Assembly: GCA_963677765.1 (NCBI GenBank)
Contig: OY782392.1
Coordinates: forward strand, 660,001-692,000
Source: Candidatus Saccharimonadota bacterium
GTDB lineage: Bacteria > Patescibacteriota > Gracilibacteria > BD1-5 > UBA6164
Direction: 5' to 3'
Length of the DNA stretch: 32,000 bases
In this document: positions 1 through 32,000 of the stretch, piece by piece
How positions within the stretch are numbered: position 1 is the stretch's first letter
How the letters are laid out: each line of letters opens with the position of its first letter
Notes under the pieces: model-generated
The model's input: only the letters and a program-made list of their open reading frames with translations
Told to the model about the DNA's origin: nothing
Databases searched by the model: none
Made by a program: the position numbers and the translations under genes

Positions 1-1331
<1,331 letters not shown>

Positions 1332-1395
1332 ATATAAGAAAATTAAGTTTTAAATTTTTGTAATTTTTCAACAGTCATTTTTATGACTTGCTAAA

Positions 1396-1423
1396 ATATT
1401 ATCATTTTTTTTATATCTGTCAA
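1396..1423 (-). promoter_or_regulatory. Candidate sigma-70-type promoter for dnaK (TTGACA, 16-nt spacer, TAATAT on the minus strand)
   Basis: On the minus strand the -35 TTGACA is at 1423-1418 and the -10 TAATAT at 1401-1396, about 65 nt upstream of the dnaK ATG. An alternative is TTGCAA (1467-1472) with a TATATA -10 inside the CIRCE spacer. This is a motif match only, in an AT-rich background. Confidence 0.35.
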
Positions 1424-1430
1424 AACTTTT

Positions 1431-1457
1431 TTAGCACTTTTTTATATAGAGTGCTAA
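1431..1457. promoter_or_regulatory. CIRCE element (HrcA operator) upstream of dnaK
   Basis: TTAGCACTT-N9-GAGTGCTAA matches the CIRCE consensus TTAGCACTC-N9-GAGTGCTAA with one mismatch. It lies 100 nt upstream of the dnaK start. Confidence 0.85.
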
Positions 1458-1478
1458 AAATAAAAATTGCAAAATTAA

Positions 1479-1500
1479 AACAGGGTATAAAAACCCTGTT
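1479..1500 (-). terminator. Rho-independent terminator downstream of the 81-aa gene
   Basis: The 8-bp stem aacagggt / accctgtt has a 6-nt loop. On the minus strand it is followed by a T-rich run. It sits between the stop at 1513 and the dnaK promoter region. Confidence 0.6.
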
Positions 1501-1512
1501 ATTTTGCAATGT

Positions 1513-1758
1513 TTAAGCTACTTTTTTACATTCATTTTTTTTCTTTTCTTGTAAATAAGTACTTATTTTAGATTGTATTTTGGACTTTAAATTACATTTT
1601 TTCTTTTTTAACTCACTTGTATTTGAGTATTGTCCTTTTTCATCAATTTCGTTTGAAACTGATTTAAACTCATCTACCATTGCTGCAAAGTCATCATCTT
1701 GTTGTGTTAACTCCTCGATAATATCTGCATTTTCTTTTAAGAAATCTGACTTTCTCAT
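1513..1758 (-). CDS. Small coiled-coil protein, DUF465/YdcH-like (81 aa)
   Basis: Intact ORF in both codes. The sequence MRKSDFLKENADIIEELTQQDDDFAAMVDEFKSVSNEIDEKGQ...ELKKKKCNLKSKIQ resembles the YdcH/DUF465 pattern. It has its own terminator. Confidence 0.6.
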   Translation of the reverse strand: MRKSDFLKENADIIEELTQQDDDFAAMVDEFKSVSNEIDEKGQYSNTSELKKKKCNLKSKIQSKISTYLQEKKKNECKKVA

Positions 1759-2098
1759 TAAATAACTCCTTTTTTTCTGTATTTACTTACAATGATTTTT
1801 TTAATGTAAGTTTTTTATTTATAATATTTTTTTTATTTTAGTCAAATTTTGTTTTTTGTAATTTGTATGTTATAATAATTAAAAGTTATTTATCTAATTA
1901 TTTTTTTATGGAAAATTATGATTTAATAGAAAATAAAGCAGAAGAAGAATATACTAATGAATTTGATAAATATGTTAGCTATTTGGAAAAAAAGAGAAAT
2001 GAAATATGAAATATTATTGATAAATAGTTCTTTTGTGATTGACAAAGTATTATATGTGTATAAATTACATATATAATACTTTTTTATTTTGAAAAAAT

Positions 2099-3781
2099 AT
2101 GTTGAAATTATCGACTTTTCCATTTAAAACTTTGAAATCTAGACCAAAAGTTAGTGATAATGTATCTACTTCTATATTGTTACAATGATCATATATAAGA
2201 CAAGCTATGGCTTGAGCCTATGAATATTTACCAATGTGATATAGAGTTCTTAGAAATATTGAAAATATTGTTAGAGAAGAAATGGATAATGCTGGTTATC
2301 ATGAAATGATAATGACTATATTGACTCCAAGAGATTTATGGGAAACTACTAATAGATGGGAAATTCCAGAATATTTTAAGGTTCCATGATGGTGAAATAC
2401 TGAATATAGAATTTCTCCTACTAATGAAGAAAATGTAACTAATATTTTTAAAGAATATATACAGTCATACAAAGATTTACCTACTTGTGTTTACCATATT
2501 CAAAAAAAATTTAGAAATGAAAAAAGAGCAAAGTCAGGACTTTTGAGATGAAGAGAATTTTTAATGAAAGATGCTTATAGTTTCCATTCAAATATTGATG
2601 ACTTTGAAAAATTCTATGAAGATGTAAAAGATGTTTATATGAGAATTTTTGATAGATTATGAATAGCAAGTGATACTGTTATTGCTGATGCAGATGGTTG
2701 AGCTATTAGTGATAAAAATTCTCATGAATTTCAAACTTATCTTGATATAGGTGAAGATACTATTGTTAGTGATTCTTCAGGTTATTGTTATAATTTAGAA
2801 TTAGCTTCTTGAGTAGCAGATGATAAAAATATCGACGATGAAGAATTAAAAATGGAGTATGTTGATAGTGTTCCTGAAATTATTACTATGGAAAAAATGA
2901 CTTCTTATTTTAATGCTCCATCTTGGCAAATGCTAAAAACGGTTGTATATAAAACAGATTCATGAAAATATTTTTCTATAGTTATACGTTGAGATCTTGA
3001 TGTTAATGAAATAAAGGTTAGAAAATTTGTTTCAAAAAAATATAATGAATGATTTTCTCAAGCAAATGAGGAGGATCTACAAAAATTATGAACAGTTAGA
3101 TGATTTATTACTCCGATAAAAGATTCATGATTAAAAATGGATAATTATTGAGATGAATCATTAAAAACTGCTAAAAATTATTTTGCTTGAGCTAATGAAA
3201 TAGCTAAATCTACAAAAAATGTAAATTTATCTGATTTAGATATTAAAGAATTTGCTGATTTTAATGAACCAAAAGAATGATTTACTTCTGTAAATGTTCC
3301 ATGAGAAAAATTAGTTTTTAAAAAAGCTTGTGAGGTTTGAAATATATTTCATTTATGAGTTAAATATTCAGAACCTTTCGGATTATCATTTCTAGATGAA
3401 AATAATAAAATCAATAATAGAGTAGAAATGTGATGTTATGGTATAGGTGTATCAAGGCTTATGTGAGTTTTAGCTGAATATTTTAAAACTGAAAATGGTA
3501 TATCTTGGCCTGAAAATATAGCTCCATATAATTATTATATAATTGTAATTTGAGAAGATAATTTAGAAAAAGCTCAAAAGATAGCAAAAAAATTAGAATC
3601 TGAATGAAAATCAGTTATCTTAGATGATAGAATGTGAAAAAAAGTATGATTTGGTCAAAAGGCATGAGACTGTGAATTGTTCTGAATTCCTAATAGAATA
3701 GTTATATCTCCAAAAACTATTGAACAATGATGATATGAATTAACAAAAAGAGGAGAGGAATCTCATATTGTTAAGTTTTAA
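2099..3781 (+). CDS. proS: Prolyl-tRNA synthetase (560 aa)
   Basis: I translated all 560 codons by hand with TGA=Gly and found no in-frame TAA or TAG. Class II ProRS motifs are present: LLQGSYIRQAMAGAYEYLPMGYRVLRNIENIVREEMDNAGYHEM, RNEKRAKSGLLRGREFLMKDAYSF, and EMGCYGIGVSRLMGVLAE at the C-terminal end. Confidence 0.95.
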
Positions 3782-3784
3782 AAA

Positions 3785-3811
3785 AACAAGTAGTTTAACT
3801 ACTTGTTTTTT
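3785..3811. terminator. Bidirectional terminator hairpin shared by proS and the convergent cNMP-binding gene
   Basis: The stem aacaagtag / ctacttgtt has a 5-nt loop, a T-run on the plus strand and an A-run upstream. The TAG stop of the minus-strand gene (3799-3801) lies inside the right arm. Confidence 0.7.
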
Positions 3812-4200
3812 AAATTTTGCATTATTCTTTCATAAACAGTTTTTTGAATATCTTTTCAGTTTTTAAATTCTTTTATTATTGTATGTAATAATTCTTTATT
3901 TATTTTTAATAAAACTAAGTCCTCTAGAGCTTTTATAGAAGCAGTTCTATTCTCATCAGTAATTAAAGCTATTTCTCAAAATATTTCTCAAGGATTTATT
4001 ATATTTACTTCTTTTGAATCAATCTCTACAGAAGCTTTTCATTTTTGTATTATATATGCTTCATTGTTTGATTTTTCTCATTGATGAATTATATAATCTC
4101 ATTTTTCTATATTAACTCTTCTTGAATTATCTATAATTTTATTTATTAATTCTATATCTATTCATTGAAATAAATATATGTCTTTTAATTTTAGGTTCAT
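3799..4200 (-). CDS. Stand-alone cyclic-nucleotide-binding domain protein (133 aa)
   Basis: MNLKLKDIYLFQGIDIELINKI...GEIFGEIALITDENRTASIKALEDLVLLKI is the classical cNMP-binding (Crp/PKA-type) phosphate-binding cassette. No HTH or other effector domain follows. Confidence 0.85.
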
Positions 4201-4271
4201 AATTATTATTGTAATAATTTTAAAATATATTATTATGTTAGCATATAATTGAAAAAAATAAAAATATAAAA

Positions 4272-4724
4272 ATGATAAAAATAATAAGTTTTGTAGATAG
4301 TTTTAAACATTATGAACAAGCTATAAAGGAATTCCAAAAAAGACTATGAAAAAGTGTTGATTTTATTAAACTAAAACCTAGTAAAAGAAAAAATATAAAT
4401 GAGATAATTTTGGAGGAATCAAAAATATTATCATCATATTTAGAAAAAGAAAAAGGGTATAAGGTTTTATTATATATTAATTCTGATCAATTGGATACTA
4501 TAGCTTTCCATGAATTAATAGAAAATAAACAAATGACTTATTGAGATATTATTTTTATAATATGATGAGCTTATTGAGTTGATGATAGTTTAATATTACC
4601 TATGGTTGATAAAAAAATATCTTTTTCACCTATGACTTTTCCTCATGCACAAGCTATAATGATGTTATATGAACAAATATATAGAAGTTTTTGTATAAAA
4701 AAATGAACTAATTATCATCATTAA
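4272..4724 (+). CDS. rlmH: 23S rRNA (pseudouridine1915-N3)-methyltransferase RlmH (SPOUT family, 150 aa)
   Basis: The C-terminal signature IIFIIGGAYGVDDSL...ISFSPMTFPHAQAIMMLYEQIYRSFCIKKGTNYHH is typical of RlmH/YbeA. The GGAYG glycines are TGA codons. Confidence 0.9.
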
Positions 4725-4740
4725 TATTTGATAAAATATC

Positions 4741-4780
4741 AAAAACTAATAACATATACAAAAATGTTATTAGTTTTTTT
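4741..4780 (+). terminator. Rho-independent terminator after rlmH
   Basis: Perfect 15-bp stem aaaaactaataacat / atgttattagttttt with an 8-nt loop, followed by Ts. Confidence 0.7.
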
Positions 4781-4812
4781 GTCACTATTTTTTCTTTTTA
4801 TCGTTAATAAAT

Positions 4813-5367
4813 ATGGAGGATTTAAAAATAATGGAGAAGTGTATATCTTGAGATTTAAAATCTTTTTCAAAGATATATGATAAATATATAGATAAAATCT
4901 ATAAGTTTGTTTATTTAAAAACATCAAATAAAGAACTATCAGAAGATATTGTTAGTGATGTTTTTATGAGTGCTATTAATAATATTGATAGTTTTAATGT
5001 CGATAATAGTAAATCAAGTGTTTCTGCTTGGTTATATCGTATTGCAAATAATAAAGTTATTGATTACTATAGATCAAATAAACAAAACTTAGATATATGT
5101 GATTACTTAGATTACTCAATTGATAATGATATAAATAAAGATATTGATAATAAGAATAAATTAAAAGAAATTTATTCTTATTTAGATAGTATCAATGCTG
5201 AACATAAAGATATAGTTATATATAAAATTTGGTATGATATGTCATATAAAGAAATATCAGAATTAACTTGAAAGTCAGTTGATAATTGTAAAAAAATCGT
5301 TAGTAGAACTTTGAAAAATATTAGTGCTAATTTTATTTTAATATTGTTAATATTAATTTTGATATAA
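4813..5367 (+). CDS. ECF-type sigma-70 family RNA polymerase sigma factor (184 aa)
   Basis: Region 2 reads AWLYRIANNKVIDYYR. Region 4 reads IVIYKIWYDMSYKEISELTGKSVDNCKKIVSRTLKNI. The N-terminal GDLKSFSKIYDKYIDKIYKFVY is also typical. An alternative in-frame ATG is at 4831. Confidence 0.85.
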
Positions 5368-5370
5368 ATA

Positions 5371-6150
5371 ATGAAAAAATTTTTAGAAACATTTTTTGAT
5401 GATTTCCCAGATTTATTATCTCAAAAGGAAAAAATAGAAAAACTTGTTTATCTTTTAGAAGAAAGCAGGCCTATTATTGAAGTAGATAAAAAATTTAAAT
5501 CTGATTTAAAAAATAGATTAATTAGTTATTCAAAATTAAAGTCAAAAAATAAGTTTTCTTATTTAAGTTTCTTTGTTCCTGTTTTTTCTTTATGTATTGC
5601 TGTTTTTGGATTTATGTATTTTTCAGATGATTTATTTATACTAAATGATTCTAAAAATATAAATAATTCTTTCTTGGAAGAATCAGTTCAACAAGAATCT
5701 ATTCAACAGGCATCCTTTAAATGAGCTCGTAATATGACTATAGAAAAAGCTTCTTTTGATGAGGAATTTAGTAATGAAGAATCATATATTATGGAAGATA
5801 GTACTTCTTTTAATGATGAACCATTTTTTGAAAAATCTAATATAGAAATAGAGGATTATTCAAATGAATCACTAGATGAAGTAATGCCTATGTGAATGAT
5901 GATGGATTCTTATGTAGAAGAAGATTTAAATGATGATATTTTTGAATCATCATGATGAGAAGATGTTTGAATTCAAATGATGTCTAGTGTAATGGTTGAA
6001 AAAACTGAATTTGAGATTTATTGTGAAGAAATATTATGATCTTATATTTATGATGATAAAAAATGATTTTATTGTGAGTTAGATAATAATATATGTCTTG
6101 AAAATGAATATTATGAAAATGATAATTCTTGTAAATTGTTTTTAAAATAA
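5371..6150 (+). CDS. Putative membrane-anchored anti-sigma factor (259 aa). The assignment rests on context only
   Basis: It starts 4 nt after the sigma gene stop. A ~65-aa cytoplasmic N-domain is followed by a single hydrophobic helix (YLSFFVPVFSLCIAVFGFMYF). Next come a very acidic extracytoplasmic region and a C-terminal 4-Cys segment (YCEE...YCELDNNICLENEYYENDNSC). I recognised no family. Confidence 0.5.
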
Positions 6151-6173
6151 CTTTAAATTTTAATTTTTATATT

Positions 6174-8441
6174 ATGAAAAAAACTATTTTGTCTTTGGTT
6201 TTTTTATCTATGTTTTCTTATGCTAATGCTGCAGTTGAAGATAATTCTATAATTGATGCTCTAAAAGATAAAGAAGCTCAGGTTATTAAAACAGACTTTT
6301 GATTAAAAAGTTTTAATAGTTGTCAAGATATGGAGGATGTTATGTCTAGCTATATAAAAGAGTATTGGAAAAATAATAAATGAAACTTTTATCCTCGTTT
6401 TTGAGGTTGAATAATGGTTGATGATATGGTTATGTTTGATGCTGTCGAATCAGTTGCTGATGTTTGATCTATATCAAAACAATCAGTTTCAAATGAGGTT
6501 TATTCAAATACTGATGATTTTTCAAAAACTAATACTCAAGTAGCATGAGTTGATGAATCTGATATAGTTAAAACTGATTGAAAACATATTTATTATTATA
6601 ATTCAAAAGATAAATATGTTTATATAGTTTGAGTTGATGAAAAAGAAGTTCTAAAAAAGATAAAAGTTCCTTCTAGTTTTTGAAACCCTGTTTTATATTT
6701 ATGAGATAATACTCTTACAATATTATCTACTTGATATACTGATTATGATTATTCAACATCTTGATATTGGTTAAATAGAAATAGTAAAACATTTGTTATT
6801 AGTTTTGATGTTAGTGATGTTAAAAAACCAAAAATGGAAAAACTATACATTGCAGATGGTTATTTAGCTAATTCTAGAAAAATAGGTGATTATGTTTATG
6901 TTATTTCAAATAATAGTTTTAATATACCTTATTATACTTTTAAATCAGAAGATGATATAGATTTTGATTTATCTAAATCTTTTCCTAAAAGTATTGATAT
7001 ATCAAAAACTAATGATAAATCTGAATATAATTTAAGATTAAATTGAAAAACTTATCCTTACAATATAAAAGCATGAAATGTTGCTGATTGTAATGATATT
7101 GAATATGTTTTTCCTGATAGTGATACTTTAAGTGAGTATGATTTTAGTCCTAGTTATAATGTAATATCTGTTATTGATGTAAAAAATCCTAATTCAGAAG
7201 TAAAAACTAATGTTGTTATATGAAGTAACAATGAAATCTATATGAGTACTTCTAACTTATATATGACTTCAAATATGTATAAAACTTATGAATTTAGATG
7301 TCCTGTTAATGCTAGATGTTTTGCTCCATGGTATCCAAGAGGTAATAACACAGTAATACATAAACTAAATATTGACTGACAAAAATTAAGTTATCAAGAC
7401 TCTACTATTGTTCCATGATCTCCACTTACTCAATATAGTATGGACGAATATAAATGAAATTTTAGAATTCTTACAAAAATTACAGCTTGGTCAAATCCTG
7501 AATGAGAAGCTTATACTGATTTATATATATTGGATGAAAACTTAGATTTAGAATGAAGTTTAACAAAACTTTGATTATGAGAAGAATTTAAATCTAGTAG
7601 ATATATTTGAGATAAATTATATTTAATAACTTTTGAACAAGTTGATCCATTATTTGTTATAGATGTTGAAAACCCATCTTCTCCAAAAGTATTATGAGAA
7701 TTAAAAATACCATGATATAGTACATATTTACATCCATATGATGAAAATCATCTTATATGAATTTGATATGATACTATGGAAAATAATTGGGGATGAGTTA
7801 TTAATGCATGAGTAAAAGTAGATTTATATGAAATAGATTTTGATAGAGAGGCTGCTTGAGTTTCATCAAATCAAGAAAATAAATGAGATATTTTTATTCA
7901 ACAAAAATTTACAAAAACATTTTGAGAAAGATGAAGTTATAGTGAGGCATTAAATAATCCAAGAATGTTTATGTGGAATTCAGATAAACAAAAATTATTT
8001 TTACCAGCTACTCTTTATAAAAATGCTGAAGATGATATATATAGAAATATTGATTATTTTAATGGTTTATTAACTATAAATATTGATAAAGATAAATGAA
8101 TTTCTGAAGAGTATAGAATTAGTCATATTGATACAAAATGATTAGAAGAAGAAAGAGTTAAAGAATGTAGTAAATATACATGAAATTCATGAGAAAAATG
8201 TCATACTTTATTAGATTGATCAGAATATTGTGAGCCTGTTTCAAGAACTTATGTACCTAAATATTGTTATAAAGACTCTAGTATTTGAGAGTATATAGCA
8301 TCAAAAAATTGGACATTTAGAGATAGTTTTATTAAAAGAGCTTTATGGATTGGTGATAATAGTTATGCTATTTCAGATAATGAAATTTCATCACATAAAA
8401 TCTCTAACTGATCAGTTAATTATAGTGTTGAACTTAAATAA
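6174..8441 (+). CDS. Secreted beta-propeller domain protein (PF09826-like, 755 aa)
   Basis: Signal peptide MKKTILSLVFLSMFSYANA. The motifs TNTQVAGVDESDIVKTDGKHIYYY and RYIGDKLYLITFEQVDPLFVIDVENPSSPKVLGELKIPGYSTYLHPYDENHLIGIGYD match the secreted beta-propeller family. The frame is consistent with track ORF 6834..7046. Confidence 0.75.
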
Positions 8442-8446
8442 TAAAA

Positions 8447-8477
8447 AAAGAAGCAAAAAAAATGCTTCTTTTTTTGT
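8447..8477 (+). terminator. Rho-independent terminator after the beta-propeller gene
   Basis: The stem aaagaagca / tgcttcttt has an A7 loop and is followed by a T-run. Confidence 0.7.
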
Positions 8478-8532
8478 TGTACAAAAAAAATATGTTAAAT
8501 TATTTATATATAATATTAAAAAATAAATTATT

Positions 8533-9876
8533 ATGAATGATTTAATATTTTCATGAGCTTGACTTGCTATAGGTTTAGCTTGATTGTGAATTGCTATATG
8601 ACAAGGTTTTTTGTTTTATAAGGCTATGGATGTAATAGGGAAAAACCCTAGGTCTTCAGGTTTTTTTCTTACTATAACTATTTTATGAATTGCATTAGTA
8701 GAGTCAGCAGGTATTTATGGTTTAATAATAGCTTTTCAAATACTTAGTGCTTCTTTTATTGATCCATTAACAGCTATATGAGTAGGTTCTGCAATATGAT
8801 TGGCATGATTATGAGTTGGTATATGAGAATGAATTCTTGTATGATCAGCTATAGAAGCTATGAATAGAGATACAGAAAATAGGAATAGAATTCTTACATA
8901 TATGATATTGTTTTTAGCATTAGTAGAGTCAGCTGCTATATATGGGTTAATAATAGCTTTTCAATTGTTAACAAAATTAGAACTATCTCCTTATTTGGCT
9001 ATTTGAGCATGATTATCAATTTGACTTACTTGATTATGAGTTGGTATATGAGAGTGAATATTGTCTTGAAAATCTATTTCACTTATGTCACAAAAGCCTA
9101 ATCAAAAATGATATCTTCTTACATCAACTATATTATGAATTGCCTTAGTTGAAACTGCTGCAATATATTGACTTATAATGTCTTTTTCGATTATTGAATC
9201 AGATTTAATTATTCCTATGTCGGCAATATGAGCTGGGTTGGCTGTTTGACTTGCATGATTATGAGTTTGAATAGGTGAGTGATTATTAGTTTCATGAAGT
9301 TATGAATCAATGTTAACTCATAGGGCTAATAAATCTAAGGTTCTTACATATATGATATTATTTTTAGCTTTAGTAGAATCAGCCGCAATATATGGTTTAA
9401 TCATAGGTTTGCAAATTTTATCTAATTGATCAGTAGAATGATTAGCTTCAATTTGAGCATGATTAGCAATTTGATTAGCATGATTATGAGTAGGTATTTG
9501 AGAATGATTTATGTCTTCTAAATCTATTAAAGTAATTTCTAAAAGACCATCTCTTTCAATGTTTTTTCTTACAATAACTATTCTAGCTATTGCATTAGTA
9601 GAATCAGCAGCTATATATTGACTTATAATATCAATGCAAATTTTGTCTACTAATGAAATTTTATGATTTGCTGCTGTTTGAGCATGATTAGCAATTTGAT
9701 TAGCATGATTATGAGCTTGAGTAGGTGAGTGATTTTTGACATGAGCTTCTTTTGATTCTATTGCTAGAAATCCTAAGGTTAAACAAAGAGTTTTAACATA
9801 TATGATATTATGAGTTGCATTAGTAGAATCAGCTGCAATATATGGTTTAATTATAGCATTTACAATATTGTCTTAG
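8533..9876 (+). CDS. atpE: F-type ATP synthase subunit c as a six-hairpin covalent fusion (447 aa, predicted 12 TM helices), paralog 1
   Basis: Hand translation with TGA=Gly gives one ORF with no TAA or TAG. It contains six tandem copies of G-rich helix 1 (GAGLAIGLAGLGVGIGEG), a polar loop, and helix 2 (LALVESAAIYGLIIAF). The Glu codons at 8701, 8926, 9151, 9376, 9601 and 9826 are exactly 225 nt apart. The gene is invisible in the standard code because TGA is dense. Confidence 0.9.
8533..9876 (+). repeat. Intragenic tandem repeat, 6 units of 225 bp (sub-structured as 3 x 450 bp)
   Basis: The block gcattagtaga(a/g)tcagc(a/t)gc(t/a)atatatgg(t/g)tta and its close variants recur with an exact 225-nt period. 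Odd and even units differ systematically. Confidence 0.9.
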
Positions 9877-9982
9877 CTTATTAAAAAAAGTAAAAAAAAT
9901 AAATTTGATTTTTTTTATTTTAAAAATATTATAGACATAAAAAGCTTTATTTTCTTTTCTTAAGAAATAGCTTATTATAGAG

Positions 9983-10026
9983 AAAAAAGCAAGGTAAAAA
10001 AATATTTTTTTACTTGCTTTTTTTTT
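9983..10026 (+). terminator. Terminator-like hairpin with a T9 tail between the first c6 gene and atpB
   Basis: The stem gcaaggtaaaaaaa / tttttttacttgc (one bulged G) is followed by nine Ts. It lies in a 209-bp intergenic gap, whereas other atp genes are 19-64 bp apart. Confidence 0.55.
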
Positions 10027-10085
10027 GTGTTTCAATATACTTCTCGCGTTTTATTTAATTATGTATAATTTTTTAATACAATAAT

Positions 10086-10952
10086 ATGGACACATTAAAT
10101 ACTTTTTTGTCTGCATATGTTATCTCATGATGAGATGGGCATTCCGCATGACTAAATCCTTATTTTATATGAGTTCTAATTGAGCTTGTACTATTTGGGT
10201 TAATATACTTTTTTATAACAAAAAGGCCTAACTCGTCTTTTTCTGTTATGTTTGACATGTTATATGATAAGGTTTATTCATTTTTTGAAGATATTCTTTG
10301 AACAGAAGAAAAAAGATGGACAAAACTATATATTACATCTATGTTTTTTGTAATATTAATATCAAACTTATTAGGTGTTATTTTAGAAATAGCTTGAGTA
10401 TGATTACCATTTTTACATCATGCAGTATCTATACCTACATCTGATATAAACTTTAATGTTGCTATGGCAATAGTATGAGTTTTAATTGTAATTTATGAAC
10501 AATTTAAATTCTTATGATTTTGAAAAGCTATATACGAATACTTGCCAGTTCTTGGTAAAAATTATATACCTTATGAAAAATGAAATTTAAATAAGTTTAT
10601 AGATTTTCCTTTATTCTTATTGGTTAAAGTTTTTGATATTATAATATCAATATTTTTATGATTATTAGAAATAGTAGGTCATTGAGCTAAAATTATTTCG
10701 TTATCATTTAGGTTATTTGGTAATATTACCTCAGGTTGAATGCTTCTTGCTATGTTATTGGCATGAGTAGAATTGCTTACTTGATCTATATCAGGTTTTG
10801 TAACTGGATTGTTTGGTAATTCTATAGAAGTTAACTTCCCAGTATTAATACCTATAATATTACATTTACAATGATTACTAGTAGCTTTAATACAAGCTTT
10901 AGTTTTTCCACTTTTGATAGCTATATTTATTAAGGTTGCAAAAGTGCACTAA
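10086..10952 (+). CDS. atpB: F-type ATP synthase subunit a (288 aa)
   Basis: It contains the essential-Arg motif ISLSFRLFGNITSGG and a C-terminal helix, LHLQGLLVALIQALVFPLLIAIFI. It is a multi-TM protein, and the start/stop frame is consistent. Confidence 0.93.
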
Positions 10953-10990
10953 TTTTTTAAATTTATAAGATATTTTTTAATAATATATAT

Positions 10991-12340
10991 ATGGAAAATT
11001 TGGTTAATTTTATATGAGCTTGACTTGCAATTTGATTAGCTTGAATCTGAGTTGCAATTGGTCAATGAATATTATGAAAAGCTTCAGTTGAAGCTATGTG
11101 AAAAAATAAAGATTTATCTTCTTTTTTCTTAACAATTACAATTCTTGGTATAGCATTAGTAGAATCGGCAGCTATATATGGTTTGATAGTAGCTTTTAAA
11201 ATATTATCTACTACTGATATAACAATTTGAGCTTCAATTTGAGCATGATTAGCTATCTGATTAGCATGATTATGAGCATGAGTATGAGAATGAAAACTTA
11301 TAGCTTGAGCTATAAATGCTATGAGTAAAAATCCAAAATTAAAATCAAAAATAATGACATTTATGGTTTTATTCGTTGCATTAGTAGAATCAGCAGCTAT
11401 ATATGGTTTAGTTATCTCATTTAAAATATTAGGAGATCCTACATTTTCTTCTGAAGCATTTATCGGTATGTGATTAGCTGTATGATTAGCATGATTATGA
11501 GTTTCTATTTGAGAATGAATACTTGCTAATAAAGCTATGGATGTTATGGGTAAACAAGAAAAAATGATTTGATTTTTCTTAACTGTAACAATTCTTGGTA
11601 TAGCATTAGTAGAATCAGCTGCAATATATGGTTTAGTAGTTGCATTTGATATTTTCTCTAAAGATTTATGATTAATGGCTGCTATCTGAGCAGGTACTGC
11701 AATTTGATTTGCATGATTATGAGCATGAATTTGAGAATGAATACTTGTTTCTGGTGCTATGTCATCAATGTCTAGAAATCCAAAAATTAAAGCTAAATTA
11801 ATGACTTTTATGGTATTGTTTATAGCTTTAGTTGAGGTTACAGCAATATATGGTTTAATTATTGCATTTAGAATTTCAGGTTCTTATGATCCATCTATTG
11901 ATCAATTAGTTTATGTATGAGCATGATTAGCTATCTGATTAGCATGATTATGAGTTGGTATCTGAAGATGATATTTATCAGAAGAATCAATGAAAATAAT
12001 GTGAAAAAACCCTTCTATAATTGGTTTTATGTTAACAGTTTCTATATTAGGGGTTGCATTAGTAGAATCAGCTGCAATATATGCATTAGTTGTTTCATTT
12101 AAAATATTAGGTACTGAATGATTAATCTGATTAGCTTCTGCTTGAGCATGATTAGCTATTTGATTAGCATGATTATGAGCATGAGTATGAGAAGGTTTAT
12201 TAATAAAGGGTGCTGTTAAAGGTATAAATATAAATCCAGAACAAAAAGGTAAAACTTTAGCATTTATGGTATTATTTGTTGCTTTAGTTGAAGTAGTCGC
12301 TATTTACTGATTACTAATAGCATTTAGAATAATTGGTTAA
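10991..12340 (+). CDS. atpE: F-type ATP synthase subunit c as a six-hairpin covalent fusion (449 aa), paralog 2
   Basis: I translated every codon by hand with TGA=Gly and found no TAA or TAG. There are six c hairpins with Glu codons at 11162, 11387, 11612, 11834, 12065 and 12290 (spacing 225, 225, 222, 231, 225 nt). By hand count there are roughly 50 in-frame TGA codons against about 24 GGN. Confidence 0.92.
10991..12340 (+). repeat. Intragenic tandem repeat, 6 units of ~225 bp
   Basis: It has the same periodic c-hairpin unit as 8533-9876. The motif gcattagtagaatcagc...atatatggttta recurs. Confidence 0.9.
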
Positions 12341-12369
12341 TTTTTAAATTATAATTTTAAACATATATT

Positions 12370-12843
12370 ATGGAAAATTTAAAATTAGAATTGATTATTG
12401 CTGCTATGATCAATTTCTGAATATTGTTTTTTATGTTTAAGCATTTCTTAGGTGAAAAATTAGCAAAAGCTATTGAAGATAGAAGAAAGTTTCTTCAAGC
12501 TTCTGCTGAAGCCGAAGAACAAGCTAAACAAAAACTAGAAGAAGCAGAAAAACAAGTAGAAGAAATATTAAATGAAGCTAGAGCAAAAGCTTCTGATATT
12601 GAAAAATCTGCAGATGAATTATCTAAACAAAATACTGCTAAAGCTTTAGAAAAAGCAGAAAAAGAAGCTGAATATATAATTTCAAGTGCTAGAAGTCAAA
12701 TAGATAAAGAAAAATTAGAAATGGAAAATTCTATGAGATCAAAAATTTTGGATTTATCTTTAAGATTAACTTCTAAAATATTCTCTAAAGAAACTGCTAA
12801 TAAAGACTTTTTAGAAAAAGAATTAAATGTATTAACTAAATAA
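12370..12843 (+). CDS. atpF: F-type ATP synthase subunit b (157 aa)
   Basis: An N-terminal TM helix (LELIIAAMINFGILFFMF) is followed by a long charged coiled coil (RRKFLQASAEAEEQAKQKLEEAEKQ...). The gene sits in the canonical position between c and delta. Confidence 0.88.
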
Positions 12844-12850
12844 TTATTAT

Positions 12851-13210
12851 ATGAGTGATATAAAAAACTCTATTAATAATCTTGATTTAAATCAATTAAA
12901 ACAACTTTTATCTGAATTAAAATTGTACAAAGATTTAAACAAGCAATTATGAAATAGATGAAAAGATTTGTATAATAGATTAAAAACTTGAGAAAGAACT
13001 TATTTAGTTGAATATTTTCCAGTTATTTCAGAAGATTTAGCTTATGAAATATCTTCTAAAGTTTATAAACAAGTTTTTAATTCAGAGATACAAAGAGATA
13101 ATATAAAGTTTTTACCTAAAGATACTATTTTAGGTTGAGTAAAAGTTTATGTTGATGACAAAGTTGTTGACTTAAGCTACCAAAAAATCGAAAAAATGAT
13201 TACAAAATAA
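12851..13210 (+). CDS. atpH: F-type ATP synthase subunit delta (OSCP), unusually short at 119 aa
   Basis: It lies between atpF and atpA. The C-terminal KDTILGGVKVYVDDKVVDLSYQKIEKM resembles the OSCP C-terminal GG-x-V-x-VGD-x-V-x-D-x-S motif. The N-terminal part is much shorter than the usual ~180-aa delta. Confidence 0.6.
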
Positions 13211-13253
13211 TTTTTTATAAAAATTTTAATTTATTACTATTAAATTTATAACT

Positions 13254-14759
13254 ATGTCAAACGACTTATTAAATAATATTATAAATGAAATAGAAAACAA
13301 AATAGATTCTGTTGAAGTTAATCCAGAAGTATGAAATGTTGGGGAAGTTTTCTATTTATGAGATGGTGTTGCTAAAGTTTCTGGTTTATGAAACTTATCT
13401 TACAATGAAGTAGTTGATTTTGAATCAGGAGCTAGAGGTTTAGCTTTAAATCTTGAAGAACACTTTGTATGAGTTGTTATCCTTTCTGGTTTTAGTAAAA
13501 TTAAAGAAGGTGAAAAAGCTTTCTCTACAGGTAAAACTTTAGAGGTGCCAGTAGGTCAAGGTTTAGTTGGTAGGGTTGTTGACCCATTAGGTAATCCAAT
13601 TGATGGTTTATGAGAAATCAAAGCTACTGAATATTACCCAGTTGAAAGAGTTGCTACAGGTGTTATGTCAAGAAAATCTGTACATGAACCAATGTCTACA
13701 GGTATCAAAGCTATTGATGCATTAGTACCAATTGGTAGAGGGCAAAGAGAATTAATTATTGGTGATAGACAAACTGGTAAAACTCAAGTTGCTATAGATG
13801 CAATATTAAATCAAAAAGGACAATGAGTTACTTGTGTATATGTAGCTATTGGTCAAAAAGAAGGTAAAATTGCTAGAATAGTTGAAGAATTAAAGAAAAG
13901 AGGAGCAATGGATTATACTATTGTTGTTGCTGCTGGAGCATCTACTCCTGCTGCAATGCAATATTTAGCTCCATATGCTGGTTGTGCTATGGCTGAATAT
14001 TTTATGTTCAATAGTGCTCACTCATTAATTATATATGATGATTTAACTAAACAAGCTAATGCTTATAGAGAAATGTCATTATTATTAAGAAGACCACCAG
14101 GTAGAGAAGCTTATCCATGAGATGTTTTTTACGTTCACTCAAGATTATTAGAAAGAGCTTCAAAATTAAATGATGAATTAGGTGCTGGTTCAATGACAGC
14201 ATTACCTATTATTGAAACTCAAGCAGGTGATGTTTCTGCTTATATACCTACGAATGTAATTTCTATTACTGATGGGCAAATTTTCTTAGAATCAAACTTA
14301 TTTAATGCAGGTCAAAAACCAGCAATTAATGTATGATTATCAGTATCGAGAGTTTGAGGTGCTGCTCAAATTAAAGGTATGAAAAAAGTATCAGGTACTT
14401 TAAAATTAGACTTAGCTCAATATAGAGAATTAGCTGCATTTTCACAATTCGCTTCTGATTTAGATGCTGATACAAAAGCACAATTAGACAGATGAGCAAG
14501 AATGATGGAATTATTAAAACAAGGTGTTTATTCTCCAGTTACTGTTGAAAAACAAATTTGTTCTATATATGCAGGTGCTAAAGGTTATTTAGATCAAATT
14601 GAAACTTCTAAAGTTACTAAATTTGAATTAGATTTATATACTTCTTTAGAAGATGAAAAATCTATTTTAGAATCTATTTCAAAAGAAAAAGTATTAAACG
14701 ACGAATCAGAAGCTAAACTTAAAACAGTTATCGAAAAAGTTGTAGAAATATATAAATAA
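13254..14759 (+). CDS. atpA: F-type ATP synthase subunit alpha (501 aa)
   Basis: P-loop [31 protein letters not shown], and [32 protein letters not shown]. The gene joins track ORFs 13908..14120 and 14502..14759 in a single frame. Confidence 0.98.
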
Positions 14760-14786
14760 TTTACATCCAGTTAATTTAAAAATTTT

Positions 14787-15701
14787 ATGGCAAATGCTAA
14801 AGAAATAAAAAGAAAAATTGGGTCGATAAAAAATACTTGAAAAATTACTAAGGCTATGGAGCTTATTTCAACTGTAAAGATGAAAAAAGCTCAAAACTTA
14901 GCAATGGAAAAAAGAAACTTTGTTTTAGAAATGTTAAAAATATTTCTAAGAGTAGAAGATTACTTATCTGAGTTTCCATTGTTTTGAGAAAATTCAAATT
15001 GAACAAAAACATTGGCTGTTGTTGTTACTTCTAATAAATGATTATGTTGAGGTTATAACGTTAATGTTATGAAAAAAGTTAATTCATATATAAAAGAAAC
15101 AGGAGAAGATTTAGATTTTGTTTCTATATGAAAAAAAGCTTCAAATTTTGTTGCAAAAACTTGAAATAATCTTATAGCTGACTTTAGTGATGATTTCACA
15201 GATAATTTAGATCCAGTTTTTACAAAAAAAATATCTGAGTTATTAAGAGAAGAGTTTCTTACTTGAAAATATAATAAAGTAGTTGTTTTTTATAATTTTT
15301 ATGTAAATACAATTAAACAAATTCCAGTTGCGAAAACTTCTTTTCCAATAGATTCAGATGATATTAAAAAATATTTATTTTCTGTTTTAGAAGATCATTT
15401 TGATATTGAATCAGAAATTAAGGAAATGGAAAATACATATTCGTATGATATTGAGCCATCACCTGAAGAATTAGTTAATGATGTTATGCCAATTATTTTG
15501 GATATGATGTTCTTTGATACTTTACTTAATGCTAAAGCTTCTGAACATAGTGCAAGAATGATTGCTATGAAAAATGCAAAAGACTCAGCTAATAAAATAG
15601 CTTGAGCTTTAACTCTAAAATATAACAAAGCAAGACAAGCTAGTATTACTAGTGAAGTTTCTGAAATTACAGCATGAGTTGAATCAATGAAGGATGCTTA
15701 A
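14787..15701 (+). CDS. atpG: F-type ATP synthase subunit gamma (304 aa)
   Basis: The N-terminus is [36 protein letters not shown]. The C-terminus is [44 protein letters not shown]. The full hand translation has no TAA or TAG. Confidence 0.95.
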
Positions 15702-15764
15702 AACAACCTTTACACTTGTTTAAAAAAGATTATAATAAATTTATTATAAAATAATTATGTTATT

Positions 15765-16133
15765 ATGAAATTATTATTTATTGTTCTAAGAGTTCTTATA
15801 AACTTAATTCTAGCATCTTTTTATGTTTTGATATCAATAATTTTTTGAAACTTTATATATTGATTAATTTTATCTATTTTAGGTAAACAAGTTCCAGGAC
15901 CACAAGACCCTATTCATTTTAAATTAGCAATTTTAGCTATATTCTTATCTCTTATATTTTCTTTACTTTTTAGAAAGTATTTGTATTTAAGTGTTATTTC
16001 TTTATTTAGAGATTTTGTTTTAAAAATTGAAAAAAAAGAAAAAAAAATAAATTCTAATAATGAAGGAACTATTAATAAAGATTCATCTTTAGAAGATGAA
16101 TTAGAAATATATGTAAACAAAGAAATAAAATAA
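15765..16133 (+). CDS. Small membrane protein of unknown function, embedded in the atp operon (122 aa)
   Basis: Uninterrupted ORF under table 25. It has 2-3 hydrophobic helices (LLFIVLRVLINLILASFYVLISIIF, FKLAILAIFLSLIFSLLF) and then a Lys/Glu-rich tail. I recognised no family. An AtpI-like assembly role is speculation. Confidence 0.55.
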
Positions 16134-16135
16134 TT

Positions 16136-16537
16136 ATGATATTAAATGTATATACTGACTGATGATCTAGATGAAATCCATGAAAGGCTTGATTATGAGT
16201 TTATATCACGGATAGCAAATGATTGGAAGTTGAAAAAAGGTATAAAAGTTTATGAATCAAGACAAATAATGAAGCAGAATATTTATGAGCTTATTATTGA
16301 ATAAAAAGAGCAATAGAGCTATGATGAAATGAAATTAATCTTTTTATGGATTCAAAATTAGTAATAGAACAATTATTATGAAATTGGAAAATTAAAAAAG
16401 ATGAACTTAGAGTAATAAATAATGATATTAATCAACTTGTTAAACAAAACAATACAAAAGTAAACTATACTTGGATTGCAAGAGAAAAAAATAAAGAAGC
16501 CGATAGGCTTAGTAATGTTGCAATGGATTTAGATTAA
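16136..16537 (+). CDS. rnhA: RNase H type 1 domain protein (133 aa)
   Basis: MILNVYTDGGSRGNPGKAGLGVYI...NNEAEYLGAYYGIKRAIELG...FMDSKLVIEQL...KEADRLSNVAMD carries the DEDD catalytic pattern of RNase HI. It starts 2 nt after the preceding stop. Confidence 0.85.
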
Positions 16538-16561
16538 TTTACAATTAAAATTATATACAAA

Positions 16562-17962
<1,401 letters not shown>

Positions 17963-17981
17963 TTTTTTAAAAATAAATTTT

Positions 17982-18413
17982 ATGAAACTAAAAATATTTT
18001 CTTTTTCATGAGAAAGCTTTAGTTCTGACAATGTTGTTTCTGCAACTTTGATGACTTCAATTTGAGAAATTACTCTATTAGATAATCATGCTCCTTTATT
18101 AACAAGTATAAAACCATCTACTATGTATGTTATATATACTGATGATAAATGAGTTGAAAAAAGAGATGATTTCGCAATTTGAAAATGAGTTGTTGAAGTT
18201 AGTGCTAACAATGTAAAAGTTATGGCTGATATGCTTGTAGATATCGATGATCTTGATACTGAAGCTGCAGAAAGAGCTAGAGAACAAGCTGTTAAACTTA
18301 TGGAAAAATATAGAGATTCAAAAGATAAAATGGACATGGAAAAATTTGTTGAAGCTGAGGATATGTTATTAAAATCAATAGCTCAATTAAAATTAAATGA
18401 TACATTAAAATAA
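17982..18413 (+). CDS. atpC: F-type ATP synthase subunit epsilon (143 aa)
   Basis: It follows atpD. An N-terminal beta-sandwich region (GEITLLDNHAPLLTSIKP) is followed by a C-terminal helical hairpin (EAAERAREQAVKLMEKY). It is in frame with track ORF 18222..18413. Confidence 0.9.
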
Positions 18414-18443
18414 GAAAAACATTATGTTTTTCTTATTTTTTTA
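18412..18443 (+). terminator. Rho-independent terminator of the atp operon
   Basis: The 10-bp stem aagaaaaaca / tgtttttctt is followed by a T-run immediately after the atpC stop. Confidence 0.7.
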
Positions 18444-18446
18444 TAT

Positions 18447-18481
18447 AAAAAAAGTTATAGATTTTATTCTATAACTTTTTT
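18447..18481 (-). terminator. Rho-independent terminator of rpoD (convergent with atp)
   Basis: The stem aaaaagttatag / ctataacttttt has an 8-nt loop. On the minus strand it is followed by a T-run, just after the rpoD stop at 18488-18490. Confidence 0.65.
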
Positions 18482-18487
18482 ATTTTA

Positions 18488-19960
18488 TTAGAAAAATTTT
18501 ATTTTATCAGCATTTGGGTGTTCTCTAAGTTTTTCTAGAGTTTTAGCTTCAATTTGTCTAATTCTTTCTCTTGTAACTCAAAATTCTTTACCTACTTCTT
18601 CTAAAGTATGTACATCTCAACCATCTAAACCAAATCTCATTATGATAATTTTTCTTTCTCTAGGAGTTAAGAAATCTAACATTTCATATAAATTATCTTT
18701 TAATAAATTTATATTTGTTTGACTATCTGGAGTAGGGTTTTTATCATCTTCTATAAAGTCTCATAATGAAGTATCTTCTTCTGATCAAACAGGTGAATCT
18801 AAACTAAGTATATCTTGGCTTATTCTCATTATTTGTCTTACTTTTCTTATGTCCATATCTAGCTCTGTAGCTAATTCTTCCATAAGAGGTTCTCTAGTAA
18901 GTTCTTGAGTAAGTCTTCTGTAAGTATGAGTAAATTTATTTATTGTTTCTATCATATGAACAGGAACTCTTATTGTCCTAGCTTGATCAGCAATAGCTCT
19001 TGTTACTCATTGTCTTATCCACCAAGTTGCATAAGTAGAAAATTTAAATCATTTATCAGGATCAAATTTATCAACTGCTCTAAACAATCATACATTTCAT
19101 TCTTGTATTAAATCAAGCAATCATAAACCTCTTCACATGTATTTTTTTGCTATAGATACCACTAGTCTTAAGTTAGCTGCTGCTAATTTTTTTCTAGCAT
19201 CCATACTTCATGCTCTTATTTGTTTACCTAGCTCAATTTCTTCTTCACTTGATAATAATTCAACTCTACCTATTTCATTTAGGTACATTCTTATTGAATC
19301 ATCACTTATTTCTGATAAAGATATATTAGTTTTTTCTTTTTTCTTTTTATCATCAGATTTAAATAGAGTAGCTTTATCCATATTATCTACAATATCTATA
19401 TCTAATTGTAAAAATCTAGTATATACTTCATCTAATAAATCTAAATCTTCTTCTGCATTAGGTATTGCTGCCATTACTTCATCTTGAGTAACACTACCAT
19501 CTTTTTTTCATTTCTTCATTAGTTCTTGAATTTCTTCAGGCATTCATTCAAGAATTTTTTCAGGAACTTTTACATCTATAAATTCAGTTATACCTTTACC
19601 AACTCTTCTTTTATCTTCAGATCTATCTTTTGGTAATTTTGATAAACCTTTTTCTTTTTTTAGAGCTAGTGCTATATCATCATCATCATCCTCGTCTTCA
19701 TCAATATCTAAATCATCATCATCTAATCTTAGATTTCTTATTTCTTCTAATTCTTCAGGAGTTGGTTCTTTTTCTCCTAATAAATCTTCTTCTAGTTCTT
19801 CTAAATCTTCATCTAATATATCATCATCTTCTAAATCTTCTTTTATAATCTCTTTATTAGCTTTTACTGCTTTTTTTAAAACATCTAAATCTAAATCATC
19901 TAGAGATACTTCTTCTACTTGATTATTTTTTGTTGTTTTGTTGTCTTTTTTAGCTGCCAT
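18488..19960 (-). CDS. rpoD: RNA polymerase primary sigma factor RpoD (490 aa)
   Basis: Hand translation across the TGA codons gives ...[47 protein letters not shown]..., which is region 2. The N-terminus has an acidic region 1.1 ([16 protein letters not shown]). The gene joins track ORFs 19544..19960 and 19208..19474, and 1473 nt is divisible by 3. Confidence 0.96.
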
Positions 19961-20114
19961 TTAGCTTATTTATTAGTAAATATAAATAGTAGAAAATTGT
20001 AATAATACAAAAAATTCCTTCTTTGTTATTTTTTTTAGAAGGAGCAAAAAAAGTATTATTTTTGTTTTTTCATCTTTTTTAAGAGGCTTAGCTTCTTATC
20101 GTCTTGTATTATAT

Positions 20115-20160
20115 AAAAAAAGTCCAAATAATCAAATTTTATTTGACTTAGGACTTTTTT
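20115..20160 (-). terminator. Extended hairpin with a T-run directly after the dnaG stop (partial terminator or processing signal ahead of rpoD)
   Basis: The outer stem is aaaaaagtcc / ggactttttt and the inner stem is tcaaat / atttga. On the minus strand a TATAAT-like sequence follows. Confidence 0.4.
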
Positions 20161-21830
20161 TATTTAATTCAGCTTTCTTTTCATATTTTTAAAAGCTTTG
20201 TGTACTCTAAAAGGGCATTATTATCTCAATTTGACATTAGATTTTTCAATCTTTCTACTTCTTTTTTATATATATCTCTATTTAGTGAATCAATCATTTT
20301 TTCAACTTCTTTTTCAAGATGTTCATTGTTGGAATGTTCTTGTTCAGTTTCTATTTTTAGGGAGATTCACTTATATAACTCTTTTTTACTTAATTCTAGG
20401 CTTTCTAAATATTTTTCTCATTGTTCAAGTATTGATTTCAAGTCTTTATCAATTGATCCAGGAAATAATATTTTTTTTCTAAATATATCTATATTTTTTG
20501 GATTAAGTAAACAGTATCATATAGCTAACTGAGTAGGAGTTAATATTTTTTTTATCTCATTTCAATTATTTTTAGTTGTAGATTTAAACTTAATTTTATT
20601 AAAAGTATCATATATTATACTTTGACTAATATTTAGTAAGTTTGAAATTTCTTTTAGATAGAAATCTTTTTCTACATTGTCAGAATAACTTTTTACTATA
20701 TCAAGTAGTTCTATTAATAGTTTTTTCTTTTCGTCTATAGAATTTGAGTTAAATTTAGATTTTTTTATATAATATCAAATTGGAGTTAAGGCTCCATCTA
20801 TATATTTTTGAAAATCTCATCCTGAACTTATTATTTCATCAGGATCTTTTCATGAAGGAAGAGATATTATTTTTACCTCAAATCATTCATTTTTCATTTT
20901 TTCTAAACTAGCCTTAGTTGCTTTTTCTCATGCTCAGTCTCAATCGAAACATAGATATACTTTTTTAGTTAATCTTTTTATCAAAGTTAAGTGCTTTTCA
21001 GTAAGTGCAGTTCATGAAACTGCAACACTATTATAAAATCATCATTTATTCAATCATATAACATCCATATATCATTCTGTAATAATTATATAGTCTTGTT
21101 TAGTTATATGGCTTCTAGCATTAAATAAATTGTATAATATATTTGATTTATCGTAAAAATTTGATGCAGGAGAATTTAAGTATTTTGGCTCTCATTGTCA
21201 ATGAATTCTTCAGGCAAATGCAACAAAGTCTCATCTAGAGTTTTGAATAGGGAAAATTATTCTATTTATGAATTTATCTTTTTTAGATTTTATATCAACA
21301 AATATTTTAGAATCAAATATTTGTTCTTCATTATATCATTTCTTTTTTAAATAATTATATAATTCAACTCAAGAATCACTATATCAGAAGTTAAATTTAT
21401 TTATTAGCTCATCGTTTAATCATCTATCAAATAAATACTTTTTTATTTCAGGGTAATTATTTAGAGAGTTTTTATAATAATTAGTAGCATCTCTATAAAG
21501 AGAATACATATTTTTTTTCTCTTCAAATTTTTCACTATTAAAGTTATTATTTACTTTTATTCATGTATAATTTCATAATATTTCTATGGCTTCTTTGAAT
21601 TCACAGTTTTCAATATCCATTATAAACTTTATTGCTCATCATCATCTATGACATCAAAAACAATAAGCTAATTGTTTTGCAGGACTAACTACAAAGCTAG
21701 GTGTTTTTTCATTGTGACCAGGAAAAGGACAAGCACATTTATAATTTGCACCTGCCTTTTTTAAACTAGTATATTTAGAAACTAAGTCTACAATATCTAT
21801 TGCTGATTCTAGTTCTTCGCTGATTCACAT
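20160..21830 (-). CDS. dnaG: DNA primase DnaG (556 aa)
   Basis: I translated the gene by hand end to end. It has the CHC2 zinc finger [38 protein letters not shown], then [34 protein letters not shown], and the Toprim motifs IIITEGYMDVIGL and VYLCFDGDGAGEKAT. The dnaG-rpoD gene order is canonical. Confidence 0.95.
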
Positions 21831-21898
21831 ATTTTTATAAAAATTATTTTATTAGTTACTTATATTTATATAGTAATTATACTTAATTATTTGTAAAT

Positions 21899-21926
21899 AA
21901 AAAGAGAAAGATTATCTTTCTCTTTT
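21899..21926 (-). terminator. Hairpin terminator overlapping the stop codon of the 232-aa gene
   Basis: The stem aaaagagaaag / ctttctctttt has a 5-nt loop that contains the stop (21912-21914). The downstream sequence on the minus strand is T-rich. Confidence 0.5.
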
Positions 21927-22610
21927 TTGGAAAAACTTTATTCTTAATTGTATTCATAAATCCCTTAGATATACATTTTGTTCTGCTCATCTGTTGTATA
22001 TAGTATTTCATCTAACTACAGTTTCATTTTTGTGACTTATAACCTGTTGTCATAAAAGTCTTCTATTTTCAAAAGAGTTTCATGAATAATATTTTATTAC
22101 ATTATTTCAATCATAATGTATATAAAATTTATCACCTCTATTATATGTAGTTCTTATATTAAGCCATGAATTAACTTCATGATTTCTTATTTTTGAAAAA
22201 TCAATATTTACTTCATAAAAATTTCTACCTAAGTATTTAAAGTTTTCATTTCATCTAAATTCATAACTTCACATTTTTCATCAGATGATTTGAAAATCTC
22301 TAGGTCATAAATCTTCAAGTTCTTCTCTTAGATTTATTACTTGATTTCTTAATTCAGCTAGTTGATAAACATCATCATTTTCAAAATTTTCTTGTTTATT
22401 TTTTAGTAAATAATCTATAAATGTTTTAAAATCTATTTGATCTCAATTTGCTTGAATTAATCATAATAATCAATTATCAACTCATTCTTCGTATGATTTT
22501 TGAAGGTATGAATCTAGAAACCTTTGATATTTTGATTTCATTTCTCTTATTGTTTCAGCATTTTCGATTGAATTTGTTTGATTTCTATAAAAATCTGGTA
22601 CTTCAGACAT
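21912..22610 (-). CDS. Hypothetical protein (232 aa)
   Basis: The ORF is uninterrupted under table 25 (MSEVPDFYRNQTNSIENAETIREMKSKYQRFLDSYL...). The start/stop frame is consistent. I recognised no family. Confidence 0.6.
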
Positions 22611-22713
22611 ATTTTTAATATTATATTAATAATTATTTATATTTTAACATAAAAACTTTATATTTTCAAAAATCTAATATAATTGGATTAATTAAATAAT
22701 AATATATTATATA

Positions 22714-23364
22714 ATGTTTATAGTTATTGATTGATTAGATGGTTCTTGAAAATGAACTCAGGTTAAAATTATTGCTGATAATTTAAGAAAACTATGAAAA
22801 AGAGTAAAAGTTTTAGATTATCCTAGATACTGAGAAAAATCTGCTTTTTTTGTAGAAAAATATCTAAATTGAGAATATTGAAATAATATTTCAGCTAAGC
22901 AGGCTAGTATATTTTATGCTTTGGATAGATTTGATGATAGTTTCAACTTGAGAGAAGAATTAAAAGATTATGATTATATAATTAGTAATAGATATGTTTC
23001 TGCAAATATGATCCATCAAACAGGAAAAATATTTGATAAACAAGAAAGAAATGACTTTTTAGAATGGTTGGAAAATTTGGAATTTGATATAATGTGAATT
23101 CCTAGACCTGATAAAGTTATATTTCTCAATGTTAGTCCTGATATGAGTCAAAAACTTGTTTTAAAAAAAGAATCTAGAGATTATTTGAAGTGAGATAAAA
23201 AAATGGATTTACATGAAGAGGATAAAGACCATTTATCAAATGCTTATTTAGCTGCAATAGAGGTTGTAGAAAAATATAAATGGGTAAAAATAGATTGTGA
23301 AAAAAATTGAAATATGAGGTCAATCGAAGATATAAATAATGAAATAATGCAAAATATAATATAA
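22714..23364 (+). CDS. tmk: Thymidylate kinase (216 aa)
   Basis: MFIVIDGLDGSGKGTQVKIIADNL has the P-loop with its glycines encoded by TGA. Also present are ISNRYVSANMIHQ and the LID-region KKMDLHEEDKDHL. Confidence 0.9.
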
Positions 23365-23392
23365 AGCTCTCCTGTAACTTTTTATTTTAAAA

Positions 23393-23752
23393 ATGCAAAC
23401 TACAAAAAAAAAGGGGGATAATTGAGAATTAATAGCTATCAAATATTTACAAAATATTTGATATTCAATATTGGATTGTAATTTCAAATTTTGAAGATTT
23501 TGAGAAATTGATATTATTGCAAAATATAATAATATTATTTGTTTTATAGAAGTTAAATATAGGACTAATATTAGATATTGAATTTGAGAAGAATCAATAA
23601 CAAAAAACAAATTATTTAAATTGAAAAAGAGTATTGATTATTATGTTTTGGTAAATAATTTAAATTATGAAAACATAAGATTTGATGTTATTAGTATTTT
23701 AAAAATGTCAGATAAATATAGATTAAAACATTATAAAAACTTAGAAATATAA
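23393..23752 (+). CDS. yraN: YraN family (UPF0102) endonuclease-like protein (119 aa)
   Basis: [53 protein letters not shown]...IRFDVISI matches the UPF0102 pattern G-x-x-GE...GEIDLIA...VEVK...RFDVI. Confidence 0.85.
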
Positions 23753-23756
23753 AAAT

Positions 23757-24422
23757 ATGAATACAAGTGATAAGTATAAAAAAACAAATTGATATATACA
23801 AAAAGTAGAAGATCATGAAAATATTATAAATATAGAGAAAGAAGCATTTGATAATAAATGAAAATGGTCTGAGTATTTTGCTAATGATAATGATATAGTT
23901 TTAGAGATATGAACATGATTAGGAAACTTTTTTTCTGATGAAGTTTCATCTAATCCAGATAAAAACTATATTTGAAAAGAAATTAGATTTAAAAGGCTTT
24001 TTGTTACTGCTGAAAAAACTTTAAAAAAATGATGAAAAAATTTTGTTTTAGTAAAAACTATGTGACAAAATATAGATAAAGTATTTGCAGATTGAGAATT
24101 AAGTTTAACATATGTATTTTTTCCAGATCCATGGGCTAGAAAGGATAGACAAAGAAAGCATAGATTATGGAATGAAAAATTTGTTTCAGATCTTTATGAT
24201 AAAACTAAAAAGTGATGAAAAGTTATTTTTAAAAGTGACCATAGAGAATACTTTGATTCTACATTAGAAATAATTAATGATTTTTGAAAATGGAATATAG
24301 ATAAATTATCATATGATTATGAAAATGAAACAGAAGCATTTGATAAAAAAAGATTAACTGAGTTTGAAGTAATATTTAGAAGCCAAAAAATTAAAATAAA
24401 TTATATAGAACTTAGGAAATAG
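23757..24422 (+). CDS. trmB: tRNA (guanine46-N7)-methyltransferase TrmB (221 aa)
   Basis: SAM motif VLEIGTGLGNFF, then NYIGKEIR, and FFPDPWARKDRQRKHRLW (the TrmB signature FPDPW-x-K-x-RH-x-KRR). Confidence 0.9.
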
Positions 24423-24451
24423 AACTATCTAAAATAATTAGATAGTTTTTT
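24423..24451 (+). terminator. Rho-independent terminator after trmB
   Basis: The stem aactatcta / tagatagtt has a 7-nt loop and then TTTT. Confidence 0.65.
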
Positions 24452-24543
24452 ATATAAAAAATTTTACAAAAGAAAAAAAATATATAAAATACATCTACTA
24501 TATAAAGTATAGTAAATTTATTAATTAGTAAGAACTTAATAAT

Positions 24544-25176
24544 ATGTCAGAAATTATAAATGATTTAAACTGGAGATATGCTACAAAAAGCTTCGACACA
24601 TCAAAAAAAGTATCAGATGAGGATTTACAAGAGATAGTAGATTCATTTAGATTAACTCCATCTAGTTTTGGTTTAGAACCATGGAAATTAATTGTGGTTG
24701 AAACTCAAGAAATAAAAAATAAATTAAAAGAATTTAGCTTTAATCAATCTCAAATATCAGATAGTTCACATGTATTAGTTTTTTCTAGAGTAGTTGATTT
24801 AAACGATGAATATGTTGATAAATTTTTGGATAATCAATCTAAAATAACAGGTGCTTCTAGAGAAGATTTAGAAGGATATGAAAAAGTAATGAAATGATTT
24901 TTATGAAATCTAGATGAAAATTCAAAAATAATGTGGGCAAAAGAACAAGTAAATATAGCATTATGAAATGTAATGCATACTTTAGCTAGAAAAAAAATTG
25001 ATTCTTGTGCTATAGGTTGATTTGAACCAACAAAATATGATGAATTTTTAGGTTTAACAGAAAAATGACTAGCTTCAGTAGTTGTTTTACCAATTTGATA
25101 TAGAAAAAAAGACGATAAATATGCTATAATGCCAAAGGTAAGATTTAGTATAGATGATATAATGATAAAAATGTAA
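24544..25176 (+). CDS. NAD(P)H nitroreductase family oxidoreductase (210 aa)
   Basis: LNWRYATKSFDTSKKVSDEDLQEIVDSFRLTPSSFGLEPWKLIVV and the C-terminal SCAIGGFEP...VVVLPIGYRK are typical of the nitroreductase family. The gene extends track ORF 24544..24897 through TGA codons. Confidence 0.88.
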
Positions 25177-25178
25177 TA

Positions 25179-25409
25179 ATGAAAAAAATTATAAAGAAAA
25201 AATACTTTCAAATAGTAGCTTCAACTATAACTGCTTTACTAATGTCTTTTTTAATGTCAGCTTTTATTTTATTAATAAATGTCTGATTTACAGAAAATTT
25301 TTTTATAATGTGGTTTAGTTCTTGGATTACTGCATTTATAGTTGCTTGGCCTGTTGCTGTTTTTGTTATCCCTTTAGTTAGAAAAACTGTTGAGAAATTT
25401 ACTTATTAA
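25179..25409 (+). CDS. Small membrane protein, DUF2798-like (76 aa)
   Basis: Two hydrophobic helices (IVASTITALLMSFLMSAFILLIN, WFSSWITAFIVAWPVAVFVIPLV) match the DUF2798 layout. The gene starts 2 nt after the nitroreductase stop. Confidence 0.6.
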
Positions 25410-25421
25410 AAATAATAAAAT

Positions 25422-26678
25422 ATGACAAATAGTGTAAACCCATATGAAAGTGTAAAAAAACAAATGCAAGATGCTTGTATGCTTTCATGAAATTGTAGTG
25501 ATTTAACTTCTCAAATAGAAGTTATGTCTAACCCTAAAAGAGTTATAGAGGTAAATATACCTGTTAGAATGGATGATTGATCAGTAAAAACTTTTACATG
25601 ATTTAGAAGTCAACATAATGATTCTAGATGACCTTTTAAATGATGAATAAGATTTCATCAAGATGTTTCTAGAGATGAAGTAAAAGCTCTTTCTATGTGG
25701 ATGACTTTTAAATGTGCTGTTGTTGATATTCCGCTTGGTTGATGAAAATGATGAATTATAGTTAATCCAAAAGAATTATCAAACACTGAATTGGAAAGAT
25801 TATCAAGATGATATGTTAGAGAATTATATAAATATTTATGACCAGAACAAGATGTTCCTGCTCCTGATGTTAATACTAATCCTCAAATAATGGCTTGGAT
25901 GATGGATGAATACTCAAATTTAGTTTGAAAATATTCTCCAGGTTCATTTACAGGTAAACCATTAAGTGTTGGTTGATCAAAATGAAGATCTACTGCTACT
26001 GCTCAATGATGAGTATATTCATTATTAGAAATATTAGAATTAGAAAAAAAGTCAGTAAAAAATATGTCTTTTATCGTTCAATGAGCTTGAAATGCTGGTC
26101 TTACTTTTGCTAGTATACTTACATGATTATGAGCTAAATTGGTTGGTATATCTGATTCTAGAGGATGAGTGTATGATGAAAAATGATTAAATTTAGAAGA
26201 AATTATTGAATTAAAATGACAAAGAAAATCAATATCAGATTATAAATGATGAGAAAAAACTACTAGTGATGGTATATTAGAAAAAGAGTGTGATATACTT
26301 GTTCCTGCAGCACTAGAAAATCAAATAACTAGAGTTAATGCATGTAATGTAAAAGCAGATATAGTTTTAGAACTAGCTAATTGACCTGTTACTCCTGAAG
26401 CTGATGAAATCTTATTTAGCAATTGAAAAATGGTTATACCAGATATATTAGCTAATGCAGGTTGAGTAATGGTTTCTTATTTTGAACAAGTACAAAATAA
26501 TATGAATTTTTATTGGGAAGAAGATGAAATTGATCAAAAATTAAAAACTAAGATGAAAAAAGCAACTTTGGATGTTTATAATAAGACAAAAGAATTGAAT
26601 ACATCTATGAGAAACTGAGCATATGTTATATCTATGAAAAGAGTAATTGATGCTATGGATAATAGATGAGAACACTAA
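25422..26678 (+). CDS. gdhA: Glutamate dehydrogenase (Glu/Leu/Phe/Val dehydrogenase family, 418 aa)
   Basis: [34 protein letters not shown] is encoded ggt tga tga aaa tga tga at 25737-25754. [20 protein letters not shown] and ELANGPVTPEAD are also present. Confidence 0.95.
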
Positions 26679-26680
26679 AA

Positions 26681-26712
26681 AAATAGACTAGATTTTTACT
26701 AGTCTATTTTTT
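26681..26712 (+). terminator. Rho-independent terminator after gdh
   Basis: The 11-bp stem aaatagactag / ctagtctattt has a 7-nt loop and a T-run. Confidence 0.7.
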
Positions 26713-26782
26713 ATTTTTTCATTTATAGAAAAATTGAATATATTAGTTAGTATAATTTATAAATTAATAATAAATATAATAA

Positions 26783-28234
26783 ATGAGTTCAAATGAAACA
26801 GTTATAAGTTTTAAAAATGTAGACTTTAATTATGATATTAGAAAACCAATTTTAGATGAAGTAAACTTCAATGTAAGAAAATGAAGTAAAATTACTATTA
26901 TGTGACAAAATTGAGCATGAAAATCTACTATATTTAAATTGATAAATTGAAGTTTAGAAAAAAAATGATGAGTTATAAATATTGATCAAAATTTAACTAT
27001 AGCTACTTGATTTCAAGTTGTTTTACCTGAAGATAAAGAATTAAAAGTAGAAGAATTTTTTAGAAAATATTATCCTTGAGATGATTTTAATATTGATAGA
27101 CAAATATCAGATATTTTGAATGTAGTTAACTTAAAAGCTCCTTTAGATAAAAAGGTAAATGCCTTTTCATGATGACAACAAGCTAGGCTTTTACTTGCTG
27201 CAGCATTAATTCAAAATCCAGATATACTTCTTTTGGATGAACCAACTAATAATCTTGATAGAGAGGGGATATGGCATTTAACAGAGTTTTTACAAAATTA
27301 TAAAAAAACAGTTTTAGTAATTTCTCATGATGCAGAATTTTTAAATAGTTTTACAACAGGTGTATTATATTTAGATGTTCACACAAAAAATGTAGAACAA
27401 TTTGTCTGAAATTATCATGATGTAGTTGAAGAAATTGCAAGAAAAAAAGAAAAAGAAAATATGGCAAATGCTAGACTTGCAAAGGAAGCTCAAGCTAAGA
27501 AAGATCAAGCAGAAAAATTTGCACACAAATGATGAAAACTTAGACTTGTTGCAAAAAAAATGAGAGAAGCTGCTGCTGAAATGGAAGATGATATAGTTGA
27601 TGTTAGAAAAGAAGATAAAACTATAAGAAAATTTAAAATACCGGTACAAGAGTGAATAGGGGGTGTTTTACTAGAAATAAATTCTGTACATATTATTAAG
27701 GATGAACATGTAACAGAAAAAGAAGTTGATGTTCAACTTAGAAAAGATGATCATATTTTACTTAGTGGTCCTAATGGTATAGGTAAATCTACTTTGCTAG
27801 AAAAAATAGTTTCATGAAATGAAGAATGATGTAAATTAACTTCTTGAGTTAAAATAGGTTATTATAGACAAGATTTTTCTAACTTAGATTTTGAACAAAC
27901 TGTTTATGATTGTCTTAGAGCTGCTGCACCAGAAGAAATTTGAGAACAAGAATTAAGAAGTACTGCAGCATGATTTTTGATTACATGAGATATAATGAAA
28001 ACAAGAATTTGAGATTTATCAGAGTGACAAAAATGACTTGTAGCTTTTTGTAGAATTGTATTTTTAAGACCAGGTATCATTATATTGGATGAACCAACTA
28101 ATCATATAAACTTTAGACATATACCTGTTATTGCTGAAGCATTAAGTGATTTTGAATGATGAATGATTATGGTTTCACATGTAGATGAATTTGTATGGCA
28201 AATAAGAATTGATCAATACATAGATTTAGATTAA
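26783..28234 (+). CDS. ABC-F family ATPase with two ABC domains and no TM domain (483 aa)
   Basis: Domain 1 has GQNGAGKST, FSGGQQARLLLAAAL and ILLLDEPTNNLD. A charged linker follows (KKEKENMANARLAKEAQAKKDQAEKF). Domain 2 has GPNGIGKST, LSEGQKGLVAF and IIILDEPTNHIN. Confidence 0.92.
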
Positions 28235-28236
28235 AA

Positions 28237-28272
28237 AAATAGATTTCTTATTTAGAAGAAATCTATTTTTTT
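28237..28272. terminator. Bidirectional terminator shared by the ABC-F gene and the convergent yjjX-like gene
   Basis: The 13-bp stem aaatagatttctt / aagaaatctattt is flanked by an A-run and a T-run. The TAG stop of the minus-strand gene (28263-28265) lies in the right arm. Confidence 0.7.
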
Positions 28273-28805
28273 ATATAAAACTGATTATAAAATGTAGGTA
28301 TTGCACTTAAAAATGCAGATATAAATTGATCTTTTCTATTTAACATATCATCACTCCATGCTCAAAAAGCTCAGTTTTTCTTACTTGCATTTAAAATTCA
28401 AGTAGCTTTTTCTAAAACTTCTCATAATTCTTTTCAGTTTTTATATAATTCATTTTCAAAAAACTCAGGGACTTCCATCATATTTGAAAAACCAAAATGT
28501 CATTTGTTTTCTTTATCTAAAATATATACAACTCAAAATAAATAAGCTTTTTCTCATATATAACTTGTTCATCATTCCATTCATATATAAAAATCAGCAT
28601 CACTTATTTCTTTTTTAGAATTTATCGCTCTATTTTGTGCTCATTTCATATTTTCCTCAATACTTAAAGGCATATCACTTACTCAAGAACTTACTTTTAT
28701 TGTTTGTATTTCTATTTTTTTATTTTCAAAATATATACATCTTGATACAGCTTCTTCTATGGCATTAACTTTGGGAGGTGACATTGTTCATATAACTATT
28801 TTCAT
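28263..28805 (-). CDS. yjjX: Inosine/xanthosine triphosphatase, YjjX / NTPase (DUF84) family (180 aa)
   Basis: MKIVIGTMSPPKVNAIEEAV...VSSGVSDMPLSIEENMKGAQNRA...DFYIGMEGG matches the YjjX pattern (GS-x-NP-x-K...V-x-SGV-x-x-QP...GA-x-NRA...G-x-EGG). Confidence 0.8.
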
Positions 28806-28872
28806 AAATATATTTTTATATTATAAAATAATAAGTAAACTAATTTTTAGTTAGTTTTAATTTTATAAATAA

Positions 28873-29460
28873 ATGAATAATTTTCCAATAAAAAAATATT
28901 TTAAAAAAAGATATCTTGTTTTCTTTTTTTTAATATTGTTTTTTATATTTATGTGATTGTTATTAAGCTATTTTGATACTGATAAAATAGTAAATTATGT
29001 ATGAATAGAAAATACTTATCTTATAATATTTCTAATAGCGGCTATTTGAGGTTTTTCTAGTATTTCATGATATCCTTTGGTCGCAATAATGGCTACTTTT
29101 ATATCATGATGATCAAATCCGTTTTTTATATGAATACTTGCTTGAGTTTGAGTTATGTTTGGGGATTCTCTTTTTTATTATTTTTGATTAAAATCAAGAG
29201 ATATAATAGAATGAAAAACAAAAAAATATATAAAAATAATGTCTAAGTTTTTGAATTCAAAAAATAAATATATTACACCTATTATAATATATGTATATTC
29301 ATGATTAACTCCTTTACCAAATGATATATTAACAGTTTCTGTATGAATATCAGGTTATCCATATAAAAAGGCTTTTATACCTCTTTTTTTATGAAATCTA
29401 ACACATATGTTGATTTATTCTTATGTTATTTATATTTGAATAGAAGCTTTATCTAAATAA
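28873..29460 (+). CDS. Polytopic membrane protein with weak DedA/VTT-like resemblance (195 aa)
   Basis: The ORF is uninterrupted under table 25 and has several hydrophobic segments. GILAGVGVMFGDSLFYYFGLKSRD resembles the DedA G-x-x-x-G-D-x-x-x-Y-x-x-G motif. The family call is tentative. Confidence 0.5.
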
Positions 29461-29498
29461 AAGATAATAACTTTAGTTAGTTATTATCTTTTATTTTT
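29459..29498 (+). terminator. Rho-independent terminator after the membrane protein gene
   Basis: The 13-bp stem aaaagataataac / gttattatctttt has an 8-nt loop and a T-rich tail. Confidence 0.65.
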
Positions 29499-29541
29499 AA
29501 TGTATTAATAATATTTGAATTAAATAAATAACAAAAATTAA
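29491..29541. repeat. Direct repeat copy A (~50 bp), paired with 31048-31099
   Basis: ttatttttaatGtattaataatatttGaattaaataaataacaaaaattaa differs from copy B by 2 substitutions and one T in a T-run. Confidence 0.8.
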
Positions 29542-30179
29542 GTTAATAATCATTCTTCTCATGGACTTTTTCAAAAAATCTCTTTATATATTATATGTGG
29601 GTTATTAGCTCAAGAGTCATATATAGAGCTATAAATAGATTTTTTTTCATCAATACTATATTTTTTTCAGTTATCTATTTCATGATTTAATTTATAAATT
29701 AAATCATCATTTCATACATCTCTATTAGCAGTATATAATCTAAAATCTTTCATTCATAACTTATTTCATGAAACTTCCTTTAAGACAAATGAACTAATTT
29801 CATTAAGAATACCTTCATTATAAGAATTTATTAAAGTATCAAAAAATGCTTTTTTTCAATCAATTTCAGATAAATTAAGATTATCTACTTTTTTTATTAA
29901 ATAATTAATTGCAGCAGTTGTTTTTTCAACTCAATTCATATTTTTTATTTGTTCCTCATTAGGAGATTGATCAATTTTATTTCATATTGTATTTAACTCA
30001 TTTGCTAATGCTCATTTTAGCTCACCTGACATATTATTAATTGTATTTTTTTCTTCTAAACTAACATCCAAAGATTTATCTAAAGTTTCATTATTATTAG
30101 ATTGTCATTCAACGCCAGAAAAATATAAGAAATTTCCATAAAAAAGTATTTTTTTATATTTATTTATAAAATTAAACAT
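29538..30179 (-). CDS. Hypothetical protein, possibly secreted (213 aa)
   Basis: The ORF is uninterrupted under table 25 (MFNFINKYKKILFYGNFLYFSGVEGQSNNNETLDKS...). The N-terminus is hydrophobic. I recognised no family. The stop codon lies inside direct repeat copy A. Confidence 0.55.
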
Positions 30180-30188
30180 AGTATAAAA

Positions 30189-30526
30189 TTAAAAATTAAT
30201 AAGCTTATCCAAATCCTCCAATTCTTCTTTCCTTTCTTTTTCCTCATCAATTAAATGACTTTTAAGTCTATTTTTTATTGTGGAAATTTTATCAAGATTT
30301 TTTTTGTTATCTAAAGAATTTTGATAAACAATTGCTTCCATTATAGTTTTATATATATCATTTATTATATTAACATCTATATTTTTATTAGTTAATATTT
30401 TATTATATATATATATTCTATATCATTATTATCTTTTTTTAATTCAAATAATAAATTTAATACTCTCTTAACTTTATTATCATATGAAAGTAAATTAAAT
30501 TGATTTATCTTTTTTTCAAAATACAT
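30189..30526 (-). pseudogene. Small coiled-coil protein gene split into two frames (44 aa + 50 aa) at a (TA)n tract. It may be phase-variable, frameshifted, or an assembly error
   Basis: Frame A is ATG 30526 to TAA 30394-30392. Frame B is open from 30425, with its ATG at 30341 and stop at 30191-30189. Both frames are open across the (TA)6 tract. Loss of one TA unit would give a single 111-codon ORF. Confidence 0.4.
30404..30416. repeat. Dinucleotide repeat (TA)6T inside the split small gene
   Basis: The sequence tatatatatatat is read directly from the window at 30404-30416. Confidence 0.9.
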
Positions 30527-30586
30527 AATAAATAAATTAATATTATAATATAATATTACCTTATTTATTTTAAAATAACAAAAAAT

Positions 30587-30611
30587 AAAAGATAATTATT
30601 TATTATCTTTT
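30587..30611 (-). terminator. Hairpin terminator overlapping the stop of the lipoprotein gene
   Basis: The stem aaaagataat / attatctttt has a 5-nt loop and is T-rich downstream on the minus strand. Its arms are nearly identical to those of the hairpin at 29459-29492. Confidence 0.55.
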
Positions 30612-31039
30612 ATTTTTATTTCTTTTGTTATTTTGTTTTCTTCTAATCAACTAGGGTTTGCATTTTCAAAAATCAAAATTATATTACTTATATTTATATT
30701 TTCTATATCTATTTTAGATGAAAAATTAATATAATCACTAGTCATCCAGTTTTCATTTGTTTTTGCTATATTTTGTGATAATAAATTTTCTCAATCATAT
30801 AATTTTACAATGAAACTAGCTTCAAAAAACCATTTTCAAGTTGCACTTCAATTTATATGAATGTTTTTTTCTTCTATAGTTATTTCTCATTTAATTTCTT
30901 TTTGATTATCTTCAAACTCTAAAGTATTTTCTTTGTTTTCTAATGTTATATTTTTAGTTTCTTTTATTGGTTTTTGTTCTTTTATTATATAACAAGAACT
31001 CATTGTTAAGCTAATTAATAATATTATTAAGGTTTTCAT
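30596..31039 (-). CDS. Lipoprotein with a Gmad2-type immunoglobulin-like domain (147 aa)
   Basis: The signal plus lipobox-like sequence is MKTLIILLISLTMSSC. The domain motif GSATGKWFFEASFIVKLYDGENLL...NWMTSDYINFSSKI...ILIFENANPSGLEE matches the Gmad2 Ig-like family (WFFE ... W ... F ... NPSG). Confidence 0.7.
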
Positions 31040-31047
31040 AAGTTTTT

Positions 31048-31099
31048 TTATTTTTTAATATATTAATAATATTTAAATTAAATAAATAACAAAAATTAA
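31048..31099. repeat. Direct repeat copy B (~50 bp), paired with 29491-29541
   Basis: ttattttttaatAtattaataatatttAaattaaataaataacaaaaattaa lies in the divergent lipoprotein/gpx intergenic region. Confidence 0.8.
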
Positions 31100-31121
31100 A
31101 ATAAAAAACTTGTAAAAACTG

Positions 31122-31170
31122 ATAAACAGTTAATATTTATAGTATAGGATGATAAATATTAACTGTTTAT
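31122..31170. promoter_or_regulatory. Perfect 19-bp inverted repeat with an 11-nt spacer, ending 2 nt before the gpx ATG (candidate operator or 5-prime-UTR hairpin)
   Basis: ataaacagttaatatttat (31122-31140) is the exact reverse complement of ataaatattaactgtttat (31152-31170). The spacer is agtataggatg. Confidence 0.6.
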
Positions 31171-31172
31171 TT

Positions 31173-31652
31173 ATGAATGAATTATATAATTTAAAAGCAG
31201 AACTTCCATCGGGAGAATTAGTTAGTCTTGGAAAATATAAAGGGAAGGTAATTCTTATAGCAAATACAGCTAGTAAATGTTGACTTACTTATCAATATCA
31301 ATGATTAGAAGATTTATATAAAAAATATAAAGATGATTGATTAGTTGTTTTATGATTTCCATGTAATCAATTTGCAAATCAAGAACCTTGAGATGATAAT
31401 TCAATAAAACAAAATTGTTTGATTAATTATGGTGTTACATTTCCTGTATTTAAAAAAATAAAGGTTAATTGATATAATACTCATGAAATATTTGATTACT
31501 TAAAAAATAATTCTAATAGCTTTTTCTGAAAAAAAATAAAATGGAATTTTACAAAATTTCTTGTATCTAAAGATTGAAAAACTATTAAAAGATTTGCACC
31601 AATAGTTAAGCCTGAAAAATTAGAGTCACAAATAATTAAGTTTTTGAAATAA
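31173..31652 (+). CDS. gpx: Glutathione peroxidase, Cys-type (159 aa)
   Basis: NTASKCGLTYQYQGLEDLYKKY, LVVLGFPCNQFANQEPG, YGVTFPVFKKIKVNG and IKWNFTKFLV are canonical GPx blocks. The catalytic Cys is TGT (31278-31280), followed by a TGA-encoded Gly. Confidence 0.93.
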
Positions 31653-31695
31653 AAATTATAAATGAATAATTAAAAATATAATATAAAATAAAATA

Positions 31696-32000
31696 ATGAT
31701 CCATATAAACTTTTCAAATAAATGTTCAAAAGATAATAAGTTAATCACAGATATGACAGAAGAAGAATATTATCAATATAGAAGATGTCATGCGATTAAT
31801 ATTCTTAATTGATTTATTTTTTCATCAATTTTACCGATTATTATTATTTTTGTAATTTATTTAAGCTGAGAAATTAAATATTTTATTGAATATCCATATA
31901 TTTCTTGAATTATTTCTATTTTTTTTGTTCCATCTATTTTTTTTATGTTTTGGTATTTTTTTATGTTATTTTTTAATTATAGATCTGGAACTTATCTTTT
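31696..32000 (+). CDS. Hypothetical membrane protein, N-terminal fragment that runs off the window end
   Basis: The ORF is open under table 25 to the end of the window (MIHINFSNKCSKDNKLITDMTEEEYYQYRRCH...). It then has hydrophobic segments (FIFSSILPIIIIFVIYL, IISIFFVPSIFFMFWYFFMLFF). Confidence 0.45.

What the first reader, a model, noticed from the sequence alone, without database searches (positions are those of the whole stretch)
8533..9876. First atpE gene encodes six F-type c-subunit hairpins fused in one 447-aa polypeptide
Under table 25 this is a single ORF with no TAA or TAG. It consists of six head-to-tail copies of a complete c subunit. Each copy has the G-rich helix 1 (e.g. GAGLAIGLAGLGVGIGEG), a short polar loop, and helix 2 with the carboxylate (LALVESAAIYGLIIAF). 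The Glu codons at 8701, 8926, 9151, 9376, 9601 and 9826 are exactly 75 codons apart. The hairpins are joined by 8-12-residue linkers (SASFIDPLTA, TKLELSPYLA, ESDLIIPMSA, SNGSVEGLAS, STNEILGFAA). Both termini of a c hairpin lie on the same membrane face, so such linkers are topologically feasible. Ordinary bacterial atpE encodes one hairpin. The known exceptions are the duplicated c1 of Acetobacterium woodii and the multi-hairpin A-type proteolipids of some methanogens (3 in Methanocaldococcus jannaschii, 13 in Methanopyrus kandleri). I am not aware of a described six-hairpin F-type c subunit.
Basis: partly seen in the sequence, partly recalled or inferred. Interest (0 to 1): 0.9.

Follow-up and report, generated by a model that had tools for sequence, protein, structure and literature searches.

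The report
Six-hairpin F-type ATP synthase c subunit
A bacterium that reads UGA as glycine encodes the rotor subunit of its ordinary F-type ATP synthase as six covalently joined copies in one protein, has a second such gene next to it, and has relatives with 2 to 13 copies per gene, an arrangement I could not find described for bacterial F-type enzymes.

Summary
Under genetic code 25, window 8533-9876 (+) is one 447-codon ORF.

It is not an artefact:
- The six units are only 52-72 % identical at DNA level.
- An independent metagenome contig carries the same ORF, with dN/dS 0.03.
- All six Glu are invariant in 15 orthologues.
- Hairpin i matches hairpin i in related species.

The gene lies in a canonical F1Fo operon: c6A | a | c6B | b | short delta | alpha | gamma | beta | epsilon. 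A second six-hairpin gene (c6B) is at 10991-12340.

In 75 related genomes, c genes carry 2, 4, 6, 7, 8, 10, 12 or 13 hairpins, nearly always built from a two-hairpin unit.

My best reading is that c6A is a real rotor polypeptide forming half of a 12-hairpin ring, either with a second copy or with c6B. That gives 12 ion sites and 4 ions per ATP. The site chemistry resembles the Na+-type two-carboxylate motif. The ring composition and the coupling ion are inferred, not shown.

I found no published description, so I class it as a new variant of a known kind.

The parts
8533..9876 (+). c6A: six-hairpin F-type c-subunit gene (447 aa, code 25, 51 UGA-Gly codons)
   Evidence: Six PF00137 stretches, E 3.5e-83. 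dN/dS 0.03 against the independent contig L076.
8533..8757 (+). Hairpin 1 (odd type). Helix-1 Gln (GIAIGQG), loop GKNPRSS, helix-2 ALVESAGIY with Glu codon at 8701.
8758..8982 (+). Hairpin 2 (even type). Helix-1 Glu (GIGEG), helix-2 ALVESAAIY with Glu codon at 8926.
8983..9207 (+). Hairpin 3 (odd type). Helix-1 Glu, helix-2 ALVETAAIY with Glu codon at 9151.
9208..9432 (+). Hairpin 4 (even type). Helix-1 Glu, helix-2 ALVESAAIY with Glu codon at 9376.
9433..9657 (+). Hairpin 5 (odd type). Helix-1 Glu, helix-2 ALVESAAIY with Glu codon at 9601.
9658..9873 (+). Hairpin 6 (even type). Helix-1 Glu, loop ARNPKVKQR, helix-2 ALVESAAIY with Glu codon at 9826.
8438..8480 (+). Terminator-like hairpin followed by a U-run, upstream of c6A (end of the beta-propeller gene)
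   Evidence: dG -18.2 kcal/mol, z -8.3
9980..10026 (+). Terminator-like hairpin followed by a U-run, between c6A and atpB
   Evidence: dG -17.6 kcal/mol, z -4.5. Function inferred.
10086..10952 (+). atpB (subunit a), with the stator Arg in SFRLFGN (Arg209)
10991..12340 (+). c6B: second six-hairpin c gene (449 aa, 51 UGA). Hairpin 5 has Arg at the helix-1 site. Hairpins 4 and 6 read E-V-T and E-V-V.
12370..12843 (+). atpF (subunit b)
12851..13210 (+). Short delta/OSCP-like ORF (119 aa)
   Evidence: weak hit, C-terminal part of the profile only. Homologues found at the same position in related operons.
13254..14759 (+). atpA (alpha)
   Evidence: TIGR00962, 790 bits
14787..15701 (+). atpG (gamma)
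16562..17962 (+). atpD (beta)
   Evidence: E 3e-197 to F1 beta
17982..18413 (+). atpC (epsilon)

Best explanation
c6A is a genuine, selected gene for a single polypeptide of six covalently linked F-type c hairpins (12 transmembrane helices). It belongs to a Gracilibacteria-type organism that decodes UGA as Gly.

Each hairpin keeps the mid-membrane Glu of helix 2, so each carries an ion-binding site. The hairpins alternate between two sequence types (AB)x3. This means the evolutionary unit was a two-hairpin c subunit that was then triplicated.

Inferred: the protein forms half of a 12-hairpin rotor ring of the organism's only F1Fo ATP synthase/ATPase. The other half is either a second c6A or the paralogue c6B, which is encoded after atpB. 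That would give 12 sites per turn and 4 ions per ATP. Short periplasmic linkers of 5 to 10 residues join helix 2 of one hairpin to helix 1 of the next.

The site residues are E/Q32, E65, S/T66 and Y70 in F. nucleatum numbering. They resemble the Na+-type two-carboxylate motif, so Na+ or mixed Na+/H+ coupling is plausible.

Shown: the gene, its architecture, selection on it, and its F-type context. Inferred: ring size, ring partners, the coupling ion and the direction of operation.
For: - **Architecture.** There are six PF00137 domains. The register is exact at 75 codons. The AlphaFold2 model of the 70 % orthologue has six helical hairpins, pLDDT 91 and pTM 0.91. Adjacent hairpins superpose on A. 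woodii c1 at 2.4 A.
- **Genetic code.** 14 of 15 UGA codons in beta align to Gly.
- **Real and selected.**
  - The repeats share 52-72 % nt identity.
  - An independent contig, L076, is 95 % identical with 64 substitutions, 7 conservative aa changes, no indels and dN/dS 0.032.
  - All six Glu are invariant in 15 orthologues at 46-70 % identity.
  - The hairpins show positional orthology.
  - The same kind of gene occurs in closed genomes CP042461 (c4|a|c4) and CP017714 (c7).
- **F-type context.** Subunits a (with the stator Arg), b, delta, alpha, gamma, beta and epsilon are all present.
- **Feasibility.** An engineered single-chain c10 with 4-residue linkers is active.
- **Ring of 12.**
  - Among genes with four or more hairpins, 34 of 43 have 4, 6 or 12.
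  - Loci with ample upstream sequence and a single c gene have 4, 6, 10 or 12.
  - Five species have 6+6.
  - c12 lies within the known F-type range of 8-17.
  - A ring of only 5-6 hairpins is considered too small for the rest of the enzyme.
- **Ion site.** Alignment to F. nucleatum c (3zk1) and its ligand list.
Against: - There is no protein-level evidence that the 45-kDa polypeptide exists or stays uncleaved.
- Ring size and partners are not determined. Relatives with c12 or c13 plus a c6 in one operon (L006-L008) do not fit a simple 'one A plus one B' rule. The counts 7, 8, 10 and 13 do not divide 12.
- c6A is flanked by terminator-like hairpins. It may therefore be expressed separately from the rest of the operon.
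- Position 67 is Ala, not the Thr that holds the Na+-bound water. Moreira et al. argued for H+ in Vampirococcus from one hairpin.
Confidence: 0.85

Rival explanations
1. The six units are an assembly artefact (repeat expansion or collapse), or a mis-joined tandem array of separate atpE genes.
For: Tandem repeats are error-prone in metagenome assemblies. Many related MAG contigs break just upstream of atpB.
Against: The units share only 52-72 % nt identity and the longest shared exact word is 39 nt. An independent JGI contig has the identical length and frame. Orthologues in more than 20 species, including closed genomes, have the same architecture with positional orthology. There are no stops, start codons or intergenic spacers between units.
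Confidence: 0.01
2. The frame is not translated as read. UGA is a stop or Trp here, and the locus is a pseudogene or a set of fragments.
For: Table 11 gives 51 stops. No tRNA genes lie in the window to confirm a tRNA-Gly(UCA). Many database copies are translated with Trp.
Against: 14 of 15 UGA codons in beta align to Gly, including the P-loop. UGA falls at the GxGxGxG positions of every hairpin. dN/dS is 0.03 under code 25, and no UGA codon differs between the two copies. All other genes in the window also need code 25.
Confidence: 0.01
3. The polypeptide is a precursor. It is cleaved in the linkers, or internally initiated, to give ordinary one- or two-hairpin c subunits.
For: No protein data exclude it. 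The linkers are conserved among orthologues (for example F-[IV]-D-P-[LIV]-T-A), which could reflect recognition sites.
Against: The five linkers share no common motif with one another. There are no consistent internal Met or SD signals. No such processing is known for c subunits. Engineered fused c subunits work uncleaved. The archaeal 3- and 13-hairpin genes show that natural fusions of this kind exist. AlphaFold2 models the linkers as short, tight turns.
Confidence: 0.04
4. One c6A polypeptide closes on itself into a six-hairpin ring. This gives 2 ions per ATP, a high-gear ATP-driven pump suited to a non-respiring cell.
For: Gracilibacteria lack respiratory chains, so the enzyme may run as an ATPase. 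A low ion/ATP ratio favours pumping. The pTM of 0.91 shows one compact fold.
Against: The smallest known F-type ring has 8 hairpins. A ring of 5-6 hairpins is judged too small for the rest of the enzyme. Relatives encode 10, 12 and 13 hairpins in one chain with the same a, gamma and epsilon subunits. Four-hairpin genes could not close at all.
Confidence: 0.08
5. c6A and c6B never share a ring. They form alternative homodimeric rotors (A2 or B2) with different ion-site chemistry, used under different conditions.
For: c6A is bracketed by terminator-like hairpins. Some lineages have only the upstream type (c7 in HOT-871), and others show only the downstream type near atpB. L006-L008 combine c12/c13 with c6, which is hard to fit into one ring. 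The B sites are heterogeneous (Arg, EVT, EVV) while the A sites are uniform.
Against: A. woodii co-assembles different c gene products from one operon into one ring. Five species conserve exactly 6+6. There are no expression data. This is a variant of the best explanation rather than a contradiction, since both predict 12 hairpins.
Confidence: 0.35

Closest known systems
Acetobacterium woodii c1 (F-type, two-hairpin 'V-like' c subunit; PDB 4bem_J)
   Same: It is encoded in an F1Fo operon, has covalently fused hairpins and has Na+-type site residues. It is the best sequence hit (E 7e-18) and the best structural hit (2.4 A over 155 columns).
   Different: c1 has two hairpins and only one ion site. 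It is a minor component (1:9) beside single-hairpin c2/c3. The gene here has six hairpins, all six Glu are retained, and there is no single-hairpin c gene in the window.
Archaeal A1Ao multi-hairpin proteolipids (3 hairpins in Methanocaldococcus jannaschii, 13 in Methanopyrus kandleri)
   Same: They are natural fusions of more than two hairpins in one polypeptide. The 13-hairpin gene presumably encodes a whole ring, as the c12 and c13 genes of the relatives found here would.
   Different: Those belong to archaeal A-type enzymes with A/B catalytic subunits. This enzyme is a canonical bacterial F-type.
Engineered genetically fused c subunits (E. coli c2/c3; Bacillus PS3 single-chain c10)
   Same: Hairpins are joined on the periplasmic side by short linkers, and the enzyme remains active.
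   Different: Those are artificial and made of identical repeats with GSAG linkers. The natural hairpins here have diverged to 45-65 % identity and carry distinct, conserved linkers.
Fusobacterium nucleatum two-carboxylate Na+ c subunit (PDB 3zk1)
   Same: Helix-1 Glu (GIGEG) together with helix-2 E-S...Y occurs in hairpins 2 to 6.
   Different: The F. nucleatum subunit has a single hairpin and forms a c11 ring. Thr67, which holds the Na+-bound water, is Ala here, and hairpin 1 has Gln32.
V-type 16-kDa proteolipids / Enterococcus hirae NtpK
   Same: The repeat unit is two hairpins. The structural similarity gives TMt about 0.8 over two hairpins.
   Different: V-type proteolipids have lost one carboxylate per pair and belong to V/A-type enzymes. 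Here every hairpin keeps its Glu.

Membership tests
F-type ATP synthase subunit c (PF00137 / TIGR01260) | Helical-hairpin domain matching the family profile | tested here: met
   Six PF00137 stretches, 274 bits. Six stretches also match TIGR01260 and several F0F1 c equivalogs.
F-type ATP synthase subunit c (PF00137 / TIGR01260) | Essential mid-membrane carboxylate in helix 2 | tested here: met
   Glu is present in all six hairpins and invariant in 15 orthologues.
F-type ATP synthase subunit c (PF00137 / TIGR01260) | Gly-rich GxGxGxG packing motif in helix 1 | tested here: met
   It is present in all six hairpins once UGA is read as Gly.
F-type ATP synthase subunit c (PF00137 / TIGR01260) | Encoded with F-type a, b, delta, alpha, gamma, beta and epsilon | tested here: met
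   Alpha scores 790 bits on TIGR00962 (cutoff 484).
F-type ATP synthase subunit c (PF00137 / TIGR01260) | One hairpin (about 70-90 aa) per polypeptide | tested here: not met
   Six hairpins in 447 aa. This is the point of the finding.
F-type ATP synthase subunit c (PF00137 / TIGR01260) | Assembles into the rotor ring and translocates ions | not testable with these tools
   This needs biochemistry or cryo-EM.
V/A-type proteolipid (NtpK/AtpK) | Part of an enzyme with A/B-type catalytic subunits | tested here: not met
   Alpha and beta are F-type. V-type B models score far below their cutoffs.
V/A-type proteolipid (NtpK/AtpK) | Sequence membership in a V-type K model | tested here: inconclusive
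   NF011483 scores 232 bits against a cutoff of 188, but only by summing five repeated stretches. The F-type models match all six hairpins.
A. woodii-type hybrid rotor | A two-hairpin c1 with one lost site, plus single-hairpin c2/c3 genes in the operon | tested here: not met
   No site is lost, and there is no single-hairpin c gene in the window.
Na+-binding c subunit (I. tartaricus / F. nucleatum motif) | Q/E32, E65, S/T66 and Y70 side chains | tested here: met
   All six hairpins of c6A have them.
Na+-binding c subunit (I. tartaricus / F. nucleatum motif) | Thr67 holding the Na+-coordinating water | tested here: not met
   Ala is at this position in all six hairpins.
Na+-binding c subunit (I. 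tartaricus / F. nucleatum motif) | Na+-dependent activity, or Na+ protection from DCCD | not testable with these tools
   This needs biochemistry.
N-ATPase (alternate F1Fo) | Alpha, c and a subunits pass the alt_F1F0 models | tested here: not met
   Alpha scores 608 against a cutoff of 750, c scores 129.8 against 130.85, and a scores 24.6 against 302.

The most novel reading that the evidence does not exclude
Bacteria of the Gracilibacteria/Absconditabacteria clade, and at least two unrelated lineages, build the F-type rotor ring from a few large polypeptides or from a single one. Hairpin number has evolved by duplication of a two-hairpin unit (2, 4, 6, 8, 10, 12, with 7 and 13 as odd cases). 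In these organisms the c-ring stoichiometry, and hence the ion/ATP ratio, would be written directly in the gene. The ring can also be built asymmetrically, with non-equivalent ion sites. An example is the conserved Arg-bearing hairpin and the E-V-T / E-V-V sites of the B-type gene. In the window organism the ring would be one c6A plus one c6B, a fixed heterodimeric c12.
Probability: 0.5. Interest if true: 0.85.

Novelty: new variant of a known kind. Interest (0 to 1): 0.75.

Why it matters
The number of c hairpins per ring sets the ion cost of ATP. In normal F-type enzymes it cannot be read from the genome, because the ring self-assembles from identical 8-kDa monomers.

Natural half-ring genes (c6), third-ring genes (c4) and whole-ring genes (c10, c12, c13) in a bacterial F-type enzyme would matter in four ways:
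1. They would make ring stoichiometry predictable from sequence.
2. They would show that the multiplication of rotor hairpins seen on the A/V-type side of the family has also happened on the F-type side, without loss of ion sites.
3. They would provide natural asymmetric rings in which individual sites differ. So far that has only been available through engineered single-chain c10.
4. They bear on the unresolved question of what the ATP synthase does in CPR bacteria, which lack a respiratory chain. It is the one enzyme complex clearly seen at protein level in a BD1-5 bacterium (PMC4032931).

There is also a practical warning. Most public copies are translated with UGA as Trp or are fragmented, and a published ion-specificity call for Vampirococcus rested on one of ten hairpins read with Trp in place of Gly.

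Tried and rejected
- **Structure prediction of the window protein.** I used the 70 %-identical orthologue P0005 instead. Coordinates are not returned, so I could not measure arc curvature, which would give the ring size.
- **Fold search against the PDB.** It returned only two-hairpin matches (TMq 0.30 or less), so it says nothing about higher-order packing.
- **Promoter scan.** It was uninformative: 39 sites found against 35 expected.
- **tRNA scan.** It found no tRNA-Gly(UCA) in the window.
- **A+B heteromer or homodimers.** I tried to decide this from co-occurrence across genomes. Many MAG contigs end within 50-350 nt of atpB, so 'B-only' is reliable for only about 11 loci, and the pattern does not discriminate.
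- **NCBIfam V-type K hit.** I rejected it as evidence for V-type membership, because it passes its cutoff only by summing repeats.
- **Literature.** Eight full-text searches found no description of multi-hairpin F-type c subunits in these bacteria. Subscription-only papers are not covered.
- **Pfam scan using window references.** It failed because the tool translates with table 11. I redid it with typed code-25 sequences.
Full report
**1. Observation**

Window 8533-9876 (+) read with the standard bacterial code is broken by 51 TGA codons, but it has no TAA or TAG before 9874. Read with code 25 (UGA = Gly) it is one 447-aa protein made of six 75-residue units. Pfam scores it as PF00137 (ATP-synt_C) with six separate stretches, E = 3.5e-83. 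The helix-2 Glu codons are at 8701, 8926, 9151, 9376, 9601 and 9826, exactly 75 codons apart. At this base composition (25 % G+C), a 447-codon frame free of TAA/TAG has a chance of about 3e-15.

**2. Genetic code**

The code assignment does not rest on the c gene alone. In atpD, 14 of 15 TGA codons align with Gly of the Bacillus PS3 beta subunit. These include both in the Walker A motif GGAGVGKT. All long ORFs of the window need code 25. Homologues are labelled Candidatus Gracilibacteria or Vampirococcus, which are lineages known to use this code.

**3. It is not an artefact**

- The six units are only 52-72 % identical at DNA level and 47-64 % at protein level. The longest exact word shared by any two units is 39 nt. 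Repeat collapse or expansion during assembly is therefore not a concern.
- An independent JGI metagenome contig (L076) covers window 8439-10713 at 96 % identity. Its c6A copy has the same length and frame, 64 substitutions, only 7 conservative amino-acid changes and dN/dS = 0.032.
- In 15 full-length orthologues at 46-70 % identity, all six helix-2 Glu are invariant.
- Hairpin i of the window protein is most similar to hairpin i of the orthologues in L001 and L002 for all six hairpins. The same holds for the paralogue c6B against L003, L014 and L029. The six-hairpin arrangement therefore predates these species.
- Genes of the same kind occur in closed genomes: CP042461 (c4 | a | c4) and CP017714 (c7).

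**4. Context**

The gene heads a canonical F1Fo operon, annotated:

| Gene | Coordinates | Note |
|---|---|---|
| c6A | 8533-9876 | six hairpins |
| atpB | 10086-10952 | stator Arg in SFRLFGN |
| c6B | 10991-12340 | second six-hairpin gene, 449 aa, six PF00137 stretches, 57 % identical to c6A |
| atpF | 12370-12843 | subunit b |
| delta-like ORF | 12851-13210 | short, 119 aa |
| atpA | 13254-14759 | alpha |
| atpG | 14787-15701 | gamma |
| inserted ORFs | 15765-16537 | a TM protein and RNase HI |
| atpD | 16562-17962 | beta |
| atpC | 17982-18413 | epsilon |

Alpha passes the F-type equivalog TIGR00962 (790 bits, cutoff 484) and fails the N-ATPase model. Beta matches F1 beta at 3e-197. So c6B sits at the usual atpE position, and c6A sits where atpI usually lies. 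Strong terminator-like hairpins with U-runs flank c6A (8438-8480, z -8.3; about 9980-10026, z -4.5). It may therefore be transcribed on its own, which is an inference. The surrounding genes are chromosomal housekeeping genes: ProRS, sigma factors, DnaG and GDH.

**5. Anatomy**

Odd and even hairpins fall into two clades in both genes:
- Odd hairpins have a loop like GKNP or KRP and the helix-2 sequence FFLTITILGIALVES.
- Even hairpins have a loop like NRNPxxKxK and the helix-2 sequence LTYMILFLALVES.

The repeat unit is therefore a two-hairpin module, present three times.

In F. nucleatum numbering, every hairpin of c6A has E65, S66 (T in hairpin 3) and Y70. Position 32 is Gln in hairpin 1 and Glu in hairpins 2 to 6. 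Position 67 is Ala. The crystallographic Na+ ligands of F. nucleatum are E32, V63:O, E65, S66 and a water held by T67 and A64:O, with Y70 hydrogen-bonded to E65. All side-chain ligands are therefore present except the Thr that positions the water.

c6B is heterogeneous. Hairpin 5 has Arg at position 32. Hairpins 4 and 6 read E-V-T and E-V-V. This C-terminal module is conserved in B-type genes of many relatives.

AlphaFold2 on the 70 %-identical orthologue P0005 gives pLDDT 91.4 and pTM 0.91. The model has twelve long helices in six hairpins and non-helical linkers of 5 to 7 residues. Neighbouring hairpins superpose on the two-hairpin c1 of A. woodii at 2.4 A. No solved chain covers more than about 30 % of the model.

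**6. Relatives**

A protein search found about 200 homologues. Their lengths cluster at about 296, 447, 524, 600-612 and 750 aa. I fetched 75 loci from species-representative genomes and annotated them under code 25 with a hairpin HMM built from the 12 hairpins of the window.

Complete c genes by hairpin number:

| Hairpins per gene | 1 | 2 | 4 | 6 | 7 | 8 | 10 | 12 | 13 |
|---|---|---|---|---|---|---|---|---|---|
| Genes | 6 | 38 | 7 | 20 | 3 | 1 | 2 | 7 | 3 |

Operon types:
- c6 | a | c6: the window, L003, L005, and the two MAGs split over L002/L032 and L004/L029.
- c6 | a | c4: L001, the closest relative.
- c4 | a | c4: L019.
- c12 or c13 | a | c6: L006 to L008.
- c12 | a | c2: L009.
- c7 | a with no downstream c gene: L027, L038 and L039.
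- A single downstream gene with 4, 6, 10 or 12 hairpins, in loci with several kb of upstream sequence.

The c8, c10 and c12 B-type genes keep the first two and last four hairpins of c6B and add pairs in the middle. Two-hairpin genes (about 150 aa) dominate in Absconditabacteria/SR1 and exist even where no UGA is involved (for example L053, L055). They look like the ancestral unit.

Multi-hairpin F-type c genes also occur outside this clade:
- An eight-hairpin, 612-aa gene lies in a complete a-c-b-delta-alpha-gamma-beta-epsilon operon read with the standard code (L077/L078).
- A Desulfatitalea operon has a four-hairpin gene, in which only two hairpins keep Glu, plus a single-hairpin gene (L079).

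**7. How it most likely works**

Shown: c6A is a conserved, selected gene for six fused F-type c hairpins. Each hairpin has an intact carboxylate site, and the gene lies in an otherwise ordinary F1Fo operon.

Established background: both termini of a c hairpin face the periplasm. Engineered fusions up to a single-chain c10 with four-residue linkers give active enzyme.

Inferred: the polypeptide is half of a 12-hairpin ring.
- The commonest multi-hairpin counts (4, 6, 12) all divide 12.
- Whole-ring-sized genes (10, 12, 13) fall in the known F-type range of 8-17.
- Five species keep exactly 6+6.
- A ring of six hairpins is considered too small for the rest of the enzyme.

Twelve sites per turn would mean 4 ions per ATP.

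Whether the ring is A+B, A2 or B2 cannot be decided here. The A. woodii precedent and the conserved 6+6 favour co-assembly. Three things favour alternative rotors: the terminators around c6A, lineages with only one type, and the c12/c13 + c6 operons.

The coupling ion is open. The motif is closest to the Na+-type two-carboxylate site, but it lacks Thr67. The H+ call by Moreira et al. for Vampirococcus was based on a single E-V-T-type hairpin out of ten, written with Trp for UGA.

The direction of operation (synthase or ATP-driven pump) is also open, because these bacteria lack respiratory chains. The enzyme is, however, expressed in a BD1-5 bacterium.

**8. Comparison with what is known**

A 2022 summary lists archaeal A-type c subunits with 1, 2, 3 or 13 hairpins. 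For F-type enzymes it lists only the A. woodii hybrid ring, with one two-hairpin c1 that has lost a site. The present gene is an F-type c subunit by every sequence and context criterion except the defining 'one hairpin per chain'. It is not a V/A-type proteolipid, because the catalytic subunits are F-type and no carboxylate is lost. It is not an A. woodii-type hybrid, because there is no single-hairpin gene and no lost site.

Eight full-text searches found no paper describing multi-hairpin c subunits in Gracilibacteria, Absconditabacteria or CPR bacteria. Genome papers on a closed Gracilibacteria genome and on Vampirococcus discuss the ATP synthase without mentioning it. The sequences are public, often as 'ATP synthase F0 subunit C' or 'hypothetical protein', and mostly mistranslated with Trp.

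**9. Verdict**

I class it as a new variant of a known kind. Multi-hairpin rotor subunits are known, but not six-hairpin ones with all sites active in a bacterial F-type enzyme. The series from 2 to 13 hairpins is also undescribed as far as I could find.

The main uncertainties are protein-level confirmation, ring composition and size, the coupling ion, and the limits of the literature I could search.

Noticed in passing
window 10991-12340 (+): The second six-hairpin c gene (c6B) has non-equivalent sites. Hairpin 5 has Arg where the others have Glu or Gln (GIGRGYL). Hairpins 4 and 6 read E-V-T and E-V-V instead of E-S-A. This module is conserved in B-type genes of many relatives, including Vampirococcus. 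An Arg next to the site Glu could neutralise that site.
   Followed up: partly
window 12851-13210 (+): The delta/OSCP-like subunit is only 119 aa. It matches only positions 117-162 of the 172-position OSCP profile (E 0.005). The N-terminal domain that normally binds alpha appears to be missing or unrecognisable.
   Followed up: no
window 15765-16537 (+): Two genes are inserted between atpG and atpD: a 122-aa membrane protein with no Pfam hit, and an RNase HI (PF00075/PF13456).
   Followed up: no
window 8438-8480 and 9980-10026: Strong terminator-like hairpins with U-runs bracket c6A (z -8.3 and -4.5). This suggests it is a separate transcription unit from atpB-c6B-atpF and the genes that follow.
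   Followed up: partly
L006, L007, L008 (c12/c13 | a | c6 operons): In the same operon, the upstream 12- or 13-hairpin gene uses 80-92 UGA-Gly codons while the downstream six-hairpin gene uses only 1-5. This hints at different origin or different translational control.
   Followed up: no
L013, L017, L025, L028, L034 (c12); L007, L008, L010 (c13); L012, L026 (c10): Single polypeptides of 750-990 aa carry 10, 12 or 13 F-type hairpins, each with the helix-2 Glu. They are presumably whole single-chain rotor rings. Vampirococcus lugosii has a 10-hairpin gene.
   Followed up: partly
L077/L078 and L079: Multi-hairpin F-type c genes occur outside the UGA-Gly clade. One is an 8-hairpin, 612-aa gene in a complete standard-code F-type operon. 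The other is in a Desulfatitalea operon with atpI, a, a 4-hairpin c (only two Glu retained), a 1-hairpin c, b and b'.
   Followed up: partly
L022, L024, L029, L031-L035 and others: Many MAG contigs end within 50-350 nt upstream of atpB. This is probably because the repetitive upstream c gene breaks short-read assemblies, so 'single c gene' operons are under-determined.
   Followed up: partly
Public protein records (P0002, P0006-P0062) and PMC8080830 Suppl. Fig. 6: Most database copies of these proteins are translated with UGA as Trp. The published Vampirococcus alignment used to infer H+ coupling shows one hairpin of ten, with Trp in place of Gly.
   Followed up: yes
The true tryptic peptide across the hairpin 1-2 junction runs from Ser41 to Arg112 (72 residues, very hydrophobic). 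Standard bottom-up proteomics would probably miss it.
   Followed up: yes

Follow-up and report, generated by a model that had tools for sequence, protein, structure and literature searches.

Fused c subunits of a Gracilibacteria F-type ATP synthase carry a two-carboxylate but incompletely Na+-type ion-site motif

The Na+ site of the Ilyobacter tartaricus c-ring is built by two neighbouring subunits, with Gln32A and Glu65A contributed by one and Val63B, Ser66B and Tyr70B by the other. In this ring and in that of Fusobacterium nucleatum, Thr67 holds a water molecule completing the Na+ coordination. The c subunits predicted to bind Na+ are all polar at position 67 and those predicted to bind H+ are aliphatic there, and losing just one of the ligands correlates with lost Na+ specificity; a review gives the principle that fewer polar groups around the carboxylate mean stronger H+ selectivity. 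A second carboxylate at position 32 is not diagnostic of Na+, because the known two-carboxylate rings include both Na+- and H+-binding examples. The mycobacterial ring is cited among them, and its sequence has Asp at position 32 and E65-A-A in helix 2. It has been hypothesised that Glu32 compensates for a missing Thr. A test of this idea came from the N-type ring of Burkholderia pseudomallei (E30/E61/T62/M63/Y66), which NCD-4 labelling showed to be H+ selective, against the Na+ selectivity predicted from its sequence.

The coupling ion decides which gradient, proton or sodium, the enzyme builds for transport. Relatives of the organism studied here have no electron transport chain, and the literature leaves open what the ATP synthase of such bacteria is for. 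Searching the literature on fused c subunits or sodium motive force in Gracilibacteria, Absconditabacteria and Patescibacteria, we found only the work of Moreira et al (2021) on Vampirococcus, in which the Na+-versus-H+ question was asked from one aligned hairpin and fusion was not mentioned.

The atp locus and its genetic code

We analysed a window (the whole stretch of DNA, 32,000 nucleotides) of a Gracilibacteria genome. It uses genetic code 25, in which TGA encodes Gly, and both c genes become readable once it is applied. Table 11 yields no long open reading frame here, and the region looks non-coding under it, whereas reading TGA as a sense codon gives two open reading frames with 51 in-frame TGA codons apiece. 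We assign TGA to Gly because two invariant Gly of the beta-subunit P-loop (GGAGVGKT) are written TGA and because, of 100 hairpin TGA codons, 76 fall on a Gly in the alignment with the I. tartaricus c subunit. ARAGORN detected no tRNA in the window, and hence no tRNA-Gly(UCA) in support of the code. Long minus-strand open reading frames over the c genes were rejected as by-products of biased codon content.

The gene order is c-a-c-b-delta-alpha-gamma-(tm)-(rnh)-beta-epsilon, with atpB flanked by the two c genes. The operon encodes a, b, delta, alpha, gamma, beta and epsilon, as expected for subunit c genes of an F-type enzyme. The features, all on the plus strand, are as follows.

8533..9876, plus: c6A, F-type ATP synthase subunit c of six fused hairpins, 447 aa in code 25 (open reading frame, Pfam and alignment)
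8602..8604, plus: Gln codon CAA, Q32-equivalent of hairpin A1
9980..10026, plus: terminator-like stem-loop with a U-run after it, in the gap from c6A to atpB (MFE -17.6 kcal/mol, z = -4.5)
10086..10952, plus: atpB, Fo subunit a, with the conserved arginine motif LSLSFRLFGNI
10991..12340, plus: c6B, second subunit c of six hairpins, 449 aa (open reading frame, Pfam and alignment)
11834..11842, plus: Glu-Val-Thr of hairpin B4, without Ser66, putative partner of the B5 Arg site
11966..11968, plus: Arg codon AGA, Q32-equivalent of hairpin B5
12290..12298, plus: Glu-Val-Val of the last hairpin, B6
12370..12843, plus: atpF, Fo subunit b
12851..13210, plus: short subunit resembling delta/OSCP, 119 aa (Pfam match weak)
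13254..14759, plus: atpA, F1 alpha
14787..15701, plus: atpG, F1 gamma
15765..16133, plus: small membrane open reading frame with no family match, conserved in position in most Gracilibacteria atp operons examined
16136..16537, plus: RNase H gene, an insertion separating the gamma and beta genes
16562..17962, plus: atpD, F1 beta, with P-loop Gly encoded by TGA
17982..18413, plus: atpC, F1 epsilon

A promoter scan returned sites no more numerous than in shuffled sequence.

Site residues and the pairing of neighbouring hairpins

Each of the two proteins contains six ATP-synt_C domains (PF00137; E = 3.5e-83 for c6A and 2.4e-84 for c6B), and the hairpins combine a Gly-rich helix 1 (GxGxGxG) with a match to the family profile. 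We aligned them with the PDB sequences 1YCE and 3ZK1 using MAFFT. The alignment with the I. tartaricus and F. nucleatum subunits is gapless from GxGxGxG through helix 2 and places the Q/E and S/T residues on the site-forming positions. In order, helix 2 reads ESAGIYGL, ESAAIYGL, ETAAIYGL and three times ESAAIYGL in c6A, and three times ESAAIYGL, EVTAIYGL, ESAAIYAL and EVVAIYGL in c6B. Written as positions 32/65-66-67/70, the sites are Q/ESA/Y, E/ESA/Y, E/ETA/Y, E/ESA/Y, E/ESA/Y and E/ESA/Y in c6A (A1 to A6) and Q/ESA/Y, E/ESA/Y, E/ESA/Y, E/EVT/Y, R/ESA/Y and E/EVV/Y in c6B (B1 to B6). The essential helix-2 carboxylate (I. tartaricus E65) and the Tyr70 equivalent are thus present in all 12 hairpins. 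Position 66 is Ser or Thr in 10 and Val in B4 and B6; position 32 is Glu in nine, Gln in two and Arg in one (B5); and position 67 is Ala in 10, Val in one and Thr in one, the Thr-bearing hairpin being one without Ser66.

These residues bear out most of what a preliminary description had read from the sequence. It had given ten of the twelve helices 2 as ALVE(S/T)AAIYGL, and ten indeed have E-[S/T]-A-x-I-Y, eight of them exactly as described and two differing by one residue outside the site. The spacing E-S/T...Y, which it had likened to the I. tartaricus site, aligns on E65, S66 and Y70. Its Gln in the first hairpin of each gene and Glu in nine others were likewise recovered, the twelfth residue being the Arg that it did not mention, and the nine Glu occupy the position homologous to the second carboxylate of F. 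nucleatum, as it had proposed.

The likeness might instead be accidental, or have been produced by mistranslation or by the copying of repeats, as the non-coding appearance under table 11 could suggest. This reading has next to no probability and is already refuted: code 25 is demonstrated, the Pfam E-values are ~1e-83, and the site Glu and Tyr are invariant although the hairpins of the window share only 43-67% pairwise identity. Because they have diverged this far, the shared motif represents conservation and not recent copying or chance; Glu65 is moreover found in 574 of 574 scored homologous hairpins.

To the covariation of site residues, 107 homologous proteins with 575 hairpins contributed. 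The mutual information of position 32 of hairpin i with positions 66/67 of hairpin i-1 was 0.84 bits, compared with 0.32 and 0.61 in the other two registers. An internal Glu32 is preceded by a hairpin with Ser or Thr66 in 360 of 360 cases, and Arg32 by one with Val66-Thr67 in 60 of 60. In Enterococcus hirae NtpK, helix 2 carries the equivalents of Ser66/Thr67/Tyr70, and the Gln and Glu come from helices 3 and 4; because of this placement it is the preceding hairpin that donates 66, 67 and 70. The covariation agrees with the site geometry of I. tartaricus and NtpK and shows a pairing rule under which each ion site would lie between adjacent hairpins, with residue 32 and Glu65 supplied by hairpin i and the backbone carbonyl of residue 63 together with residues 66, 67 and 70 by hairpin i-1.

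Because neighbours pair in this way, the residue identities give three predicted site classes within one ring, namely Glu/Glu+Ser, a chloroplast-like Gln+Val/Val and Arg+Val/Thr. The last hairpin is E-V-[V/L/I] in 83 and the first has Gln32 in 97 of the 107 family proteins; here, Val/Val of B6 would meet the Gln32 of the polypeptide that follows it in the ring, making a hydrophobic site at the junction. Family genes encode from two to 13 hairpins, with 6+6 in the window and 6+4 in a relative with 96% identity in the beta subunit. Some relatives have a second Fo module with a hydrophobic single-hairpin c (V/E-A-V/Y) adjoining the E/ES-type module.

The coupling ion

The two genes would supply an F-type rotor ring as pre-assembled six-hairpin blocks. 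Its majority site would be of the two-carboxylate type and consist of Glu32, Glu65, Ser/Thr66 and Tyr70 with Ala at 67. Glu32 probably keeps its proton permanently and forms a hydrogen bond with Glu65, and Ser66 and Tyr70 would lock the carboxylate. With no respiratory chain in the organism, the enzyme would probably run mainly as an ATP-driven pump. We consider H+ the most likely coupling ion, at about an even chance, because Thr67 is missing from the F. nucleatum-like site and because Gln/Val/Val and Arg sites are predicted in the ring. The preliminary description had favoured Na+, and this view is partly supported: the Na+-type likeness stands for positions 32, 65, 66 and 70, but the step from it to Na+ coupling passed over the Thr67 determinant, replaced by Ala in 10 of the 12 hairpins. 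From the complete I. tartaricus-type Na+ set, the residues at 32 (11/12), 66 (10/12) and 70 (12/12) are present and the polar residue at 67 (Ser, Thr or Gln) is missing; compared with F. nucleatum, the second Glu at 32 is there (9/12) and the penta-coordination by Ser66, Thr67 and Tyr70 is not, as Thr67 is changed to Ala. The comparison shows that sequence alone is insufficient ground for calling the enzyme Na+-coupled.

Physiological coupling to Na+, which H+ exceeds in likelihood, strikes us as rather improbable. Glu32, Glu65, Ser66, the residue-63 carbonyl and a water, or else Glu32 through its second oxygen, would then bind Na+, and the enzyme would pump Na+ or exploit its gradient. The gapless fit at 32, 65, 66 and 70 to the sites of F. 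nucleatum and I. tartaricus speaks for it, as does the minimal motif Q....E[S/T] of the Mueller laboratory, which occurs literally in A1 and B1 and with Glu for Gln in eight more hairpins. The coupling of Glu32 to Ser66 at all internal sites argues for a polar pair under selection, and the idea that Glu32 is able to close the coordination shell and the separate hydrophobic, H+-type Fo module in some relatives point the same way, the latter suggesting a different role for the E/ES type. Four of the five site positions match proven Na+ rings, which weighs against H+, and the small Ala, unlike the Met of B. pseudomallei, could leave space for a coordinating water. No Ser66 hairpin of the window is polar at 67, however, and in the clade such polarity is uncommon, at about 7.5% of S/T66 hairpins. 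The similar pattern of B. pseudomallei proved H+ selective despite prediction, and neither the Gln/Val/Val site, of which a ring of A and B would have at least one, nor the Arg site should be able to bind Na+. Judged from record titles, relatives whose sources include sea ice, the human mouth and the open ocean have an identical motif, and this constancy suggests a lineage trait rather than an adaptation to salinity. Moreira et al (2021) concluded H+ for Vampirococcus, from one hairpin, and the window contains no Na+-cycle genes. Subunit a matched only chloroplast a in the PDB, which is uninformative on ion type. Nor do the NCBIfam models tell Na+ from H+ c subunits, and single hairpins stay under every equivalog cut-off. 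A further point against H+ coupling is that all c-rings are intrinsically H+ selective and that the ion coupled physiologically depends on the habitat's Na+/H+ ratio.

A little less probable than Na+ coupling is a mixed rotor, in which the Glu/Glu/Ser sites take Na+ or H+ according to conditions, the Gln/Val/Val site takes H+ only, and Arg32 and Glu65 neutralise each other and carry no ion, so that the ions per turn would be fewer than the hairpins and of two kinds. The three site classes recur at fixed positions across the family, Na+ enzymes are reported to move H+ in the absence of Na+, subunit a is believed not to set ion specificity, and c1 of Acetobacterium woodii and Clostridium aceticum gives precedents for a fused c subunit with a silent site. 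The proposal is drawn wholly from residue identities, though; the ring may be composed of A+B, A2 or B2, and the Arg might instead block assembly into a rotating ring or be structural. In its most general form, that the Gracilibacteria F-type ring is made of one or two giant polypeptides with chemically distinct sites (Na+/H+, a proton-only joint and an ion-free Arg-Glu pair) at fixed places, the idea is speculative and the least probable of these. If true, the ion-to-ATP ratio would be hard-wired by the gene, lie below the hairpin number and possibly involve two ion species, and it would shift between close relatives by gain or loss of two-hairpin units. For ATP-synthase research, the family offers a natural example of rings whose size and site order are fixed by the gene, and an ion-site Arg with a strict Val-Thr neighbour could provide a handle on how non-uniform rings turn and how ion/ATP ratios evolve.

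Comparison with known rotor rings

The closest counterpart of the majority site is the Na+-binding, two-carboxylate c11 ring of F. nucleatum (3ZK1), which has Glu32, Glu65, Ser66, Tyr70 and G-x-G-x-G-E-G in common with it. The F. nucleatum ring has Thr67 with its Na+-bound water, whereas Ala is found here, in a non-uniform ring of six hairpins per polypeptide. The B. pseudomallei c17 ring shares the second Glu (E30), E61, Thr62 (= S66), Tyr66 (= Y70) and a non-polar residue at the 67 position, which is Met63 in single-hairpin subunits there and Ala in fused ones here. Membership in the N-type ATPases was rejected, as atpQ and atpR are absent and the gene order differs from atpDCQRBEFAG. The canonical Na+ site of I. 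tartaricus and Propionigenium modestum (c11, 1YCE) has Gln32, Glu65, Ser66 and Tyr70 as in A1 and B1, but Thr67 is missing here and Gln32 of A1 would pair with Val66/Val67 of the preceding B6. The H+-binding rings of chloroplasts and cyanobacteria (3V3C, 2W5J) are among the best sequence matches to these hairpins; the chloroplast H+ site (Q/E-A-L/Y) has the same make-up as the predicted B6-to-A1 junction (Gln32/Glu65/Val66/Val67/Tyr70) and lacks the Glu32 and Ser66 of the majority sites.

Fusion of hairpins is likewise found in c1 of A. woodii and C. aceticum and in the V-type c/K subunits (two hairpins each) and in Methanopyrus kandleri K (13). The best PDB match to the c subunits of the window is A. 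woodii c1, yet in A. woodii c1 and V-type c the carboxylate is lost in one hairpin (Gln takes its place in hairpin 2 of A. woodii c1) and here it is kept in all 12. An F/V-hybrid rotor of the A. woodii type was rejected, as no hairpin here is without the carboxylate. Each hairpin of M. kandleri K also keeps its carboxylate, but that protein is of the archaeal A-type with the full Na+ set, and ours are of the bacterial F-type with an incomplete one. A fused, heterogeneous F-type ring appears to be undescribed. Subunit c of Vampirococcus lugosii (P0003, 10 hairpins) belongs to the same protein family as c6A and c6B. The hairpin considered by Moreira et al is of the minority E-V-T type and was printed with W in place of the Gly that the code specifies, which shows that the sole earlier published assessment was made on one unrepresentative, mistranslated hairpin.

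Genetic code and organisation of the atp operon

Positions 8533-12340 of this window (G+C content about 25%) hold no long ORF in the standard bacterial code. Reading TGA as sense opens two ORFs, each about 450 codons long and containing 51 in-frame TGA codons. TGA encodes glycine (code 25) and not tryptophan in the source organism, because it specifies two invariant glycines of the beta-subunit Walker-A loop GGAGVGKT, and of the 100 TGA codons that the twelve hairpins contain, 76 match a glycine in the aligned I. tartaricus c subunit. The eight atp genes together contain 159 in-frame TGA codons compared to 117 GGN codons and a single TGG. ORF calls for the window using table 11 (e.g. 8533-18413) are meaningless. 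Many database entries of the c family (P0002, P0004, P0006 and others) are code-4 translations with Trp in place of Gly, which masks the GxGxGxG motifs in these entries and in the published Vampirococcus alignment (supplementary Fig. 6, PMC8080830).

The two ORFs are fused subunit c genes, c6A and c6B, encoding hairpins A1-A6 and B1-B6, respectively. Features of the operon are:

8443-8475: A/T-rich palindromic terminator-like hairpin separating c6A from the beta-propeller gene upstream
8533-9876: c6A, 447 aa, six Pfam ATP-synt_C domains (E ~1e-83)
9980-10026: terminator-like stem-loop with U-run, after c6A and ahead of atpB (z = -4.5 relative to shuffled sequence)
10086-10952: atpB, between c6A and c6B, product with the arginine motif LSLSFRLFGNI
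10991-12340: c6B, 449 aa, six Pfam ATP-synt_C domains (E ~1e-83)
15765-16133: small membrane ORF between gamma and beta, no family match
16136-16537: RNase H gene between gamma and beta

Downstream of c6B, the gene order is b, short delta, alpha, gamma, small membrane ORF, RNase H gene, beta and epsilon. The hairpin at 8443-8475 suggests that the operon starts with c6A. With the stem-loop at 9980-10026 behind it, c6A may be transcribed or attenuated independently of the remaining genes. Because its position is kept in most examined Gracilibacteria atp operons, the small membrane ORF may represent a lineage-specific subunit or assembly factor. The delta/OSCP subunit (12851-13210) has only 119 aa, and Pfam OSCP matches its C-terminal part only, below the curated threshold. 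The best homologues are annotated as Candidatus Gracilibacteria, one of them being from Vampirococcus lugosii, and c6A has a 98% identical counterpart on a JGI metagenome contig.

Ion-site residues and pairing of hairpins

None of the twelve hairpins has lost the essential Glu or the Tyr that follows five positions later. Alignment to the I. tartaricus (1YCE) and F. nucleatum (3ZK1) sequences is gapless across both helices and places the residues highlighted in the preliminary description at Q/E32, E65, S66 and Y70 (I. tartaricus numbering), so that its Q/E and S/T residues do lie at site-forming positions. The helix-2 motif it assigned to ten hairpins is borne out as E-[S/T]-A-x-I-Y in 10 of 12, the exact string occurring in eight (A1 has ESAGIYGL, B5 ESAAIYAL); B4 (EVTAIY) and B6 (EVVAIY) lie outside the pattern. 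Its counts for position 32 are likewise correct: each gene opens with a Gln hairpin and nine hairpins carry Glu, leaving B5, whose Arg it did not mention. The motif matches the older minimal definition Q....E[S/T]. Pairwise identities among hairpins alternate between odd and even members, which points to descent from an old two-hairpin unit; as they amount to only 43-67%, the shared site motif is conserved and does not stem from recent copying.

In I. tartaricus, Gln32 and Glu65 are contributed by one subunit and Val63, Ser66 and Tyr70 by another. The duplicated E. hirae K subunit has T64, Q65 and Y68 (equivalent to Ser66/Thr67/Tyr70) on helix 2 and Gln and Glu on helices 3 and 4. By these geometries, residues 66, 67 and 70 of each site come from the preceding hairpin. 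We assessed covariation in 107 homologous proteins with 575 hairpins, restoring Gly in code-4-translated entries. Every internal Glu32 is preceded by a hairpin with S/T66 (360/360) and every Arg32 by one with Val66-Thr67 (60/60), a rule without exception in counts that are phylogenetically non-independent. Mutual information peaks for the pairing of position 32 with positions 66/67 of the preceding hairpin. Gln32 is found in the first hairpin of 97 of the 107 proteins, and in 83 the last hairpin reads E-V-[V/L/I]. From the pairing rule, three site classes are predicted:

Predicted site classes, with numbers for an assumed ring of one c6A and one c6B
Class I: Glu32/Glu65 with Ser66/Ala67; nine sites
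Class II: Gln32/Glu65 with Val66/Val67, at the joint between polypeptides; one site (B6 to A1)
Class III: Arg32/Glu65 with Val66/Thr67; one site (B4 to B5)
Further site: Gln with Ser/Ala; one (A6 to B1)

Class II has the same make-up as the chloroplast c H+ site (Q/E-A-L/Y). In class III, Arg probably neutralises Glu internally. The B5 Arg (11966-11968) lies beside the essential Glu, with B4 as its Val66-Thr67 partner (11834-11842), and this site may be self-neutralised and non-transporting. We know of no described c-ring with Arg at the Gln32/Glu32 position.

Fused c subunits in related genomes

Scanning species-representative genomes yielded 70 loci, which were read with code 25. Two-hairpin c subunits occur in SR1/Absconditabacteria and in MAGs labelled Peribacteria, and Gracilibacteria have 4, 6, 8, 10, 12 or 13 hairpins per c gene. 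The commonest order is a-c-b; the sub-lineage of the window has an additional c gene 5' of a, in combinations of 6+6, 6+4, 4+4, 12+6, 13+6 and 12+2 hairpins. A relative with a 96% identical beta subunit has 6+4. Because of this variation, the genes do not by themselves reveal what a ring is composed of. Should both genes supply a single ring, the totals of 18 (12+6) and 19 (13+6) would exceed any known c-ring. Across the clade, the number ranges from 2 to 13 per gene and differs between close relatives (L002 12406-13365; L006-L010, L012, L013, L016, L024).

In some relatives, a single set of F1 genes is preceded by two Fo modules in tandem (a-c-b-a-c-b) (L033 856-4886; L043 636-5368; L060 4357-9318; L072 4084-8125; L035 6525-10381). 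In four of these five loci, a module with a two-hairpin c of the E/ES type (Glu32 with Glu65-Ser66) is combined with one whose c is hydrophobic and has a single hairpin (E-A-V or E-F-V, with V or I at 32; classic type V/E-A-V/Y), some in the order a-c2(E/ES type)-b-a-c1-b; L035 has a two-hairpin c in both. The pairing with a separate hydrophobic module hints at a distinct function for the E/ES type.

The search for homologous proteins also matched other multi-hairpin proteolipid families (P0098, P0107-P0113, P0114-P0115, P0116-P0120), one with 7-8 hairpins, all I/E-A-T/Y, and one with 6-9 hairpins and the full E. hirae-type Na+ set Q/E-T-Q/Y. In a four-hairpin Desulfatitalea protein, Gln replaces the carboxylate in two hairpins.

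In the open literature, we found no work joining c-rings with Patescibacteria or CPR or describing these c fusions. An F-type ring built from fused hairpins, heterogeneous in its sites and including one with Arg, appears undescribed.

Coupling ion and comparison with known rings

In published analyses of the Vampirococcus genome and of a complete Gracilibacterium genome, no electron transport chain was found and the role of the ATP synthase was left open. For the Vampirococcus enzyme, Moreira et al (PMC8080830) considered use of Na+ and decided in favour of H+. The alignment in their supplement (Fig. 6) shows one hairpin, of the minority E-V-T type and with W for Gly, and does not mention the fusion; the same protein (P0003) has ten hairpins, mostly E-S-A or E-S-V.

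Structures of the F. nucleatum and I. tartaricus rings show five Na+ ligands: residue 32, Glu65, Ser66, the residue-63 carbonyl and a water, which is held by Thr67 and the Ala64 carbonyl. According to Mulkidjanian et al, position 67 is polar (S, T, Q or R) in every predicted Na+ c subunit and aliphatic in every predicted H+ c subunit, and c subunits missing any ligand were classed as H+. Dibrova et al, who named the motif ESTxxY, restated the correlation between loss of one ligand and loss of Na+ specificity. The likeness to Na+-type and two-carboxylate rings proposed earlier holds at four of five positions, whereas the fifth, position 67, which had been left unchecked, is apolar and is treated as decisive in the literature. 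Ten hairpins have Ala there and one has Val; the sole Thr is in B4, a hairpin without Ser66. Of the S/T66 hairpins in the wider clade, only 7.5% have Ser/Thr at 67, and Val, Ile, Leu, Cys and Gly also occur; selection therefore does not keep this position polar. Ser/Thr66 with Ala67 is also found in single-hairpin c subunits (Q/E-[S/T]-A/Y; L063-L073) of genomes labelled Mollicutes/Bacilli and one Candidatus Avigastranaerophilus, so that the incomplete motif reaches beyond the code-25 clade.

The earlier interpretation thus finds partial support, but the Na+ coupling drawn from this likeness is weakened in that the ring is non-uniform and the only tested ring with the pattern binds H+. For a ring with such unlike sites, H+ operation is simpler because any carboxylate can carry H+, and we give H+ coupling about an even chance of being correct. 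No Rnf, Nqr, decarboxylase or antiporter genes were found in the 32-kb window. Na+ coupling seems unlikely, and we retain it mainly for the relatives that place a hydrophobic c1 beside an E/ES-type c. A mixed or promiscuous ring, slightly more doubtful still, would fit with Na+ enzymes also carrying H+ when Na+ is absent and with the view that ion selection does not lie with subunit a.

The presence of a second carboxylate does not identify the coupling ion: the two known two-carboxylate rings include Na+- and H+-binding examples, and the mycobacterial ring, cited as one of them, combines Asp at the equivalent of position 32 with E-A-A in its verified sequence. Dibrova et al suggested that Glu32 could give two ligands and so substitute for the missing Thr, an idea put to the test later with the N-type ring of B. 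pseudomallei (E30/E61/T62/M63/Y66), which binds H+. This ring is the nearest tested precedent for the site pattern of the window, where the smaller Ala, in contrast to Met63, might leave space for a water.

Follow-up and report, generated by a model that had tools for sequence, protein, structure and literature searches.

How many ions a rotary ATPase moves per ATP normally depends on the number of identical c subunits in the membrane ring, and how this number is fixed is an old question. Known ring sizes range from 8 to 17. In solved rings, a site combines Gln/Glu32 and Glu65 of one hairpin with Ser66/Val63 of its neighbor. The c11 ring of F. nucleatum (3ZK1) consists of single hairpins and has eleven identical sites. 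Fused hairpins are found in the F-type rotor of A. woodii, where a two-hairpin c1 that has lost a carboxylate (Glu to Gln) joins nine single-hairpin c2/c3 subunits, resulting in a ring with fewer ion sites than hairpins. V/A-type proteolipids are also multi-hairpin proteins (E. hirae NtpK, yeast Vo c, archaeal K subunits with 2, 3 or 13 hairpins, as in Methanopyrus kandleri), and in V-type subunits sites are reduced by loss of Glu. In the fused NtpK, Thr64 and Leu61 in helix 2 of the preceding hairpin complete a site whose Gln110 and Glu139 lie in helices 3 and 4. Additionally, an engineered single-chain c10 of Bacillus PS3 FoF1, in which identical hairpins are joined by GSAG linkers, is active and tolerates individually altered hairpins; E56D slows the enzyme. 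Literature on the ATP synthases of Gracilibacteria, Absconditabacteria and Vampirococcus, on fused c rings and on Arg in c-ring sites, with most subscription journals outside the scope, contained no description of proteins such as those reported here.

We analyzed a 32,000-nucleotide stretch of a gracilibacterial genome (contig OY782392.1; the window), which carries a complete F-type operon in the order a-c2-b-delta-alpha-gamma-beta-epsilon (Table 1). Domain matches comprised PF00119, PF00430, a weak OSCP, alpha/beta and PF02823, with PF00231 detected in orthologs. The subunit c gene of this operon, c2, starts 38 nt past the atpB stop codon. It is one ORF from ATG 10991 to TAA 12338-12340 under table 25, so that the 449 codons without TAA or TAG counted in an earlier, sequence-only reading hold. 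The gene contains 51 in-frame TGA codons, 22 GGN and no TGG, with TGA making up about 11% of codons in the region. Translation of 10991-12340 with table 11 gave no long ORF, and TGA encodes Gly window-wide, a DnaK motif being readable only under table 25.

Table 1. Features of the ATP synthase locus, in window positions; c2 hairpins are listed below their gene.
Feature	Positions	Strand	Details
Terminator-like hairpin	8443-8475		between beta-propeller gene and c1
c1, upstream six-hairpin paralog	8533-9876	+	447 aa; helix-1 QEEEEE; Ser/Thr after every Glu; no Arg
Terminator-like hairpin and T-run	9980-10026	+	after c1; -17.7 kcal/mol, z -4.7
atpB, subunit a	10086-10952	+	PF00119; conserved stator Arg209 in SFRLFGN, codon at 10710
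c2, six-hairpin F-type subunit c, atpE position	10991-12340	+	449 aa, code 25, stop TAA; PF00137
c2 hairpin 1, aa 5-73	11003-11209	+	helix-1 Gln25 (11063-11065), Glu58-Ser59
c2 hairpin 2, aa 77-148	11219-11434	+	helix-1 Glu100, Glu133-Ser134; two-carboxylate type
c2 hairpin 3, aa 152-223	11444-11659	+	helix-1 Glu175, Glu208-Ser209
c2 hairpin 4, aa 226-297	11666-11881	+	helix-1 Glu249, Glu282-Val283-Thr284 (Val283/Thr284, 11837-11842)
c2 hairpin 5, aa 302-374	11894-12112	+	Arg326 (AGA, 11966-11968), Tyr328, Glu359 (12065-12067), Ala365
c2 hairpin 6, aa 378-449	12122-12337	+	helix-1 Glu401, Glu434-Val435-Val436 (12290-12298)
b	12370-12843	+	start of the rest of the F-type operon (12370-18413)
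Short delta	12851-13210	+	F-type operon
alpha	13254-14759	+	F-type operon
gamma	14787-15701	+	F-type operon
Small membrane ORF	15765-16133	+	within F-type operon
RNase H-like	16136-16537	+	within F-type operon
beta	16562-17962	+	F-type operon
epsilon	17982-18413	+	F-type operon

Six PF00137 stretches were detected in c2 (Pfam, E = 2.4e-84; 278 bits vs. a cut-off of 24), confirming the six complete c hairpins proposed from the DNA alone. NCBIfam F0F1 subunit C models exceeded their own cut-offs and F-type c models scored best; a two-hairpin unit of c2 also passed the V-type K model NF011483, with F-type c models higher per hairpin. The carboxylate in the middle of helix 2 is Glu in all six hairpins, as expected for the family, and its codons lie where they had been placed (11162, 11387, 11612, 11834, 12065 and 12290). 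The variable linkers and loops GDPTFSSEAFIGM and GSYDPSIDQLVYV are both present. As had been suggested, c2 is a paralog of the upstream c1 and no copy of it (57.8% identity), and c1 represents a distinct lineage. In evolutionary terms, the description of c2 as a second c gene had to be given up. Its orthologs, with 2 to 12 hairpins, occupy the same atpB-proximal slot in all relatives, the ancestral atpE place between atpB and atpF, and the upstream c1 is absent from 10 of the 16 distinct architectures with enough flank. c1 is a sporadic extra copy and c2 the resident atpE. Since c1 is followed by a terminator-like hairpin with a T-run, we consider it a transcription unit of its own.

Relatives were collected in two scans. 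A scan of genome contigs with c2 alone returned 5 loci, the matching peptides being loops specific to close relatives, and a metagenome scan with an alignment as query returned 75. Family statistics refer to about 130 proteins with 773 hairpins. At the position equivalent to Glu32 of F. nucleatum, c2 has Glu in hairpins 2, 3, 4 and 6, Gln in hairpin 1 and Arg in hairpin 5 (helix-1 residues Q,E,E,E,R,E). This agrees with the claim that Arg in the GIGRG motif of hairpin 5 stands where the other hairpins have Gln or Glu. The two Val residues reported after the Glu were likewise recovered, in hairpin 4 (ALVEVTAIY, Val283 at 11837-11839) and hairpin 6 (ALVEVVAIY, Val435 at 12293-12295). The sites within c2 are therefore not equivalent, as had been anticipated. 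The Arg and both Glu-Val pairs recur in about 100 orthologs, the most distant of which are about 55% identical; hairpin 5 is 96% identical to hairpin 7 of an eight-hairpin ortholog (L008), and the first hairpin is Gln-type in nearly all family members.

Among solved structures, c2 matched A. woodii c1 best (4BEM chain J), by sequence (E = 1.4e-13) and by fold, while NtpK was a weak sequence match. The two proteins share the setting of an F-type operon and the fusion of hairpins, but c2 has six hairpins, keeps every Glu and is altered by an added Arg and a neighboring Ser to Val change. The analogy with A. woodii c1 drawn in the sequence-only reading is thus useful for function and fails for the carboxylate loss: none of the 773 family hairpins has lost its Glu, and no hairpin duplicated with loss of the carboxylate was seen among them. 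If sites are reduced at all, the Arg would be the cause. V/A-type proteolipids resemble c2 in having several hairpins, and NtpK also in that a site receives ligands from the hairpin before it. In QERE and QERERE lineages, normal sites take turns with altered ones, an alternation also seen in V-type subunits. In contrast to c2, V-type sites are reduced by Glu loss rather than by an added Arg, and the operon of c2 is F-type. The ordinary pockets of c2 are similar to those of F. nucleatum (helix-1 Glu, helix-2 Glu, Ser at Glu+1, Tyr at Glu+5), whereas c2 is multi-hairpin, has three kinds of pocket and lacks Thr67. The full Ser66/Thr67/Tyr set was not found in c2, in which Ser is present in four of six hairpins and Tyr in all six, and Ala replaces the water-binding Thr67 at Glu+2 in every Ser hairpin. 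The authors of the Vampirococcus study judged the motif to be non-Na+, leaning towards H+. The engineered Bacillus PS3 c10 likewise strings many hairpins in one active polypeptide; it is artificial with identical hairpins, whereas the c2 family is natural and diverged, with an alternating odd/even unit.

Three altered sites, in hairpins 4, 5 and 6, had been counted in the sequence-only reading. By the geometry of solved rings, the residue after the Glu of one hairpin completes the site of the next; therefore, Val283/Thr284, which would line the hairpin 5 site, and Arg326 with Glu359 are probably two halves of one pocket, and the count does not stand. By the same analogy, Val435/Val436 would complete the pocket of the Gln-type hairpin 1 of the next polypeptide. 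Covariation agrees with this register. Across the roughly 130 proteins, a helix-1 Arg always follows a Glu-Val-Thr/Ser hairpin (96/96; Val-Thr in 95, Val-Ser in 1) and a helix-1 Glu always follows a Glu-Ser/Thr hairpin (465/465). Covariation thus supports the preceding-hairpin register (mutual information of 0.64 bits) and neither of the two alternatives (0.17 and 0.25 bits). Where helix 1 has Lys, the preceding hairpin has Ala. At the junction between chains, a first hairpin with Glu goes with a last hairpin with Ser in 7 of 7 cases, and a first hairpin of the Gln type is compatible with either Ser or Val in the chain before it. Further changes are coordinated with the Arg site, namely Tyr at Arg+2, Gly to Ala at Glu+6 and Ala to Thr at Glu+2 of the neighbor, while the Glu is kept in 773 of 773 hairpins and the Tyr in 766.

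The 96/96 count should not be taken at face value, as parsimony shows only about five Ser/Val switches. It is inflated by shared descent: the Arg/Val unit had only one or a few origins and multiplied as units were duplicated. We keep the Arg-Val coupling at a lower weight, since the few independent changes also appear coupled: in the hairpin-pair tree, three of the five switches share a branch with a helix-1 change (about 0.2 expected), helix 1 is never Glu in a Val context and never Arg in a Ser context. Some orthologs have Gln, Ile, His or Met instead of Arg beside the Val, so that the Arg is not indispensable and the primary change may be that the Ser/Glu pair was lost.

We propose, with a probability of about 0.6, that c2 is a functional polyprotein of an F-type rotor in which one pocket is charge-compensated and holds no ion. 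The single chain would occupy six adjoining positions of the membrane ring. Four of its hairpins would form two-carboxylate pockets from a helix-1 Glu, a helix-2 Glu with Tyr, and the Ser of the preceding hairpin. The pocket between hairpins 4 and 5 would be rebuilt, with Arg326 in place of the helix-1 Glu, Val283-Thr284 in place of the Ser-Ala of the neighbor, and Glu359 kept. Arg326 would act as a tethered cation paired with Glu359, a contact that we regard as most likely, resulting in a neutral position that binds neither Na+ nor H+. When this site passes Arg209 of subunit a it would move no ion, giving one blank step per c2 chain. A second odd pocket would arise where the C-terminal Val-Val meets the Gln-type hairpin 1 of the next chain, be it c1 or c2. 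Such a ring would have programmed non-equivalent sites and translocate fewer ions per ATP than it has hairpins. The ion-free passage of the Arg site, the composition of the ring and the coupling ion are presumed in this scheme, and a buried Arg might obstruct rotation at the stator Arg rather than slip past it silently. The earlier suggestion that the Arg neutralizes the Glu of hairpin 5 fits all evidence gathered. An AlphaFold2 model of an ortholog with the same pattern as c2 (P0008; QEEERE, EVT..EVV) has 12 helices (pLDDT 92, pTM 0.92), and its neighboring hairpins can be overlaid on those of two-hairpin proteolipids, E. hirae NtpK among them, to about 2-2.6 A, indirectly suggesting that a c2-type chain would pack in a rotor ring as in solved rings. 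In the LeuT-fold transporters ApcT and CaiT, a basic residue (Lys158 and Arg262, respectively) fills a Na+ site. The family is unrelated and the likeness, a tethered positive charge replacing a bound cation, is a mechanistic analogy only.

The Arg and Val codons might instead be noise, with c2 a duplicate in decay, a copy that is not expressed or a product of misassembled repeats; the internal repetitiveness of c2 is the only support for this. We consider this extremely improbable. An independent assembly (L001/L013) contains the same gene with the same architecture, and the longest exact word common to the hairpin DNAs is 37 nt. Neither sequencing errors nor misassembly account for c2, and the sequence errors at the Arg and Glu-Val codons considered in the sequence-only reading are not seen. 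The copy in L001 differs by 4 nonsynonymous and 20 synonymous changes (dN/dS = 0.054), the same residues recur in the orthologs described above, and no other c gene occupies the canonical place in the operon. On the sequence evidence, this reading is refuted. A structural role is harder to dismiss, although we think it unlikely: the Arg/Val pocket could be a keystone of assembly, an asymmetric mark close to the C terminus that sets the register from chain to chain or contacts subunit a or the central stalk, with any effect on ion counts secondary or absent. Consistent with this, the Arg of atpB-proximal genes always falls in the penultimate hairpin, be there 4, 6, 8, 10 or 12 of them, and upstream c1-type genes never carry it. 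The Arg lies beside the terminal Val-Val hairpin, which is equally conserved, and the Gln-type hairpin 1; both odd sites thus flank the junction. Two-hairpin relatives have neither feature. However, in some lineages another Arg/Val pocket lies well away from the junction (hairpin 3 of 6, hairpin 7 of 12), the altered residues are ion-ligand positions of solved rings rather than surface or loop positions, and L003, L004 and L041 have the same architecture without any Arg.

The make-up of the ring is a separate matter. With six hairpins, c2 does not provide a whole ring in a single chain as in M. kandleri, given plausible sizes of 8-17, and therefore at least two chains are needed per ring; relatives with 8, 10 or 12 hairpins per gene could form single-chain rings. 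It is possible that all 12 sites of c1 and c2 are in one ring. Alternatively, c1 and c2 could enter separate rings, for instance of two six-hairpin copies each, as rotor isoforms with different gearing or ion preference expressed under different conditions. We find this somewhat doubtful, yet well worth considering. c1 is set apart by terminator hairpins on either side as a transcription unit of its own, c2 lies within the operon, and many relatives rely on a c2-type gene alone (0+4, 0+6, 0+8, 0+10 or 0+12 hairpins), with one lineage having the upstream type only (7+0). One relative has 12+6 = 18 hairpins, above the known range. Further, the TGA/GGN usage of the upstream 12-hairpin gene of L014 is very different from that of its operon, which suggests that this gene was separately acquired. 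Against separate rings, matched sizes of 4+4 and 6+6 recur, A. woodii shows that mixed rings exist, and c1 (dN/dS = 0.036) is under strong purifying selection just as c2 is. The junction rule permits either arrangement.

For code-25 bacteria in general (Gracilibacteria/Absconditabacteria), we advance only tentatively, at somewhat less than even odds, that a single polyprotein of 2-13 hairpins, or a small number of them, makes up the F-type ring, that the position of each hairpin is thereby fixed genetically, and that in this family a tethered Arg and the neighboring Ser to Val change create ion-free steps. In the same tentative reading, gearing would be achieved without the carboxylate deletion of V-type ATPases and A. 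woodii c1, the ion/ATP ratio would depend on the sequence as well as on ring size, and ion-free steps might reach every second site in the QERE and QERERE lineages. The family would be a natural F-type one in which hairpins are covalently strung and sites individually specialized (two-carboxylate, Gln/Ser, Gln/Val, Arg/Val). It would serve to probe non-equivalent sites in rotation and the assembly of rings of fixed size, and would show whether a tethered Arg can replace the coupling ion. The family also bears on how non-respiring, host-dependent code-25 bacteria use their ATPase, as fewer ions per ATP would favor ATP-driven pumping for membrane potential.

Hairpin units in one chain number 2, 4, 6, 7, 8, 10, 12 or 13 across the family, no single-hairpin c gene was seen in any of its loci, and summed hairpins per genome range from 2 to 18. 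The sums 6+6, 4+4, 10 and 12 had first suggested that the summed hairpins equal the ring size; as a general rule this was rejected on account of the 0+4, 0+6, 7+0, two-hairpin and 12+6 cases. We also rejected the idea that c1 and c2 are a split version of the 12-hairpin gene of L006, as all 12 of its hairpins are c2-like. Hairpin 1 of c2 corresponds to the first L006 hairpin and hairpins 4-6 to its last three. c1 shows no clear preference for any L006 hairpin (roughly 45-70% identity).

With a G+C content of 24.5%, the window can be read correctly only when TGA is translated as glycine (genetic code 25). This translation yields full-length ORFs for DnaK, whose N-terminus becomes legible, for the ATP synthase subunits alpha and beta and for other genes. 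In the region of c2, the six-hairpin subunit c gene downstream of atpB, the largest content under table 11 is a 61-aa ORF; table 25 gives a single ORF of 449 residues, 51 of which are glycines encoded by TGA. All details of the sequence-only reading of this gene were recovered, namely the ORF, the six Glu codons, the two linkers, the Glu-Val sites and Arg326 with its codon. Pfam identified six PF00137 domains in c2, matching the six hairpins claimed before, another six in the upstream paralog c1, and PF00119 (subunit a) between the two genes. At 57.8% identity, c2 is indeed a divergent paralog of c1 and not an identical copy.

Coordinates and residues of the subunit c locus and of related loci
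Feature	Source	Position	Remark
Beta-propeller gene	Window	6174-8441	PF09826
Terminator-like hairpin flanking c1	Window	8443-8475	
c1, six hairpins	Window	8533-9876 (+)	
Terminator-like hairpin flanking c1	Window	9980-10026	z -4.7
c2, six hairpins	Window	10991-12340 (+)	ATG 10991; TAA 12338-12340
c2 Glu codons	Window	11162, 11387, 11612, 11834, 12065, 12290	table-25 translation
c2 Glu282-Val283-Thr284	Window		table-25 translation
c2 Arg326	Window	11966-11968	AGA, inside GIGRG; table-25 translation
c2 Glu434-Val435-Val436	Window		table-25 translation
Delta (OSCP) subunit	Window	12851-13210	
atpG-atpD gap	Window	15765-16537	membrane ORF, RNase H-like gene
Upstream c gene	L014	6268-9018	12 hairpins
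c2	L014	9986-11401	6 hairpins
Partial second Fo module	L015	295-2126	
Partial second Fo module	L031	5557-7388	

The same c1-a-c2-b-... locus was found in an independent metagenome assembly (contigs L001/L013), whose c2 differs from that of the window at 24 nucleotides, 20 of them synonymous (dN/dS 0.054; 0.036 for c1 and 0.095 for subunit a in the same comparison). The hairpin repeats are well diverged in DNA, and because the longest exact words they have in common are 37-39 nt, a repeat-assembly artefact is unlikely. Judged by these comparisons, c2 is a real gene under selection. The operon is complete, in the order a, c2, b, short delta, alpha, gamma, small membrane ORF, RNase H-like gene, beta and epsilon, and subunit a carries the stator arginine (Arg209 in SFRLFGN). 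Since terminator-like hairpins lie on both sides of c1, we regard it as a separate transcription unit; c2 lies 38 nt downstream of atpB and 29 nt upstream of atpF.

Among solved structures, c2 is closest in sequence to the duplicated F-type c1 of Acetobacterium woodii (4BEM_J, E 1.4e-13). Ordinary F-type c subunits come next, among them those of the F. nucleatum and I. tartaricus Na+ rings, and E. hirae NtpK was a far weaker match. Every hairpin was matched by NCBIfam F0F1 subunit C models, and the two-hairpin V-type K model NF011483 scored above cut-off on hairpin pairs. Two hairpin types take turns along the chain, an "odd" one (GKNP..FFLTITILGIALVES) and an "even" one (RNPK.K.K.MTFMVLF.ALVES); the repeat unit therefore comprises two hairpins and occurs three times in c2. 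An AlphaFold2 model was made of the Gly-coded ortholog P0008 in place of c2 (76% identical, with the same helix-1 residues QEEERE in hairpins 1 to 6 and the same EVT..EVV pattern). The model has high confidence (pLDDT 92.3, pTM 0.92) and contains 12 helices in six hairpins, and Foldseek again returned 4BEM_J on top. Adjacent hairpins of the model superpose on two-hairpin V-type proteolipids, including NtpK (2BL2), at about 2-2.6 Å, which predicts that neighbors in the chain lie next to each other, packed as they are in real rings.

Searching 5.8 billion proteins yielded 300 relatives, whose lengths match 4, 6, 7, 8 and 10 hairpins; all those with a named source belong to Candidatus Gracilibacteria or Vampirococcus lugosii. 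Among 1.84 billion representatives, only 16 clusters reached E <= 1e-30, including a 13-hairpin, 968-aa member. Many database entries carry Trp at TGA due to a code 4 reading; W was changed to G in the family proteins, and hairpins were extracted by HMM. Code-4 calling in most public predictions lowers apparent identity: P0004, a homolog encoded on L001, is listed at 88% identity to c2, a figure that rises to about 99% for the gene once TGA is translated as Gly. Entries bearing Trp would also escape motif searches aimed at the Gly-rich helix 1.

Gene contexts were gathered from 12 look-ups or scans and 75 metagenome loci. Alpha and beta contain in-frame TGA in all these loci, two-hairpin relatives included, which places the c2 family in the code-25 lineage. 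The slot between atpB and atpF always holds a c2-like gene (63-87% hairpin identity to window c2, versus about 60% to c1), with 2, 4, 6, 8, 10 or 12 hairpins. Of the 16 distinct architectures with enough flank, only 6 had an upstream c gene, one of these being the extra a-c-b cluster of L015. For these reasons, we consider c2 the canonical atpE and c1 the accessory paralog, which reverses the earlier label of c2 as the "second" c gene. Upstream and downstream hairpins number 6+6 (window, L017), 4+4, 12+6 or 7+0; their sum per genome was rejected as a simple rule for ring size, as it ranges from 2 to 18. By position, the 8-, 10- and 12-hairpin genes begin with a counterpart of c2 hairpin 1 and end with three that match c2 hairpins 4-6; hairpin 7 of L008 shares 96% identity with c2 hairpin 5. 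By this alignment, it is the middle unit that is amplified in the longer genes.

In the rings of I. tartaricus and F. nucleatum, one subunit contributes Gln/Glu32 and Glu65 to the Na+ site and its neighbor contributes Ser66 O-gamma and the Val63 carbonyl, with help from Tyr70 and a Thr67-bound water. E. hirae NtpK, a natural fusion, has as equivalents Gln110 and Glu139 on helices 3 and 4 and Thr64 and Leu61 on helix 2; hence the Ser66 equivalent comes from the preceding hairpin. By analogy, the pocket of c2 hairpin 5 would consist of its own Arg326 and Glu359 together with Val283/Thr284 of hairpin 4, and Val435/Val436 of hairpin 6 would line the pocket of whichever hairpin 1 comes next in the ring. 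The residues described before as altered in hairpins 4, 5 and 6 are altered, but they would make up one doubly remodelled pocket and one junction pocket rather than three separate sites.

In 134 distinct family proteins, we examined which residue after the helix-2 Glu (Glu+1) of hairpin n-1 goes with each helix-1 residue of hairpin n. Helix-1 Glu was preceded by Ser or Thr in 465 of 465 cases and Arg by Val in 96 of 96 (Glu-Val-Thr, n = 95; Glu-Val-Ser, n = 1). The Arg and Glu-Val residues, for which orthologs had been named as a check, are conserved among relatives. Gln was preceded by mixed residues, and the four Lys variants by Glu-Ala-x. Mutual information was 0.64 bits with Glu+1 of the preceding hairpin, 0.17 within the same hairpin and 0.25 with the following one. 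The rule spans the chain junction: all seven proteins with helix-1 Glu in the first hairpin have Glu-Ser in the last, which is mostly Glu-Val-Val/Leu/Ile in Gln-first proteins. The helix-2 Glu is kept in 773/773 hairpins and the Tyr in 766. Arg hairpins show additional changes (Tyr at Arg+2, Gly to Ala at Glu+6, Ile to Val at Glu-4, Thr to Ser at Glu-8), and Ser-Ala becomes Val-Thr in the hairpins preceding them.

On a neighbor-joining tree of 310 distinct even-to-odd hairpin-pair units (618 branches, focal columns left out), only about 5 changes of the Ser/Val state were counted, against 25 of the helix-1 state, so that inheritance accounts for most of the 96/96. Three of the five Ser/Val changes share a branch with a helix-1 change, with about 0.2 expected among 618 branches. 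Helix 1 shifts among Arg, Gln and Ile, never Glu, in the Val context, and is never Arg in the Ser context. Since the residue beside Val is Gln, Ile, His or Met rather than Arg in some orthologs, loss of the Glu/Ser pair may have been the primary event, with Arg as one of several solutions. Three six-hairpin homologs (P0049, P0061, P0098) have Lys for Arg in helix 1 of the last hairpin, after a Glu-Ala-Ser hairpin, and Glu in the first hairpin; this lineage may represent a second, independent basic-residue solution.

Full-text literature searches turned up no account of F-type c subunits with multiple hairpins in these bacteria, nor of a c-ring ion site containing Arg; the Vampirococcus genome paper says only that the Na+ motif of subunit c departs from typical ones. 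Fused rotor subunits as such are known from A. woodii c1, V-type proteolipids and archaeal K (up to 13 hairpins).

Ordinary c2 pockets would be of the two-carboxylate type (Glu, Glu, Ser, Tyr); Ala occupies the Thr67-equivalent position. The hairpin 4/5 pocket would keep Glu359, with Arg replacing the second Glu or Gln and hydrophobic Val the Ser ligand. The simplest and most likely reading is a putative internal Arg-Glu ion pair, which would be neutral in lipid without binding Na+ or H+ and would move past stator Arg209 with no ion exchanged, as a blank step. A 12-hairpin ring made of c1 and c2 together, if it exists, would have nine pockets of the two-carboxylate type and one each of the Gln/Ser, Gln/Val and Arg/Val types, and thus at most 11 carriers per turn; a ring of two c2 chains would have at most 10. 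In lineages with helix-1 residues QERE or QERERE, every second pocket would be altered, resulting in V-type-like gearing, although V-type gearing involves carboxylate loss and here all carboxylates are kept. As engineered single-chain c10 rings demonstrate, a fused ring still functions when hairpins are altered individually; natural rings have 8-17 hairpins, and the A. woodii ring is mixed, with one reduced-site subunit. Since a respiratory chain is apparently absent in these bacteria (Vampirococcus genome paper), a lower ion/ATP ratio, if it applies, would suit an ATP-driven pump. The c2-type proteins are of clear interest for rotary-ATPase research.

Unrelated multi-hairpin rotor families exist beyond the code-25 lineage. 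Subunits without TGA recoding include P0126, P0128, P0131, P0145, P0160 and about 100 proteins of about 320 aa, among them 14-hairpin (Ile/Glu-Ala-Leu) and 10-12-hairpin (Gln/Glu-Thr-Gln) forms and four-hairpin proteins keeping only one or two Glu. Within the lineage, the upstream c gene of L014 has 82 TGA and 55 GGN glycine codons, but its c2 and the rest of that operon are almost without TGA (4 versus 67), which suggests that a different code-25 lineage was the source of the upstream gene. L015 and L031 carry a partial second Fo module (a, two-hairpin c with helix-1 Gln-Gln, b) about 1.7 kb upstream of a full a-c6-b-... operon. In one lineage (L009, L061, L062, L065, L068), the genes run c(7 hairpins)-a-b and the slot that separates a from b elsewhere lacks a c gene; seven hairpins alone match no known ring size, and the 7-hairpin proteins P0116 and P0050 have degenerate helix-1 positions (QEEGAEL, QEMLEGA).

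The delta subunit has just 119 aa, with a weak match limited to the C-terminal part of PF00213 (E 0.005, below cut-off), and its orthologs gave zero Pfam matches; the peripheral stalk may be unusual. The operon also contains, between atpG and atpD, a predicted membrane ORF of 122 aa, which has no Pfam match, and an RNase H-like gene of 133 aa (PF13456/PF00075); the region is also present in L001, L009 and L010, and the RNase H-like insertion is kept in several relatives. Directly upstream of the ATP synthase locus lies a gene for a secreted beta-propeller protein of about 760 aa, found in that place in most relatives (L002-L006, L010, L012, L014, L017, L041). Where present, the accessory c1 gene is inserted between it and atpB.
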